A stretch of 64,000 nucleotides of DNA, from the NCBI GenBank assembly GCA_013297755.1, contig JAAFIH010000026.1, positions 281-64,280 on the forward strand, read 5' to 3'. Of this stretch, positions 1 through 64,000 are shown piece after piece. A program made the translations under genes and the position numbers. The notes under the pieces are model-generated. The model was not told the DNA's origin and did no database searches. It saw nothing but the letters and a program-made list of their open reading frames with translations. Position 1 is the stretch's first letter, and each line of letters opens with the position of its first letter. Source of the stretch: Cytophagales bacterium. GTDB taxonomy: Bacteria > Bacteroidota > Bacteroidia > Cytophagales > UBA9547.

Positions 1-17
1 TTGGATTAGTAAAATAG
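1..17 (+). CDS. 3' terminus (cut by window edge) of a third copy of the small coiled-coil/C-terminal-TM protein family seen at 4828-5202 and 5323-5649
   Basis: Bases 3-17 read G-L-V-K-stop, matching the last codons of both downstream paralogs (ttggattagtaaaata). The same hairpin-repeat array follows. Confidence 0.5.
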
Positions 18-520
18 TTTTTTCAGCCAGAAGTTCCACTTTTCAAAAAAGTGGAACTTCTTTGTTTACAAGATACCATCGCTCCAGGCGATGGTATCTT
101 TATCATAAAATTCATGCGTTAGCAAAAGCCCCCTTCGGGGGTTTGGGGGCTTTCCCAGAAGTTCCACTTTTCAAAAAAGTGGAACTTCATTGTTTACAAA
201 GATACCATCAATCCAAGCGATGGTATCTTTATCATAAAAATCATGCGTTAGCAAAAGCCAACTTCGGGGGTTTGGGGGCTTTCTAGCTCTGGGGTTTTGG
301 GGCTTCTTTGTTTACAAAGATACCATCGCTCCAAGCGATGGTATCTTAATCATAAAATTCATGCGTTAGCAAAAGCCCCCTTCGGGGGTTTGGGGGCATC
401 TATCAAAAGCCCCCTTCGGGGTTCTGTGCATCGAACAGAAGTACTTTCAGGGGGCATTCTAGCTTGGGGTTTTGGGGGCTTTCCCAGAAGTTCCACTTTT
501 CAAAAAAGTGGAACTTCTAA
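18..520 (+). repeat. Modular hairpin-repeat array A (about 128-bp composite units)
   Basis: H1 is a perfect 15-bp-stem hairpin, agaagttccactttt-caa-aaaagtggaacttct, at 29-61, 157-189 and 486-518. H2 hairpin agataccatcgct-ccaa-agcgatggtatct is at 71-99, 200-228 and 318-346. cccc-ttcg-gggg hairpins occur (e.g. 130-141), and a ttctgt...acagaa hairpin lies near 422-440. Confidence 0.9.
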
Positions 521-725
521 AAAAAAAAAACAAAAAAAATATTATCTTTTTCAACTCTTTTTGTTTTTGTAAATTTTATCCCTAATATTACATCTAAATT
601 TAAACTAAAAAAACATAAATCTTCAACTTATGCAAAATTCAACATTCTCATCCATCCCAAAAAGCCCCCAAACCCTCGAAGGCAAAATTGCGACATCGCA
701 GCAATTTTTAAAACATCGAATTACC

Positions 726-887
726 CATGCGTCAGCCTCAAAAACAAAAAAAAGTCCTATCTCAAGTCCCTCTCCTTTTGGAGAGGGATTTAGGGTGGGT
801 TTTTTTCATGCGTCAGCCCCAAAAACTAAAAAAAGTCCTATCTCAAGTCCCTCTCCTTTTGGAGAGGGATTTAGGGTGAGGTCTTTT
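726..887 (+). repeat. Two tandem 81-bp repeats, each with a tccctctcc-tttt-ggagaggga hairpin, in the leader of the adhesin gene
   Basis: catgcgtcagc...agtcctatctcaagtccctctccttttggagagggatttagggtg occurs at 726-806 and again at 807-887. The first hairpin is at 767-788. Confidence 0.85.
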
Positions 888-929
888 TCTACACCATCAA
901 ACCTCTTTTCAACTTCTAAAAACAAAAAC

Positions 930-3900
930 ATGAAACATTCATTCTCCATTCTCCATTCTGCAATCTCAATTATTTTCCTCCTCCTTACCCACCTCACCCA
1001 TGCCCAACGCACCTTTGCCCCTCAAGTTACCTACGCTACAGGTACTAATCCTCGCAGCGTAGCCATAGGCGACCTTACAGGCGATGGCAGAGCAGATTTA
1101 GCAGTTGTGAATCGGTCTAGCAATACCGTAAGTGTATATACCAACACTGGCAGCGGCAGCTTTGCCCCACAGGTAACCTACGCCACAGGTTCTTTTCCAC
1201 GCAGCGTAGCGATAGGCGACCTAAATGGCGATGGCAGGGCCGATTTGGCAGTAGCGAATAGTAGTAGCAATACCGTAAGTGTATTGACCAACACAGGCAG
1301 CGGCAGCTTTGCCCCCCAAGTAACCTACGCCACAGGTTCTAATCCGTACAGCGTAGCGATAGGCGACCTTACAGGCGATGGCAGAGCAGATTTGGCAGTA
1401 GCTAATTATGGTAGCAATACTGTAAGTGTTTTGACCAACACAGGCAGCGGCAGCTTTGCCCCCCAAGTAACCTACGCCACAGGTTCTAGTCCATACAGCG
1501 TTTCGATAGGAAATCTAAATAACGATAGTTATTTGGATTTAGCAGTAGCTAATTTTAGTAGCAATACAGTAAGTATATTAACAGGTACTGGCACAGGTAG
1601 CTTTGGCACAAGGGTGGATTATGCTACTGGTATTAATCCTCGCAGCGTAACATTTGGCGATTTAAATAACGATAGTCATCTAGATTTATGCATATCATCA
1701 GGGACAAGTAGTCAAATTAATTTAGTATCAGTTTTAACAAATACAGGTGGTGGAATATTCAATAGTAAAATTGATTACATTACAGATTATGACCAAGAAA
1801 ATGTAGCAATTGGTGATATAAATAACGATAACAAACTTGATTTGATTGTAGCAGCAACTCCATTTAATAATGCAGTTCAATCTACTGCTGTAATTGGTCT
1901 AATTAATGATGGTTTTGGTCAATTCACAATAAATAAATTTCCTTACTTAAATACTGGGCCAAGAAGTGTATTTATTGGCGACTTGAACAGCGACAATAAA
2001 GCTGATCTAATTACAGCGAATCAAGGTAGCAATACTATAAGTGTATTGTTGGCACAAGATTTGCAGTTTATTGGTGGGTTTTCAGTTGCAAACCAAGTAT
2101 ATGGCAATACATTTGCTTTTAATGCAACAGCTACTAGTGGCTTGCCGGTGAGCTACAGCAGTTCAAATCCTAGTATTATAAATATAGTAGGCTCTGCTGC
2201 TACTGCTACAGGTGTGGGAGTAGTTACAGTTACCGCTTTTCAAAGTGGCAATGGTAGCTTTTTGGGTGTAACTACTACTGGCGTGCTTACTGTAACCAAA
2301 GCCAACCTTGCAGTACAAGGCAATAATGCCACCAAAGTGTATGGCTCTCCAAATCCAGCTTTTACCAGTTCTGTTTCTGGTTTGGTGTTGGGCAATACTG
2401 TAAATATAACTTACAGCACCACCGCTACACCTAGTAGCAATGTGGGCAATTATCCTATCAATATAAGTTTAACAGGGGCAGCCTTGGCAAATTATAATCT
2501 CTCCATTGTTAATTCTCAACTCTCCATTACTCCTGCCAATCAAAGTGTCACTTTATCACCCATTTCCAATATCACTCTTATAGGTTTACCAGTAGTTATT
2601 ACAGTATCAGGTAGTGCAAGTTCTGGTTTGCCAGTGTCGCTTTCTTCAAGTCCTGCTTTGGCTATCAATGGTTTAGTGCTTACTGTTACCAGTGCAGGTA
2701 TCTATACCATTACGGGTACACAAGCTGGAAATGGCAATTACTATGCTGCTAATCCAGTAAGTGTAATTTTTCAAGCTATCGTACTTCCTACAATTAGTGG
2801 CAACAACTATGGCATAGGCAATACCAATCCTGTAGAGGCTTGTACCGCCAATAAATTTACATATTCTATTATTGCATCCAATACTGTGCCAAGTGGTATT
2901 ATTGGCTACGAAATTCGTATCCCTTATAATCCTATACTCGTTCAGCCTACTGGTATAAACACATTTGGTGAGGTACTTACTAATACAGGGGCTCCTTTGC
3001 GTATTTTTACAACCGTTACAACTATTTCTGGTCAGGTTTTCTATGTTGTCAATCTGTTTGCAAATTTCACATTTACAGGTGTTATAGCATCAGGTGTTGG
3101 TACTATCCTAAATGTTGAGTTTGCACTTCAGTCTGCTATAAGTCCACAAGTATTGAGTTTGACTGGAGTTATTTCAGAATCGACCATTTTAACAAGCACA
3201 AACCTAACTAGTCTAACACCAAATGTGCTTAATATTATTCCAAATGACATAAATAAAGTGAGAGGTACTTTATTGGGATATAGCCTAAACAATAAGCCAA
3301 TACAAAGTTTGGGAGCATCAAAAACAGTGTTGTTTGGTGCATTAGGTTCTGTTTTGGGTAGTTCGTTACAAACATTGTCTGGTAATACATTTTCTGTTAG
3401 TCTTCCTGTGGGTTCTGATGGAATTGGTATAGTTCGTAATTTTGATGATGGGGCAATTGTAAATCCTGTCATCAACAGCAACGATGCATTAATAACGCAA
3501 CGCATAGTAAACGGTATGCCACCATTTAATGTAACATCTCCAACAATATTGCAATTAATAGCCGCTGATGTTAATTCTGATGGCAGAGTACAGTTATCAG
3601 ATTGGATATTGATTCAACAGCGTGCTATAAATACGATTGGTACATTTCCAAACTCACCTGATTGGAAATTTATAGAAACCACTCGTTTAATAACATTTAC
3701 AGGACAAAATAATTTTAATTTTCCTTTAGCAAATGCTATTGTTTCAGTATCGCAAGTAAATAATGCCAATGGATGTAGTGATTTTGGAGATAGGGCAGTA
3801 ACAGGTGTTTTGGTAGGGGATGTTGATGGAAATTGGAATACAGCTACTCATAGTAATACCTTTAGAACAGAAGGCGAAACAGAAGTGGTATATAAATTTA

Positions 3901-4499
3901 CAGAATCTGTTGTCGATGATTCTGCAAACGAAGTAAAAGTGCCAGTTTATGTTGCCTATTCAGAAGCACTAAGTGCAATTGATGTTGATTTAGACTATGA
4001 CGAAACTAATTTTGAGATAAAAAATGTAGAATTACCTCAATCACAAAGTCCTAGCAATTGTTCGATGCAGTACAATGATTTTCAAAATAAACGACTATTG
4101 ATTTCAAGTCTTTCATTTGAATCTTTTGATATATCAAATCCTGTACTTTACATTACATTCAAAGGAAAAACAACATTTACAGGAGCTGACTTCAAAGAAG
4201 TAAATTCATATCTAGCAGGTAATAAGGTTAGTTCTCGTTTAGAACTTGCTTCACAAACGAATGCTATTAAAATAGATTCAAATCCATCGAAGCCACTTTC
4301 TGTTTTGCCAAATCCAAACAAGGGAAGTTTTGTTATTTTCACTTCCTCAAACAAAAGCCTAATAGAAATTTATAATTCAATAGGTATGCTTGTTAAAAGT
4401 ATCATATCGCCAAATGATAAAGAAAATGTATCTGAATTGCCTTCAGGAATGTATTTAATAAAAGTTGGCAAAGAGACCATAAAAGTTATTGTAGAGTAG
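930..4499 (+). CDS. Giant secreted T9SS cargo/adhesin: FG-GAP/VCBS repeats, MBG-like, cohesin-like and dockerin-like segments, Por C-terminal sorting domain
   Basis: The ORF spans 630-4499, but its first 100 codons only translate the 81-bp repeats. ATG 930 gives a signal peptide, MKHSFSILHSAISIIFLLLTHLTHAQ. Also seen: repeated VAIGDLxGDGRADLAVxN FG-GAP motifs, KVYGSPNPAFT (MBG-like), DVNSDGRVQLSDW (dockerin-like), and a C-terminus LSVLPNPNKGSF...GMYLIKV...IKVIVE typical of T9SS CTDs. Confidence 0.85.
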   Translation: MKHSFSILHSAISIIFLLLTHLTHAQRTFAPQVTYATGTNPRSVAIGDLTGDGRADLAVVNRSSNTVSVYTNTGSGSFAPQVTYATGSFPRSVAIGDLNGDGRADLAVANSSSNTVSVLTNTGSGSFAPQVTYATGSNPYSVAIGDLTGDGRADLAVANYGSNTVSVLTNTGSGSFAPQVTYATGSSPYSVSIGNLNNDSYLDLAVANFSSNTVSILTGTGTGSFGTRVDYATGINPRSVTFGDLNNDSHLDLCISSGTSSQINLVSVLTNTGGGIFNSKIDYITDYDQENVAIGDINNDNKLDLIVAATPFNNAVQSTAVIGLINDGFGQFTINKFPYLNTGPRSVFIGDLNSDNKADLITANQGSNTISVLLAQDLQFIGGFSVANQVYGNTFAFNATATSGLPVSYSSSNPSIINIVGSAATATGVGVVTVTAFQSGNGSFLGVTTTGVLTVTKANLAVQGNNATKVYGSPNPAFTSSVSGLVLGNTVNITYSTTATPSSNVGNYPINISLTGAALANYNLSIVNSQLSITPANQSVTLSPISNITLIGLPVVITVSGSASSGLPVSLSSSPALAINGLVLTVTSAGIYTITGTQAGNGNYYAANPVSVIFQAIVLPTISGNNYGIGNTNPVEACTANKFTYSIIASNTVPSGIIGYEIRIPYNPILVQPTGINTFGEVLTNTGAPLRIFTTVTTISGQVFYVVNLFANFTFTGVIASGVGTILNVEFALQSAISPQVLSLTGVISESTILTSTNLTSLTPNVLNIIPNDINKVRGTLLGYSLNNKPIQSLGASKTVLFGALGSVLGSSLQTLSGNTFSVSLPVGSDGIGIVRNFDDGAIVNPVINSNDALITQRIVNGMPPFNVTSPTILQLIAADVNSDGRVQLSDWILIQQRAINTIGTFPNSPDWKFIETTRLITFTGQNNFNFPLANAIVSVSQVNNANGCSDFGDRAVTGVLVGDVDGNWNTATHSNTFRTEGETEVVYKFTESVVDDSANEVKVPVYVAYSEALSAIDVDLDYDETNFEIKNVELPQSQSPSNCSMQYNDFQNKRLLISSLSFESFDISNPVLYITFKGKTTFTGADFKEVNSYLAGNKVSSRLELASQTNAIKIDSNPSKPLSVLPNPNKGSFVIFTSSNKSLIEIYNSIGMLVKSIISPNDKENVSELPSGMYLIKVGKETIKVIVE
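1014..1601 (+). repeat. Intragenic tandem 147-bp (49-aa) FG-GAP repeat units, the first three nearly identical at DNA level
   Basis: FAPQVTYATGxxPRSVAIGDLxGDGRADLAVxNxSSNTVSVxTNTGSGS repeats with period 147 nt from 1014. The spurious antisense ORF 1221-1466 mirrors the periodicity. Confidence 0.85.
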
Positions 4500-4525
4500 G
4501 AACACGCCTTTTGGCGAGTTCTTTT

Positions 4526-4561
4526 AGCGATGGCATCCCTTTTTTTAGGGATGCCATCGCT
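4526..4561 (+). terminator. 15-bp-stem hairpin just after the adhesin stop codon
   Basis: agcgatggcatccct-tttttt-agggatgccatcgct. The arm sequence is related to the H2 module. Confidence 0.6.
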
Positions 4562-4565
4562 GTAT

Positions 4566-4740
4566 ACAGAAGTTCCACTATTCAAAAAAGTGGAACTTCT
4601 TTGTTTACAAAGATACCATCGCTCCAAGTGATGGTATCTTTATCATAAAATTCATGCGTTAGCAAAAGCCCCCTTCTGGGTTCTGTGCATCGAACAGAAG
4701 TACTTTCAGGGGGCATTCTAGCTCGGGGGTTTGGGGGCTT
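4566..4740 (+). repeat. Modular hairpin-repeat array B (one composite unit plus ttctgt/acagaa module)
   Basis: H1 variant at 4568-4600 and H2 at 4611-4639. These are followed by catgcgttagcaaaagccccc..., gttctgtgcatcgaacagaagtactttcagggggc and gggggtttgggggc. Confidence 0.9.
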
Positions 4741-4827
4741 ACTTGGTAAGTTTATATTCTCAAAAAATAAATTTTAATTCTTTTTTATTTCTATTTCTTT
4801 TTTTAATTTTGAAGCTAAAATACGGAA

Positions 4828-5202
4828 ATGGCACAAAGCATCACTTTAGAAACTTATATTTCTCTTGAAAAAGAATTTGGCAAAGCAATTGCAGAGAAAG
4901 TAAGCAAATTGATAGATTTTTCTTTTGCCCAAGCCGACAAAAAAGTTGAAGATATAGCTACTCAAAAAAAGCTCCAAATCAAAGATGAATTGAGCAAAGA
5001 ATTGGCCTCAAAGGGGGATTTGGCTGTTTTGGAATCAAAATTATTGTTAGAAATAGAATTAGTTAATAGCAAAATTGAAAAAGTAGAATCTAAACTTGAC
5101 AAAAAAATGACAATTTATTTTCTGGTTTTACTTTCTGTGATGATACTCCTCAACAAAGATTCGCTTACTTTTATAGCTCAATTGATTGGATTAGTAAAAT
5201 AG
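4828..5202 (+). CDS. Small coiled-coil protein with C-terminal TM helix (DUF1640-like architecture), paralog 1
   Basis: 124-aa ORF with heptad-like KDELSKELASKGDLAVLESKL...KIEKVESKLDKK followed by the hydrophobic IYFLVLLSVMILL. The 3' ~60 nt are nearly identical to 5590-5649. Confidence 0.65.
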   Translation: MAQSITLETYISLEKEFGKAIAEKVSKLIDFSFAQADKKVEDIATQKKLQIKDELSKELASKGDLAVLESKLLLEIELVNSKIEKVESKLDKKMTIYFLVLLSVMILLNKDSLTFIAQLIGLVK

Positions 5203-5322
5203 TTTTTACAAATTAGATTTTCAAAGTTTCAAAAACTTGGAAAGTCTAAATACAAAAAAAAATCGTATCTAAAATGCAAATTTAGATTAATATCATTTAT
5301 TTTGTCATAATAATATACAAAT

Positions 5323-5649
5323 ATGGCACAAACGAATCAATTACCATATTTCATTAGAGAAGAAATTTTTAAAGATTTGCCAAAAGAAAAGGCATCCCAT
5401 TTATCCGATTTAATTGAAAAATCTATTGACACCGTATTTTCTAGTGCAAAAGATATTGCTATTCAAAAAAAATTAGAAATTAAAGATGAATTAGGCAAAG
5501 AACTAGCTTCAAAATCTGATTTGGCATTGGTAAAATCAGAACTAAAATCTGAAATAAGACTTTATTTTGTGATTCTTCTTTCTGTGATGATTATCCTCAA
5601 CAAAGATTCGATTTCTTTTATAGCTCAATTGATTGGATTAGTAAAATAA
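5323..5649 (+). CDS. Small coiled-coil protein with C-terminal TM helix, paralog 2
   Basis: 108-aa ORF sharing IAxQKKLxIKDELxKELASKxDLA...LLSVMIxLNKDSxxFIAQLIGLVK with 4828-5202. Confidence 0.65.
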   Translation: MAQTNQLPYFIREEIFKDLPKEKASHLSDLIEKSIDTVFSSAKDIAIQKKLEIKDELGKELASKSDLALVKSELKSEIRLYFVILLSVMIILNKDSISFIAQLIGLVK

Positions 5650-5654
5650 TTTTA

Positions 5655-6105
5655 TAGTCAGAAGTTCCACTTTTCAAAAAAGTGGAACTTCTTTGTTTGC
5701 AAAGATACCATCGCTCCAAGCGATGGTATCTTTATCATAAAATTCATGCGTTAGCAAAAGCCCCCTTCGGGGGTTTGGGGGCTTTCTAGCTCTGGGGTTT
5801 TGGGGCTTCTTTGTTTACAAAGATACCATCGCTCCAAGCGATGGTATCTTAATCATAAAATTCATGCGTTAGCAAAAGCCCCCTTCGGGGGTTTGGGGGC
5901 TTTCTAGCTCTGGGGTTTGGGGGCTTTCCCAGAAGTTCCACTTTTCAAAAAAGTGGAACTTCTTTGTTTGCAAAGATACCATCGCTCCAAGCGATGGTGT
6001 ATCTTTATCATAAAATTCATGCGTTAGCAAAAGCCCCCTTCGGGGTTCTGTGCATCGAACAGAAGTACTTTCAGGGGGCTTTCTAGCTCGGGGGTTTGGG
6101 GGCAT
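5655..6105 (+). repeat. Modular hairpin-repeat array C
   Basis: H1 at 5660-5692 and 5931-5963. H2 at 5703-5731, 5821-5849 and 5974-6004 (the last with a 2-nt insertion). Several cccc-ttcg-gggg and gggtttggggg modules are present. Orientation matches arrays A and B. Confidence 0.9.
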
Positions 6106-6239
6106 AATAAAAAATAATCCAAGCGATCTTATCTTTAGTTTTCAACCTCGCTTTCTAATCTTCAATTATTTATCAATTTTTATTTACAATTCATTTTTTT
6201 ATATTTGCAAATATTAATTTTCAAATCATTTTATAAATC

Positions 6240-6473
6240 ATGGAATTACCTAAGTTTTTGGTCTGCGACAATACTGATTATCCAGATGATATTTTTATTT
6301 TACATATAGATTTTCCACGTTTTATCATCAATCTAAAAGACGATGAGGTAGAATTACTTGAATCTACCGAGGAGCTATCACAAGAAGAATTGGATAACAA
6401 AATGACCGAATTGATAGATATGGCCAATGATTTTTATGATCGTGAATCAGAAAGATACGAGGCTGAAGATTAG
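6240..6473 (+). CDS. Small acidic hypothetical protein
   Basis: 77-aa ORF, D/E-rich, immediately upstream of coaD on the same strand. No recognisable motif. Confidence 0.45.
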   Translation: MELPKFLVCDNTDYPDDIFILHIDFPRFIINLKDDEVELLESTEELSQEELDNKMTELIDMANDFYDRESERYEAED

Positions 6474-6497
6474 TTTTTTGAATTATTTTTCTTTGAT

Positions 6498-6953
6498 ATG
6501 AAAAAAATAGCCCTATTTCCTGGTAGTTTCGACCCCTTTACCAATGGTCATTATGATATTGTAAATCGAGGATTGCTTATTTTTGACCAAATTATAATAG
6601 CCATTGGCCACAATACTACCAAAAAACGCTATTTTGAGGTTGCTAAAATAGCATCTGAATTAAAAAAAGTTTTCGCTCACAAACCTCAAATTTCGGTAAC
6701 TACTTACGAAGAACTGACTACTGATGTGGCCAAAAAACATAATGCTACTTTTTTATTAAGAGGATTGAGAAATAGCACTGATTTTGAGTACGAAAAAAGC
6801 ATTGATCAAATCAACAAAGATTTATATCCAGAACTAGAAACTGTTTTTTTGATGACAAAACCCGAAAATATGGCCATCAGCTCAACTATAGTACGTGAAT
6901 TACATAAATTTGGTGCAGATATTACTAAATATGTACCAATCTCGTTTACTTAA
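6498..6953 (+). CDS. coaD: Phosphopantetheine adenylyltransferase
   Basis: N-terminal FPGSFDPFTNGHYDIV (GSFDPxTxGH nucleotidyltransferase motif), 151 aa, and ISSTIVRE near the C-terminus. Confidence 0.9.
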   Translation: MKKIALFPGSFDPFTNGHYDIVNRGLLIFDQIIIAIGHNTTKKRYFEVAKIASELKKVFAHKPQISVTTYEELTTDVAKKHNATFLLRGLRNSTDFEYEKSIDQINKDLYPELETVFLMTKPENMAISSTIVRELHKFGADITKYVPISFT

Positions 6954-7045
6954 AAATCATATAAACTTTCTCTTTTGGAGAAAGACTAAGATAGAGGCAA
7001 TAAAAAATGCTGAAGTAAACGACATTGAAATATGTGCCTATAAAT

Positions 7046-8122
7046 CTATAAAAGTTCTAAAATATCTTGTTTTTTGGGTACTGCATTGTGGCTCCATTTG
7101 CCAAGCACAGTTCCATTTTTGAGTAATATAATCCCAGGAATTGATCTAATCATAGTTTTGATAACTACACCATCGGCATAGTAATAAGGTATAGCCAAAT
7201 TGTGATTGTGTCTAAAGTCTTCAAAACTTTGGCGGTCGCTTGATGTTATGGCCACAACTTCGATATCTGAATTGGCCAATGATTTGATCAATTCATTGAT
7301 TTGAGCTATATGCGATGTATTGGCTTTTAGGGTATTAAGAATAACGATAAAAAGTTTTTTACCTTCAAAACTTTTTTGAGTATAATCTCCATCATCGTTC
7401 CAAAGGCTAAAATCAGTAATTTTTGGTGATGCACACTCAGGATTGGTCAGTTTCATTTCTTTAAATTGATATGTACTATCGCTTGGATATTGAGCAAAAA
7501 CTTCGTCTTTGCCATTTTTCGACATAATATATTGATAGATAGGTGCACAAGCTGGTTTCATCAAAGTAGGTATATTATTGCCCACTTTATAGGCTCTAAA
7601 ATCCCATACGTTGAGGTAGGCTATGCAATATAAAGCAAAGGCAAAAGATAAAAATGTGAAAGTTCCTACCAAAATATCGCCTTTGCTATTATCAAAACCA
7701 GCAGAAAGTTGATTTCTATAAAAAAATAAAGGCAATATAAATACCAATAATACTATGTCTTTGGTAAAAGAAGTCCATGGTTTGAGTTTTAGAAAATCAC
7801 CAAAACAACCACAATCGGTAACTTTGTTGAAAAATGCAGAGTAAAATGTAAGAAAAGTAAAAAATAAAATAAGTAATAAAAGTAAAGTTGTAGTCCATTT
7901 CATTCTGTAATAAAATAGTAAAGCAAAACCCAGAGCCACCTCGGCCACACACATTAGAATAGATAAATATAGTGCAGTTGGCACCATAAAGTGAGTACCA
8001 AAAACTTCAAAATACTCTTCTAGCTTGATTTGTGTACCAACAGGATCGTTCAATTTAATGATACCAGAAAATATAAAAAGACACCCAACAAAAATACGGC
8101 AAAAGGTTAGAAATAATTTCAT
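7046..8122 (-). CDS. DoxX/MauE-like membrane domain fused to a thioredoxin-like (TlpA-type) domain
   Basis: Four N-terminal TM helices with a TDCGCFGDF motif. The C-terminal ~150 aa resemble a redoxin fold (KKLFIVILNT...VVAITS) but have no CxxC. Confidence 0.7.
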   Translation of the reverse strand: MKLFLTFCRIFVGCLFIFSGIIKLNDPVGTQIKLEEYFEVFGTHFMVPTALYLSILMCVAEVALGFALLFYYRMKWTTTLLLLLILFFTFLTFYSAFFNKVTDCGCFGDFLKLKPWTSFTKDIVLLVFILPLFFYRNQLSAGFDNSKGDILVGTFTFLSFAFALYCIAYLNVWDFRAYKVGNNIPTLMKPACAPIYQYIMSKNGKDEVFAQYPSDSTYQFKEMKLTNPECASPKITDFSLWNDDGDYTQKSFEGKKLFIVILNTLKANTSHIAQINELIKSLANSDIEVVAITSSDRQSFEDFRHNHNLAIPYYYADGVVIKTMIRSIPGIILLKNGTVLGKWSHNAVPKKQDILELL

Positions 8123-8186
8123 TTTAGAGCTAGTGATTTTATTTTTTGTTGCAAATATATGTATTAAATTTTCAAAAAAAGCAATA

Positions 8187-9146
8187 TTATAACTTTAATT
8201 CATCAATTTTGTCGTGTGCCATCAAATACATAACCCCTTCTTTGAGCGAATAAAACGACACTCTAAGTCGTTGCATAAAAAAAGTTTGTATAATATAATC
8301 CATCATCACACAAGCCACCACAATCATATCTACACGCATGGGCGACATACCTTTGATAGATCTACGTTGGTCTACATTTTTAGTAATAATTTTATAAAAT
8401 ATTTCTCCAAAATAATGCAAAGGCAAGTCATATTCTGTACCATGATATAAATCAATTTCAAGTTGATGGTCGGCAATAAAAATTTCGCAAAGGGTATCAA
8501 ACGACCCAGATGAGCCTATGAGTACTTTGGGATGATATATTTCTATGGCTTCTTTGAGTGGTTTGAGTGCCAAAGATAAATATTGTTGCATTTCAACAAT
8601 ACTTGATTGTAAAATAGGGTCTGTGGTTTGATATTTGTCGAAAAGTCGCTGTGCACCAATTTCAAAACTTTGTTTCCAAAAAATTTTATCATTATTGCAA
8701 ATGATAAATTCTACGCTGCCCCCACCAATATCCATCAAAAGAGAGGGTTCAAAACCTATATTTAGGGCTGCTTTTACGCCATAAAAAATCAGTTCAGCTT
8801 CTTTTTCGCCTTGTATAATTTGAACTTTTATACCAGAAGTTTCATAAATAGCAGTAGCCAGTTTTTCGCCATTTTTGGCATTTCTAAATGCACTTGTGGC
8901 AATGGCTGTTACGTTATTTTCGTCTATACGATGACTATCAATTACTTTTTTGAAATCTATTAGGGTTTGTATGGCACGTCCGCAGGCATCTTCAGTGATG
9001 ATATTGTTTTGAATACCACCAGCCCCAATTTTGACAGATGCTCGCAAATGTTCCAAAATATGGTATTTAGATTGTTTAATTTCTGTAATAAGAAGGTTAA
9101 AAGTATTGGTGCCCAAATCTAGCACTGCATATTTTCCCTCTTTCAT
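8187..9146 (-). CDS. Ppx/GppA-family phosphatase (exopolyphosphatase-like)
   Basis: YAVLDLGTNTFNLLI and MDIGGGSVEF actin-like ATPase motifs; 319 aa. Confidence 0.8.
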   Translation of the reverse strand: MKEGKYAVLDLGTNTFNLLITEIKQSKYHILEHLRASVKIGAGGIQNNIITEDACGRAIQTLIDFKKVIDSHRIDENNVTAIATSAFRNAKNGEKLATAIYETSGIKVQIIQGEKEAELIFYGVKAALNIGFEPSLLMDIGGGSVEFIICNNDKIFWKQSFEIGAQRLFDKYQTTDPILQSSIVEMQQYLSLALKPLKEAIEIYHPKVLIGSSGSFDTLCEIFIADHQLEIDLYHGTEYDLPLHYFGEIFYKIITKNVDQRRSIKGMSPMRVDMIVVACVMMDYIIQTFFMQRLRVSFYSLKEGVMYLMAHDKIDELKL

Positions 9147-9274
9147 ATTTTTTGTTAATTTATTTGCAAATTAATATATTTGAAAGCAATTTTCAAATAT
9201 TACGCTATCAAAAAAGGAATTAGATTTGAGTATTTAGTAATATTTGTAATTAAAAAATCGAATAAATAGCCAAA

Positions 9275-9691
9275 ATGTTTAGCCAAGAAGTTAAAATCAG
9301 GGTTCGCTATGCCGAAACCGACCAAATGGGATATGTGTATTATGGCAACTATGCTACCTACTTTGAAGTAGCTCGAGTAGAGGCCTTGCGTGCCTTAGGC
9401 ATGAGCTACAAAGCCCTAGAAGAATCAGGAGTGATGTTGCCAGTGTTGGAATACACCTGCAAATATTTGAAGCCAGCCAAATATGATGACGAACTGACCA
9501 TAAAAGTAACCATAAAATCAGTACCAACTGCACGTATTTTTTTTGAATACGAAGTTTTCAATCAATACAACGAATTGATAACCACTGCAGCCACAACTTT
9601 GGTGTTTATCATGGCTGCTAGTAAGCGTCCTTGTGCTGCCCCAGAGGCATTTTTGGAAAAACTAAAAAAATATTTTAATAACAATCAATAA
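9275..9691 (+). CDS. Acyl-CoA thioesterase, 4HBT/YbgC family
   Basis: VRYAETDQMGYVYYGNYATYFEVARVEALR hot-dog fold signature; 138 aa. Confidence 0.8.
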   Translation: MFSQEVKIRVRYAETDQMGYVYYGNYATYFEVARVEALRALGMSYKALEESGVMLPVLEYTCKYLKPAKYDDELTIKVTIKSVPTARIFFEYEVFNQYNELITTAATTLVFIMAASKRPCAAPEAFLEKLKKYFNNNQ

Positions 9692-9821
9692 AAAAATGAA
9701 ATAAATTTTGATTGTAAATATTAATTCTTAATTTTGCAATCCCAAATCAAAAAAGCGGTTTTGGTATATCAATATAAGTTTTTGTAAACTGTTGTTTACG
9801 AAGCGAAAGCAGACAAATATT

Positions 9822-9895
9822 GGTTCGGTAGTTCAGTTGGTTAGAATACATGCCTGTCACGCATGGGGTCGCGGGTTCGAGTCCCGTCCGAACCG
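9822..9895 (+). tRNA. tRNA-Asp (anticodon GTC)
   Basis: Cloverleaf read by eye: acceptor ggttcgg/ccgaacc, anticodon stem catgc/gcatg with loop ctGTCac, T-arm gcggg-ttcgagt-cccgt, discriminator g. No encoded CCA. Confidence 0.9.
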
Positions 9896-9951
9896 CTTTA
9901 AGTGTTGATTATCAATTTTTTACAAAAATTGAAATTGACAAATAAATTCAC

Positions 9952-9990
9952 AAAAAAAGCCTTACACATCAAATACGTAAGGCTTTTTTT
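9952..9990. terminator. Bidirectional intrinsic terminator after tRNA-Asp
   Basis: aaaaaaa-gccttac-(11 nt)-gtaaggc-ttttttt. Confidence 0.7.
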
Positions 9991-10377
9991 ATCAGTTTAC
10001 TTTCCTTATAATCTACATTTTTATTTTTTAGCCATTCCCTGATATGATAGTTGCTTGTTTGTTTTCAACTTTCATTTCTATTCCTGTAATACTTGGAATA
10101 ACATAAGGCAAAAGTTTTACAACTATCTCAAGCCTTTCTTTTGGTTCTAGTTTTTTTAGTTGGTTTGGCATGGTATCACTTTTATAAATTAATGTACCAA
10201 TGTCGTTAGCTTAAGAATCAGATTGTCATTTTCCTTTGAAGAAAGACTTAGATTCAGGCATTAAAAATACTTATATAAAGGACATTGATTAGTAATCTAT
10301 AATTCCATTACCAAAACTAACTTTACCTTTTTTTTGAACACTGATGTCAATGTATTAAATTGTACTTTATTTATAAA

Positions 10378-11343
10378 TCATTTTTTTGTTTTTGAAAAAT
10401 TTATTACATAAAGTCCTATGATTGACGGCATTAAAATATTGATAATCCAAAGCAACATACTCGCCAGTACAACGGCTTGTAAATCTGTGTTTGTTTTATC
10501 AAAAAAATACATGGCAGTGGCTTCTCTTACACCAAGCTCGTTGAAAAAATTTAATGTTGGTAATATTGATTTGACAAAAAATGTAAGCCAAACATTAAAT
10601 ATTACTTCTATTTTTGTAATATCTACACCAAATACAAACAAAAGCAACAAATACTGACATGTAAAAACCCCATACCTAAACCAAGATAAAAGTAAGTTTA
10701 TAACATGATCAAACCAAGTTAATTGATTAAAAAAATAAATTGAACCATTAAAATTGAAGTATTTTTGAAACCAAGAATTAATTTTTAAAGGCGAAATTTT
10801 GAGAAATAAGGTAATAAAAATAAAACTTGATAAAGTGATGATACATATTATTATAATAGGATTAAATAAAGTTGAATGAATTGGCTTGAGGTACCAAAAA
10901 CAAATATATGCTAAAGTTCCAAAGAATACAGTAATTAGAAATTGTGCAGTGCGACTCAAAAATAAAATGGTTATTGATTGAGATTGAAATTGGTCAGATA
11001 AGTAATATTTTTTTGAAAAAATATCTCCAATAATTTGTGGAGTAAATAAGCCAATACTTACCGATGCTGCAACTGATTTTAATACATCACTAAATTTGAT
11101 TTTTTCTAGTTTTATTGCGAAATAATATATTTTGAGTGCTTCTAAACTCCAATTGGCCAAAACTAAAAATGTGGCTAGAATTAAAATTAAAATTTCAAAA
11201 CTACCAAAATGATTAAAATAAGTTCCAAAAAAACTTTCAAATGTATATTTTTTGTTATCAAATACACTATATATATATGTAAAACAAAATAAATTTATAG
11301 ATAATTTTGTGAATAGTATAATTTTGTTTTTCGATAAATACAC
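10378..11343 (-). CDS. Polytopic membrane protein (possibly flippase-like/LPG-synthase-TM type)
   Basis: 321-aa ORF with about 8 hydrophobic segments and a GTG start. The function is guessed from architecture only. Confidence 0.5.
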   Translation of the reverse strand: MYLSKNKIILFTKLSINLFCFTYIYSVFDNKKYTFESFFGTYFNHFGSFEILILILATFLVLANWSLEALKIYYFAIKLEKIKFSDVLKSVAASVSIGLFTPQIIGDIFSKKYYLSDQFQSQSITILFLSRTAQFLITVFFGTLAYICFWYLKPIHSTLFNPIIIICIITLSSFIFITLFLKISPLKINSWFQKYFNFNGSIYFFNQLTWFDHVINLLLSWFRYGVFTCQYLLLLFVFGVDITKIEVIFNVWLTFFVKSILPTLNFFNELGVREATAMYFFDKTNTDLQAVVLASMLLWIINILMPSIIGLYVINFSKTKK

Positions 11344-11484
11344 TTGTATGTTAGATTTTTTAAAAAATATGAATTTAAAATATATTCTCTACTTATTTAT
11401 TACTTGGGTTTTAGCTAAATAAATAAAAATTTTGCAAATACTGAAGTAATTTATTTTATTTGAACAATTTTAATTAAATATAAT

Positions 11485-12444
11485 ATGAAAATGAAGTCTT
11501 TTGTTTTGGTGGCAAGTTTTATTGCTATTTTTTTGCCTCTAATTGTGCAAGCTCAAAACCCTAAACGAACTGCCAAATTAAGAAGCGAAGACCGAAAAAG
11601 AGCCAAACAAATGTCACAATCCAAACATCAATATGTTCCTTTAGACAGAGATACAGATTTAGATGGGGTTTTAGACATCAATGATAAATGCCCCTACATG
11701 GGCGAGCGAGGAAAAGTAACCCCTTTTGGTTGCCCAGAAGACAAAGATTTGGACGGTATTTTTGATAGTGAGGATGCTTGTATTGACAAAGCTGGTCCTA
11801 AAGAAAATCATGGTTGCCCCTGGGCTGATACAGATGGTGATGGCGTTTTTGATAAAGATGACGAATGCCTTACAGTAAAAGGGCCTCCTGAATTTCATGG
11901 CTGCCCAGATCAAGATTCTGATGGAATACCTGATTTGTTGGACAACTGCCCTAAAGAAAAAGGTACTTGGGCCCTCAAAGGATGTCCACCGCAAGATACC
12001 GACAAAGATGGAACGCCAGATGTGGATGATTTATGTCCTCTAACCGCAGGAATTGCAGAACTCAAGGGGTGTCCACCACTAAAACCTGAAGAAAAAGAGG
12101 CTCTCAAAAGAGCATTCGACAATTTATTATTTGAAACAGGTAGCGATGTAATTATAGAAAGTTCTTACTCTTCGCTTAACGATTTGGCCAAAGTAATGAT
12201 GAACAATCCTGGCATGAAATTGCACCTTGAGGGACATACAGACGATGTTGGTCTTGCTGAATCTAATATGATTTTGTCTAGAAAAAGAGCTGGTGCAGTA
12301 GAAAAATATTTAGAAGATAGAAGTATCTCGGCTACTCGAATTACATCTGAAGGATTTGGACAAACTCGACCCAAAATGCCTAATAATTCGGATGGAAATC
12401 GTAAAATTAATCGTAGGGTTGAAATGATTTTGAAATACGAATAA
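11485..12444 (+). CDS. OmpA-family protein with thrombospondin type-3 (calcium-binding) repeats
   Basis: Signal peptide, repeated DxDxDGxxDxxDxC motifs, and a C-terminal OmpA domain (LEGHTDDVG...SRKRAGAVEKYL...NRRVEM). Confidence 0.85.
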   Translation: MKMKSFVLVASFIAIFLPLIVQAQNPKRTAKLRSEDRKRAKQMSQSKHQYVPLDRDTDLDGVLDINDKCPYMGERGKVTPFGCPEDKDLDGIFDSEDACIDKAGPKENHGCPWADTDGDGVFDKDDECLTVKGPPEFHGCPDQDSDGIPDLLDNCPKEKGTWALKGCPPQDTDKDGTPDVDDLCPLTAGIAELKGCPPLKPEEKEALKRAFDNLLFETGSDVIIESSYSSLNDLAKVMMNNPGMKLHLEGHTDDVGLAESNMILSRKRAGAVEKYLEDRSISATRITSEGFGQTRPKMPNNSDGNRKINRRVEMILKYE

Positions 12445-12494
12445 CGTAATATTTGTATGATTCGGTCATTTTGATTTAAAATTAGATTTCAGCC

Positions 12495-13553
12495 TTGACA
12501 AAGAAAAAACCATCAGAAAAAGAAAAAAAAGTGTTCCAAAAAAGAGTAGTTTATATACTCGTTTTTGGTATTACTTTTGTGTTTTTGAGCTTTTATAGCT
12601 ACCAAATGTTGTTTACCGATAATATTTTGGTTGATAAGCCAAACAAAGTTTTATATATCAAAAAGAACGCTACATTTGCTGAAGTCAAAGATTCTCTAGA
12701 AGCTAGTTTTTTGCATGATAGACTTTCTTTTATGTTTTTATCTAAATTATTAGGTTATCGAGAAAACGTAATTCCTGGTAGATACGAACTTAAATCTAAC
12801 ATGAATAATTATCAATTATTCAAAAAAATACTAAAAGGGCGACAAGATCCACTTTCTTTGGTGCTAACCCCCACACGCACCAAAGAAGATTTGGCTCTAA
12901 AAATATCTTATAAAATTTGGGTAAGCAAAGATTCTGTGCTTCGATTGCTCAACGATCCAACTGTTGCAGTCAAATATGGATTTAATGACACCAATTTTGT
13001 AGCCATGTTTTTGCCTAATACCTACGAAATATACTGGACATGGTCTCCTTTAGATGTTTTTGATGTTTTTCAAAAGGAATACCAAAATTATTGGAACAAA
13101 GACAGGCTCACAAAAGCTAGAGAAATAGGATTAACCCCTGTCAATGCTTCGATTATGGCCTCTATTGTAGAGGCTGAAACCTACAAAAATGAAGAGAAGC
13201 CCAAAATTGCAGGTGTGTATATGAATAGATACAATGCCAATCAACGATTGCAAGCCGATCCCACCTTAATTTTTGCAACTCAAGATTTTTCTGCAAAACG
13301 AGTAACAGAATATCATCGATATTTTAAATCTCCTTACAATACATACATGAAAAAAGGCCTACCACCAGGCCCCATAAATACACCATCTTTGGCATCTATT
13401 GATGCAGTTTTGAATTACGAAAGACATGATTATTACTTTTTTTGTGCTAACCCAGAACTCAATGGGTATCATTTGTTCAGTAAAAATTTTGAAGAACACT
13501 TAGAAGTAGGCCGAAAATACTGGGCTTCGCTAGACAAAGCTGGTATACACTGA
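12495..13553 (+). CDS. mltG: Endolytic murein transglycosylase MltG (YceG-like)
   Basis: N-terminal TM anchor, then SIVEAETYKNEEKPKIAGVYMNR...LQADPTLIF...YNTYMKKGLPPGPINTP. TTG start. Confidence 0.85.
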   Translation: MTKKKPSEKEKKVFQKRVVYILVFGITFVFLSFYSYQMLFTDNILVDKPNKVLYIKKNATFAEVKDSLEASFLHDRLSFMFLSKLLGYRENVIPGRYELKSNMNNYQLFKKILKGRQDPLSLVLTPTRTKEDLALKISYKIWVSKDSVLRLLNDPTVAVKYGFNDTNFVAMFLPNTYEIYWTWSPLDVFDVFQKEYQNYWNKDRLTKAREIGLTPVNASIMASIVEAETYKNEEKPKIAGVYMNRYNANQRLQADPTLIFATQDFSAKRVTEYHRYFKSPYNTYMKKGLPPGPINTPSLASIDAVLNYERHDYYFFCANPELNGYHLFSKNFEEHLEVGRKYWASLDKAGIH

Positions 13554-13888
13554 AGCCTGATAATAATGCCGTTAAATTAATCTAACGGCCATATTTATAA
13601 GTAATTATTTATGTCAAACTTTTAATAGTTTTTTGAGGTTTTAGTAATAACCTTAAACAAACTGATAATAAACTATTTACATTCAATAATTTAAAATTAA
13701 AAAATAATATATTAAAGTTTAAACAAAATAAGTAAAAGTTACATTAAATAATTAATGTCTTTTACTCAAGAATCAGATTATCTTTCGCCTTTTGATAAAG
13801 ACCAAGAGAAAAGTAAAAAAATACTTAAGTAAACTACTTTTATTTTAAAATATAAATTCTTACTAATTTAATTTATTTTTTAACTATA

Positions 13889-15535
13889 TCAAATAGCTTT
13901 TTTTCTATACAATATTACATATTCTTGGCTTTGAGGTTGGCGATTAGCATCTGCATCAAAATAAAAATTACTTTGTCCCTGTGCAGCTACATCTACCAAT
14001 CCAACTATATTGTAGTTTTGTTGGGCATACTTACTATACCATTCAAAAATATCCATAGGCGAGCCTTGCTGGATAAGCCAAGATGTTCTAACATTGCAAT
14101 AAATTAAGAATTCTGGTTTGTTTTTTTCTATTTCTGCTATCATTTCGGCCTGCATTTTTTTATTAAATGGTTGATTTTCCATCAACCCATAAGTATAAAT
14201 GTGTCCTGTGGCAGATTTTCTATCAGCATATAAGGCTATTTGAGGCTCAGAGCCCAAAACAGCAATCATATCACTATCTTTAGAATTTCGTGTAATATAA
14301 TTTGCAATTTCTACAGACTCTACAAATGGATTTGTACCATATATCATTTTGCAAAGTGGGGCAGGTTTTGTTTTACTAAAATAAATCTTACCTTTTGCTA
14401 CTACTCCTATAGTAAGAAAAACTAAAACCGCTAATGGTACAAATTTAAGACTTTTTATTTTTAGTAAATTTGCAATAGAATCAGACGCAATACCAACAAG
14501 TATAGCAACAGCTGGTAATAAAACTATAAAATAATGTTGCCTAAAATAAAAACCTGGACATACTGAAGCTACTCCCATAATGGCAAAAAGTGTAAAAGTG
14601 ATTTTTTGGGTTAATGAATATTTTGTTACCCATAAAGAAATTACACCAACGAATGCTAATAACCAAAAAAACATAAATTCATCCCAAATAGGCTTAAATG
14701 TCATACCAAGTAGCATTTTACCTTGTTCCCAATCCACTCCACCTGCATATTTTGAAGCATATTCTACTGTCCAAAACCAAAATGTATCAAAATTTCCACC
14801 CATTAACATCAACAATAAAACAGTTAGGTATGGTAAGAAAACACCTAAAGAATAAATAGATGAATGTACTATAAGTTCTTTAAAAACATTACTTTTATTA
14901 AGAATATGATAGGAAATAAAAATAATACCTCCAAAAATAATAAAAAATACTACTTGTTGTTTCATCAAAAAGGCCATTCCAAAGGCTACTCCAGTAAGAA
15001 AAGCCCATTTATAAGTATTTTTTTCTAAATATTTACTCCAAAAAAACAAGGCAAGTGTGATGTAAAACGCTGCAAAATGAGTAGCATGGGCCGCAAAACC
15101 TAACATATTGACACTAAACGCCATGATTCCATAAGTAAGGGCAGCAGATAAACCTGCAATAGGGGAGATTAATTTTTTTAGACTAAAAAACAGCAATGTC
15201 ATCGTTCCTGCGTTCATTAAAAGTAGTCCCAAATGTATGCCAGTGTATGATTTTCCAAAAAATAACATCATAAAAGCATACATAAAATAGGTACCAGGTA
15301 GTTTCATATTATAGGCATCTTTGTATGGTAAAATACCATCTAAGAGTAACTTTCCCATGTATCCATATTCGCCTTCATCTCGCTCCAAGGGCATATCTAC
15401 CAACCTATATCTTAATAGAGCAATAGCTGCTAATATAATTCCAAGTAAGATATAGTAAATTTTATCTGAATTTATTTCATTTTGTAAAGGCAACGATATA
15501 GGTTTTGGCTGCTCTTTGGATATGTTTTTGGCCAT
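13889..15535 (-). CDS. ArnT/GT39-like membrane glycosyltransferase
   Basis: 548 aa with more than 10 TM helices. The first loop has DEGEYGY...LPGTYF as in PMT_2/ArnT-type enzymes. There is a soluble C-terminal domain. Confidence 0.6.
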   Translation of the reverse strand: MAKNISKEQPKPISLPLQNEINSDKIYYILLGIILAAIALLRYRLVDMPLERDEGEYGYMGKLLLDGILPYKDAYNMKLPGTYFMYAFMMLFFGKSYTGIHLGLLLMNAGTMTLLFFSLKKLISPIAGLSAALTYGIMAFSVNMLGFAAHATHFAAFYITLALFFWSKYLEKNTYKWAFLTGVAFGMAFLMKQQVVFFIIFGGIIFISYHILNKSNVFKELIVHSSIYSLGVFLPYLTVLLLMLMGGNFDTFWFWTVEYASKYAGGVDWEQGKMLLGMTFKPIWDEFMFFWLLAFVGVISLWVTKYSLTQKITFTLFAIMGVASVCPGFYFRQHYFIVLLPAVAILVGIASDSIANLLKIKSLKFVPLAVLVFLTIGVVAKGKIYFSKTKPAPLCKMIYGTNPFVESVEIANYITRNSKDSDMIAVLGSEPQIALYADRKSATGHIYTYGLMENQPFNKKMQAEMIAEIEKNKPEFLIYCNVRTSWLIQQGSPMDIFEWYSKYAQQNYNIVGLVDVAAQGQSNFYFDADANRQPQSQEYVILYRKKAI

Positions 15536-15729
15536 TTATGAATTAATTTTCAACAAATAAACCTATTAAATCCTAAAAATCAAAATTGTAAAAGAAATTT
15601 GAAGAATTTATTAAGTATTCAATATTTAGGAAAAAAAGTTGAAGTTTTTATAATTAAAAAAGTCTTGTAGAAACTACAAGACCTTAAATTAAAATCAAAC
15701 TAAAACACAACTAAACTTTACTAACTATG

Positions 15730-16233
15730 TCAATGATACATAGTTAGCATATCTTTGAGCTCTTTGCGAGCAATATGAATTCTATTTTTAACAGTTCCAA
15801 TGGGTATCTGTAATTTATCTGCAATCTCAAAATATTTAAAACCTCTAAAATACATTATAAATGGATCTTTATATTCAGCATCCAAAATATTAATTGCTTT
15901 ATTTATATCTTCCATAGCAAAATTTGTAGTAGCATAATTAACAGCCACATAATTGCTAGAGTTTATAAAATGTAAATTTTCGGTTGTATCAATAAAAGTA
16001 TTACGTTTTATCATTTTTTGATAATTGGTAATAAATGTATTTTTCATAATTGTATACATCCAAGCTTTTAAGTTTGTGCCTTCTTCAAATTTTTCTCTAT
16101 GAGTAAAAGCCTTAATCAAAGTATCTTGCAACAAATCTTTGGCATCATCCAAATCTTTAGTAAGACGCATTGCAAAAGGCTTCAATGCCTTAGCTATTGT
16201 ACTCAAATTGGCATTGAATTCTGTCTGTGTCAT
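15730..16233 (-). CDS. RNA polymerase sigma-70 family factor (ECF-type)
   Basis: Region 2 DLLQDTLIKAF...AWMYTIMKNTFI and region 4 FEIADKLQIPIGTVKNRIHIARKEL. ATG at 16233 is preferred over the upstream TTG at 16266. Confidence 0.8.
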   Translation of the reverse strand: MTQTEFNANLSTIAKALKPFAMRLTKDLDDAKDLLQDTLIKAFTHREKFEEGTNLKAWMYTIMKNTFITNYQKMIKRNTFIDTTENLHFINSSNYVAVNYATTNFAMEDINKAINILDAEYKDPFIMYFRGFKYFEIADKLQIPIGTVKNRIHIARKELKDMLTMYH

Positions 16234-16444
16234 ACTTACTTGTTTTGTTTTCTTTTCTTGATACAAATATACAAATAAGATTAATATCTACAAACTTTTG
16301 TTTAATTATTTTTCAAAAAAGTTAAACAAAAATATTTTTATTTATGTAAAACCCTCATTTTCAGCAATATAAGAATTTATTGTCGTTAAACAAAATTTTA
16401 TTTTATTTATTTAATAGTTACACTTTTTATTTATTTTTTCAGTT

Positions 16445-17464
16445 TTATGATACAGTATTGGTTTTATTTTTTAAAATATCAATGGCTGTATAGACTGCTG
16501 CTCTAAACGAATGTTCGTTGGCCAAGTTTTTTCCTGCAATATCATAGGCAGTTCCATGATCTGGAGAGGTGCGAATGGCTTTTAATCCAGCTGTATAATT
16601 TACCCCATCTTCAAAAGCCAACATCTTGAAGGGAATCAATCCCTGGTCGTGGTACATGGCCAATACTGCATCAAACGATGTATAAGTTTTGGCAGCAAAA
16701 AAACCATCTGCTGGGTAAGGTCCAAATACTAAATTGCCTTTATTTTTATGTTCCTCTATCAATGGTTTAATGATTTCTATGTCTTCTTTTCCAATTAATC
16801 CAGCATCTCCAGCATGTGGATTGAGGCCTAAAATTGCGATTTTGGGTTTTGTTATTCCAAAATCTTTTTTTAAAGATTGCAACATGATTTGCAAACGTGC
16901 TTCAATTTTTTCTTTTGTAATATCTTTTCTTACATCTTGTAGTGGCACGTGCATAGATACAACCGCAATTTTTAGATTTTCGCTTACCATAAACATCAGA
17001 ACCTCTGGAGCGGCAAATGCAGATTGCAAATATTCTGTATGTCCTACAAAATTAAAATCCACATTTTGGATATTTTTTTTATTAATAGGAGCCGTAACCA
17101 TAGCATCGATAAAACCATTTTTTAGATCTTCGGTACATTTTTGTAAAGATAAAAAAGCACATTTACCAGCAGTTTCGGTAACCAAACCAGGTTCTAGGTT
17201 GTAGTCTTCAGTCCAACAGTCAAGTATATTTATTTTTTTTTGCTGTGCATCTCCTATTTCATTGATACTGACAAAACCTATATCTTCAGACATGATGCAC
17301 AGTTTTCGGTATTTTTTCAACAACGATGTTGAAGCATATATCACAGGTGTAAAAAATTTCAAAATCTCACCATCGTTGATAGTTTTGAGGATAACTTCTG
17401 GACCTATGCCATTATAATCGCCTAGTGTAATTCCAATGATAGGTTTGTGTTGCTTTGATTCCAT
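16445..17464 (-). CDS. pdxA: 4-hydroxythreonine-4-phosphate dehydrogenase
   Basis: GITLGDYNGIGPEV, GHTEYL, LNPHAGD and SPDHGTAYDIAGKNLAN motifs. Confidence 0.9.
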   Translation of the reverse strand: MESKQHKPIIGITLGDYNGIGPEVILKTINDGEILKFFTPVIYASTSLLKKYRKLCIMSEDIGFVSINEIGDAQQKKINILDCWTEDYNLEPGLVTETAGKCAFLSLQKCTEDLKNGFIDAMVTAPINKKNIQNVDFNFVGHTEYLQSAFAAPEVLMFMVSENLKIAVVSMHVPLQDVRKDITKEKIEARLQIMLQSLKKDFGITKPKIAILGLNPHAGDAGLIGKEDIEIIKPLIEEHKNKGNLVFGPYPADGFFAAKTYTSFDAVLAMYHDQGLIPFKMLAFEDGVNYTAGLKAIRTSPDHGTAYDIAGKNLANEHSFRAAVYTAIDILKNKTNTVS

Positions 17465-17539
17465 GTTTTAAATAATTATTACAAATTACGTATAAATATT
17501 TTTATTATTGACTAAATTTAATTTAGATTTAAAAAATAT

Positions 17540-17616
17540 AATAATCAATAATCAATAATCAATAATCAATAATCAATAATCAATAATCAATAATCAATAA
17601 TCAATAATCAATAATC
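17540..17616 (+). repeat. Heptanucleotide microsatellite (AATAATC) x11, ending exactly at the ATG of the next gene
   Basis: Eleven perfect units counted from 17540. The ATG is at 17617. Confidence 0.95.
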
Positions 17617-17964
17617 ATGCATCTAGATCAACTTCGAGAATATTGTTTAGCAAAACCTCACACCACTGAATCATTGCCTTTTGATAACAAGACTTTGGTT
17701 TTCAAAGTCCTGTCCAAAATATTTGTTATTACAGATATAGAGTCTGAGATTTTAACTTTTGCTGCCAAATGTGATCCAGAAAAAGCCATAGAATTACGCC
17801 AACAATATGATTGGGTGCAACCTGGCTACCATCTTAGCAAAAAACATTGGAATACTTTAACCTATAATGGCACCAACTCCAAAATACTAAAAGATCTCAT
17901 CGACCATTCTTACCAACAAGTTTTGGCATCCATGACAAAAAAAGAAAAACTATTGATGCAATAA
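17617..17964 (+). CDS. MmcQ/YjbR-family DNA-binding protein
   Basis: LREYCLAKPHTTESLPFDNKTLVFKV...HWNTL pattern typical of YjbR; 115 aa. Confidence 0.75.
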   Translation: MHLDQLREYCLAKPHTTESLPFDNKTLVFKVLSKIFVITDIESEILTFAAKCDPEKAIELRQQYDWVQPGYHLSKKHWNTLTYNGTNSKILKDLIDHSYQQVLASMTKKEKLLMQ

Positions 17965-18011
17965 TTAATTTCAACTAACGATAATACAAATTTTTAAAAA
18001 GTAATTTACAC

Positions 18012-18045
18012 AAAAAAACCGTTCAAATATTTGAACGGTTTTTTT
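18012..18045. terminator. Bidirectional intrinsic terminator between yjbR-like gene and porin
   Basis: aaaaaaa-ccgttcaaa-tat-ttgaacgg-ttttttt. Confidence 0.8.
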
Positions 18046-18050
18046 GTGTA

Positions 18051-18085
18051 ATCAATAATCAATAATCAATAATCAATAATCAATT
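18051..18085 (+). repeat. Heptanucleotide microsatellite (AATCAAT = rotated AATAATC) x5, overlapping the porin stop codon
   Basis: Five perfect units from 18051, with the same unit and strand as 17540-17616. Confidence 0.9.
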
Positions 18086-19301
18086 AATATTTGTAAATGA
18101 AAGCCATACCAATAGTAGTTTGGTGATCAATTCCTTTACCAGTATTATCTTTATACTGACCTCTACCTGGAGCAGCATCTACTCTAAATTCTGGTTTCAA
18201 GATTACGTGTCCATCTGACAATGTAATGGGTAATGTAACAGTAAGGGCATTATTAATAGTACCAATTAAATTATTTCTAGCTCCACTTTTGTTGTTAAAA
18301 TGCTCATATCTTACACCTATTCCTAAGAAATCTGTAATTTTATAATTTGCATAAAAGGCAGCTCCACCCCAGTCGTGTTTCTTTTTGAAAATTGTGCCAT
18401 TTCCGCCTGTTGGGTTTAACACATCTTGTTCGTAATTAATCATACCATAAGCAGCATTTAAGCCTATATATAATTTGTCGGTAGCTTGTAAACCAATGTT
18501 AAGATCAAATAAGTTTCTAGTATAAGGTACAACAGTAACTGGTGAAATAGCATTTAAATTTGTACTATTAAATCCAGACAAACCCTGTCCATCATTAGAT
18601 GGTTTACCTGTAGATGATGATGCAATTCTTGCTTGATCATCTCCATATCCACCAATCCAGTTCAAATACATACCAAATTTAGAAGAAGGATTGATAGCGA
18701 TTACACCTATCAAAGATTTTTGAGTTTTGTAATCTACTAAGTTATCCCAGTTGTTTACAACACCACCAGTTATTCTTAACCAATCAGTAGCTATAAACTG
18801 AATTTTTGCTCCAATATGGTAGAAAGGACCATTATTAAACAAATTTGAAAGCGAATAATTGTAGTTATTTGGAGCATCTACACCTTCATATCCAATATGT
18901 GTAGCAAATTGACCTACTGTAAAGTTCAATTTTTTAGACAAATTGTATTTAAAGTAAGCTTGCTTGATTGCAACTGAATTACCACCAATTCCAAAGTCTA
19001 AATTTCCAAAGTTTGCAAGTCTGGCATAAGGACCAAAAACTAAATCCATTACCAATTCAGAATTTCTGTTAGTATAAGCAAATCTAGTTTGTACCAAACC
19101 TAAAGCAAATTGATTGTTTTTAACATCAAAAGGTCTGTTTTGTAATTCAGTAACAGCACTTTCATTTTGAAATTTGTAATTGTAATAAGAATCAATATAA
19201 CCGTTGAGGGTAAATTTGCCTGCGGTTTTGGTTGAGTCTTGTGCAAAAGCTAAGCCAGAAGCTAATAATCCAGCAGCTAATGAGTAAATTGTCTTTTTCA
19301 T
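18084..19301 (-). CDS. Outer-membrane beta-barrel porin
   Basis: Signal peptide MKKTIYSLAAGLLASGLAFAQ, alternating amphipathic strands, and an aromatic C-terminus ...GMAFIYKY. Confidence 0.7.
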   Translation of the reverse strand: MKKTIYSLAAGLLASGLAFAQDSTKTAGKFTLNGYIDSYYNYKFQNESAVTELQNRPFDVKNNQFALGLVQTRFAYTNRNSELVMDLVFGPYARLANFGNLDFGIGGNSVAIKQAYFKYNLSKKLNFTVGQFATHIGYEGVDAPNNYNYSLSNLFNNGPFYHIGAKIQFIATDWLRITGGVVNNWDNLVDYKTQKSLIGVIAINPSSKFGMYLNWIGGYGDDQARIASSSTGKPSNDGQGLSGFNSTNLNAISPVTVVPYTRNLFDLNIGLQATDKLYIGLNAAYGMINYEQDVLNPTGGNGTIFKKKHDWGGAAFYANYKITDFLGIGVRYEHFNNKSGARNNLIGTINNALTVTLPITLSDGHVILKPEFRVDAAPGRGQYKDNTGKGIDHQTTIGMAFIYKY

Positions 19302-19676
19302 AAGATAGGTTTTAAGGGTTGAAAATTAATTTAAGTTAATAAAATCTTATTGCAAACATAATTATTAAAAGTTACAATACAATTATTTTTAAAGAAATTG
19401 TAGATTTTTTTTTAAAAATAATTAAACATAAGTATGTAAATAGCTGATTATCAGAGGTTTATCTAATTATATTTTTATTAAACTTTTTTATATAATTAAC
19501 GTAACTTAGGCAGAAATCATTGTTTATTTATATAATTACCTTTAAAATAATCCTTTCTAAATAAAGATTGTATCAAAAAAATACAATTTGAGTTGAATTT
19601 TAAACCTAATTTAAAGAATAATACGATTTTTGTAAAAAAGCCACAAATGCACGAATTTTAATCAATACACAAAAAG

Positions 19677-19721
19677 CCCAACTCCCTTATCCCATATGGA
19701 GGGGGTTGGGGATTTTTTTTT
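19677..19721 (+). terminator. Orphan GC-rich hairpin plus T9 (terminator-like; possibly a dispersed repeat-family member or an sRNA 3' end)
   Basis: cccaactccc (19677-19686) pairs with gggggttggg (19701-19710), followed by ga+T9. No plus-strand gene lies upstream. It is flanked by two gccacaaatgcac(g/a)aa copies, at about 19640 and about 19778. Confidence 0.45.
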
Positions 19722-19879
19722 AATTTTAATGCTTACGCATTTATTAAGCTACTAATGTACGAGTGTATTTAGATAAAGCCACAAATGCACAAACTTAATT
19801 TTTATAGTTTTAATGTAAATATGTATATCTTACATTAAAATAGCACATGTAAAGTAGCAATTTATTGAAGCTAATTAAC

Positions 19880-19905
19880 AAAAAAAGAGGCATAAGCCTC
19901 TTTTT
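19880..19905 (-). terminator. Intrinsic terminator after rpsU
   Basis: gaggc-ataa-gcctc flanked by A/T runs, about 20 nt beyond the rpsU stop. Confidence 0.7.
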
Positions 19906-19924
19906 GATGTATGGATTGAGTCAA

Positions 19925-20122
19925 TTAAGCCTCGTTATGATTTCCAAATTTATTGTTTTTGTAAACTGCATCTTTCCATTGCTCACGGTTGATGATAGAA
20001 GGCTTGATAAAGGCTTGTCTTCTACGAAGTTCTTTTAAAACACCAGTTTTTTCAAACTTTTTCTTAAAGCGTTTTAATGCTTTATCTATATTTTCGTTTT
20101 CTTTAATATTTATTAATAACAT
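19925..20122 (-). CDS. rpsU: 30S ribosomal protein S21
   Basis: ALKRFKKKFEKTGVLKELRRRQAFIKPS; 65 aa. Confidence 0.85.
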   Translation of the reverse strand: MLLINIKENENIDKALKRFKKKFEKTGVLKELRRRQAFIKPSIINREQWKDAVYKNNKFGNHNEA

Positions 20123-20132
20123 ATATTTGAAA

Positions 20133-20888
20133 TTATGCGTTTTCTACTACTTTTTCTTCTGATACACCTTCTTTTTCTTCAATAGCTGCATCTTTATCCA
20201 TTTTTCTTTCTTGCAAACCTTCTTCTATTGCTTTAGTAATACAAGATACTATTACAGATATAGATTTGTAAGCATCGTCATTTCCAGGAATTGGATAATC
20301 AATAGCATTTGGATCAGAATTGGTATCAACTATACCAAAAACTGGAATACCCAATTTTTTGGCTTCGGCTACTGCAAGATGTTCTTTTTTAACATCTACT
20401 ATAAATAAGGCTGCTGGAATACGGGTTTGGTCTGCTATACCACCAAGTACTTTTTGAAGTTTATCTTTCTCACGGCTCAACATCAATCTTTCTTTTTTGC
20501 TGATGTTGGCATAAATATCTTCTTTACCCATACGATCAAGGGTAGACATTTTTTTGAGTGATTTACGAACTGTAGTGAAGTTGGTAAGCATACCGCCCAA
20601 CCATCTTTCGGTTACATAAAGCATTTTTAATTTTTCGGCTTCGGTCGAAACAATTTCTTTAGCTTGTTTTTTTGTAGCAACAAACATTATTTTTTTGCCC
20701 GATTTTACTATACCTTTCATTGCTTGACAAGCATCCTCCAAGCAAGTTACAGTTTTATTAAGATCAATGATATGAATACCATTTTTCTCCATAAAAATAT
20801 AAGGAGCCATTTTAGGATTCCATTTACTTGTAAGATGTCCGAAGTGAACACCTGCGTCTAACAAATCTTTATATTCAATTTTTGCCAT
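20133..20888 (-). CDS. rpsB: 30S ribosomal protein S2
   Basis: LLDAGVHFGHLTSKWNPKMAPYIF...GIHIIDL. Confidence 0.95.
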   Translation of the reverse strand: MAKIEYKDLLDAGVHFGHLTSKWNPKMAPYIFMEKNGIHIIDLNKTVTCLEDACQAMKGIVKSGKKIMFVATKKQAKEIVSTEAEKLKMLYVTERWLGGMLTNFTTVRKSLKKMSTLDRMGKEDIYANISKKERLMLSREKDKLQKVLGGIADQTRIPAALFIVDVKKEHLAVAEAKKLGIPVFGIVDTNSDPNAIDYPIPGNDDAYKSISVIVSCITKAIEEGLQERKMDKDAAIEEKEGVSEEKVVENA

Positions 20889-20921
20889 ATTCTTTTTAAA
20901 TATCTATATATGTGTAATAAA

Positions 20922-21308
20922 TTACCTTTTAACCCACTGAAATCTTCTACGAGCTTTTTTGCGACCTGGTTTCTTACGTTCAACCATTCTCGAATCACGT
21001 GTCATAAATCCTTCTTTTTTAAGTACAGATTTGTCTTCTGCTGCGTTGTCTACTAGAGCTCTTGCAATGGCAAGTCTTATAGCCTCGGCCTGTCCAGTGA
21101 TACCGCCACCATCTACATTGATGTTTATATCAAACATAGCTAGTTTTTGCGTAAGTACAAGGGGTTGATTTACTATAATTCTTTTGATTTCTGAAGGAAA
21201 ATATTGGTCTAATACTTTGCCATTTACAGTGATACTGCCTGCTCCTGGTTGCATATACAAGCGAGCTACTGAAGTCTTTCTTCTACCTATTGTATTGATT
21301 ACTGACAT
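20922..21308 (-). CDS. rpsI: 30S ribosomal protein S9
   Basis: GRRKTSVARL...PGRKKARRRFQWVKR. Confidence 0.95.
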   Translation of the reverse strand: MSVINTIGRRKTSVARLYMQPGAGSITVNGKVLDQYFPSEIKRIIVNQPLVLTQKLAMFDININVDGGGITGQAEAIRLAIARALVDNAAEDKSVLKKEGFMTRDSRMVERKKPGRKKARRRFQWVKR

Positions 21309-21754
21309 TATGAAAGGGATATTGTTTGAGGATTTTGTGCTGCGTGTGGATGTGAAGAACCTTCATACACATATAAATTAGTAAAAAGTTGTCTGCCCAA
21401 TCTTGTTTTTGGCAACATTCTCCTTACAGCTAATTCGATTAATTTTCTAGGGTCTTTGTTTAATATTTCTTGAGGCGAAGCAAATCTTTGTCCACCTGGA
21501 TAACCTGTATAGCGTGTATGAACTCTATCAGTTAATTTTTTGCCTGTTAATCTTACTTTTTCGGCATTGATAACTATGACATTATCTCCACAATCTACAA
21601 AAGGTGTGTATGATGGTTTTCTTTTACCTCTTAGTACCATGGCAATATTGCTACTCATTCTTCCTAGAATGGCTGCTTCTGCATCTACAAGTACCCAATT
21701 TTTATCAGAGGTCTTGTTGTTTACGTACGTTGTTTTATAACTTTGTATATCCAC
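21308..21754 (-). CDS. rplM: 50S ribosomal protein L13
   Basis: WVLVDAEAAILGRMSSNIAMVLRGK...YTGYPGG. Confidence 0.95.
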   Translation of the reverse strand: MDIQSYKTTYVNNKTSDKNWVLVDAEAAILGRMSSNIAMVLRGKRKPSYTPFVDCGDNVIVINAEKVRLTGKKLTDRVHTRYTGYPGGQRFASPQEILNKDPRKLIELAVRRMLPKTRLGRQLFTNLYVYEGSSHPHAAQNPQTISLS

Positions 21755-21922
21755 TTGTTTTATTTCTATTAGAAACTAATTCTTCAAAAAGGACTGCAAA
21801 TGTAGTAATTGTTTTTTGATTTGCAATATTTCTTTTATTTATTTTTTTGTTTTTCTATATTTTTATCAACATTTTCATTTTTATAGGTATCAACCAACCC
21901 ATTTGCAAATATCTTTTCATTT

Positions 21923-22828
21923 TTAAATGACTATTTCTAAGCCTTTTACTGAAAGTATTGTATTTTCAAATTCTTGTTTTGCTTCATCCAAAAATGGTTC
22001 TATGTTGTTGTATCTGGCCGAAAAATGTCCAATGATTAATTGATTTACTTTTGCTTTTTTGGCTATTATAGCTGCTTGTTGGGCTGTGCTATGATATGTG
22101 GCGGTTGCCCTAGAGGAATGTTCGTTGGTAAATGTGGCTTCGTGGTACAATAAATCTACATGATTGATGTATTGTATAATATTTTCATCAAAAATGGTAT
22201 CGCTACAATAGGCAAATGTTTTGGGAAGGGGTGCTGGAGTAGTGTAATCGCTATTTTTATAAAGTAATTGGCCGTTAGTATCCCATACATCATGCCCTTT
22301 TTTGAGCGTTTGAATATCAGCTATTTTGATATTTGAGGGTAATTTATCTTTTATAATTTTGTTTTCTTGGTTTGTTTCTTTGATTAAAAAGCCAGTGGTA
22401 GGTATTCGGTGGCTTAGTGGAAAGGCCATCAAGGCTATATCTTTGTTTTCAAATATTTTATAATATTTATCAGTGTTTGTTTCAATTATAATGAGTTCAA
22501 AATGTAAGGTAGTGTTTTGGTATTGAAATTGTAAGGATAAAATTTCTTTTAACCCAGGTGGTGCCACTATGGTTAGTTCTTTTTCACGCCCCCACGAGTT
22601 TAGGGTTGAAATCAAGCTAAAAACACCTGCATAGTGGTCGCCATGAAGATGCGTTATTAATATATGTGTTAATTTATTAAAATTGATATGAAACTCCAAC
22701 AATTTATATTGTGTACCTTCTCCACAATCAATAAGATAATATTTATTTTTGTGTTCAACAATCACTGAAGAGGGGCTTCGTTCTAGTGAGGGCGATGCTG
22801 ATCCATTGCCAAGTACTTTTATTTTCAT
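21923..22828 (-). CDS. rnz: Ribonuclease Z (MBL-fold)
   Basis: LIDCGEGTQ and ITHLHGDHYAG (HxHxDH); 301 aa. Confidence 0.8.
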   Translation of the reverse strand: MKIKVLGNGSASPSLERSPSSVIVEHKNKYYLIDCGEGTQYKLLEFHINFNKLTHILITHLHGDHYAGVFSLISTLNSWGREKELTIVAPPGLKEILSLQFQYQNTTLHFELIIIETNTDKYYKIFENKDIALMAFPLSHRIPTTGFLIKETNQENKIIKDKLPSNIKIADIQTLKKGHDVWDTNGQLLYKNSDYTTPAPLPKTFAYCSDTIFDENIIQYINHVDLLYHEATFTNEHSSRATATYHSTAQQAAIIAKKAKVNQLIIGHFSARYNNIEPFLDEAKQEFENTILSVKGLEIVI

Positions 22829-22894
22829 TCCACAAAATTAATATCTTTTATTTTACTTGTTTATAAAGTATTTATTTTTTTTAAAATTATTGAA

Positions 22895-23040
22895 TTAATG
22901 GTTAGTGGTTAGTGGTTAATTGTTAATGGTTAATTGTTAATTGTTAATTGTTAATTGTTAATTGTTAATTGTTAATTGTTAATGGTTAATTGTTAATGGT
23001 TAATTGTTAAAGGTTATAACTTATAACTTATAACTTATTG
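22895..23040 (+). repeat. Degenerate heptanucleotide array of about 21 units (TTAATGG/TTAGTGG/TTAATTG, ending in TTATAAC x3)
   Basis: Period-7 register is maintained from 22895 to about 23040, between the divergent rnz and response-regulator genes. Confidence 0.9.
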
Positions 23041-23346
23041 ATAATTTTACAATCAGTGGTTTTTAGCTTCAATTTGATTATAATCCTTACAAAGAATATT
23101 TTTATTTGTACATGTTTAAATAAAATGTTTGTTCTTTTTTGAAAATTAAATTACATCTTTATTATTAAAAAAATTAATTCTTTTTATGTTTTTTTATTGA
23201 TATTCAATCAGTTATATAAAAATAAATTTGTATATTTTTAATTTATTACATCTATTTAAAAAATTGATATGTTTTTTTTTGGGAAGTCAATAAACTTAAT
23301 TTAATTTTGAGCGTAAGAAATCAACAATATTAAATATATCCCCAAT

Positions 23347-23763
23347 ATGACAAATGCTACTAAATTGAATGCCGTAATGTTGATAGATGATAATGAAATA
23401 GATAATCTTATTAATCAAAAAATGATTGAGTCTGTCAATCTATCAAATAATATTTTTATTCATTCTGGTGCCAAAAGTGCGTTAGAATATTTAAGAAATA
23501 TAGAAAAAATAAAGGTTGGGGTCGAAAATTTTTTGCCAGAGCTTATATTTTTAGATATTGATATGCCATTGATGGATGGATTTCAGTTTATTGACGAGTT
23601 TGATAAATTATCAGAAAATACAAAATCGTTTTGTAATATTGTATTACTTACATCCTCGCTAGACCCCAAAGATGTTTCAAAATCAAAGAAAAATAATCAT
23701 GTATTAAAGTACTTAAATAAGCCACTTTCGCAAGATAGTTTACGTAAATTAATAGAAACTTAG
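23347..23763 (+). CDS. Single-domain response regulator (CheY-like receiver)
   Basis: MLIDDNEIDN...LIFLDIDMPLMDG...LLTSS...KP receiver motifs, with no output domain. Confidence 0.8.
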   Translation: MTNATKLNAVMLIDDNEIDNLINQKMIESVNLSNNIFIHSGAKSALEYLRNIEKIKVGVENFLPELIFLDIDMPLMDGFQFIDEFDKLSENTKSFCNIVLLTSSLDPKDVSKSKKNNHVLKYLNKPLSQDSLRKLIET

Positions 23764-23890
23764 TTTTTTTTTGATTTATTTTTTTGACTTTTTTTTGTTT
23801 TTTTTTAATATGTACTAACTACATAGCTCTACATATTTATTTTTCTGTTATTTTTACCATTTAATAATGGTAAAAACAATAAATTGATAT

Positions 23891-24484
23891 ATGATAGCGT
23901 TTTTAGAAGGAATAATTGTAGAACTTAATCCTGCTTTGGTGGTAGTGAATGTGCAGGGTGTAGGCTACGAGGTTAGGGTTTCGGTGCGTACATACACTCA
24001 ACTAAAAGGGCAAACTAAGTGTAAATTGAATACTTTTTTGAGTATAAAAGAAGATGCACATACGTTGTTTGGTTTTTTTGACTTAGAGGAAAAGAAAAGT
24101 TTTTTAGATTTAATATCCATTTCGGGAGTAGGCCCAGGCACTGCACTTACAGTGTTGTCATCTTTAAGTTTTGATGAGTTGAACACTGCTATTTTGAAAG
24201 AGGATTTAAAAACAATTCAATCTATCAAGGGTATTGGATTGAAAACAGCCCAAAGAATTATATTAGAATTAAAAGATAAAGTCAAAAAAGATGGAATTGT
24301 TGGATTATCTCAAAATATTAACCTAAATTCGCACTCTGCCATGCGTCAGGATGCTTTGGCGGCACTTGTGTCGCTTGGAATACCTAAAGCATCGGCCGAA
24401 CGCACCATAGACACTATACTCAAAACGCATGATTCTACCATTACTACAGAACAAATTATAAAAATTGCATTAAAATCTGCGTAA
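23891..24484 (+). CDS. ruvA: Holliday junction branch-migration complex subunit RuvA
   Basis: MIAFLEG...VNVQGVGYEV...LISISGVGPGTAL...IKGIGLKTAQRIILELK. Confidence 0.9.
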   Translation: MIAFLEGIIVELNPALVVVNVQGVGYEVRVSVRTYTQLKGQTKCKLNTFLSIKEDAHTLFGFFDLEEKKSFLDLISISGVGPGTALTVLSSLSFDELNTAILKEDLKTIQSIKGIGLKTAQRIILELKDKVKKDGIVGLSQNINLNSHSAMRQDALAALVSLGIPKASAERTIDTILKTHDSTITTEQIIKIALKSA

Positions 24485-24495
24485 TCTATTTTTGA

Positions 24496-27400
24496 TTGAG
24501 TACGAGTAAATTTTATTTTAGTAATTGGATTTTTTTGAGAGGTTTTTGCCTTTTTTTGATATTGACTTTTTCGATAAAGTTGAGCAGTCAGTCTTTGTCT
24601 GATTCTACCCAAAACAAGAAATATGTTCCATCAAAACGACCAACCTACAAGCCAAAAGATAGGTATGGCGATGCTTATATGGATAAACAAGGCAAATCTC
24701 CGTTCTATGATATAAAACTAAAAAATTCAAAAACAGATGTAGAGATAGACGAAAGTGGGAAATTTTATCGTGTAAACGAAAAAATGAATGGTACAGATGT
24801 GCGTAATCCCTCAGAAATGACTTACGAACAATACAAAGCCTACCAAAAAAAGCAAACGATAAAAAACTTTTATTCTCAAAAATCTAAAGAAAAAGAAGAG
24901 AAAGGACCCGAAACAGCCAAAAGTAGATCGTTGGTACCAAGAATATACATGAACCCAAGTTTGGATAGAATCTTTGGTGGCAATTATATAGATGTAAAAC
25001 TCAATGGCTCTGTTCTGATAGATTTTGGATATCGCATATCGAGTGTGGATAATCCTGCTACGCCTGTCAATTTGAGAACCATAGGTCAGTTTATTTTTGA
25101 TCAAAATATTGCTATGAATGCCCAGGGCAAAATTGGCGAAAAATTAAAACTTACCATAAATCAAGATACAAAATCGCAATTTGATTTTGACAATACCATT
25201 AAAATAGAATATACATCAACAGAAACAGAAATTATCCAAAAAATAGAGGCAGGAAATGTAAGTTTACCATTGAATAATAGCTTGATTACAGGAGCTCAAA
25301 ATTTGTTTGGATTAAAAGCTACTTTGAAATTTGGCCGCCTTACGGCCATAGCAGTGGCCGCCCAACAACGTGGCCGTGCTGATGAGATAAAAGTAGATGG
25401 GGGAGCACAAGTAAGAAAATTTGAAATCAGAGCAAGCGAATACCAAGATAATCAACATTATTTTTTGGCACATTTTTTTAGAGACAAATATGAAGAAGCC
25501 TTAGCTACTATGCCATTTGTAAACTCAGGAGTGATGATAACGAGGGTAGAAGTATGGGTTACAAATAGAGATAATACCACCCAGGGGCTCAGAAATATAG
25601 CTGCATTGATGGATTTAGGAGAAAATAAATTTTATAATAAAGCTGATATTTTTCCTGCTTTTGACAATTTGCCTGTCGCCAGAAACAATGCCAACTCTTT
25701 GAGTAGATTGATAAATGATAACAACATTTTGAGTAGAAATGCTGATAATCTAAACAATTTGCTTTCGGGACAAGGTTTTGAAAATGGAAACGACTTTGAA
25801 TTAGTAAGAAATGCTAAGTTGTTAGATCCATCGAGGTATCGATTTCATCCTCAATTAGGATATATTTCGCTCAATTCGCCCCTAAGTAGAGATGATGTAA
25901 TGGCAGTGGCCTTTGAATATTCGTATCGTGGAGTTACTTATAGGGTAGGGGAGTTTTCGGGAGATAACGGCTTGCAAACTAATGAGCAAAATTCGGCTCT
26001 TTATGTCAAATTATTACGACCCAGCACCATTCGTACTGATGTACCTATGTGGGATTTGCAAATGAAAAACATTTACTCTATAGGTAGTACTCAAATTTCT
26101 AAAGAAAATTTCCAATTTAGAATTACTTATAGAGACGACAAAACCCAGCTAAATAATCCAGTTTTGAAATTTGGTGGAACACCAGAAATCGAAAATTTCA
26201 AAGGAATAAATGTAGGAGGCATTGATGGTAAGCCATTGATACAAGTCATGAAATTGGATCAGTTGAATATGAGCAACGACCCACAGCCAGATGGTAATTT
26301 TGATTTTGTAGAAAGCGTAGCTAATCAAACTAGCCTAGCCCCTGTACCTACGCCTGGTACACAGCCAAGTTTATCTAATACAGGTACACCAGGCACTGCT
26401 GGTGCAACAACAGACCCAACCAACCCAAATAATGCAGCCCAAAGTAATGCTATCAATAATCAAAGTACCAACAAAATGACCAGTGTAACGATAGACCCTG
26501 GCTTTGGTAGAGTAATATTTCCAGTATTAGAGCCCTTTGGGCGAACCCTAAGGCAAGGTTTAGGAAACGATACCCTAAGGCAGCCTGAGTTGGTAGGCAA
26601 ATATGTGTATGACGAGATTTATAGAAAAACAAAATCTGATGTACTACAAATTGCTGGCAAGAATAAGTATTTTTTGGTAGGTCAGTTGCAATCTTCGTCT
26701 TCGGATGTGATACAGTTTGCAAGTTTTGGTGGAAATATTGATCCAAAATTTGTGAATGTTTTTTCTGGGTCTAACAGATTGACTGAAAACCAAGATTATA
26801 TATTACAAGCCGATTTAGGGCAAGTCAAAATTATAAATCCTACTTACTTGATGTCGGGCCAACAAGTAAGAGTTACTTACGATAAATCAGATTTGTTTCA
26901 GGTTCGCCAAAGGGCTTTTTGGGGTACAAGGCTTGATTATAAAGTAAGCAAGGACATAGCCTTTGGGGGTACTTTTCTTAATTTGAGCGAACGACCCATG
27001 ATTACTAGGGTAAGTATTGGCGATGAGCCTGTGAGCAACTCTATCATTGGTTTGGACGGAACCTATAAACGAGAAAGCGGTTTTATTACCAAAATGTTGG
27101 ATAAATTGCCTGTGTATAATACCAAAGAAAAATCTACAATACAGGCCCAAGGAGAGTTTGCAAAATTATTTACTGGTTCGCCAGAGTTGGTAAATAAAGG
27201 TGGCAAACCCAATTATTTTATAGATGATTTTGAATTTAGTCAACAACCTACCAATTTGGGAGCTTCGCCCCAAACTAATTGGCGGGTGTCTTCGGCTCCA
27301 AAAGATTTGCAAGGCGATAATTATAATCCATTGACAAATAAATTGGCCGTTTACGACAATAGAGCAAGATTGGCTTGGTACACCATTGATAATTCATTTT

Positions 27401-30400
27401 ACAGAGGTGGAGGCAATGTGCCAGATAATATTACATCAGAAGACAAAAAAAATCATTATATACGTGCAGTTTCGCCACAGGCTCTGTACCCTGGAAGACA
27501 AGCTACACAAATTCCTATCAACGAACAAACTTTTGATATGGCCTATTTCCCACACGAAAAAGGACAATACAATTATAATGCAGATGTAGATAACAATGGT
27601 TTATTGAAAAATCCTCGAAGAAGTTGGGGGGGAATTACGAGAGCTATCAATAATCAAGATACTGATTTTGATAACATAAATTACCAATACCTAGAATTTT
27701 GGATGATGGATCCGTTTGAAAAAGATGCCAATGGAAAGGTTTTGGATGGAAGATTTAATGCCAATAACAATACTGGAGGGCAATTGCAGTTTCATTTGGG
27801 TAGTGTGTCCGAGGATGTAATAAAAGATGGAAGACAAAATTTTGAGCAAGGTTTGCCAGTACCCAACGTGCCACTCAATACACCAACACCAGATGCTGAT
27901 GTTACTGATTTTGGCAGGGCTACAAATCAGCAATATCTTACTAATTCGTTTTCGACCCAACCAGGAGCTAGAGAAGCCCAAGATATAGGACTGGATGGGA
28001 TTGATAACAGCCAAGAAAGAGAGAAATTTCAAACTTATTTGAATCAACTGCCCCCAGAGGCCAGAAATCAAGCACAAAACGATCCTTCAAATGATGATTT
28101 TAAGCATTATCTAAACGAAACCTATAACGAGAAAAATGCAAAAATATTGGAGCGTTACAAGCTCTTCAATGGGATGGAAAACAACTCTCAAAACAACACA
28201 GGTGCTTCTTTTAATGCCTCAAACTATACCTCTGCCGACAACGAAGATTTGAACCTGAACCAAACATTGAACGAAACAGAAGAATATTTTAAATATACCA
28301 TCAATATAAAACCTGGCGAATTGAAAGTAGGAAGCAATTTTATAATCAATGAAGTAAACGAATTTTATGACGACAATGGCGATGGCGAAATAAGTGATGC
28401 AGATGGTGGTAAGGCGGTGAAATGGTATCAATTTAGGATTCCACTTAGAGAAGGATTTGAGCGAATAGGTAATATTAAGAATTTTAAATCAATGCGATTT
28501 ATGCGAACTATTCTTACTGATTGGCAGCAGCCAGTGGTACTTCGTATGTCGCAGTTGCAATTGGTAGCCAGTAGTTGGCGTCAATACACTGACGATTTAT
28601 CGACCAATGATTTGAAAGAAGTAATAGAACCCAATGATAAAGTTTTTACTATTTCTGAAGTAAATATAGAAGAAAATTTGATTGGTAGCGAAAAAAATAG
28701 CCCCTACACACTGCCACCTAATTTTCAGAGAGACAGAGATTTGAGCACAACCATTACCAGAGAATTAAACGAACATTCGCTAAGATTATGTGTGGATAAT
28801 TTGGCCGAAAACGATGCTAGAGGTGCTTTTAAAGTATATAGCACTGGCTCTACAGGGCTCAATTTGCTCAATTATGATAGAATAAAAATGTTTGTGCATG
28901 CCGAATCGCCCGATTATAGAACTATAAAACCTGGCGATGCTACTATTTTTATGCGACTGGGTACCGATTTGAACGAAAATTATTACGAGGTAGAAATCCC
29001 TTTAGATTTTACGGATAATTCAAAATTTGTAGGCCAAAATGGACAAACGCTTACTTTGGAACAAAAATTTGAAATTTGGAAAAAAGATAATTGGTTTGAT
29101 TTTAAGTTAGAAGAGTTGAGCGACAAAAAACTATTGAGAGATACCACCAAAAGTACAGACCGATTTCAACGATTTTTTGCAGGCACACTAAAAGACTCTA
29201 CAGGTCTTAATACTACAAATCAAAAACTATACATTAGAGGTAATCCCACATACTCCAATATACAAGCCATAATGATTGGGATTCGTAATCCCAAAGGTGG
29301 GTCTGATAAATTGCCCAAATCATTGTGCGTATGGGCCAATGAATTGAGATTGTCGGGTTTTCTGAATTCTGATGGGTGGGCTGCCACAGGGCGTGTCAAT
29401 ATCAAATTGGCCGATTTGGGCAATGTAAGTGCTACTACCAAATATGCCACAGCAGGTTTTGGTGGATTAGAGCAAAAAATATCACAACGCCTACAAGAAA
29501 CTACCCACGATTATGGTGCCACAGGTAATATTGCAGTAGATAAATTATTGCCCTTTAATGAAAAAGTTATTGGTTTAAAATTGCCTTTGTATGTAAGTAT
29601 TGATAAAAAAACTATTACACCAAAATATGATCCACTCAGGCCAGATGTGAAAACCGATAAATCACTCGATTACAGGCCAGATTCTGTAAGAAGTGAGTAT
29701 GCTAAATTGATAGAAGACCAAACATTGAGGCGAAGCATTAGTTTGACAAATATACAAAAAGTAAAAGTAAAACCAGGTGCCAAAAAACATATATATGATA
29801 TAGAGAATTTATCGGCCACGCTGGCTTACAACGATATAAATAGGTCTAATGTAAACATACAAGGGTATAATCAGAAAAATTATAAAGCAGGTATTGGTTA
29901 TAATTATGGACTTAAAAGTTCAAATATACAACCACTGAAGAATGTGAATGGACCCTTCAAATCCGATTATTTAAAACTAATCAAAGAGATTAATTTTTCG
30001 CTTTTGCCAAGCAATATTACTTTTCGTGGAGATTTGGATAGAACCATTACACGTACCCAAATGAGCAATGGCATAGAAACAGGCGAACACGATATTTTGG
30101 GGATTAGGCCCACATACGAAAAAAGGTTTTTGTTCAATAGAACTTATGCTTTGATGTGGAATTTTACCAAAAGTATTAGTTTTAACTATTCGGCCACCGC
30201 CAACGCCCTAGTAGACGAGCCACGTGGAGAAATTAATAATGATACCATCAGGGCTGGATTTACCAAACGAGATTCTGTGATGTATAACCTGACCAGAGGT
30301 GGGCGTACCAAAACATTTATCCAGAATGTAAGAATTAATTATAGATTGCCGTTGGATAAATTTCCATTGACCAGTTTTTTGTCGGCAGATGCTTCTTATA

Positions 30401-32055
30401 ATGCAGGTTATAATTGGAATGCTGGAGCAGTGGGCATATCAGATTCTTTGGGAAATACAGCCCAAAACAACCGAGATTTGACATTGAACGCACGTGCAGA
30501 TTTGCAAAAAATATACTCAAAAATACCTTTTTTGGCAAAAATGAATCAGGCATCGGCACCGCCACCTCCGCCACCATTGCCCACCGACACCTCTAAAAAG
30601 AAACTGCCACCGCCACCACCCCAACTCAAAGGTTTAAAATTTGTGATGCGATTGCTCATGATGGTAAAATCGGTCAATGCAACCTATCAACAAACAGAGG
30701 GAACTGTATTGCCTGGCTATAAAGGTCGCCCTAGAATTTTGGGTATGGATGATAAAAAAAATAATGGAAGCCTGTATACCGAATTTATACCATTTATTGT
30801 TGGCAGCCAAGACGATAATATATATAAAGAGGTAGATTTTGCTTCAAAATATATGTCAAGAGGCCAATTATTAAGTAATTTTGTAACACAAAACAAATCT
30901 ATAAACATCACTGGGCGAGCCACCATAGAGCCATTCAAAGAGTTTAGAATACAGCTAGATGCTAAAGTAACAAATGCTTTTTCTTACCAAGAATTGTATA
31001 AATACAATGCAGATCAATCATCAAGAGCCAGAAATGAAGGATTAAGAGATAGTGTTATTTTTGAGTCATTGGCACCCACACGTTCAGGTAGTTATAGTAT
31101 TTCTTACTTATCGATTGGAACATTTTTTGTAAGAGACAACCCTGATAATACCAATGAAACTTTTTCGGAATTTGAGCGAAACAGAGATATTTTTCGAGAA
31201 CGATTGTCAGAAGAGAATCCAATAAAATCTTACAGCTATACTATCAACAGCCAAGAAGTATTGATACCCTCTTTTTTGGCGGCTTATGCAGGCAAAGACC
31301 CCAAAAAAAGCTCAGTTTCAGCATTTCCTCGCATCCCACTGCCCAACTGGCGTTTGGATTATGCAGGGTTACCCACTTTATTTCCAGGGATTAAAAAAAT
31401 ATTTCCTACCATCAGTATCACACACGCCTACACATCTACATATAATGTGGCAAATTATGTGAGCAATGGCTTATACTATGGCCCCGAAACGATTAAAAAA
31501 TCTTCACCATTAGAATACCAATATGCCTCAGTTGCAGATTCAAATGGATTTTTTAGGCCCATCAATAATATATCATCAGTGTCGATTGTAGAACGATTTG
31601 CACCACTTTTGGGCGTAAATCTTAAAACAAAAAATAATATGAATTTTAGAGCCGAATACAAAACAGATCGAAATGTAATGTTGAGTATCAGCAACAATCA
31701 AATAACAGACAATAGAAACGAGGAATTTGTGTTTGGTTTTGGTTATACCAAAGGCAATATGAAACTACCATTTTTGTATCGTGGTCGAGAGATTGTAATC
31801 AAAAACGATGTACAATTTAGGGTAGATATATCGAGGCGAGAATCTGGCATAGTGCAAAGAAAAATAGATGGAAAACCCCTCTTAACCCAGGGTTTGATAA
31901 CTTATCAAGTAACCCCCAATATTGGTTATCAGCTAAATCAAAGGCTCAATATTCAAATTTATTGTGAATATAGACTAAATCAACCCAAGCAAACTAATCT
32001 TTTTAAATCTTCATCATTTCAGTTTGGCGTAAGATTTAGATTTAGCTTATCTTAG
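24496..32055 (+). CDS. sprA: T9SS translocon / gliding-motility outer-membrane protein SprA
   Basis: 2519-aa ORF with a TTG start and a signal-like FLRGFCLFLILTFSIKLSSQ. It has the size, ruvA adjacency and long beta-rich composition typical of SprA. All internal antisense ORFs are short shadows. Confidence 0.85.
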   Translation: MSTSKFYFSNWIFLRGFCLFLILTFSIKLSSQSLSDSTQNKKYVPSKRPTYKPKDRYGDAYMDKQGKSPFYDIKLKNSKTDVEIDESGKFYRVNEKMNGTDVRNPSEMTYEQYKAYQKKQTIKNFYSQKSKEKEEKGPETAKSRSLVPRIYMNPSLDRIFGGNYIDVKLNGSVLIDFGYRISSVDNPATPVNLRTIGQFIFDQNIAMNAQGKIGEKLKLTINQDTKSQFDFDNTIKIEYTSTETEIIQKIEAGNVSLPLNNSLITGAQNLFGLKATLKFGRLTAIAVAAQQRGRADEIKVDGGAQVRKFEIRASEYQDNQHYFLAHFFRDKYEEALATMPFVNSGVMITRVEVWVTNRDNTTQGLRNIAALMDLGENKFYNKADIFPAFDNLPVARNNANSLSRLINDNNILSRNADNLNNLLSGQGFENGNDFELVRNAKLLDPSRYRFHPQLGYISLNSPLSRDDVMAVAFEYSYRGVTYRVGEFSGDNGLQTNEQNSALYVKLLRPSTIRTDVPMWDLQMKNIYSIGSTQISKENFQFRITYRDDKTQLNNPVLKFGGTPEIENFKGINVGGIDGKPLIQVMKLDQLNMSNDPQPDGNFDFVESVANQTSLAPVPTPGTQPSLSNTGTPGTAGATTDPTNPNNAAQSNAINNQSTNKMTSVTIDPGFGRVIFPVLEPFGRTLRQGLGNDTLRQPELVGKYVYDEIYRKTKSDVLQIAGKNKYFLVGQLQSSSSDVIQFASFGGNIDPKFVNVFSGSNRLTENQDYILQADLGQVKIINPTYLMSGQQVRVTYDKSDLFQVRQRAFWGTRLDYKVSKDIAFGGTFLNLSERPMITRVSIGDEPVSNSIIGLDGTYKRESGFITKMLDKLPVYNTKEKSTIQAQGEFAKLFTGSPELVNKGGKPNYFIDDFEFSQQPTNLGASPQTNWRVSSAPKDLQGDNYNPLTNKLAVYDNRARLAWYTIDNSFYRGGGNVPDNITSEDKKNHYIRAVSPQALYPGRQATQIPINEQTFDMAYFPHEKGQYNYNADVDNNGLLKNPRRSWGGITRAINNQDTDFDNINYQYLEFWMMDPFEKDANGKVLDGRFNANNNTGGQLQFHLGSVSEDVIKDGRQNFEQGLPVPNVPLNTPTPDADVTDFGRATNQQYLTNSFSTQPGAREAQDIGLDGIDNSQEREKFQTYLNQLPPEARNQAQNDPSNDDFKHYLNETYNEKNAKILERYKLFNGMENNSQNNTGASFNASNYTSADNEDLNLNQTLNETEEYFKYTINIKPGELKVGSNFIINEVNEFYDDNGDGEISDADGGKAVKWYQFRIPLREGFERIGNIKNFKSMRFMRTILTDWQQPVVLRMSQLQLVASSWRQYTDDLSTNDLKEVIEPNDKVFTISEVNIEENLIGSEKNSPYTLPPNFQRDRDLSTTITRELNEHSLRLCVDNLAENDARGAFKVYSTGSTGLNLLNYDRIKMFVHAESPDYRTIKPGDATIFMRLGTDLNENYYEVEIPLDFTDNSKFVGQNGQTLTLEQKFEIWKKDNWFDFKLEELSDKKLLRDTTKSTDRFQRFFAGTLKDSTGLNTTNQKLYIRGNPTYSNIQAIMIGIRNPKGGSDKLPKSLCVWANELRLSGFLNSDGWAATGRVNIKLADLGNVSATTKYATAGFGGLEQKISQRLQETTHDYGATGNIAVDKLLPFNEKVIGLKLPLYVSIDKKTITPKYDPLRPDVKTDKSLDYRPDSVRSEYAKLIEDQTLRRSISLTNIQKVKVKPGAKKHIYDIENLSATLAYNDINRSNVNIQGYNQKNYKAGIGYNYGLKSSNIQPLKNVNGPFKSDYLKLIKEINFSLLPSNITFRGDLDRTITRTQMSNGIETGEHDILGIRPTYEKRFLFNRTYALMWNFTKSISFNYSATANALVDEPRGEINNDTIRAGFTKRDSVMYNLTRGGRTKTFIQNVRINYRLPLDKFPLTSFLSADASYNAGYNWNAGAVGISDSLGNTAQNNRDLTLNARADLQKIYSKIPFLAKMNQASAPPPPPPLPTDTSKKKLPPPPPQLKGLKFVMRLLMMVKSVNATYQQTEGTVLPGYKGRPRILGMDDKKNNGSLYTEFIPFIVGSQDDNIYKEVDFASKYMSRGQLLSNFVTQNKSINITGRATIEPFKEFRIQLDAKVTNAFSYQELYKYNADQSSRARNEGLRDSVIFESLAPTRSGSYSISYLSIGTFFVRDNPDNTNETFSEFERNRDIFRERLSEENPIKSYSYTINSQEVLIPSFLAAYAGKDPKKSSVSAFPRIPLPNWRLDYAGLPTLFPGIKKIFPTISITHAYTSTYNVANYVSNGLYYGPETIKKSSPLEYQYASVADSNGFFRPINNISSVSIVERFAPLLGVNLKTKNNMNFRAEYKTDRNVMLSISNNQITDNRNEEFVFGFGYTKGNMKLPFLYRGREIVIKNDVQFRVDISRRESGIVQRKIDGKPLLTQGLITYQVTPNIGYQLNQRLNIQIYCEYRLNQPKQTNLFKSSSFQFGVRFRFSLS

Positions 32056-32253
32056 TTTTTAGTAATATATTTTTTTTAAATACAATAATATCATGTTTTT
32101 TTTCTAAAATAATATTTACTATATTTTGTGTATAAAATATATTTTTATAAATTTGATTCCTACAATATTTATGAAGTAAATCCTTTTTATAGATTAGTTA
32201 TCTAGTTTTGGAAGTAACAAATAATAATATACCTTAATTTAAATACACTTAAC

Positions 32254-32592
32254 ATGAAAACACTCTCAAAAATCATATTTTTAGTATCATTTATGATGCT
32301 ATTTACTTTCTGTAACTCCAATGCACAAACCACAAAAGCAAAATTCAAAGTGTATGGCAACTGTGACATGTGTAAAAAAACCATAGAAACAGCTTTGGAT
32401 GTAAAAGGTGTGAAAGCCGCCAATTGGAGTACAGAAACCAAAATGATAGAAATTAGCTATCAATCAGATAAAATCTCAGAAGACAAATTGCACGAACTCA
32501 TAGCTGCTTCTGGCTACGACACCGAAAAGCAAAAAGGCGATGACAAAGCCTATAGCAATTTGCCTGGTTGCTGCCAATACTCACGAAAATAA
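32254..32592 (+). CDS. Secreted heavy-metal-associated (HMA) domain protein with C-terminal GCCQY motif, copy 1
   Basis: Signal peptide, FKVYGNCDMCKKTIETAL (CxxC in an HMA-like beta-alpha start), and C-terminal LPGCCQYSRK. It is a paralog of 36069-36413. Confidence 0.75.
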   Translation: MKTLSKIIFLVSFMMLFTFCNSNAQTTKAKFKVYGNCDMCKKTIETALDVKGVKAANWSTETKMIEISYQSDKISEDKLHELIAASGYDTEKQKGDDKAYSNLPGCCQYSRK

Positions 32593-32607
32593 CCATTTAT
32601 TTGTTTA

Positions 32608-32640
32608 AGATTTGACAAATTTCAAAAAGTTGTCAAATCT
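32608..32640 (+). terminator. 11-bp-stem hairpin after HMA copy 1
   Basis: agatttgacaa-(11 nt)-ttgtcaaatct; no clear U-tract. Confidence 0.5.
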
Positions 32641-32677
32641 AAGATTGGAATATTTATGTAGATATGAAATTTTCTTT

Positions 32678-32710
32678 AAAATATTTTGAAAATATTTTGA
32701 AAATATTTTG
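32678..32710 (+). repeat. Three perfect tandem 11-bp repeats (aaaatattttg) upstream of the Abi promoter
   Basis: Units at 32678-32688, 32689-32699 and 32700-32710. Confidence 0.9.
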
Positions 32711-32737
32711 TGGATTTGAAAATATATGTTACTTTTG
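32707..32737 (+). promoter_or_regulatory. Bacteroidota sigma-A type promoter (-33 TTTG, -7 TAnnTTTG)
   Basis: tacttttg at 32730-32737 is an exact TAnnTTTG match. A tttg at 32707-32710 lies 19 nt upstream. Confidence 0.55.
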
Positions 32738-32743
32738 TGGCAT

Positions 32744-32842
32744 GAATACGTATATAACTATGTAAGTATCCAAAAGATACTACATATCAACTTAATATAC
32801 CTTCCAGGCTTTAGCAATAAAGCACACTTGGGGGGTTTTTTC
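32744..32842 (+). ncRNA. Candidate structured leader/ncRNA ending in a terminator, directly upstream of the Abi_2 gene
   Basis: Bulged 10-bp hairpin at 32760-32785. A gcttta-GCAA-taaagc helix (32808-32823) is nested in ccttccag/cttgggggg (32800-32835) and followed by T6 (32836-32841). No ORF is present. The 5' end is inferred from the promoter only. Confidence 0.4.
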
Positions 32843-32871
32843 TTTTATAGCCCACCTTAATATGCTTTGGA

Positions 32872-33822
32872 ATGAAGCCTTATACCAAGAAACCACTTTT
32901 ATATTCAGAGCAAATACAACTACTTAAAAGTAGAGGATTAGTCATTTCTAATGAGCAAGAGGCTGTAAATTATTTGAGCCAAATAAGCTATTATCGCCTT
33001 AGTGCTTATTTTGTTCCATTTCAAAACACAAAAGATGTTTTCAATCCTAATACTTCGTTTGAGCAAGTTTTAGATTTGTATTTGTTTGATAGAGAATTGC
33101 GTCTTTTGGTCTTTGATGCTATCGAATGGATAGAAATTGCTATCAGGACACAATTAATTTATACACTTTCGACCCAATATGCAGATGGTCATTGGCAAGA
33201 TAATCCAGATCTTTTTAGACCATTATTTACAAATCCCAAAACGGGTCGTATTACAGATATTTATGCAGAAATGCAATCTACAATACTCAAAAGTATATCG
33301 GCAAAACATCCTGAAGTTTTTATAAAACACTATAAATCAACGTATTGTGAACCCAAAAATCCACCAAGTTGGATGTGTATAGAGTTGCTAACCCTGGGCG
33401 AACTTTCTAGGCTTTTTGCAGCTATCAAACATAATGCAGACAAACAAAATATTGCTGTATTTTTTGGATTGCATCACAGTATTTTTTCTTCTTGGTTGCA
33501 TACATTGGTTTATGTACGCAATATTTGTGCCCACCATAGTAGGCTTTGGAATAGAGAATTTGCTATAAAACCTGATGTATTGCAAAAACCCAAAAATGCT
33601 TGGTTACAAAAAGCATTTGATAGTAATAATCATCGAACTTTTTATTTTTTGAGTATTTTAAAATACTTACTTCATGCTGCAAATCCAACAAATCATTTTA
33701 AACAAAAATTAGAATCATTATTTTTAAAATATCCTAGTGTGCCTATTCAATTTATGGGAATACCAACAACAGATGGCAAAAAATCACTTATAAATTGGAA
33801 AAATGAGGATTTATGGATATAA
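32872..33822 (+). CDS. Abi_2 family (AbiD/AbiF-like) abortive-infection protein
   Basis: The N-terminus KPxxxYxEQIxLLKSRGLxI...AxxxLxxISYYRLSAYxxPF is the characteristic start of the Abi_2/AbiD-AbiF family. VRNICAHHSRLWNR matches its conserved RNxxAHxxR(L/V)WN (HEPN-like Rx4-6H) core. Confidence 0.85.
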   Translation: MKPYTKKPLLYSEQIQLLKSRGLVISNEQEAVNYLSQISYYRLSAYFVPFQNTKDVFNPNTSFEQVLDLYLFDRELRLLVFDAIEWIEIAIRTQLIYTLSTQYADGHWQDNPDLFRPLFTNPKTGRITDIYAEMQSTILKSISAKHPEVFIKHYKSTYCEPKNPPSWMCIELLTLGELSRLFAAIKHNADKQNIAVFFGLHHSIFSSWLHTLVYVRNICAHHSRLWNREFAIKPDVLQKPKNAWLQKAFDSNNHRTFYFLSILKYLLHAANPTNHFKQKLESLFLKYPSVPIQFMGIPTTDGKKSLINWKNEDLWI

Positions 33823-33847
33823 ATAAGGTTTTTATAAAACATCATAA

Positions 33848-34246
33848 AAGCATGGAAAAAATAGTAATACTATTATTTTTGATTATTTCAAACCACCATC
33901 TGGAAAATTATTATGTGATTTTAACTTAAAAAACGTAGACTCTGTATTGGTTAAACATTTTAAAAAAGTTTCTAAAGAAATTGGTTATGATTTTCTTCCA
34001 CCAGAGCAACTTTTAAACGAGTTAGGTTATGGATTTATGGGAATAAAATTATTAGATAAATCTTATCAATGCCTAAAATTAAACATAGAGTTATATCCCC
34101 AAAGTTATAATGTATATGATACTATGGGAGAATACTATAAAACGATTGGAGAAAAAGAAAAAGCAATCGAAATGTTTGAAAAATCGCTAGCAATAAAAGA
34201 AAATGGGTATATAAGAGATAAAATAAAGGATTTGAAACAGAAATAA
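33848..34246 (+). pseudogene. 3' fragment of a larger gene (TPR-containing C-terminus); N-terminal part missing
   Basis: The frame is open from 33848 (…IIFDYFKPPSGKLLCDFNL…) with no plausible start or signal peptide. The C-terminus has TPR-like YNVYDTMGEYYKTIGEKEKAIEMFEKSLAI. It begins 25 nt after the Abi stop. Confidence 0.5.
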
Positions 34247-34489
34247 TATGTTTTATTAATGTAGATCAGCAAAAAATTAAAAATTTATTGCTCTATTGAT
34301 TTATATTCTTGCAGTTTTTAGTTGTTTTATTAATACCATATTTTAATAAAATATACGTATAGGAGCATTAAAGTGGCTTATACTTTAAGATGAAATTATT
34401 TACCCAAAAATTTTATAACTCTTTTATGAAATTTTATAAAATATGGTACGTTTTATATATGTATATTTGTAGAATAAAAATTTAGTGTT

Positions 34490-34879
34490 TTGAAAAAAAT
34501 AGTTTCCATATCGCTTTTACTTACATACCTTGCTTTTAGCATAGGTATAAACCTAAGTAAGCACTATTGTGGAGGCAAACTCATTTCAGTAAAGCTATCT
34601 AGTCAGCAAGAAAAATCTTGTAGCATGTGTGGAGGCAAACCTATGAAAGGTTGCTGCAAAGACATTAGCTCATGTTTCAAAATCGATAATGATCATCAGC
34701 ATTCTGCAAAAACAGCTATTGATCTTCCTGCTTTTTCAATTAATTTCAATCACATCTTTCCTGAATTTCAACTTTCGAGCCTTTGGAGTAATGTCGTAGT
34801 AATTTGCTATGATTTTAACCCTGATATTCCAAAGTGGAATAATGATAAAATTACTTTTTTCTGTACCTATCTTATTTGA
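34490..34879 (+). CDS. Small Cys-rich membrane-anchored protein (HYC...CC motifs; resembles the HYC_CC_PP family)
   Basis: N-terminal TM helix, KHYCGG, CSMCGG and KGCCKD. Family assignment is from memory of motif names, not from a search. Confidence 0.55.
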   Translation: MKKIVSISLLLTYLAFSIGINLSKHYCGGKLISVKLSSQQEKSCSMCGGKPMKGCCKDISSCFKIDNDHQHSAKTAIDLPAFSINFNHIFPEFQLSSLWSNVVVICYDFNPDIPKWNNDKITFFCTYLI

Positions 34880-34938
34880 GCCTACTGTATTCTTCGCACA
34901 GAATTTAATTCAATTTCTCAAATAAAATCCATTTAAAA

Positions 34939-36033
34939 ATGAAAACTATCAAAATTTCTGCAATAGCAGGGGTTTTGGCTATGGGCTTGATTTCATGTAA
35001 AAATCATAACATGAATAATCCTACACCAATCCCTGAACTCAATATCAATTATCCAGCTGCTTATGTTGTAAACGGACAAAGCAATGATGTATATGTGATT
35101 GATTTAGCAACCAATACAGTAAAAGAAGTAATCAAACTAGGTGAAATGGCAGATGCCTCTCACGATGGCATGAATATGAGTACTGGCATTTCTTGGCCAC
35201 ATCATATTTACTTAAATCCTTCTAAAACCATACTTTCAATTGGAGTTCCTGGCATGGATTTAAGTGCAGGACACAGTGGCGGAATGGCAGGGATGAAAGG
35301 AAATATTGCTTTAGTAGTTGCCACTAAAGGAAAGATTACCAAAATAATAGAACTGCCTGTAATGAACCACAATGCAGCTTTCTCAAAAGATGGAAGCGAA
35401 ATTTGGACAGCACAAATGGAAGAATCAGGTAAAGTGTTGGTATATGATGCCAATAATTATGCCTTGAAAAAAACTATTGCTGTTGGTGGACAACCTGCAG
35501 AGGTTACATTTTCTTATGATGGAAGTATGGCTTTTGCTGCCAATGGGCACGATAGCACTGTAACAATTATCAATGCTTCTACCAAACAAATTATGGCGAC
35601 TCTCAAAGTTGGTGCAGACCCTGTAGGGGCTTGGACGGGTTCTGATGGTAATATGTATGTAGATAATGAAGAAGGGAAATCTATTTCAATTATCAATGTA
35701 GCTACCATGTCAGTAACAGGTACAATAGATTTGGGATTTATGCCAGGTTTTGCAGCCTATAATAGTAAAATGAATGAGCTCTGGGTTACCGACCCCGACA
35801 ATAGCAAAGTGCATTATTGGATGTTTGACAACACTATGAAAATGTGGATGCATGGCTCAGCTTTTGAAACAGGAAAAGGAGCGCATGCCATAGCCTTTAC
35901 AAAAGATGAAATGACTGCTTATGTTACCAACCAAACAGCCAATACAGTGTCAGTTGTTGATGTGATGAGTCATAAAGAAACAAAAGAAATTCCAGTAGGT
36001 ACTAAGCCTAATGGAATTGTAATTAAAGAGTAA
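34939..36033 (+). CDS. YncE/YVTN-like beta-propeller lipoprotein with Met/His-rich loops
   Basis: Lipobox LISC. Repeated blades (NDVYVIDLATNTV, VLVYDANNYAL, VTIINASTKQI, ISIINVATMSV, VSVVDVMSHKE). Met/His clusters SHDGMNMS, GHSGGMAGMKG and MKMWMHG. Confidence 0.7.
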   Translation: MKTIKISAIAGVLAMGLISCKNHNMNNPTPIPELNINYPAAYVVNGQSNDVYVIDLATNTVKEVIKLGEMADASHDGMNMSTGISWPHHIYLNPSKTILSIGVPGMDLSAGHSGGMAGMKGNIALVVATKGKITKIIELPVMNHNAAFSKDGSEIWTAQMEESGKVLVYDANNYALKKTIAVGGQPAEVTFSYDGSMAFAANGHDSTVTIINASTKQIMATLKVGADPVGAWTGSDGNMYVDNEEGKSISIINVATMSVTGTIDLGFMPGFAAYNSKMNELWVTDPDNSKVHYWMFDNTMKMWMHGSAFETGKGAHAIAFTKDEMTAYVTNQTANTVSVVDVMSHKETKEIPVGTKPNGIVIKE

Positions 36034-36068
36034 ACTATTTTATCCATTTATTTAAAATTCAATAATTT

Positions 36069-36413
36069 ATGAAAACTGTAAAAACAATCGCCTTGATGTT
36101 ATTGACATCAATAATTATGTGGGCAAACGCTCCACAGCATGTAGAAACCATCACATTTAAAGTATGGGGAAATTGTGAAATGTGTAAAGCTCGAATTGAA
36201 AATGCACTTAAAATAAAGGGTGTAAAAAAGGGAGAATGGAACGTAGATACCAAAATAGCTTCAGTTACATTTGATATCCACACCATTAAATCAGATGCTA
36301 TTCACAAAGCAATTGCAGCTGTAGGTTACGATACAGAACAGGTAAGAGCCCAAGACAAAATGTATAAAAAACTACCTGGTTGTTGCCAATACGATAGAGC
36401 TCTTAAAAAATAA
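36069..36413 (+). CDS. Secreted HMA domain protein with C-terminal GCCQY motif, copy 2
   Basis: FKVWGNCEMCKARIENAL and LPGCCQYDRALKK; paralog of 32254-32592. Confidence 0.75.
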   Translation: MKTVKTIALMLLTSIIMWANAPQHVETITFKVWGNCEMCKARIENALKIKGVKKGEWNVDTKIASVTFDIHTIKSDAIHKAIAAVGYDTEQVRAQDKMYKKLPGCCQYDRALKK

Positions 36414-36514
36414 TCTTAAAAGGCTATACCCCACAGGGCAAACGCATTTAAAAATATTATAGTTTATAATAATAAAATATTACTTTAAAAATAATATTTT
36501 AAGAAATATTAGTA

Positions 36515-36590
36515 TCAAAAGTCCCTCCCTTTTGGATTCTGTGGCATTGTAACAGAAATTGGGTTGGGGTGGGGCTAAAAAAAAAGGTAT
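36515..36590 (+). repeat. Isolated copy of GC-rich hairpin-repeat modules related to those at 422-440 and 767-788
   Basis: agtccctcccttttgga, ttctgtggcattgtaacagaa (ttctgt/acagaa stem) and gggttggggtggggc. Confidence 0.6.
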
Positions 36591-37016
36591 TTATTTTAAA
36601 AAAAATCTTAGATTCGTTTGCCCTGATACCCCAAATTTGTCTATATATATTTATATCCATTACAGGGGTGTTTGCCCAAAATTATAAAGCACCTAAAATA
36701 GACGTATCAGGTATTTCAAAACTAGAGATGGTGTACAAATTGGGACAATTACAACAAGAAGCCACTGAAACTTCATGTATTTGTTGTCTGATACTTATTT
36801 TGGTAAAAACTTTACAGTTTGTCCACCTTCAAATGGAATTTGTGAGGTAAATGATGATAAAGGCAACGTGGTTTTATTAATCCATGAAAATTACAAAGCC
36901 CTGGCTGCTTGTGCTTTTCATTGTCTACAAATGAAAAAAGAAGGTAAAGAAATGAAAATTAAGTAGTATCAATTTATGGGAGTTTCAGAAAATGAAACTC
37001 CCTATTTATTCTAAAA

Positions 37017-37580
37017 ATGGAAAATACTAAAATTAATATCAAAAACATGGTTTGCTCTAGGTGCATAATGGCAGTAGAAAGCGTTTTGTTAAGCATGGAA
37101 TTAGTAGATTTCAAAGTGGCTTTAGGCGAAGTAAACCTCAAAAATGAACTTTCAAGTACTCAAAGGCTTCAATTACAGAATGAGCTTTTAAGGCTTGGAT
37201 TTGCATTAATTGATGATAAGAAATCAATGACTATTGAGCGTACAAAAAACCTCCTTATTGACTTAATTCAAAATAGAAACAATAATATACATGTTAATTA
37301 TTCTCAATTTTTATCAAAAGAACTAGGGCTTGACTACAGTTATTTGAGTAATCTATTTTCTTCTATCGAGAATATTACAATCGAAAAATACATTATTTTA
37401 CAAAAGATAGAAAGGGTAAAAGAATTGATGATGTACGATGAATATTCTTTGAATCAAATTGCAGATTTGTTGAACTACAGTAGTGTACAGGCTCTTTCTG
37501 GTCAATTTAAAAAGATAACTGGGTTTTCTCCAGCTTATTATAAGAAGCTGAAAGAAAACAAAAGAAAAGCACTTGGATAA
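37017..37580 (+). CDS. AraC-family transcriptional regulator with N-terminal HMA-like (CxxC) sensor domain
   Basis: The N-terminus INIKNMVCSRCIMAVESVL resembles an HMA metal-binding loop. The C-terminus is an AraC HTH (YSLNQIADLLNYSSVQALSGQFKKITGFSPAYYKK). Confidence 0.75.
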   Translation: MENTKINIKNMVCSRCIMAVESVLLSMELVDFKVALGEVNLKNELSSTQRLQLQNELLRLGFALIDDKKSMTIERTKNLLIDLIQNRNNNIHVNYSQFLSKELGLDYSYLSNLFSSIENITIEKYIILQKIERVKELMMYDEYSLNQIADLLNYSSVQALSGQFKKITGFSPAYYKKLKENKRKALG

Positions 37581-37813
37581 AGCATATATTTTATAACACA
37601 AACCCAAAGAAATGCCAAAAAAATTAAGCAAAAAAACTTTTGTGAATAATTAAAAAGCTGTTATCTCCTCAAAAAACGGAATTATTCTCATAAATTAACC
37701 CAAAGAGGAAGGAATCAATTTAAATAATACAATTAATCGAATATTACTAAAAATAGGGACTTTGTCAATTAAAGTTCGCAGTACCTTTTTACACATTCAA
37801 AATCAAATTAAAA

Positions 37814-40114
37814 ATGAAAAAATTACTTACCTTAGTTTTTATATTATCAACCTTTTGCTTGTTTTGTCAATCAAAAATTGTTCGTGGAGTAGTTATGGAA
37901 GAATCACAAAAAGGTGTATTTTTTCCTTTAGTGGGTACCCCTGTATATTGGCTTGGCAACCCAAGTTTGGGAGCAGTAACTGACACAAGTGGTGTATTTA
38001 CGATTGCCATGCAACCTGAATATAACAAACTCATTGTCAGTTATTTGGGTTATAAATCAGACACTATTTTAGTAAAAGGAACTGAAAAACTGAGAATAAT
38101 TTTGGCTTCTCAAAACTCAAAAGAATTATCAGAAGTAGAAATTACAGAACGCATAAGTAGCAGTTCTATCAATGCTTTGAGTGCATTAAACACCAAAATA
38201 ATGACTGAAAAAGAGCTTTTTAAAGCTGCCTGTTGCAATTTGAGCGAAAGTTTTGAAACCAATCCCTCGGTAGATGTCAATTTTGCAGATGCTGTTACAG
38301 GTGCAAAACAAATTTCAATGCTGGGGCTTTCGGGTATTTATACCCAAATCACTACAGAAAACATGCCAGATATTCGTGGCTTGGGAAGTGCTTATGGCTT
38401 GAGCTATATTCCTGGACCTTGGATAGAATCTATACAAGTTACCAAAGGCATTGGCTCTGTGGCAAATGGCTACGAAAGTATAACAGGGCAAATAAATATC
38501 GAACTCAAAAAACCAGAAATTACCGTAAAAAAAGGAGAAAAAGTGTATGCCAATACCTACGTAAATTCGTTTGGTAGGGTAGAAGCAAATTTAAACATAG
38601 CCACAAAAATCAACCAAAAATGGAGTACAGCCACCCTTTTGCATGGCGATAATATGCAAACAGTTATGGATTTTAATAAAGATAATTTTATGGATATGCC
38701 TATGGGTAGGCAAATAAATGCAATTAATAGATGGAAATATGAAAACAAAAATTGGGTGGTGCAATTTGGTGGAAAATTACTTTTGGACGAACGATTTGGT
38801 GGGCAATATCAATATAATGATTCATTAAGTCAGCATATTGGACACCAAAAGGTAAATTTACCAGAACTTTATAAAATCGAAAACCTTACCCAAAGAGGAG
38901 AACTATTTAGTAAGATAGGATATGTATTTCCAAATAAAAAATATAAAAGTATGGGTTTGCAGATCAGCTTTTTAGAACATAATCAAAACCAAAGTTTTGG
39001 TGGAGGATTATATAAAGGAAATCAACAAAATGTGTATGCTAATTTTATTTATCAATCTATAATAGGAAACACTAATCACAAATGTAGGATTGGAACTAGT
39101 TTTATTGAAGATAAATATTTTGAATATTTTAAATCAAATGGCATTTCAAATACAAAATATAGTCCACTAAAAAGAACCGAAATTGTACCAGGAGTATTTG
39201 GGGAATACACATGGGTGATTTCGCCAAAACTTACTGTCATTTGTGGGCTTCGTGCAGATTATCACAACTATTTTGGACTACAAATATCTCCTCGCCTACA
39301 TGGGAAATATGACCTATCCGAAAAAACGCATATTCGTTTTTCAGGAGGTAGAGGCTTTCGTACTGCCAATATTATTGCAGATAATTTTGGGTATTTTATA
39401 TCAGGTCGAACGGATTTCTTTACAGGAAATTATGAAATTGACAAATATCCTTACGGAATTTCAACTCCTGAAATTGCATGGAATTATGGATTGAGTTTTG
39501 TCCAAGATTTCAGATTAAATTACAGAAAAGGTAATATTACACTAGATTTTTATCGTACAGATTTTGAAAAACAAGTAGTTGCTGATATTATTTCTGATTA
39601 TACCAAAATCCAATATTATGTATTGAGCGGACAAAGTTATGCCAATAGTTTTCAGGCAGAATTTAATTACGAATTGGCTAAAAGATTAGATATTCGCTTG
39701 GCTTATCGTTTTTATGATGTGCAAACCAAATATATTTCTGGTTGGCAACAACGACCTTTTATATCAAAACATCGTTTTTTTGTAAATGCAAGCTATGAAA
39801 CCCGTTCTAAATTCAAATTTGATGCCACTCTCAATTGGAATGGACCAAAATTATTACCACAAACTGTAGAATATGCCCAAAAATATTCTCCTGATTTTAT
39901 TACTGTTAATGCACAACTCAGCAAATCGTTTGGTTCTGAGCAAAAACATTGGTTTGATATGTACATAGGTGGCGAAAACTTGACAGGTTTTCGACAAGAT
40001 TTGGCAATTATAAATGCCCAAAATCCTTTTAATCAAGGCTTTGATGCTGCTCAAATTTGGGCTCCAATCACAGGAGCTATGATTTATGTTGGCGGTAGAT
40101 ATAAATGGAAATAA
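37814..40114 (+). CDS. TonB-dependent receptor (CarboxypepD_reg-like N-domain, plug, beta-barrel)
   Basis: Signal peptide, VRGVVMEE...GVFTI...VSYLGYKSD, plug IESIQVTKGIGSVANGYESITGQINI, and an aromatic C-terminus GGRYKWK. Confidence 0.8.
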   Translation: MKKLLTLVFILSTFCLFCQSKIVRGVVMEESQKGVFFPLVGTPVYWLGNPSLGAVTDTSGVFTIAMQPEYNKLIVSYLGYKSDTILVKGTEKLRIILASQNSKELSEVEITERISSSSINALSALNTKIMTEKELFKAACCNLSESFETNPSVDVNFADAVTGAKQISMLGLSGIYTQITTENMPDIRGLGSAYGLSYIPGPWIESIQVTKGIGSVANGYESITGQINIELKKPEITVKKGEKVYANTYVNSFGRVEANLNIATKINQKWSTATLLHGDNMQTVMDFNKDNFMDMPMGRQINAINRWKYENKNWVVQFGGKLLLDERFGGQYQYNDSLSQHIGHQKVNLPELYKIENLTQRGELFSKIGYVFPNKKYKSMGLQISFLEHNQNQSFGGGLYKGNQQNVYANFIYQSIIGNTNHKCRIGTSFIEDKYFEYFKSNGISNTKYSPLKRTEIVPGVFGEYTWVISPKLTVICGLRADYHNYFGLQISPRLHGKYDLSEKTHIRFSGGRGFRTANIIADNFGYFISGRTDFFTGNYEIDKYPYGISTPEIAWNYGLSFVQDFRLNYRKGNITLDFYRTDFEKQVVADIISDYTKIQYYVLSGQSYANSFQAEFNYELAKRLDIRLAYRFYDVQTKYISGWQQRPFISKHRFFVNASYETRSKFKFDATLNWNGPKLLPQTVEYAQKYSPDFITVNAQLSKSFGSEQKHWFDMYIGGENLTGFRQDLAIINAQNPFNQGFDAAQIWAPITGAMIYVGGRYKWK

Positions 40115-40144
40115 CTTTTTTAGATTTTTAATATTAATAAATTA

Positions 40145-42601
40145 TTACTTTTTTTTATCTAAAAATCCAGTTAATACCAATTTTATGTTTATATTTCTAC
40201 CCATGTTGAATACCCCTCTACGCCCTGTTAGTGGGTTTATATCCAAATATTTGAGCCTACTTTGATGTGATTGGTAGGTTTGGTCAAAAATATTATTAAC
40301 TGATAAAAATATTGAAACAATATTACTTTTTTTATTAATTACAATTTCTGAACCAACACCCAAATTTAACAGTGCATAAGCTGGAGTTGCAGTTTCTGTT
40401 TGATTTGCTTTCAAATACTGGTTTTGAGCTTGGGTAGTTTCAAGCTCTAGACTTGCGTAAGAATTTTTTAAAAATTTACCCATTTTATCTTTTGTAAATT
40501 TTATTTGCGAAAGCCACCTTGGAGCAGGCATAAAAGGCAAATATCGTGCAGAATCACTATTATTGCTCAAATTTTGAGCCCTAACAATAGAAAAATTTTG
40601 TGTAAAACTTATCCATCTAGCATTTTCGGGACTGATAGTAGCCACTGCTTCGCCCCCAAACAAAATGGCATTTCCTTGCACATACTGAAAAGTAGGCACT
40701 GCACTCAAAGGATTTACTAAGCTATCGCCCCCAAATTTTGACAATATTTTTTGGCTAAAAGTATAATTTGAAATACTGTTTTGAAATAAATTGACATCAA
40801 AATAAAAGTTTTTGTTTTCGTAAGTCATACCAATATCTGATTGAAAAGAAGTTTCAGATTTCTGATTAATATTACCATATTCATATCTAAAAGTGCCAGA
40901 ATGTTCGCCATTAGATGCAATCTCTGGCACTGTTGGGGCTCTAAATCCACGAGCTAAATTTGTTTTGAAAAGTAATTTGTCTGATACAAAAAATACCAAA
41001 CCCACACTTCCTGTAAAGTTATTAAAATCTTTGTTAAACCCCGAAAATCTTACAGTAGAGTTGGGGCTATTTGTAGATTGAAATTTGCCATTATCATCTA
41101 CAAAAAGTTTATCTATTTGCAAATTTCTACTATCAACCCTAAGGCCACCGCTAAGGTGCCATCGATTAAATTTTTGTTTAGAGAAAATAAATATTCCATT
41201 ATCACGCATTTGATAATTAGGATAAAGCACTTCAGCACCTTTGTTGGTTTGGGTTTGATACATTCCATTACTGCCAATAGTGATTTCAGTATTTTGACTT
41301 GAAATAGGATGCCATTTGAGGTCGTAATAGAGTGTTTGCAAATGAAAATATAAAGTAGGAATATTTGGTTGAAATATATCGCCATATTCCTTGCGGTGAT
41401 TTTGAGCCATTGAAATAATAGCTTGCAAGGTAGTTTTGCCAAGATATAAGTAATTATTCCAAGAAATTTTTTGATTAGTAAGGTTTTGAGACGATGATGG
41501 ATTTATTTCTCTTGTATTTAACTCATCGTCTGAAAGTGTTTTTTCTATGATTTGTTGGTTGGATTGTAACATTTGCGTTTTAAATTTACCAATACTGTCT
41601 CTTGTGCCTTCTATAATATTTACTTTGTTGTTGAAACTCGACAAATAGACATGAGAATATCCCCATTTTCTTTGCAATCCTATCATACCATTGATATTAT
41701 GTTCGTTAAAATTTGAACCAAATACAGCACCATCATATTTATTTTGGTAATTATTTGCGTTTTTGTGAGATAATCTCATTCGCCAAACTATTCCTTTTTG
41801 ATGGCCTGTAACCATACCAGTAATACCATACATTTGATTGTTGGTTTGGTAATTTAATAGAGTTTTTGCTTGTATTTTTCCTTCTTCGATAATTCTTGGC
41901 GAAAACAGCGACATCACTCCACCAAGTCCATCAGATCCATACATCAAACTGCCTGCACCTCGTATGATTTCGTATCTATCTATCGAATACTCATCTACTT
42001 GTATGGCGTGTTCTTCGCCCCATTGGTTGTCCTCTTGCCGCACTCCATCGTGCATGGTAATCACTCGATTGAATCCTAACCCACGAATCATAGGTTTTGA
42101 TAGCTGACTTCCAGTAGTTACTTGACTCATACCTGGTTGTTTGGCAATAGCATCAGTCAGATTTGTGGCATTTCCTTGAAGCCACTGTAGATGCGAAAAT
42201 GTGCTAATTGCCAATGGACTTTCTTTGATGATAGTACGACTGTTGGCTCCACTCACTATGACTTCGTCCAAAGATTGAGCCGAGTTTTCCATAGTGTAAT
42301 TTACTGAATATGAGCTATCTATGGTTATTTTATCAACAATAGTTTTGTGAGAAACATATTTTATTTCTAATGTAATATTACCTTTTGAAATATTTGAAAA
42401 TACAAAATTTCCATCAATATCAGTTGTAGTGATTTTGTTTAATTCAATCAAATATATAGTAGCACCTATGATAGGTTCTTTGTTTTCGATATGTACAATA
42501 TTACCTTTAAGTACATATTGAGAGTAAGATATGCAACAATTTACTAAAAAAATACATACCAAATTTACTTTAGACATTTGTGTTTTACTTATTTTAAACA
42601 A
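40145..42601 (-). CDS. TonB-dependent receptor (CarboxypepD_reg-like N-domain, plug, beta-barrel)
   Basis: LKGNIVHIENKEPIIGATIYL...DGNFVF, LDEVIVSG, and plug IRGLGFNRVITMHDGVRQEDNQWGEEH...YEIIRGAGSLMYGSDGLGGV. Confidence 0.85.
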   Translation of the reverse strand: MFKISKTQMSKVNLVCIFLVNCCISYSQYVLKGNIVHIENKEPIIGATIYLIELNKITTTDIDGNFVFSNISKGNITLEIKYVSHKTIVDKITIDSSYSVNYTMENSAQSLDEVIVSGANSRTIIKESPLAISTFSHLQWLQGNATNLTDAIAKQPGMSQVTTGSQLSKPMIRGLGFNRVITMHDGVRQEDNQWGEEHAIQVDEYSIDRYEIIRGAGSLMYGSDGLGGVMSLFSPRIIEEGKIQAKTLLNYQTNNQMYGITGMVTGHQKGIVWRMRLSHKNANNYQNKYDGAVFGSNFNEHNINGMIGLQRKWGYSHVYLSSFNNKVNIIEGTRDSIGKFKTQMLQSNQQIIEKTLSDDELNTREINPSSSQNLTNQKISWNNYLYLGKTTLQAIISMAQNHRKEYGDIFQPNIPTLYFHLQTLYYDLKWHPISSQNTEITIGSNGMYQTQTNKGAEVLYPNYQMRDNGIFIFSKQKFNRWHLSGGLRVDSRNLQIDKLFVDDNGKFQSTNSPNSTVRFSGFNKDFNNFTGSVGLVFFVSDKLLFKTNLARGFRAPTVPEIASNGEHSGTFRYEYGNINQKSETSFQSDIGMTYENKNFYFDVNLFQNSISNYTFSQKILSKFGGDSLVNPLSAVPTFQYVQGNAILFGGEAVATISPENARWISFTQNFSIVRAQNLSNNSDSARYLPFMPAPRWLSQIKFTKDKMGKFLKNSYASLELETTQAQNQYLKANQTETATPAYALLNLGVGSEIVINKKSNIVSIFLSVNNIFDQTYQSHQSRLKYLDINPLTGRRGVFNMGRNINIKLVLTGFLDKKK

Positions 42602-42632
42602 AAAAAGGTCTGAAAATAAATGCAGACCTTTT
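42601..42632 (-). terminator. Intrinsic terminator after the TPR gene
   Basis: ggtctg-(10 nt)-cagacc with a T-run on the minus strand. Confidence 0.6.
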
Positions 42633-42656
42633 AATTTTTTAATTTTTTATTAAATA

Positions 42657-43766
42657 TTACTCAATTTTTTTATTTATTTTCATTTTTGTATATAAATTAT
42701 TAATTTGAGTTTTAAGTTTGGCATCTTTGCTTACATCGTAAGATTTTTCTAAATATGGAATAGCAGATTTATACAAATCATCTCTTTTGGGCTCAAGTGA
42801 TTTGCCTGTTGTATTGTAGTCTTTTAGTGTCATGGCATTGATTTTTTTGTTCAAATTATCGCCTTCATCCAAACAAATAAATCCCATCATATAGTTTGAG
42901 CCTTCGTTAGTAGGGTCTATTTCGAGTGATTTTTGGAAATTTTCTTTTGCTTTTACACCATCGTTGCTTTGTTTGTAGAGTATTCCAAGGTTGTAAAGAT
43001 ACATGGCAGCATTTTTGGAATCATTTTTTATGGCATCGTTTAATTTTGTAATAGCCTCATCTTTTTTGCCTGCATCTAATGCTTGATTGATTTCTTCGGC
43101 CATAAAATAGCTATCTGTTGGGTACAAAGCCCTAGCTTCGGCCAATACTTTAGCAGTATTTTCTTTGTCTTTTAGTTCTTCTTTCAGTATATAATATAGT
43201 TGGCTGTAATTCTTTTTGGCTTTGTTGCCCATACCAATAAATTTGGTAAGAGCATCTTTGGCATATACATAATCTTTGGCTTGTATGGCTATATTGGCAC
43301 CAGTAATTACAGAAGAGGTATCATTTGGGTTTACCATAGAGGCCAAAGTCATAAAATTGAGTGCAGCTGGATAGTCTTGTTCGTTGTACTTTTCTATTCC
43401 ATTATTAAATGTGGTAGCACGTACTCCTTCCAATCGGCTGGGGATTTGTTTGGCAAATTCTCCATTAGGTTTATCTAGCGAAAGCGATTTGTTGTATGCT
43501 TCTGCAATAATTTTGATAGCGTTTGATTTTGATTCAAGTTTTGTAACAGAAGTATCTTTGCTAAATGCTATGGCTTCGTAAATATTACCTTTATAAAACC
43601 AACCTTTGGCATCTGTGGCCGATTTTTCTTTGGCCATATATTTATCAATATTTTCTTTGGCTTGACGTATTTGGCCATCTTGCATAAAAAGAATGGCATT
43701 TGTTAATTGTGCATAACTTGTGGCAACTGCACAAGCAACTAATAAAACTGAGATTGTTTTTTTCAT
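42657..43766 (-). CDS. Secreted TPR-repeat protein
   Basis: Signal peptide MKKTISVLLVACAVATSYAQ and several TPR-like helical pairs (AMYLYNLGILYKQSNDGVKAKENFQKSLEIDP). Confidence 0.7.
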   Translation of the reverse strand: MKKTISVLLVACAVATSYAQLTNAILFMQDGQIRQAKENIDKYMAKEKSATDAKGWFYKGNIYEAIAFSKDTSVTKLESKSNAIKIIAEAYNKSLSLDKPNGEFAKQIPSRLEGVRATTFNNGIEKYNEQDYPAALNFMTLASMVNPNDTSSVITGANIAIQAKDYVYAKDALTKFIGMGNKAKKNYSQLYYILKEELKDKENTAKVLAEARALYPTDSYFMAEEINQALDAGKKDEAITKLNDAIKNDSKNAAMYLYNLGILYKQSNDGVKAKENFQKSLEIDPTNEGSNYMMGFICLDEGDNLNKKINAMTLKDYNTTGKSLEPKRDDLYKSAIPYLEKSYDVSKDAKLKTQINNLYTKMKINKKIE

Positions 43767-43802
43767 TTTGATTGTTTGTAAATTTTGTTGTTTTTAATTG
43801 TT

Positions 43803-44285
43803 TTAAATTCCAAATTGATGCAATAATTCAGGTGTTAAAGGTTTTCCACTTGATACTTCTTTGAAAATGCGTTCATACAACGATATTTTTTCTTGTTGCG
43901 ATTTTAATGTTATCACAATTTGGCTTTGCTCTTCGTTCACTTTTGCTACATAAGTGCGTCTGTCCCATAGTATAAGACCAAAAATAGATATAAATCCTGC
44001 AAGTACACTTGTAGATAAAATTAGAATCATGGTTGTTGAGGTCGTTTTGAAATCATCAATTTGTTTTCTAGTATCATCAATTTGTTTTCTAGTGTCATCA
44101 ATTTGTAATCTTATTTCATTTATTTGAGTTTGCATCATTTCAAATTTCTCGTCAGATCGCTTAAAACCCTCTTGCATTTGAACTTGAATACGAATAATAT
44201 TTTCTCTATCTGCCTGAGTAAAGCCGTTTTGAGCCAAGGTTGATATCGAAAAAATACAAATAAATGTACAAATTACATTTTTCAT
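43803..44285 (-). CDS. Signal-peptide / coiled-coil / TM protein with an in-frame QIDDTRK tandem repeat
   Basis: ATG at 44285 gives MKNVICTFICIFSISTLAQ. A 21-bp repeat lies at about 44040-44105. The TM helix is MILILSTSVLAGFISIFGLIL. Confidence 0.6.
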   Translation of the reverse strand: MKNVICTFICIFSISTLAQNGFTQADRENIIRIQVQMQEGFKRSDEKFEMMQTQINEIRLQIDDTRKQIDDTRKQIDDFKTTSTTMILILSTSVLAGFISIFGLILWDRRTYVAKVNEEQSQIVITLKSQQEKISLYERIFKEVSSGKPLTPELLHQFGI

Positions 44286-44364
44286 ATCACAAAGATACAC
44301 ACATATTTTAAATTTAAAATAAAAGAGTAAAATTTTAAGTAATTAATATTTCAATATTTTATTA

Positions 44365-45442
44365 CTAATTTTCCATCAGCCAAGCCTTAATAAAATTATC
44401 TAAGTTGCCATCCATTACTGCTTGCACATCAGAAGTTTCTACCCCTGTACGAGCGTCTTTTACTAATTTGTATGGGTGCATCACATAATTTCTAATCTGC
44501 GAACCCCATTCTATTTTCTTTTTTGTGCCTTCAATTTTATCTCTTTCTGCATTTTGTTTGTCGAGTTCTAATTGATACAATTTTGATTTTAGCATCTGCA
44601 TCGCCATTTCTCTGTTGGCATTTTGCGATCTTTCTACTTGGCAAACTACCACTATACCTGTTGGTTTATGGGTAAGTTGAACTTTTGTTTCTACTTTATT
44701 TACATTTTGCCCACCTGCTCCACCAGATCTTGAGGTATGCAATTCGATGTCAGCAGGATTGATTTCTATTTTTATGGTATTGTCGGCAATGGGATAAACA
44801 AATACAGACGAGAATGAAGTGTGTCTTCGAGCATTGGAATCGAACGGAGATATTCTTACTAATCTATGGACGCCAATCTCAGCTTTGAGGTATCCATAGG
44901 CAAAAGGCCCCACAAACTCTATCGTACATGATTTTATACCTGCACCATCGCCATCTTGTCGATCGATTTCTCTAATTTTGTATCCATTTCGCTCACCATA
45001 CATGATGTACATTCGCATGAGCATCTCAGACCAATCTTGACTTTCGGTGCCGCCTGCACCAGAATTTATTTCCAATACGGCTCCCATTTGGTCTTCTTCG
45101 GCATTGAGCATACGTTTTAGCTCCAATTGTTCTAGTAATATTTCTAGTACATCTATTTCTTTTTGAACTTCATTTTCTGTTGCTTCACCAGCTTCTAAAA
45201 ACTCAATCAATACCTCAACTTCGGCTTTTTGTTTCAGAATTTCTGTAAATGGGTCTGTCCACATTTTATACATTCTAATGCCTTTGAGTACTTCTTCGGC
45301 TTTTTGCGAATTGTCCCAAAAATCGGGTGCTGTTGTGTTTCGTTCTTGTTCTTTGATTAGTTCTAGTTTGATGTCGTAGTCAAAGATACCTCCCCAAAGC
45401 CTCAATACGGCTATTCAGATTTTTTGTCTGATCTAAATTCAT
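44365..45442 (-). CDS. prfB: Peptide chain release factor 2, requiring a programmed +1 frameshift
   Basis: Frame 0 runs from ATG 45442, [20 protein letters not shown], then TGA at 45382-45380. The +1 frame continues DYDIKLE... and carries SPF (RISPFDS) and GGQ ([11 protein letters not shown]) motifs. Confidence 0.9.
45379..45395 (-). promoter_or_regulatory. prfB +1 frameshift site with internal SD-like stimulator
   Basis: The minus strand reads ggggagg tat ctt tga c, matching the canonical CUU UGA C slippery/stop context preceded by an SD-like element. Confidence 0.85.
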
Positions 45443-45758
45443 AAATATTTTTTTTACAAAAATATACTATTTTTTCGATTTTTACATTTTGTTTATTAAT
45501 GATTGCTATTTTTGACAAAGGGTTCTATTTTATATAAGCCTTTTTTAGCACTAATTTTTTCAGAATTTAAAATTGGATAAAGCATCTTTTGACTTAATTT
45601 AAAAAGTCATAATTTTTGGTAATAAATTTTTTAGTTAAAATAGTATGTTAAACCAAACAAAATTTTTTAATAATAGTATATGATATATCATTTATTGACT
45701 TTTATAGTTTTTATTTGAGATATTTTTTTAAAGAACACAACTTAATTTAGTTTCTTAG

Positions 45759-47060
45759 ATGTATTATAATTTCAAAATTTTAAATAGTTTTACCCTTACC
45801 ATACTTTTTTGGATTATTTTTCATATTTGTTTTTATGCTTTTTTTTTGCATTATAACTCTTTTGACTTTTGTGTTTCAGTTTTACCCTATACCCTTTTAG
45901 TTTTTTTTATTGGTCTTCTATTTATTTATTTTATGATCAATAATATTAAAATATTAAAAAAAATAGATCTTGAAAAATCAAAATTTGAATTTATCTTTAA
46001 TAGTTCGGTTGATGCACTTTTTATAGTTGATAAAACTAAACTTTTAATTATTGATTGCAACAAGAGGGCAGTAGAATTATTTGAGGCCAACCAAAAAGCT
46101 GATTTGATTGGTTTTGATGGCACAAAATTACATTTTGAACCACTCTCTGAGTCTGAAAGAATAGAAATAAAATACAAAAATGATAAAGAACAGAATTTAG
46201 ATTATGAATTTCAATATATTACTTTTAAAAATAAAATATTTTGGGGGCATTTAATTTCAACACCTATATTGATTGAAAATAAAATATGTAATTTAGTAAG
46301 AATTTCTGATATTTCAAGTAGAAAATCGACTGAATTGAAATTAATTTCTGCTAACGAAGACTTAAAAATTGCCAATGAAGAGCTTGATAGCTTTGTATAT
46401 AGGGCATCGCACGATTTGAGGTCGCCTCTGACTTCTATTTTGGGTCTTTTAAATGTAACTGTTGTCGAAAATACAGATTCAAACGCTATAAAATATGTAC
46501 CTTTGATGCAACAAAGTGTTCAAAAATTACTTCATGTAATAGATGATTTAATTCTTTATTCACGCAATTCAAGGATAGAAATTAAACCTGAAAATATCAA
46601 TTTTAAAGAGATTATTAACACACAAATATCTAATTTAAATCACTTGATTAATGCCAATAAAATTACTTTTAATATTCATATAAACCCTACTGAAATAGCA
46701 TTCAAATCTGATGTTTTGAGAATATATATTCTTTTTAGTAACCTTATTTCAAATGCAATAAAATATCACGACTCAAGTAAGATAAATCAATTTATAAATA
46801 TAGATATAAATTACAACGATATAGAAGCTAATATTGTTATTTCTGATAATGGTTCTGGTATACCTAGCGACCATATTAGTAAGATATTTAATATGTTTTA
46901 CAGAGCAAATATTACGTCAACAGGTTCTGGTTTAGGGCTTTATATCGTAAAAGGTGTGATAGAGAAACTAGGCGGCAAAATAGAAGTAGAATCTGTTTAC
47001 AAACAAAGCACAACTTTTAAAATATTAATACCAAATATTACTCATATTGTCAATGAATAA
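45759..47060 (+). CDS. Membrane sensor histidine kinase (TM, PAS-like, HisKA, HATPase_c)
   Basis: H-box FVYRASHDLRSPLTSI, N-box LISNAIKY, and G-boxes DNGSGIP and GSGLGLYIVK. Confidence 0.85.
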   Translation: MYYNFKILNSFTLTILFWIIFHICFYAFFLHYNSFDFCVSVLPYTLLVFFIGLLFIYFMINNIKILKKIDLEKSKFEFIFNSSVDALFIVDKTKLLIIDCNKRAVELFEANQKADLIGFDGTKLHFEPLSESERIEIKYKNDKEQNLDYEFQYITFKNKIFWGHLISTPILIENKICNLVRISDISSRKSTELKLISANEDLKIANEELDSFVYRASHDLRSPLTSILGLLNVTVVENTDSNAIKYVPLMQQSVQKLLHVIDDLILYSRNSRIEIKPENINFKEIINTQISNLNHLINANKITFNIHINPTEIAFKSDVLRIYILFSNLISNAIKYHDSSKINQFINIDINYNDIEANIVISDNGSGIPSDHISKIFNMFYRANITSTGSGLGLYIVKGVIEKLGGKIEVESVYKQSTTFKILIPNITHIVNE

Positions 47061-48159
47061 AATACCTGTAAGCATCGTTACTGGATTTTTGGGAGCTGGT
47101 AAAACCACACTTTTAAATCATATTATTAAGAATAATCCAAATAAAAAGTTAGCTATCATCGAAAACGAAATAGGTTCTATTTCCATAGATTCTGATTTGA
47201 TAGTAAAGTCAGAAAATGGTATCTTTGAATTATCTAATGGATGTGTTTGTTGTACACTAAATGGAGAATTGCTAGAAATTCTTACAAAATTAATCAACAG
47301 TTCTAGCCAAATATCTCATGTAGTAATAGAAACTACTGGCATAGCTGACCCAGGCCCAGTAGCGTTTAGCTTTTTGGCTGATTTAAAAATTCAATCTGCT
47401 TTCAAATTAGATTCAATTATTACGTTAGTTGATGGGCCAAGAATCGAACAATTATTGATAGAAACTATTGAAGCCAATAAACAAATCATACAAGCAGATT
47501 TGGTTTTAATTAATAAATCGGCTTTAATGGACGATTATCAAAAAGATGTAGTAAAAAATATAATTACAAAAATAAACACGCAAGCTCAAATATTATTTAC
47601 AGATTATGCCAAAATAAATGACTCAGATTTTTTTGATAGAAATAGTTTCGATTCATATAAAATTATAGAAAAAGTAATTTCAGAGAAAAAATCTTTTAAA
47701 ATTAGTTCTTCAATTTCTACATCACAAACAAATACATCTTTATTACAAAAACAAGGCATGTCTGCTGCTATACATAGTAATATTTTTAGTTATTCATTTA
47801 CTTTTGAAGAAAGTTTAGATGTAATAAGATTTGATATTTGGCTAAACGCTATGCTTCAGGGCGATTTGTGCAAATTTTATCGTGTAAAAGGAATTTTGCA
47901 AATCGAAGAATTTGAAGAAAAAGTAATATTACAATCTGTTGGCGACAAATTTATAACTGAATCTGGCGGTAGTTGGAATACAGAAGAACCCAAAGTTTCT
48001 AAAATTGTATTTATAGGCAAAAACTTACATTATCAAACGCTTGAAAATGGATTAAAACTTTGTTTTTATAATGAAAATCAACCCTTGCCAGACGAAAATT
48101 TTTATGCTGCTGTCATGACCAACCAAGTGGATATGTTTTTGGCCAACAATGCAACCTAA
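47047..48159 (+). CDS. COG0523/CobW-family G3E GTPase (putative metallochaperone)
   Basis: Walker A GFLGAGKTTLLNHI, CVCCTL (CxCC) metal motif, ETTGIADP, and a CobW_C-like tail. The start overlaps the kinase stop by 14 nt. Confidence 0.85.
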   Translation: MSMNKIPVSIVTGFLGAGKTTLLNHIIKNNPNKKLAIIENEIGSISIDSDLIVKSENGIFELSNGCVCCTLNGELLEILTKLINSSSQISHVVIETTGIADPGPVAFSFLADLKIQSAFKLDSIITLVDGPRIEQLLIETIEANKQIIQADLVLINKSALMDDYQKDVVKNIITKINTQAQILFTDYAKINDSDFFDRNSFDSYKIIEKVISEKKSFKISSSISTSQTNTSLLQKQGMSAAIHSNIFSYSFTFEESLDVIRFDIWLNAMLQGDLCKFYRVKGILQIEEFEEKVILQSVGDKFITESGGSWNTEEPKVSKIVFIGKNLHYQTLENGLKLCFYNENQPLPDENFYAAVMTNQVDMFLANNAT

Positions 48160-48230
48160 AGTTAATCTACAAATTTGAAGCAAAATTCAATTTTTTTAAT
48201 ATTTTTGTATGATATCAAGTAAATTTTCAA

Positions 48231-49025
48231 ATGAGTTTTAGTTTTCATACAGATAAACCACGTTATTTTGAACATCAATATTCTAATTCAAAATCGTACA
48301 TAATACCATTTATACAAAAATCGTTTGAAATTAAAAATACACATAAAGTATTAGAAATTGGTTGTGCAGAGGGTGGTGTTTTAAAAGCCTTTACAGACCT
48401 TGGTTGTCATTGTATAGGTGTAGAATTGAGCGAAAGTAAAGTAATAAATGCTAATATATTTATGAAAAATGAAGTTGATAATAATTTGATTAGATTTATA
48501 AATAAAAATATTTATGATTTAGATTTTAATACTGAATTTGCCAGCTATTTTGATATTATTATTTTAAAAGATACTATCGAACACATTCACGACCAGCAAA
48601 AAATAATTTCTTACTTGCCTCAAATCCTAAAAAACGATGGAGTGATTTTTTTTGGTTTCCCGCCTTGGTATATGCCTTGGGGTGGCCATCAACAGATTTG
48701 CAAATCTAAATTTCTCTGTTTTTTGCCTTATTTTCATGTTTTGCCAGTTTTTTTATATAAATCAATTTTAAAATTATTTGGAGAAACCAACCAAAAAATA
48801 AATGATTTGTTGGAAATAAAACAAACAGCTATTTCGACTATTCAATTTGAAAAATATGTTAAAAAAGCAAATATGAATTTTTCTTCAAAATTAATGTACC
48901 TGATAAATCCAATTTATTTGCATAAATTTGGATGGAAACCAAGAGTACAACTTAAATTAATATCTAAAATTCCATTTCTGAATGATTTTTTAAGTACAAC
49001 AGTTTTTTATTTAATTAAAAAATAA
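48231..49025 (+). CDS. Class I SAM-dependent methyltransferase
   Basis: VLEIGCAEGGVL (motif I) and DIIILKDTIEHI. Confidence 0.7.
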   Translation: MSFSFHTDKPRYFEHQYSNSKSYIIPFIQKSFEIKNTHKVLEIGCAEGGVLKAFTDLGCHCIGVELSESKVINANIFMKNEVDNNLIRFINKNIYDLDFNTEFASYFDIIILKDTIEHIHDQQKIISYLPQILKNDGVIFFGFPPWYMPWGGHQQICKSKFLCFLPYFHVLPVFLYKSILKLFGETNQKINDLLEIKQTAISTIQFEKYVKKANMNFSSKLMYLINPIYLHKFGWKPRVQLKLISKIPFLNDFLSTTVFYLIKK

Positions 49026-49037
49026 TATTTTTAATGT

Positions 49038-50234
49038 ATGAATAAATCAACTAGGTTTTTAGTTATTGTTTTAATTTCTTTGTTTTTAGGGCTTATAATA
49101 GGGGTTTTCTTACCAAAATTAGCTCAAGAATTTCAGATTTTAAGTGATATTTTCTTACGATTAATCAAGATGCTCATGGCACCATTGGTTTTTTCTACCT
49201 TGGTCATTGGTATTGCAAAACTAGGCAATGTGAGTGCTGTTGGTAGAATTGGGATCAAAACAATGGCTTATTTTTATGCAGCTACTTTTGTGTCTTTATT
49301 ACTAGGGTTGATTTTTGTGAATTTTTTACAGCCTGGTACGCATATAATTATGGCAGAAACAAGTTCAACTGCATTACCTGTACTTCAAAATAATACAGAT
49401 TTAAAAAGTTTTATTTTTAGAATTTTTCCTACAAGCATTGTAGATGCTATGGCTAAAAACGAAATCCTACCCATAGTAATATTTTCTATTTTCTTTGGCA
49501 TAGCTTTGGGAGCAGTAGGCGATAAAGGAAAGCCTGTAACTATTTTGTTTGAATCTGTTGCTGAAATTATGTTTAAAATTACTAATTATGTGATGTTATT
49601 TGCACCTTTTGCTATTTTTGGAGCCATTGCATCAATAGTAGGCAAGCAAGGTATTGGTATTTTGAAAGGCTATGGATATTTAATTTTTAGTTTTTATTCG
49701 TGTTTATTGTTTTTTGGTTTTGTAATATTACCTATTGTTTGTTATTTTTTTAAAATAAATTTTATTACTTTATTTTCCCACATCAAAGAGCCTGTGATTT
49801 TGGCATTTAGTACTGCTACTTCTGAAAGTGCTTATCCCAAAACACTCATTGCATTAGATAAATTTGGCTGTAATTCAAAAATTTCGGGGTTTGTGTTGCC
49901 TTTAGGATATTCGTTTAACCTCGATGGCTCTATGATGTATATGACATTTGCAACAGTTTTTATAGCTCAATCTTACCAATTAAATTTTGATTTTGCATCT
50001 CAGTTTTCTATGATGTTAGTTTTATTGTTGGCTAGCAAAGGTGTGGCTGGTGTTCCAAGAGCTTCACTTGTAGTAATATCTGGGCTGTTGGATACTTTCA
50101 AAATTCCTGCCGAAGGTTTACTTTTATTACTAGGTATAGATCATGTATTGGATATGGGCAGGTCTGGTATCAACGTCATGGGAAATGCAGTTGCTAGTTG
50201 TGTAGTTGATAAATTAGAGTTAAATAAAAGTTAG
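49038..50234 (+). CDS. Dicarboxylate/amino acid:cation symporter (DAACS family)
   Basis: LIKMLMAPLVFSTLVIGIA, SSESAYP-like TATSESAYPKT, and GVAGVPRASL...NVMGNAVA. Confidence 0.85.
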   Translation: MNKSTRFLVIVLISLFLGLIIGVFLPKLAQEFQILSDIFLRLIKMLMAPLVFSTLVIGIAKLGNVSAVGRIGIKTMAYFYAATFVSLLLGLIFVNFLQPGTHIIMAETSSTALPVLQNNTDLKSFIFRIFPTSIVDAMAKNEILPIVIFSIFFGIALGAVGDKGKPVTILFESVAEIMFKITNYVMLFAPFAIFGAIASIVGKQGIGILKGYGYLIFSFYSCLLFFGFVILPIVCYFFKINFITLFSHIKEPVILAFSTATSESAYPKTLIALDKFGCNSKISGFVLPLGYSFNLDGSMMYMTFATVFIAQSYQLNFDFASQFSMMLVLLLASKGVAGVPRASLVVISGLLDTFKIPAEGLLLLLGIDHVLDMGRSGINVMGNAVASCVVDKLELNKS

Positions 50235-50247
50235 TTTTGTCATTTTT

Positions 50248-52434
50248 TTATAAAATAATCAGCCCATTTCCTTTCAAATTTTTTATTGTATTGCTTTCTA
50301 AAAACTGCTCTGTTAATAATTTTGAAAAATTATATGTAGATTCTAACATTGAAATTGAGATTGGGTTATATTTTTTTTCAGTAATAATTTCAATTATTTC
50401 TTTATAAATTATTTCAAAATTTAATCTTACATTTGATTTTTTGTTTATTATTAAAATCATTTCTTTTGAAGTTTTATTTTTTTGACTCACTTCAGTTGTA
50501 AATGCTACCTTACCACCAATCCATACCATTTTAGCATTCGTTTGAATTTTTTTGTCTTCATTTAATAGTAAGATTTTTTCAATATAATTTTGTTTAATTG
50601 AAGTTTTTGGTGTAAAAAAATCAAACCATCTGTGTAAAGGTAGATCATAACCAATGCCGTACATATAGTTAAACAAAGATTTTTTTAATCCATCACTAAA
50701 CAAATCATGGTTGCAACCTGTCAAATCATTGTATTCTATATCATTGTTTGCAAAAGTACCTACTACATTTGAGTTCTTTTTTACATTAAATTTTTCGGGA
50801 AACATACCAACTGGGCTGTGAGCTGTCATGGCAAATTGGTGCCAAAAACCAGATTGAAGTACGCCATTGGAGAATAATTGGCGTACAATTTCCATAGAAT
50901 CAATCGTTTCTTGTATCGTTTGGGTAGGGAATCCATACATTAAATAAGCATGAACCATGATACCTGATTGCGTAAAATTGTTTGCCACTCTAGCCACTTG
51001 AGCTACAGTAACACCTTTTTCGATTAATTCTAAAAGTCTATCAGAGGCCACTTCTAAGCCACCAGAAACTGCAATACAACCTGATTCGGCCAGTAATCTA
51101 CACAAATCAATGGTAAAACTTTTTTCAAATCTTATGTTTGTCCACCAAACTACAGTAAGATTTCTTTTTAAAATTTCTAAAGCTACCTCTTTCATCAAAG
51201 CTGGTGGAGCTGCCTCGTCTACAAAATGAAAACCTGTTTGGCCAGTTTGTATCATGATTTGTTCAATTCTATCAACTATTACTTTTGCAGTAGTAAATTC
51301 GTAAGATTTGATATAATCTAGTGAAATATCGCAAAATGTACATTTTCCCCAATAGCAACCATGTGCCAGTGTCAATTTATTCCATCGACCATCGCTCCAT
51401 AATCTGTGCATAGGGTTTACAATTTCTATGACAGATATGTATTCGTTGAGTTTTAAATTACTATAATCTGGAGTTCCTACATCTTTTTGCTTAAAATCAG
51501 GCATTTCTGAACCATTTTTATAGATAACATTGTCGTTTTCTAAAACAAAGGTTCTTTTTAATTTTTCTATATTTCTTATTTTTTCTACATATTGAAAAAG
51601 ACACAAAATAGGTGCTTCGCCATCGTCAAGAGTAATAAAATCTATATAATCAAATACATTTTTATCTGAAATAGATCTTAGTTCTGTATTGGCAAAACCA
51701 CCACCTAAAGCAACTTTTATATCAATAATTTTTTTTTTTATAAACTGACCACATTTGAGAGTGCTATACAAATTGCCTGGAAAAGGAACCGTAAATGCAA
51801 CTATTTTTGGTTTATAAGTATTTATTTTTTCATTTAATATTTTTAAAGTGATAGCATCAATGTAAGTATTTTCATTATTTAATGCAGATTTTAGTTCCTC
51901 AAATGTAGAAGCCGAACGTCCTAATTTTTCAGCATATCTACTAAATCCAAAGTGTGGATCTACAGCTTCAATAATTAAATCAGAAATATCTTCGAGGTAT
52001 AATGTTGCCAAATGACGCGCTTTGTCTTGAATTCCCATTGTTCCAAATGCCCACTCTAGGTCTTCTAACTGAGAAAAACGAGATGCTTGAGGCAGAAAAT
52101 TTCCTTCACAAATAAGATGAGCAAGGTTTGGATTTTTATTTTGTAGAAAATGTATGATTGGTTCTATTGTTTTGATATAGTCGTGTCGAAGGTTTATAAT
52201 TCTGGTAGCATTGTCAGAATATATTTTATTTTTTGATGTAATATATTCAAAAATATTTTTAAATCCTTCGGTTGAAAATATCTCCAATATTACTTCTAAC
52301 CCTATATCTATTTGGTAAGAGGTTATATTTTTTGTATTCAAAAATCCTTTAATGTAGGCTGTGGCAGGGTAGGGGGTGTTTAATTGTGTAAATGGGGGTG
52401 TGATTAACAAAAATTTTACTTCATGGTTTTCCAT
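50248..52434 (-). CDS. Large B12-binding-like radical SAM protein with CX4CX2C cluster spacing
   Basis: About 728 aa from ATG 52434 (an alternative TTG at 52449 would overlap the upstream stop). The cluster motif reads HGCYWGKCTFCD, and the N-terminal Rossmann-like region is LLITPPF... Confidence 0.75.
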   Translation of the reverse strand: MENHEVKFLLITPPFTQLNTPYPATAYIKGFLNTKNITSYQIDIGLEVILEIFSTEGFKNIFEYITSKNKIYSDNATRIINLRHDYIKTIEPIIHFLQNKNPNLAHLICEGNFLPQASRFSQLEDLEWAFGTMGIQDKARHLATLYLEDISDLIIEAVDPHFGFSRYAEKLGRSASTFEELKSALNNENTYIDAITLKILNEKINTYKPKIVAFTVPFPGNLYSTLKCGQFIKKKIIDIKVALGGGFANTELRSISDKNVFDYIDFITLDDGEAPILCLFQYVEKIRNIEKLKRTFVLENDNVIYKNGSEMPDFKQKDVGTPDYSNLKLNEYISVIEIVNPMHRLWSDGRWNKLTLAHGCYWGKCTFCDISLDYIKSYEFTTAKVIVDRIEQIMIQTGQTGFHFVDEAAPPALMKEVALEILKRNLTVVWWTNIRFEKSFTIDLCRLLAESGCIAVSGGLEVASDRLLELIEKGVTVAQVARVANNFTQSGIMVHAYLMYGFPTQTIQETIDSMEIVRQLFSNGVLQSGFWHQFAMTAHSPVGMFPEKFNVKKNSNVVGTFANNDIEYNDLTGCNHDLFSDGLKKSLFNYMYGIGYDLPLHRWFDFFTPKTSIKQNYIEKILLLNEDKKIQTNAKMVWIGGKVAFTTEVSQKNKTSKEMILIINKKSNVRLNFEIIYKEIIEIITEKKYNPISISMLESTYNFSKLLTEQFLESNTIKNLKGNGLIIL

Positions 52435-52445
52435 ACCTATTTCAA

Positions 52446-54116
52446 TCAAATTGATTCTAATAATTTATTTTCTAAAAGAACTAATTTTGCTTTTTCAGTT
52501 CCATTGTATTGAAATACAACATACGATTTTTGATTTGTTATTTCATTATTTTGGATAAATTTTTCTATCTCAAAATTTATTTCTATGATTATAAATCTAT
52601 ATAAGTGGTGGTCGAGTCCATGTTTTTCAATTATTTTGTGTTTTTCGTTTTTACTAATCTCTTCAATATATCGAATTTGAGGTTTAATTTTGGCTTGTAA
52701 GTAATAATCTATCGAAATAAGTTGAAGCAAAACTGTATCATTTGGATAGTTTATTTTTGAAAAATTGTATAAATTATCGTATACATCGTTGAGAGAATGT
52801 TTATGGAAATCATTTTTTTCTTTAAAATAATTTCCTAAATATAGTAAGAAATCAAAAATACTATAAGTAGTACCTACATATTTTAATGTATGAATGGCTC
52901 TTTTTTTATTCCAATATATTTCTAAAGATTCCTCTAGATATGTTATTTGTAGAAGTTGATTTTTGGATAAATACTTACTTTCAATCATTTGGTAGGGTGG
53001 CTCTGGATCGTAGATATAGCCATGTTTTTCTTGTTTTAAACGCATGGGTGTACCTTTCAAAAATTTCAAAAACCCAAGCTGAAGTTCTGGTGGATGCAAT
53101 TTAAAAACCTCTTCTATACTATATTTTATGTCTTCCCATTCGTCTAGGGGCAAGCCAACAATCAAATCAAGGTGCATTTCAATAATATAATCTAATTGTT
53201 TGATAATATTACTTGTTTTATCAAAATTTTGCTTTCTATTAATTTGTAAATTTGCTTTTTGATTTACAGTTTGTATTCCAATCTCAAACCTCATCAAACC
53301 TTTTGGAACATTTTTTTGGATGTAAGTAATAATATCAGGATGTACTATATCAGCAGTAATTTCAAACTGAAATACTTGTCCTGGCTTATAATTGGCAAGT
53401 ATAAATTCAAAAATTTCTATTGTAAATGTTTTTTTTACATTGAAAGTTCGGTCTAGAAATTTAATTGTTCGTCCATGTTGCATCAAATATAAAAGGTGTG
53501 CTTTGATATCATCCATTGGCAAATATCGCATATTATTATCGAGGCTTGCCAAGCAAAATTCGCATTTGTAAGGACATCCTCGAGAACTTTCTATATAACA
53601 TACTTTATTATATAGTTCTTGGGGCGAATCATTGATGTAAGGATTTATGCCTTTATATAAGTTTAAGTCAAAAGTTTCGGTTAGTGGTAATAAATTGATT
53701 TTATTGTTTTTTTTGTAAATTAAATTACCAATATTTTCTATATTAGGATAATTATTCAAAAAATTTGAAAATGGTATTTCGCCTTCTCCAATAATGATAT
53801 AATCCACCTCATCTTTATTTATTATATCATCGTATTCGTAGCTTACTTCAGGGCCACCTAGTAATATTTTAATATTATTATTTATTTTTTTTATTTCTCT
53901 AGCAACAGCCAATGTTTGAGAAATATTCCATATATAGCAACTAAAAGCAATTATTTCATTATCTAAAACAGCATTCGCTATATCAATTGGATTTTCTTTG
54001 ATAGTAAATTCTTTCCAAGTTAATTCTTTATGGTGTTTGTTTAATTCATATAACATACGTATCGCTAAATTGATATGAATATATTTTGCATTTAACGTAG
54101 TAAGTAATATTTTCAT
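52446..54116 (-). CDS. B12-binding domain radical SAM protein with extended C-terminal domain (DUF4080-like)
   Basis: MKILLTTLNAKYIHINLAIRML (B12-like N-domain) and SSRGCPYKCEFCLAS (CX3CX2C); 556 aa. Confidence 0.8.
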   Translation of the reverse strand: MKILLTTLNAKYIHINLAIRMLYELNKHHKELTWKEFTIKENPIDIANAVLDNEIIAFSCYIWNISQTLAVAREIKKINNNIKILLGGPEVSYEYDDIINKDEVDYIIIGEGEIPFSNFLNNYPNIENIGNLIYKKNNKINLLPLTETFDLNLYKGINPYINDSPQELYNKVCYIESSRGCPYKCEFCLASLDNNMRYLPMDDIKAHLLYLMQHGRTIKFLDRTFNVKKTFTIEIFEFILANYKPGQVFQFEITADIVHPDIITYIQKNVPKGLMRFEIGIQTVNQKANLQINRKQNFDKTSNIIKQLDYIIEMHLDLIVGLPLDEWEDIKYSIEEVFKLHPPELQLGFLKFLKGTPMRLKQEKHGYIYDPEPPYQMIESKYLSKNQLLQITYLEESLEIYWNKKRAIHTLKYVGTTYSIFDFLLYLGNYFKEKNDFHKHSLNDVYDNLYNFSKINYPNDTVLLQLISIDYYLQAKIKPQIRYIEEISKNEKHKIIEKHGLDHHLYRFIIIEINFEIEKFIQNNEITNQKSYVVFQYNGTEKAKLVLLENKLLESI

Positions 54117-54148
54117 TAAAATAATATTATAATTTTATTTTTAAGATT

Positions 54149-57073
54149 TTAATATCCAAATACATCTTTTAATTCTAAGGTTTTTACTTTGCCTATTTTT
54201 TCTAGGGTTTTAAAATCAATTTTGTCTTTATGACCTATGATTAATAATTTGTATGGTTTATCTTTTATGTAATTTTTTTGGAAATTTTCAATATCTTCAA
54301 AAGTTAATTTTTGAATTTTAGCAAAATCTTCAGGTCTTTGGTCTTTATCAAGTTTCATTTTTTCTATAAATTCTTTGCTGTATAAAACCCCTGTTTTGGT
54401 AATTCTGTCAGTTCTATATTCATTGAGTTTGGCTTCTTTGGCATTGGCAAAAGAAATGTCAGATTTCGGCATTGTAGCAAGAAGTGAAAGCATAGCTGGT
54501 ATGGCTTCAGTCATTTTGTCGGCTTGTGTACCTATATATGAACTATTGTAGTTGCTGTAATTGAGGTCGCCCGAAATTCTATAATTTGAGCTGCATCCAT
54601 AAGCCAAAGCTTTGCTTTCTCTTATTTCTTGAAAAACAATAGAGTTCATGCTTCCTCCAAAATATTCGTTGTAGAGCGATGCAGTGGCATTCATATTTTT
54701 GTCGTAAGGCACTGATTTTGAGAGGAATACCATTTCGGCTTGTACCATATCGTAATGCACAAAAAGTACTTCGTTTTGCAAAAATGATTCTTCTTTATAG
54801 ATTGTTTTTGGTGGTGCTTTTTTCAACACATCTGCCACTTTGTGTTGTAATGAAACACTTGGTGCTATTTTTTGTAAGTCTTCAGGGCCATAATACCATA
54901 CTTGGTGTTCATAATTTTTTAGCGATTTTATTAATGATATTAAATTTTGTGATGTAGTAGTTTTGAGATCCTTTTCAGTAAGAATTTTTGTGAAAGGGTT
55001 TAAAGCTCCAAATTTTGCATAACTTCCTAATCCTGCTTTTAGTATGGTAGATTTATCTAATTTGGCATCTGATCTTTGTTTTAAAATTCCTTTTATCATT
55101 TCTTTTAGGGCTTTTTCATCTGATTTAGGATTGGCTAATAATTGTTCTAGCAGGGTAGTAGCTGCAACTCTATTTTCTTCTAAACCAGTAAGAATTATTG
55201 TAATTTTATCGTCTGAAATTGAAATAGAGTAATCGCAACCCAATTCATAGAATTTTGATTTGAGTGTTGTAGCATTTATTTTGTCTGTACCTAAATAATT
55301 TAAGTATCCAATAGCTAACTCCATTTTTGGAAATTGATTTTTTCCAAACGGATACTTATAATGTAATTCAAATAGTTTATTTTCCTCATTTTTCTTATAC
55401 CATACATCTAGTCCACTTTTCAAATTCCATGTTTGCATATCTCTTTCGAAGTTTAAAAAAACTGGTTCAATGTTAGGAGGAGATTGACTAGCAATTTTCT
55501 TTAAAAACTCAGATTGGGTTTCTCTATTGACAGGAACTGGAGTTATTTTGGGTTTTATTACTTTGGTTATAGATGTATCTTTACCAGTTTTTTTGTATAT
55601 TACGGCATAATTATTACCAAAATAAGTATTTGCAAGAGTAATAATTTCTTTTTTATTGATTGCAGCCATAGCATCAAGGCCAGCTATATAATTACTCCAT
55701 GATATGCCTTTTATAAAAGCATCAACCATATAATCAGCTCTTGTTTCGTTGCTTTCGAGGCCACGCATCATGGCAATTTTCTCGTTGTTAATGATAGCTT
55801 TCAGTAATTTTTCATCAAATTTACCTTGTTTTATACTATCAATTTGTGCAAGGATTAAATTTTTAACTTCTTCTAAAGTTTGTCCCTCACGAGGATTTGC
55901 CGAAATAAAAACCCCAGAATAATCTTTCATTCTATATGGAAAAGCACTAACTCCAAGTACTTTTTGGGTTTGTACTAAATTTAAGTCCATCAAACCAGCT
56001 TTGCCATTTGATAAAATTCTGCTAAACATTTCCATAATCAGAGCGTCTTTTGATTCAGCACCAGGAAATCTGTATCCCATAAAAAGCATTTCTTGTGAAG
56101 GGCCAAATACAGTTTTCTGTATGGGAGATTCTATTTTTGTTTCTTGGTAAGGTTTAAAATCTGGTATTGGTTTTGCTATTTTAGCTCCCCAAAATTGGTC
56201 TATTGTTTGTATTGTGGTTGTTGGGTCGAGGTCGCCACTCATGCAAATAGCCATATTGTTTGGTACATAATAGGTGTAAAAATATTTTTTAATTTCAGTT
56301 ATCGATGGGTTTTGGAGATGTTCTACTGTGCCAATCGTAGTTTGCGATCCATATTGATGATTGGGCCATAGGCTTGCAAAAGTTTTTTCGATAACCTTAC
56401 TCATGTCATTGTCTAAGCCACGATTTTTTTCTTCATAAACTGCTTCTAATTCTGTATGAAAAAGGCGAGGGGTTAGTTCTCCAAATCTTTCGGCCTCTAA
56501 TTTCGCCCATCTTTCTATTTCATTGCTGGGTATTTCGTTTACATAGACCGTTTGTTCTACCCAAGTGTAAGCATTGGTGCCTTTTGCACCCAATAAACTT
56601 ACTATTTTGTCGTATTCGTTGGCAATGGCAAATTTGGCTGCTACACCAGATATACTATCAATTTTGGCGTACATTTTTTTTCTTTCTGAAGTATCTTTTA
56701 TGGTTCTATACTTTTCGTAAAGTGCTTCTATTTGCTCTAATATAGGTTTTTCTTTTTCCCAGTTAGCGGCTCCAATCTTAGAAGTACCCTTAAAAACCAT
56801 GTGTTCGAGGTAATGGGCAAGGCCAGTAGTATTGGCTGGGTCGTTTTTGCTACCAGCACGCACAGCAATATATGTTTGAATTTTAGGCGTATTTTTATAC
56901 ACTGATAAATATACTTTAAGTCCATTTCCTAGAGTATACATTCTGGTATTAGTAGGGTCGTTGGCCACTATTTCGTAAGAATATCCACCTTCAGTTTGGG
57001 TAGATGTTTGGTAATTTTGTGCTAAAATGGCGACTGAAATTACAGTTGAAATTATAAATGTAAATTTTTTCAT
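54149..57073 (-). CDS. Secreted tandem M16 (insulinase/pitrilysin-family) zinc peptidase
   Basis: HYLEHMVFKGT (HxxEH). ATG 57073 gives the signal peptide MKKFTFIISTVISVAILAQ. Its ~975 aa are consistent with two M16 halves. Confidence 0.85.
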   Translation of the reverse strand: MKKFTFIISTVISVAILAQNYQTSTQTEGGYSYEIVANDPTNTRMYTLGNGLKVYLSVYKNTPKIQTYIAVRAGSKNDPANTTGLAHYLEHMVFKGTSKIGAANWEKEKPILEQIEALYEKYRTIKDTSERKKMYAKIDSISGVAAKFAIANEYDKIVSLLGAKGTNAYTWVEQTVYVNEIPSNEIERWAKLEAERFGELTPRLFHTELEAVYEEKNRGLDNDMSKVIEKTFASLWPNHQYGSQTTIGTVEHLQNPSITEIKKYFYTYYVPNNMAICMSGDLDPTTTIQTIDQFWGAKIAKPIPDFKPYQETKIESPIQKTVFGPSQEMLFMGYRFPGAESKDALIMEMFSRILSNGKAGLMDLNLVQTQKVLGVSAFPYRMKDYSGVFISANPREGQTLEEVKNLILAQIDSIKQGKFDEKLLKAIINNEKIAMMRGLESNETRADYMVDAFIKGISWSNYIAGLDAMAAINKKEIITLANTYFGNNYAVIYKKTGKDTSITKVIKPKITPVPVNRETQSEFLKKIASQSPPNIEPVFLNFERDMQTWNLKSGLDVWYKKNEENKLFELHYKYPFGKNQFPKMELAIGYLNYLGTDKINATTLKSKFYELGCDYSISISDDKITIILTGLEENRVAATTLLEQLLANPKSDEKALKEMIKGILKQRSDAKLDKSTILKAGLGSYAKFGALNPFTKILTEKDLKTTTSQNLISLIKSLKNYEHQVWYYGPEDLQKIAPSVSLQHKVADVLKKAPPKTIYKEESFLQNEVLFVHYDMVQAEMVFLSKSVPYDKNMNATASLYNEYFGGSMNSIVFQEIRESKALAYGCSSNYRISGDLNYSNYNSSYIGTQADKMTEAIPAMLSLLATMPKSDISFANAKEAKLNEYRTDRITKTGVLYSKEFIEKMKLDKDQRPEDFAKIQKLTFEDIENFQKNYIKDKPYKLLIIGHKDKIDFKTLEKIGKVKTLELKDVFGY

Positions 57074-57086
57074 TTTTTTGTTTATT

Positions 57087-58226
57087 TTATTTTTTTGAAT
57101 TTTCATCAAGTCTTCTATTCATCTCATTTAAAAATGCGATTATTGCAAAATCATCTTGCCTCGATTTTTTAAATTTTTGTAATAGTTCTGGAAATTCTTC
57201 TAAGGCCATTTCTACATATTTTACTTTTAATGGCAACACTGCACCCTTTCTTAAATCCATAAAAAATTTAGCTTCTATTTTCATATTTGATGATGCTAAT
57301 GCCCCCAAAAGTCCAAACGCAGAAGTCATAGCAACTTTACCCATCATGTCATTTATCTTGTCATCTATTATTATTAATGTACCATTTAGTTTAGCTTTTC
57401 CAAATTGATAACCCATTTTTTTATTATTTCTAGGTTCGTAATTTCCATAGCACATCGAATTTATATAAATATCAATTCCATCTGAGAAGGCGAAAATTTT
57501 TCTAACTTCTTTAATTTTCAAGCTATCTTTAATACTTGCATTAATTTCAGTATATTCAACCTTATCAAAAAAAGTTTTGTTTTTATTTGTTTCATTATGC
57601 AATAAATCAGCTGAAGTATTAAAAATGCCTTTTTTTATACATTTGCATTTGGCTATTGTGGAATCTTTATTATATTTTTTTTCTAAATATTTTTCATTCA
57701 AATATTTTTGTGGATTTAATTTATTAAAATTATTTAAGCCAATTTCAATTGCTTCAGCTATTCTTTTACTATGGCCAGAGGTGGCATCAAATGTATTTTT
57801 TGTGGTAGAAATATCTTGCTCGTCAAGTATAACATAGCTACTATCTATTGTTTTGGCTATATAAAAATCTAAATCAACTAATCCTATTTCTTCAAATGCT
57901 GATGTACGTTCATCTATCCATAAAGAATTTATTATTATTACTAGTTCGTTAGATTTATTAGAATTTAGATTAGAGTTTGTAATTAATGTTCCAAATTCAT
58001 TTGGTAAATTGTTTTCAAAATCTGCAGGAAATCTTTTATTAGCTAATCCTTTTTGAACACTACCAATCAAAAATCTATTTAATCTTTGATCTAGTATTTT
58101 TGTAATAGAATAGTTGAAATCATTGATTATGATTTTTTCTTTTGACATGGAAATTTTATGAATAATATCTTTTGAGTTTCCATAAAAACTTAGAAATGTA
58201 AAAGTTATAAGTGATATTACTTTCAT
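57087..58226 (-). CDS. Hypothetical secreted protein
   Basis: 379-aa ORF with an N-terminal hydrophobic signal MKVISLITFTFLSFYG and no recognisable motif. It is the first gene of the minus-strand four-gene string. Confidence 0.55.
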   Translation of the reverse strand: MKVISLITFTFLSFYGNSKDIIHKISMSKEKIIINDFNYSITKILDQRLNRFLIGSVQKGLANKRFPADFENNLPNEFGTLITNSNLNSNKSNELVIIINSLWIDERTSAFEEIGLVDLDFYIAKTIDSSYVILDEQDISTTKNTFDATSGHSKRIAEAIEIGLNNFNKLNPQKYLNEKYLEKKYNKDSTIAKCKCIKKGIFNTSADLLHNETNKNKTFFDKVEYTEINASIKDSLKIKEVRKIFAFSDGIDIYINSMCYGNYEPRNNKKMGYQFGKAKLNGTLIIIDDKINDMMGKVAMTSAFGLLGALASSNMKIEAKFFMDLRKGAVLPLKVKYVEMALEEFPELLQKFKKSRQDDFAIIAFLNEMNRRLDENSKK

Positions 58227-58406
58227 TTTTTTAAATAATTTTGTAAGATTTTATTTTAATTTTATCAATTTGTTTAAAATATATAAACTCTAGATTTCAA
58301 TTTCAATTATTTTTTTGAATGTAAAGATTAATCCTTATAGAATATATAGTACAAGTCCTAAAAAAGGGGGCTTAGATAACGAAATCTATAGTTTTAGAAA
58401 AATTAA

Positions 58407-58445
58407 AACTTATAACTTATAACTTATAACTAATAACTCATAATG
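58407..58445 (+). repeat. Heptanucleotide microsatellite (AACTTAT x3 plus 2-3 degenerate units)
   Basis: aacttat aacttat aacttat aactaat aactcat. This is the same unit (a rotation of TTATAAC) and strand as the tail of the 22895-23040 array. Confidence 0.85.
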
Positions 58446-58451
58446 ATTCTC

Positions 58452-59228
58452 CTAATCTTCAAAAATATTACCTAATCCACCAAGAATACTTCCCCCTTCT
58501 CGGCCACTATTGCCACCACTTGGCGACAGTACAGAAACTAATTTTGATATAGGCATAGACTGAAGCCAAACTTTGCCAGTGCCTCTGAGAGTAGCCAAAA
58601 ACAAGCCCTCTCCACCAAAAACCATCGATTTGAGGTTACCTGCTTTTTGTATATCAAAATCTATTTGTGGTTCAAATGCTACAACACAACCAGTGTCTAC
58701 TCTTAGGGTTTCGTTGTTGAGTTGTCGTTCTATGATAGTGCCGCCTGCATGAATAAAAGCCATGCCATCGCCTTCTAGTTTTTCGAGGATAAAACCCTCG
58801 CCACCAAAAAAACCTGCACCCATTTTTTTATTAAACGTGATAGATATTTTTGTACCATAAGCAGCACACAAAAAAGCATCTTTTTGGCAAATAATAGTGC
58901 CACCAAGTTTTTGAAGATTCAATGGAATAATTGTGCCTGGGTATGGAGCCGAAAAAGCAACATGTTTTTTACCATACCCTTTGTTTGTGAAATGGGTCAT
59001 AAACAACGATTCGCCTGTGAGCATCCGAGATCCTGCTGTCATCAATTTGCCAAAAAAACCTTGATTTGGGTTGCTGCCATCGCCCATTTTGGCTTCAAAA
59101 TCGATGTTTTCTTCCATATAACACATAGCACCAGCTTCGGCCACTATAGTTTCGTGTGGGTCGAGTTCTATTTCTACTAGCTGTATGCCTTCTCCAATTA
59201 TTTTGTAATCAACTTCGTGTGATTTCAT
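58452..59228 (-). CDS. AIM24/TIGR00266-family protein
   Basis: [20 protein letters not shown]...[11 protein letters not shown]...[14 protein letters not shown]...[20 protein letters not shown]. Confidence 0.8.
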
Positions 59229-59309
59229 GTAATATTTTTATTTTTTTATTTTTTATTTTAAAATATCTTTACAAACATAATCTATTTTAAATGAATCTAC
59301 AAATTTTGC

Positions 59310-59933
59310 TTAATCGCTCCACTCGCCAAGACCTTTTCTTATCAATTTTATAGGATTTTCTGATGCATCTAGCACTGTAGAGGGAATATTACCACCAAAA
59401 CCACCATCTAGAATCAAGTCTACCTGATGTTTGTAGTCTTCCCAAATTTGGGCAGGGTCTGTGGTGTATTCTAGAATTAAGTCATCGCTTTTGATAGATG
59501 TAGTAACGAGTGGATTTCCTAGCATTTCTACTATTTGGCGAGGTATGGCATGATTTGGTATTCGTATGCCAACCGTTTTTTTTCTTACTCCAAGTATTCT
59601 TGGCACTTCACTTGTGGCTTTCAAAATAAAAGCATAAGGGCCAGGCAAGAGGGATTTCATCAACTTGAATGTTGGGGTGTCGAGCTGCAACACATATTTT
59701 GAAATATCAGACATATCATGGCAGATAAAAGTAAGATTCATCTTTTCTGGTTTTGCACTTTTGAGTTTACAAATTCTTTCTACAGCTTTGGCATGGTATA
59801 AATCGCAACCAATAGCATACACAGTATCTGTTGGGTAGATGATAATTTGCCCATTTTTAAGCCTTTTTACTATATCCTCAATTTTTCTTTTCTCAGGATT
59901 TATTGGGTGCAGTTGTATCAAATCGGCTGGCAT
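59310..59933 (-). CDS. tsaC: L-threonylcarbamoyladenylate synthase (YrdC/TsaC type)
   Basis: [31 protein letters not shown] and STVLD; 207 aa. Confidence 0.85.
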
Positions 59934-60551
59934 AGATAGATAGGTTTTTAATTTTTAATGATAACAAAAAATAAATGATTTTGTATTAAATTAAGATTCT
60001 TATTTTGTTTTTAATTAAAATAAAGTATAAAATTAAAAATCTTATCACCTATTTTTGTAGCCTTAAATAAGTCAATATTCTTTTTTTATCAAAGAATAGC
60101 TTGACTTTATTTGAAAATATTAGTTTGTTTTTGTAAATAAGTAATAAATTTTATTTATTTTTTGATTATTTTATAAACTATATTTTTGGTATTCATATTC
60201 AAAATAATTTCTAAAACCTTCATTTCTATAATTTTTCTTCTACGGTTGTAGGTCTCAGTGTAAGAAAAACTATATTTAATTTGAGCAAATTTTGCTATTT
60301 TTGCTCTATATATAGTACCATACAGCAACATTTGTATAGCATTTGAGGACTTTTTCTTTTATAAAGATAATCGTCTAATGGGTACAAAAATTACCCAAAG
60401 TCTTTTTATGTAATACAACTATATTTAGCTTCGAGGGTTTATTTATGACTTAGTATAACAGAATAGTTACAAAAACTTTCTAAAATTTGAAGTTTTACAC
60501 AACTACACAATAAATATAGTTTGACTGTGTTAGTTTAAAATTAAAAATAGT

Positions 60552-60584
60552 AAAAAAAATGTTGTTAAAATAAGTTTTAACAAC
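60552..60584 (-). terminator. Intrinsic terminator after csp
   Basis: gttgttaaaa-taag-ttttaacaac followed by T8 on the minus strand. Confidence 0.75.
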
Positions 60585-60621
60585 AGTATTCAGAAAAAAA
60601 TCAATACCTAAAACAATAAGA

Positions 60622-60813
60622 TTATGCTAATTTTACATTAACAGCATTTACGCCTTTTTTGCCTTCTTTTAATTCAAAAGTTACTTTGTCGTTTTGTTTG
60701 ATTTTATCAACTAAACCAGTAGCGTGTACAAAATATTCTTTTTCGCTATCGTTTTCTTTTACAAATCCATATCCTTTTGGCTCGTTATAAAATTTTACTA
60801 TTCCTGTAATCAT
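60622..60813 (-). CDS. Cold-shock domain protein
   Basis: GIVKFYNEPKGYGFV (RNP1) and FVHATG (RNP2-like); 63 aa. Confidence 0.9.
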   Translation of the reverse strand: MITGIVKFYNEPKGYGFVKENDSEKEYFVHATGLVDKIKQNDKVTFELKEGKKGVNAVNVKLA

Positions 60814-60914
60814 TATAAATTTAATTTTTGATTTTATAAAATTAGTAGAAATAAATTATAATCCAAAAAAAAAATAAAAAATATTTTTCTATGTTTTTAA
60901 AATTTCAATTTAGT

Positions 60915-61694
60915 TTATATCAGTTCAGGTAAAATTTTTGAAAGTACGCTAAGTTTGTTAGGAATAATATGATTTTCTATAGTTGCTATTTTTTTTATAC
61001 CAACCACATTAGTCAGTATAACACAATCTGCATTTTTAAGTTCTTCCACTTTGAACTGCCCGTCTATAATAGTAATATTTTTTTCTTTTGCTTTCAATAA
61101 AATATATTCTCTTCCTACCCCAGCTATACATCCACAAGTCAATGAAGGGGTATAAATAATATCATTTTTTTCCCAAAAAATATTTGACGAACTGCCTTCT
61201 GCTATATTTCCAAGATTATCTAATAAAAGGATGTCATCTAAATTTCTATTTTTTTTTTCTAACCCTGCTAAAACGTAGGGTATAGCATTTGTGGTTTTGA
61301 GCATTGAAGTTACACTATAGTTCAAAAAAATATTTTTTGCAATCCCTACCTTTGTCAAAATTTGAATATCATTTATAACCAAGTCAGAGATTGAGATTTC
61401 ATAATTTATTATATTAGAAATAGGAGTGTATAAACCACCATCTTGTCGCCAAACGATTATTTTAATTCTTTTAGCTTTGGATATTTCAGTAGTTTTAATT
61501 TTTGACAATACTTGGGATTTTAAAAAATCATTTTCAAACAAAAAATTTGATTCAAATTGCATAATAGCACAGCCTTTTTTCAATCTATTGATATGTAGTG
61601 GCCAGTGCTGGAGTTGGTTATTTTTATAAATAACAGTTTCAAAAAGTCCATCTCCATATCTAAAAGCTCTATTTTTGTCAATATCAATTTCCAT
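60915..61694 (-). CDS. Class IV aminotransferase-fold protein (aminodeoxychorismate lyase-like)
   Basis: FRYGDGLFETV, the size (259 aa), and EGSSSNIFW...TPSL..GCIAGVGR. Confidence 0.7.
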   Translation of the reverse strand: MEIDIDKNRAFRYGDGLFETVIYKNNQLQHWPLHINRLKKGCAIMQFESNFLFENDFLKSQVLSKIKTTEISKAKRIKIIVWRQDGGLYTPISNIINYEISISDLVINDIQILTKVGIAKNIFLNYSVTSMLKTTNAIPYVLAGLEKKNRNLDDILLLDNLGNIAEGSSSNIFWEKNDIIYTPSLTCGCIAGVGREYILLKAKEKNITIIDGQFKVEELKNADCVILTNVVGIKKIATIENHIIPNKLSVLSKILPELI

Positions 61695-61708
61695 ATTTTA
61701 AATTTATT

Positions 61709-62611
61709 TCATTTTTTGATTTTTTTGCCAATCGAAAATACTCTATTTAGATTAAATCCTAATCTGATACTTTTCAAACCATGTCTAATGCCGGCATCGT
61801 TGAGGCCTATAAATTGGGATTCTATCATGCCTTCTGCATTTGTAAAATGAAGTTGAAAAATATGCCCTCCTGTGTCTATATCCAGACCTATGGCCAGTGT
61901 ATGTCTACTGGCTTCAGTATCTAAATGAGAAAATGGAATTAAAAAATATTCTCCCAAAATGGCTATTCTTTTTGATATTTTATATCTGATTCCATAGCCA
62001 ATCGCAAAAATGGTATTATCAGTAGTTTGCTTTAAAACCAAATTTCGATGTATCAAAGTAGGAGTCAGTTGCATAGAAAGTGAGCCTGTAAATTTACGAG
62101 CTATTAAAAATTGTAAACAATAGTTTATGCGCTCCGAAAATTGATGTTGATTAGCATCTGTTGGGAATTTAATTGTATTTATAGCCAATGATGTAAACAA
62201 AACTGCTGAAAACGGAATAGTGTTGGATTGTTTCGACAATTTATATTTCAAAAATCCGTCTATTGCCTTTTGATTGGTGGATCTGCCAAGCCCAATATTT
62301 AATCTTGGAGCTAAACCATAATCAATTCCAATACGAATAGTGGCCAAATCTAAACCAATAAAGTCGTATAATCCATTATTCATTGGCCCAAATCTATGTT
62401 GAAACATGATTTGCATTTCTTTTTTTGCAACCAACTCTATGGATTGCCCATTGATTAATTTTGTACCTTTAAAAGTAGCATAAACATAATTAATTTCTTT
62501 TATTTTTTTTTCATTCGCATTTAATAATGAATCCAAATTCTGACTTACTGCCGATATTTTAAATATTATTAACAAAAAAAATATATTTTTTTTACTTTTT
62601 ATAAGGTTCAT
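61709..62611 (-). CDS. Outer-membrane beta-barrel protein (DUF5777-like)
   Basis: Signal peptide, then FKGTKLINGQSIE...MFQHRFGPMNNG...FIGLDLATIRIGIDYG. It overlaps the upstream YceI gene by 20 nt. Confidence 0.65.
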   Translation of the reverse strand: MNLIKSKKNIFFLLIIFKISAVSQNLDSLLNANEKKIKEINYVYATFKGTKLINGQSIELVAKKEMQIMFQHRFGPMNNGLYDFIGLDLATIRIGIDYGLAPRLNIGLGRSTNQKAIDGFLKYKLSKQSNTIPFSAVLFTSLAINTIKFPTDANQHQFSERINYCLQFLIARKFTGSLSMQLTPTLIHRNLVLKQTTDNTIFAIGYGIRYKISKRIAILGEYFLIPFSHLDTEASRHTLAIGLDIDTGGHIFQLHFTNAEGMIESQFIGLNDAGIRHGLKSIRLGFNLNRVFSIGKKIKK

Positions 62612-63152
62612 AAATTATTTTTATGTTTACTTTGACTCTATCTGCTAGTTTGGCCAATAGTATTTTGGGTCTATCAATATCGAAATCAGCTAATATAATT
62701 TCAAAAACAGCAGTTGCTGTAATTAAATCATTTGATTTTTCGAGGCTGGTTTTTATAAGAGTTTCTTTGGTTACTCCATGTATATTAAGTGTGCCTTTAG
62801 TAGAAACTACACATTTTTTTTCTATGTTAAAATCACAAGAATCTGCCATAAAACGAGCTTTAAAGCTGCTTTTAGGGTATTTTTCAGTTTCCATATAATT
62901 TTCATTAAAATGTTCTTGCATGAGAGATCGCTTGAATTGGAATTGATTATTTGGTATTAAAATCGAGACTTCGCCAGTTTTTGTATTCAAAAAGCTAGTT
63001 GATTTGGTATTAATAGCATCTATATCTTCCATAATTGTACCTGCAAAAAAATGTATTTCGCTTGCTTTAGTTACATAAATATCTTGGCATAGCAGTTTTA
63101 TTGATATTAAAAAAGTAAAAAGAATTGTAAGACTATTTTTTAGATTTTTCAT
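62592..63152 (-). CDS. YceI-family periplasmic protein
   Basis: Signal peptide. The size and pattern (SEIHFFAGT...GTLNIHGVTKE...DFDI) fit YceI-like lipocalin-fold proteins. Confidence 0.65.
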   Translation of the reverse strand: MKNLKNSLTILFTFLISIKLLCQDIYVTKASEIHFFAGTIMEDIDAINTKSTSFLNTKTGEVSILIPNNQFQFKRSLMQEHFNENYMETEKYPKSSFKARFMADSCDFNIEKKCVVSTKGTLNIHGVTKETLIKTSLEKSNDLITATAVFEIILADFDIDRPKILLAKLADRVKVNIKIIYEPYKK

Positions 63153-63310
63153 GTATTTTTTTAAATATTATTTTTGCTTCCCATTAAGAATAGTTAATGC
63201 TATTGAGTTAATTCAATGTTTCATACTTCAATATAAATTTATTGGGGTGTGAAAAAAATACAAAAGATAGCTATCTTGAATTTTTATTTAACTTCAAATA
63301 ATTGTAAAAC

Positions 63311-63340
63311 AAAAAATCCCAACTATTGTTGGGATTTTTT
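63311..63340. terminator. Bidirectional intrinsic terminator
   Basis: aaaaa-atcccaac-tatt-gttgggat-ttttt. Confidence 0.8.
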
Positions 63341-63371
63341 AGTATTTGATATTTATAATATCAAACTTAAA

Positions 63372-64000
63372 CTATCTTTCGTAAGGATAATATTGAAGTA
63401 ATGAATTTTTAGCTAAATAATTCATGTAAGCACTTTTGTATTCAGAAATTGTTGGTTCTAATTTGATTGCAGCTTCAAATGATTTTTTTGCGTCCAAGAA
63501 AAGATTGTTTTGTGCATAAAAGGATGCTTTCATCATGTAATTTAACGCACTTTCTTCAGCAAATTCTTTAGATAATTGATCTTTGTCTGCAAAAACATCA
63601 GGTGCTTTAGAAGGTACAAGTGTTTTCAACAAATATGATTCTGGTGCAATCTCTAAACCATTAGCTTTGATTTTCAACAAAATAGTTTGATCAATAGGCA
63701 TTTTGATTGTACTCAAATCCAAGGAATAAGAAGTATCATTAGTTTCTTTAGTAAATATTACATCGTCCATCATATTAGATACTTCAAGAGTATAAGAAGT
63801 AGCTTTTGGTGTTTTTGGCCAAGAAACAACATTTACAGTATTGATGATGTTAGAAGTTTTAGGCAAAATCATTTTTGTTAAATCGCCAACTGCTCTTTCT
63901 ACCGAACCCGTTACTTTCATGTTTTTTTGATAATTTGCATGAATATCAGAACTTTCAGCTTTGGTTAATTCTCCAATCACATACGCAGAATATTTTTTTG
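63372..64000 (-). CDS. Hypothetical protein with C-terminal TPR-like helices (5' end outside window)
   Basis: The frame stays open to the window edge (…KKYSAYVIGELTK…). The C-terminus is ASFYAQNNLFLDAKKSFEAAIKLEP. Confidence 0.6.
   Translation of the reverse strand, partial: KKYSAYVIGELTKAESSDIHANYQKNMKVTGSVERAVGDLTKMILPKTSNIINTVNVVSWPKTPKATSYTLEVSNMMDDVIFTKETNDTSYSLDLSTIKMPIDQTILLKIKANGLEIAPESYLLKTLVPSKAPDVFADKDQLSKEFAEESALNYMMKASFYAQNNLFLDAKKSFEAAIKLEPTISEYKSAYMNYLAKNSLLQYYPYER

Follow-up and report, generated by a model that had tools for sequence, protein, structure and literature searches.

A probable AbiF toxin-antitoxin module in a Cytophagales bacterium with a variant form of the abiF RNA

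The abiF gene and its upstream region

The window, by which we mean the whole stretch of 64,000 nucleotides analysed here, carries an Abi_2 gene whose ATG was located at 32872 by direct inspection of the sequence (Table 1). The protein covers the complete Pfam profile Abi_2 (PF07751; positions 1-184 of 184, 6e-59, 199.9 bits for a cut-off of 25.6) and matches the PADLOC AbiD model (2.5e-76). Its residues 3-299 align with residues 10-291 of PDB 8VZ6 chain A (E 4.7e-51), which is PbAbiF, a Prevotellaceae AbiF solved with its ncRNA by cryo-EM, as later papers summarise the work of Zilberzwige-Tal et al. (Cell 2025). R216 and H221 of the Rx4H motif align with the catalytic R210/H215 of PbAbiF, which are essential, as are R202/H207 of the Clostridioides difficile protein AbiFCd (PMC12373285), and 24 homologues show no variation at R216, N217, A220, H221, H222 and R224. 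The profile matches, the full-length structural match and the HEPN motif bear out the initial annotation, in which the gene had been identified as a HEPN effector of the Abi_2/AbiD-F group.

Table 1. Features of the abiF locus (window coordinates)
Feature	Position	Strand	Basis
Three perfect 11-bp direct repeats, AAAATATTTTG	32678..32710	.	sequence; TRF period 11, 3.0 copies, 100% match
Predicted Bacteroidota-type promoter: -33 TTTG (32707-32710), 19-nt spacer, -7 TACTTTTG (32730-32737)	32707..32737	+	pattern match
Predicted antitoxin ncRNA, ~100 nt: leader, hairpin, conserved 5' flank, abiF-like motif, U-run	32744..32846	+	ends deduced from promoter and U-run
Leader hairpin of 11 bp with a single bulged A and CAAAA as its loop	32759..32786	+	folding, -8.9 kcal/mol
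Conserved single-stranded 5' flank, here ACUUAAUAUA; family consensus AAGAUAAUACA	32790..32799	+	alignments A2 and A3
Remodelled abiF motif, predicted antitoxin core and terminator stem	32800..32836	+	covariation; alignment with RF03085 motifs of L094 and L095
P1 of the abiF-like motif	32800-32805 / 32830-32835	+	covariation
Unpaired A32806 and G32807 of the abiF-like motif	32806-32807	+	
P2 plus extension	32808-32813 / 32818-32823	+	covariation; extension pairs UUA/UAA
GCAA tetraloop	32814-32817	+	
3' bulge ACACUU, invariant in the family	32824-32829	+	
U-run U6CU4, directly 3' of P1	32836..32846	+	sequence
abiF, 316-aa Abi_2/AbiD-F HEPN protein, predicted RNase toxin	32872..33822	+	Pfam, PADLOC, PDB matches
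Rx4H motif R216-N-I-C-A-H221	R216 33517-33519; H221 33532-33534	+	alignment with PbAbiF

Every sequence feature that the initial annotation had described ahead of the gene was recovered by direct inspection: the three 11-bp repeats, the -7 box with a TTTG exactly 19 nt upstream, the outer helix CCUUCC/GGGGGG followed by its U-run, and the GCUUUA/UAAAGC helix with its GCAA cap. The hairpin of the upstream gene (~32608-32641) folds, and the bulged hairpin, described as 10 bp at 32760-32785, gains an eleventh pair when U32759-A32786 is counted. The statement that this spacer is free of ORFs does not stand strictly, as a mechanical 44-aa ORF is present at 32726-32860; it does stand for real genes, and this ORF was rejected as one because it starts inside the promoter, has no Pfam family match and lies where the leaders of related loci vary freely in length and sequence.

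The 11-bp repeats are phased A/T tracts placed just upstream of, and overlapping, the -33 element, the TTTG of which is provided by the third copy. A period-11 repeat, AAAAATATTTC in 2.9 copies, is found at equal offset in one related locus (L001) and is absent from all the other loci scanned. Judged by their position, the repeats are promoter-upstream DNA lying outside the predicted RNA, where they may act as an UP-element or through DNA curvature. The promoter was recognised with a consensus that we take to be that of Bacteroides promoters, and transcription is predicted to start near 32744. Of 82 related loci, 67 have an exact TAnnTTTG box no more than 145 nt upstream of the RNA core, versus 20 of 410 control windows (4.9%), an enrichment of ~17-fold, and the pattern scan of the locus found no such exact box between the U-run and the ATG. 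A sigma-70 promoter scan was uninformative, this being the wrong promoter type for Bacteroidota.

The region 32740-32845 folds into exactly two hairpins (RNAfold, -24.6 kcal/mol, z = -3.3), a stability attained by 2 of 200 shuffled sequences. The second hairpin, the abiF-like motif, forms with the U-run what resembles an intrinsic terminator 26 nt ahead of the ATG. A simple terminator scan of the region did not detect this signal at 32800-32846, because its pattern permits only a loop of 3-8 nt and excludes a nested hairpin. A search of the window with model R1 returned a single copy of the motif (72.8 bits, E 3e-12) and neither further copies nor an array, the other match (17994-18051, E 0.4) being due to chance. 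In a long read-through transcript 32806-32813 can also pair with the start-codon region 32873-32880; this alternative fold was set aside as fortuitous because the complementary AAGCCU is missing after the ATG in the relatives checked (L001 and L003).

The neighbours of abiF in the window encode SprA, RuvA, HMA-domain proteins and TonB-dependent receptors. Among the neighbouring proteins scanned, Pfam matched no integrase, transposase or other mobile-element family, and PADLOC gave no other match; the region, with ~30% G+C, presents no G+C anomaly that would signal foreign DNA. The identical AbiF protein occurs with the same neighbours in two further assemblies. Related loci have HsdM upstream (53/87) and HsdR downstream (45/87), a type I restriction-modification context; neither gene is present at the window locus.

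Conservation of the RNA element and its relation to the abiF motif

The comparison rests on 80 of the 361 relatives detected and on 13 loci added by a metagenome scan with the single protein; the 82 loci of Bacteroidota-type homologues with enough upstream sequence were aligned. All 82 carry the near-invariant core element ...AAUACACC-YCCCA-KGC-(loop or hairpin)-GCACACUU-GGGGGG-U-run upstream of the Abi_2 gene, regardless of the gene that precedes it, at 32-57 nt from the ATG apart from one outlier at 131, and the U-run UUUUYUCUUUU is kept across the family. P1 and P2 together are 95.7% paired, with compensatory changes at five pairs, values that none of 500 shuffles attains; for the 6-bp P1 taken separately, 98.2% of the cells are paired and four of the six pairs show compensatory changes. 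The G-C and C-G pairs of P2 are invariant in the family. Its third pair varies: PbAbiF and phiC2 have A-U, class B has U-A, and the window shares G.A with most of class A. The nested helices are also predicted independently by RNAalifold, which favours the pairing of part of the bulge (A34-U60, G35-U59 and G36-C58 in A2 numbering), a junction register that covariation cannot settle because the columns involved are invariant. In the 5' flank, AAUA(C/U)A is nearly invariant (alignments A2 and A3). The flank is a candidate AbiF contact or processing site; AAGAUAAUACA is missing from the PbAbiF and phiC2 loci.

Two classes of RNA can be distinguished in the alignment. The class B sister loci keep the canonical 11-nt apical loop, and in these loci the upstream element is a second covarying motif ("module 1") that the Rfam abiF model misses. 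The window belongs to class A, where an extended covarying helix stands in place of the loop; in the window the extension amounts to 3 bp and is closed by GCAA. Across class A 98.6% of the extension is paired, and double changes are seen in 26 cells versus 8.6 expected. Class A relatives likewise have a stable hairpin in the leader, unrelated in sequence (median z = -1.8; z < -1.64 in 11 of 20), so that the leader hairpin is, by this comparison, conserved as a stable stem only and not in sequence. No protein column was found that cleanly discriminates class A from class B. In a rough NJ tree class A falls into three clades, and either the RNA changed type more than once or the tree cannot be relied upon.

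The conservation upstream of homologues that the initial annotation had called for is thus present in all the aligned loci. The covariation for which it proposed to test is found in P1/P2 and in the extension; the first hairpin is kept as a stable stem only. Its terminator after the RNA also needs to be recast: a terminator-like stem and a U-run are there, but across the 82 loci the helix itself is the conserved motif of the predicted antitoxin and not an accessory that comes after the RNA.

A permissive Rfam scan of 31500-34500 (E<=10) did not detect the abiF motif RF03085 and returned only chance matches to eukaryotic families; RF03085 was equally without a match in all three class A loci scanned (the window, L001 and L065). 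The link with this family surfaced only when the authentic PbAbiF and phiC2 loci were scanned together with sister loci: PbAbiF (L094) scores 58.5 bits, phiC2 37.6 bits and the class B sister loci 26-45 bits, 7 of 20 reaching the gathering score of 37 bits, below which the window motif remains. The window element can nevertheless be aligned column by column with the RF03085 motifs found in PbAbiF and phage phiC2, and the sister loci fall into the same register. It shares with the family the same-strand position directly upstream of an Abi_2 gene, the covarying 6-bp P1 and the base of P2. An asymmetric 3' internal loop of ~6 nt is also common to both, with ACACUU in the columns that PbAbiF and phiC2 fill with UCAAAU(G). 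The window element differs by the replacement of the conserved 11-nt apical loop CUCUCAACGAU, by the third P2 pair, G.A instead of A-U/U-A, and by a bulge that lacks one nucleotide relative to the model and has another sequence. From this alignment we regard the window RNA as a diverged form of the described abiF RNA family. The earlier suggestion that the RNA may be undescribed consequently holds for the variant, which escapes detection at E<=10, and not for the family.

Proposed mechanism and competing explanations

The locus is in all likelihood a self-contained AbiF-type type III toxin-antitoxin, or abortive-infection, module. Such a two-part arrangement, an RNA antitoxin and a HEPN Abi_2 toxin with their own promoter and read-through, had been put forward in the initial annotation, and the homology to PbAbiF and to the C. 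difficile RNA RCd22 speaks for it. The idea is well supported but not new, because AbiF with an upstream ncRNA is already published: the literature to which the annotation alluded exists (Zilberzwige-Tal et al., Cell 2025, in the form in which PMC12373285, PMC12737573 and PMC13064643 cite it).

The model we propose borrows RNA-protein binding, inhibition by the bulge, dosing by read-through, toxicity and anti-phage action from PbAbiF and the C. difficile AbiF-RCd22 pair; the sequence features, the homology of protein and RNA, the covariation, the enrichment of the promoter box and the single copy of the motif are results obtained on the sequences themselves. The promoter TTTG-N19-TACTTTTG would initiate a transcript of ~100 nt whose 3' part would fold as the diverged abiF motif, with its 6-bp outer helix, its inner helix and the ACACUU bulge. 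As the U-run follows directly, the motif would double as an intrinsic terminator, so that most transcripts would end there and accumulate as free antitoxin RNA, while a minority would read through from the predicted ncRNA into abiF. AbiF would be a HEPN RNase working as a dimer, to which the RNA would bind with the bulge nucleotides in or over the Rx4H site, thereby keeping the toxin silent; this bulge-based inhibition is taken from the PbAbiF-ncRNA structure as summarised in PMC12737573 and PMC13064643. Phage infection or the loss of the RNA supply would release the RNase and arrest the cell.

The succession of promoter, hairpin with U6CU4, 26-nt interval and ATG is that of a type III system. 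The tandem direct repeats processed by the toxin, generic for type III antitoxins, are replaced here by one copy of the motif, and AbiF systems are known to depart from the tandem-repeat rule (PMC12373285). Since the conserved apical loop is missing in the window, the mode of binding could differ from the canonical one. We consider it rather unlikely that this difference goes as far as a composite antitoxin unlike PbAbiFr, in which the apical loop would be dispensable, as its replacement by a freely covarying helix suggests, ACACUU and AAUACA would be pseudo-substrates in the HEPN site, and the upstream element would serve the second subunit. In such an antitoxin the ACACUU bulge and the AAUACA flank, which both contain ACA, may fill the composite HEPN site of the AbiF dimer, and one RNA may bridge this dimer, as RCd22 is modelled to do. 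If this were true, insertions would be tolerated at the hypervariable tip of the helix, the kind of place in which a variable segment resembling a guide could emerge during the proposed transition from AbiF to Cas13.

Several other explanations of the locus have to be weighed against the toxin-antitoxin module. The element could be a cis-acting attenuator and nothing else, the released RNA having no antitoxin role in trans and AbiF being set by dose or by another partner. The motif does double as a terminator-like hairpin, the extended register favoured by RNAalifold is a continuous stem abutting the U-run, and a strong cis effect is also known for RCd22 (PMC12373285). A terminator, however, requires just a stem and a U-run, yet the most conserved positions are the unpaired GCACACUU and the AAUACA flank, and this conservation holds between hosts with AbiF proteins that share only 51-67% identity, an indication of a sequence-specific partner; in addition, the homologous PbAbiF and RCd22 motifs bind the protein and neutralise it in trans, according to the published summaries. 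We therefore hold a purely cis-acting role to be improbable. The integrity of the locus bears on another explanation, in which the window copy would be a decaying or silent orphan that moved from a type I restriction-modification operon to a housekeeping neighbourhood and lost its defence function. The HsdM/HsdR genes that flank most relatives are indeed missing, no other PADLOC match is found nearby, and the window element has the second-lowest R1 score among 24 class A elements. Lesions would be expected in a toxin gene deprived of antitoxin or function; the ORF is nevertheless full length with all the family-invariant residues, the HEPN motif included, no lesion is seen in the promoter, in either helix or in the bulge, and the identical protein occurs in two more assemblies beside the same neighbours. 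Decay is thus distinctly improbable.

The three 11-bp repeats could, being perfect and upstream of the toxin gene like the tandem repeats of classical type III antitoxins, be mistaken for a ToxI-like array and the actual antitoxin. This candidate was rejected as highly improbable on account of position, unit size and conservation: the repeats would not be transcribed from the predicted promoter, as they lie upstream of the -7 box and their third copy forms the -33 TTTG, their units measure 11 nt, those of known arrays about 34-37 nt, and a similar repeat occurs only in L001, whereas the abiF-like motif is universal. As for mere chance, by which the hairpins and repeats would be accidents of AT-rich intergenic DNA and the second hairpin a plain terminator unlinked to Abi, its probability is close to nil. 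Such features easily arise at ~30% G+C, and the simple terminator scan was empty here; the comparative data have in practice refuted this explanation already, through the linkage of the element to Abi_2 in 82 of 82 loci, the covariation of the helices and the homology to RF03085, to which the z-score of the fold is to be added.

Significance and comparison with known systems

In conclusion, the locus represents a known system with a new RNA variant, and the main value of the observations lies in annotation and comparison, because an explanation of the system already exists. In a clade of at least 82 loci of Bacteroidota-type AbiF homologues there is an abiF-type RNA that the Rfam model detects only partly, and an RF03085 seed to which these sequences were added would recover such loci. 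For the solved PbAbiF-RNA complex, class A constitutes a natural experiment: a helix has taken the place of the most conserved canonical loop and the 3' bulge is invariant, which points to the bulge and P1, and not the loop, as the indispensable contacts. Since the predicted antitoxin hairpin is also the terminator stem in Bacteroidota, RNA folding, toxin dosing and possibly protein binding would be coupled. The current picture of AbiF or Cas13 evolution is unchanged by these findings.

The closest relative is PbAbiF with its RNA, from the same phylum. The two proteins are homologous from end to end (E 5e-51; identity estimated by eye at roughly 40%) and their catalytic R/H are aligned, the PbAbiF locus L094 shares the layout of a -7 box, a single motif, a U-run right after P1 and an ATG about 20-30 nt further on, and both RNAs combine a 6-bp P1, a GC/GC base of P2 and a 3' bulge of 6-7 nt. 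PbAbiFr has the canonical 11-nt loop and the bulge UCAAAUG, whereas the window has the GCAA-capped extension and ACACUU, and RF03085 recognises only the former. Only ~11 nt separate the -7 box from the motif in L094, which leaves no room for a 5' hairpin or a AAGAUAAUACA flank.

The C. difficile phi027 AbiFCd-RCd22 pair has a HEPN Rx4H toxin and a ~100-nt ncRNA with two structured modules, its own promoter, a terminator before abiF and read-through (PMC12373285), an organisation that is predicted here from sequence. For RCd22 the 5' and 3' ends are mapped, short and read-through transcripts are shown, its deletion raises abiF expression 17-fold, and it neutralises in cis and in trans, with a requirement for the stem structure (PMC12373285). 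The system differs in that RCd22 has two abiF motifs and a separate terminator hairpin, whereas in the window one motif, preceded by a plain hairpin, is the terminator stem; its protein is only about 31% identical to the window AbiF, and it is prophage-borne in Bacillota, the window system being chromosomal in Bacteroidota.

Classical type III toxins such as ToxN have a fold unrelated to HEPN. ToxIN, CptIN and TenpIN are alike in logic, with an upstream antitoxin RNA, a terminator that sets the RNA:toxin ratio and an endoribonuclease inhibited by RNA binding (PMC12373285); they differ by their tandem array of 34-37-nt repeats, in place of which the window has one motif copy. Finally, Cas13 is proposed to descend from AbiF, whose bound hairpin RNA resembles a crRNA repeat (PMC12737573). 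The HEPN RNase chemistry is common to AbiF and to the type VI CRISPR-Cas13 systems; AbiF, in contrast to these, carries one HEPN domain and works as a dimer, and its RNA in the window comes without a repeat-spacer array or guide segment.

The abiF gene and the RNA in front of it

The product of the window gene, first read as an Abi_2-type HEPN gene, compares in sequence as an ordinary, intact AbiF, a plain member of its family. Its Pfam Abi_2 match (6e-59) covers the entire profile, PADLOC assigns it to AbiD (2.5e-76), and it aligns across residues 3-299 (E 4.7e-51) with chain A of PDB 8VZ6, the Prevotellaceae AbiF (PbAbiF), its R216 and H221 falling on R210 and H215, positions at which mutation abolishes PbAbiF activity (PMC12373285). 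R216, N217, A220, H221, H222 and R224 are invariant in the 24 homologues compared.

All the features that the initial annotation had described upstream of this gene were found again in the sequence (Table), and the two hairpins are the sole structures in the RNAfold prediction of 32740-32845 (-24.6 kcal/mol, z = -3.3; 2 of 200 shuffles fold equally well). Its statement that no ORF separates the upstream hairpin from the ATG holds for genes, not literally: a mechanical ORF of 44 aa is present, which starts within the promoter, has no Pfam match and is not a gene, since the leaders of the relatives vary freely in length and sequence.

Features of the window and of related loci
Feature	Position	Details
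HMA-domain paralogues	window 32254-32592, 36069-36413	44% identical to each other
Inverted repeat AGATTTGACAA/TTGTCAAATCT	window 32609-32641	11 bp, perfect; 17 nt past the stop codon of the upstream HMA gene; -13.6 kcal/mol with flanks, no U-run
Direct repeats AAAATATTTTG	window 32678-32710	three perfect copies; TRF: period 11, 3.0 copies, 100% match
-33 TTTG	window 32707-32710	exactly 19 nt upstream of the -7 box
44-aa ORF (not a gene)	window 32726-32860	
-7 box TACTTTTG	window 32730-32737	
Leader hairpin	window 32759-32786	
Match to R1, the class A covariance model	window 32775-32848	72.8 bits, E 3e-12
Nested hairpin	window 32799-32836	
U6CU4	window 32836-32846	after the motif
abiF	window 32872-33822 (+)	ATG at 32872
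PbAbiF motif	L094:1063-1099	RF03085, 58.5 bits
Phage phiC2 motif	L095	RF03085, 37.6 bits
Sister-locus motifs	L007, L017, L020, L078	RF03085, 35.8, 35.0, 27.1 and 26.2 bits respectively
Motifs in 7 of 20 further sister loci		RF03085, 37.4-44.6 bits, reaching the gathering score (37)
Motif with inserted hairpin	L078:2930-2974	GCCUCUCUCGGUUCGCCGGGAUGC
Weak R1 matches	L091:1402-1481, L092:1402-1481, L093:1411-1490	directly upstream of start codons
Module 1	L010:2878-2931, L027:2883-2936	
Flavo-1 RNA (RF01705)	L015:1464-1542 (minus strand)	47.4 bits, above gathering score

A genome scan detected 361 related loci, of which 80 were fetched, nearly all from Bacteroidota and with proteins 51-67% identical to the window AbiF, and a metagenome scan added 13 more. 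The proposed comparison of the homologues' upstream regions revealed both conservation and covariation: the element AAGAUAAUACA-CCYCCC-A-KGC-[variable]-GC-ACACUU-GGGGGG-UUUUYUCUUUU is shared by 82 of 82 aligned loci, its GCACAC core lying 32-57 nt before the ATG with one outlier at 131. In this alignment, pairing amounts to 95.7% in the outer helix (P1) together with the base of the inner helix (P2), with compensatory changes in five pairs (e.g. CCUCCU/AGGAGG, CCUUCC/GGAAGG, ACUCCC/GGGAGU); none of 500 shuffles matches the observed values, and structures shifted by 1-3 columns pair in 33-59% of cells only.

Rfam model RF03085, the abiF RNA motif, recognizes the authentic PbAbiF locus, which encodes P0121, a protein with 100% identity to the 8VZ6 sequence, the phage phiC2 locus fetched for this comparison, and sister loci. 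In the MAFFT alignment, the motifs of PbAbiF and phiC2 match the family element column by column. On these scores and this in-register alignment, we identify the conserved element as the abiF motif. In the case of the window, Rfam detects no such motif between 31500 and 34500 at a cut-off as permissive as E<=10, and the RNA lacks both the canonical apical loop and the score, yet its sequence is clearly homologous to RF03085. The earlier suggestion that the RNA may be undescribed thus stands for the window form and falls for the element itself.

In alignment A3, the consensus flank AAUACACC and bulge GCACACUU, both invariant in the family, share an ACAC located just before the 5' strand of P1 in the flank and just before its 3' strand in the bulge. 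The window flank (32794-32801) reads AAUAUACC, with an ACA-type similarity only to the bulge (32822-32829). These ACAC segments are candidate pseudo-substrates for the RNase.

Loop and helix-extended forms of the motif

The canonical 11-nt apical loop (GCCUCUCnnnGAUGC) is retained in 57 of the 82 aligned loci (class B), whereas class A carries GGCUU-[stem-loop]-AGC in its place. Class A is made up of the window, its nearest relatives (L001-L006, L011, L064, L081, L082) and two further protein clades. The extra stem, capped by GCAA, UUCG or other loops, shows strong covariation: it is paired in 98.6% of cells, and double-change cells number 26 versus 8.6 in shuffles, 0 of 500 shuffles reaching 26. 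The window extension consists of UUA/UAA and a GCAA loop, without the bulged U that most of class A has. RF03085 matches none of the class A loci scanned; R1, built from class A, matches the 64-kb window exactly once and also recovers every class B element. The RNA is of modest interest, mainly because this replacement of a loop by a helix bears on which RNA contacts AbiF needs and because the sequences of both classes would extend the Rfam family.

The class B motif of L078, whose conserved loop has a CGG-UUCG-CCG hairpin inserted into its tip, may be an intermediate between the two forms. The weak R1 matches at L091-L093 (31.0 and 20.1 bits) suggest further diverged abiF-type RNAs upstream of Abi_2 genes whose proteins are only 32-35% identical to the window AbiF.

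RNAalifold independently predicts the nested helices, but at their junction it prefers a register in which part of the bulge is paired. The columns concerned are invariant, so that covariation cannot choose the register; homology to the Rfam model and the single-stranded bulge reported for 8VZ6 favour the bulged one. The two registers could correspond to a terminator form and a protein-bound form.

Promoter, leader and neighbourhood

Of 82 loci, 67 have an exact TAnnTTTG in the 145 nt preceding P1, versus 20 of 410 control windows; the full TTTG-N17-22-TAnnTTTG pattern occurs in 15 loci versus no control. Transcription is predicted to start near 32744, giving an RNA of about 100 nt. No exact TAnnTTTG box lies between the U-run and the ATG of the window, so that abiF must be transcribed by read-through of the motif. 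The PbAbiF locus is arranged in the same way, only without a leader; in L005, too, the flank follows directly on the -7 box. The window leader hairpin has no sequence relatives among the leaders compared; most class A leaders place a stable hairpin there (median z = -1.8; z < -1.64 in 11 of 20).

In the window, the third 11-bp repeat ends with the -33 TTTG. Among the loci scanned, a repeat of period 11 recurs at this offset only in L001 (A/T-rich AAAAATATTTC x2.9, positions 70-101 of the 272-nt upstream extract), a MAG of the Chitinophagaceae with a protein 67% identical to the window AbiF; at that place several other close relatives have AAATTTGTTTT...AACAAAA-type inverted repeats. The inverted repeat behind the upstream HMA gene is probably its terminator or stabilizing hairpin and has no connection with the Abi module. 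In a read-through transcript, 32806-32813 (AGGCUUUA), which forms the 5' side of the inner helix, can pair with the start-codon region, 32873-32880 (UGAAGCCU), the alternative fold of 32744-32900 reaching -37.8 kcal/mol; this pairing is probably due to chance, as the complementary AAGCCU after the ATG is absent from both relatives checked (L001, L003).

The window abiF lies among housekeeping genes (RpsB, RuvA and a 2519-aa SprA upstream, TonB-dependent receptors beyond), without any G+C anomaly around the module or other PADLOC defence match in the window. It is flanked by the HMA-domain paralogues, both small with an apparently signal-peptide-like N-terminus, and shares the 3.5-kb segment between them with genes for a 99-aa TPR protein, a DUF8199 protein and a beta-propeller protein. 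Abi_2 genes are known to reside in type I restriction-modification operons, in which the module of the relatives, judging from their gene order, is usually embedded: HsdM (N6_Mtase and HsdM_N domains) is upstream in 53 of 87 loci and HsdR (HSDR_N, SWI2_SNF2 and EcoR124_C domains) downstream in 45 of 87 (e.g. L001:1-2781, L007:3940-6807). Neither accompanies the window module. Its own promoter and terminator fit a cassette able to function in either setting. The Flavo-1 RNA of the Flavobacterium MAG L015, about 1.4 kb upstream of the Abi module, is probably unrelated to it.

The proposed module and known AbiF systems

The model we consider quite probable, and the best explanation, combines a promoter-driven antitoxin RNA of about 100 nt and an AbiF toxin dosed by read-through. 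It builds on the observed anatomy, homology, covariation and promoter enrichment. The promoter would generate the RNA, most transcripts of which would terminate at the 3' abiF-type hairpin; in the free RNA, this hairpin would bind the AbiF dimer and mask its Rx4H site, the toxin being supplied by rare read-through. A phage trigger or the loss of the RNA supply would then free the RNase. For binding, inhibition, dosing and defence, the model follows PbAbiF and RCd22, the C. difficile antitoxin RNA.

An attenuator acting on abiF in cis only seems unlikely to us; RCd22 neutralizes its toxin in cis and in trans, and requires its stem structure (PMC12373285). A silent orphan copy is somewhat less probable still, and the identical AbiF protein recurs with the same neighbours in two Logan assemblies. 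That the 11-bp repeats are themselves the antitoxin is very improbable: they are phased A/T tracts of 11-bp period in the DNA upstream of the promoter, where they may act in DNA curvature or as an UP-like element. Beside the covariation and promoter enrichment, we give practically no credence to an assembly of these features by chance.

The toxin-antitoxin module as such is already known. AbiF proteins are HEPN RNase toxins neutralized by an ncRNA encoded immediately upstream, a type III system. The work on AbiF-like proteins and a conserved upstream ncRNA to which the initial annotation alluded is that of Zilberzwige-Tal et al. (Cell 2025), cited in PMC12737573, PMC13064643 and PMC12373285; in its cryo-EM structure, 8VZ6, a Prevotellaceae AbiF dimer is reported to hold two ncRNA copies, with bulge nucleotides blocking the HEPN site. 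RCd22 is about 100 nt long and contains two abiF motifs (RF03085) and a terminator at which its transcripts mostly end, the abiF mRNA arising by read-through, and its deletion increases abiF expression 17-fold (PMC12373285).

L010, L027 and some 25 further sister loci of class B (alignment A4) possess a second conserved structured element between promoter and abiF-type motif, module 1: AACAGU-ACCCG-uuuu-GCa-uaCCGUAAGAUC-uGC-nnn-CGGGU-C, followed by a U-run. It covaries, its cells being paired at 85.5% versus 73.1% in shuffles, with 27 double-change cells versus 9.7. A scan of four of these loci with the Rfam abiF model at E<=10 did not return it. Its topology is that of the abiF motif (5-bp outer helix, 3-bp inner helix, 12-nt conserved loop), although its sequence differs. 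Where these loci carry module 1, the window has just a plain hairpin. Module 1 and the abiF-type motif of the sister loci together recall the two motifs of RCd22.
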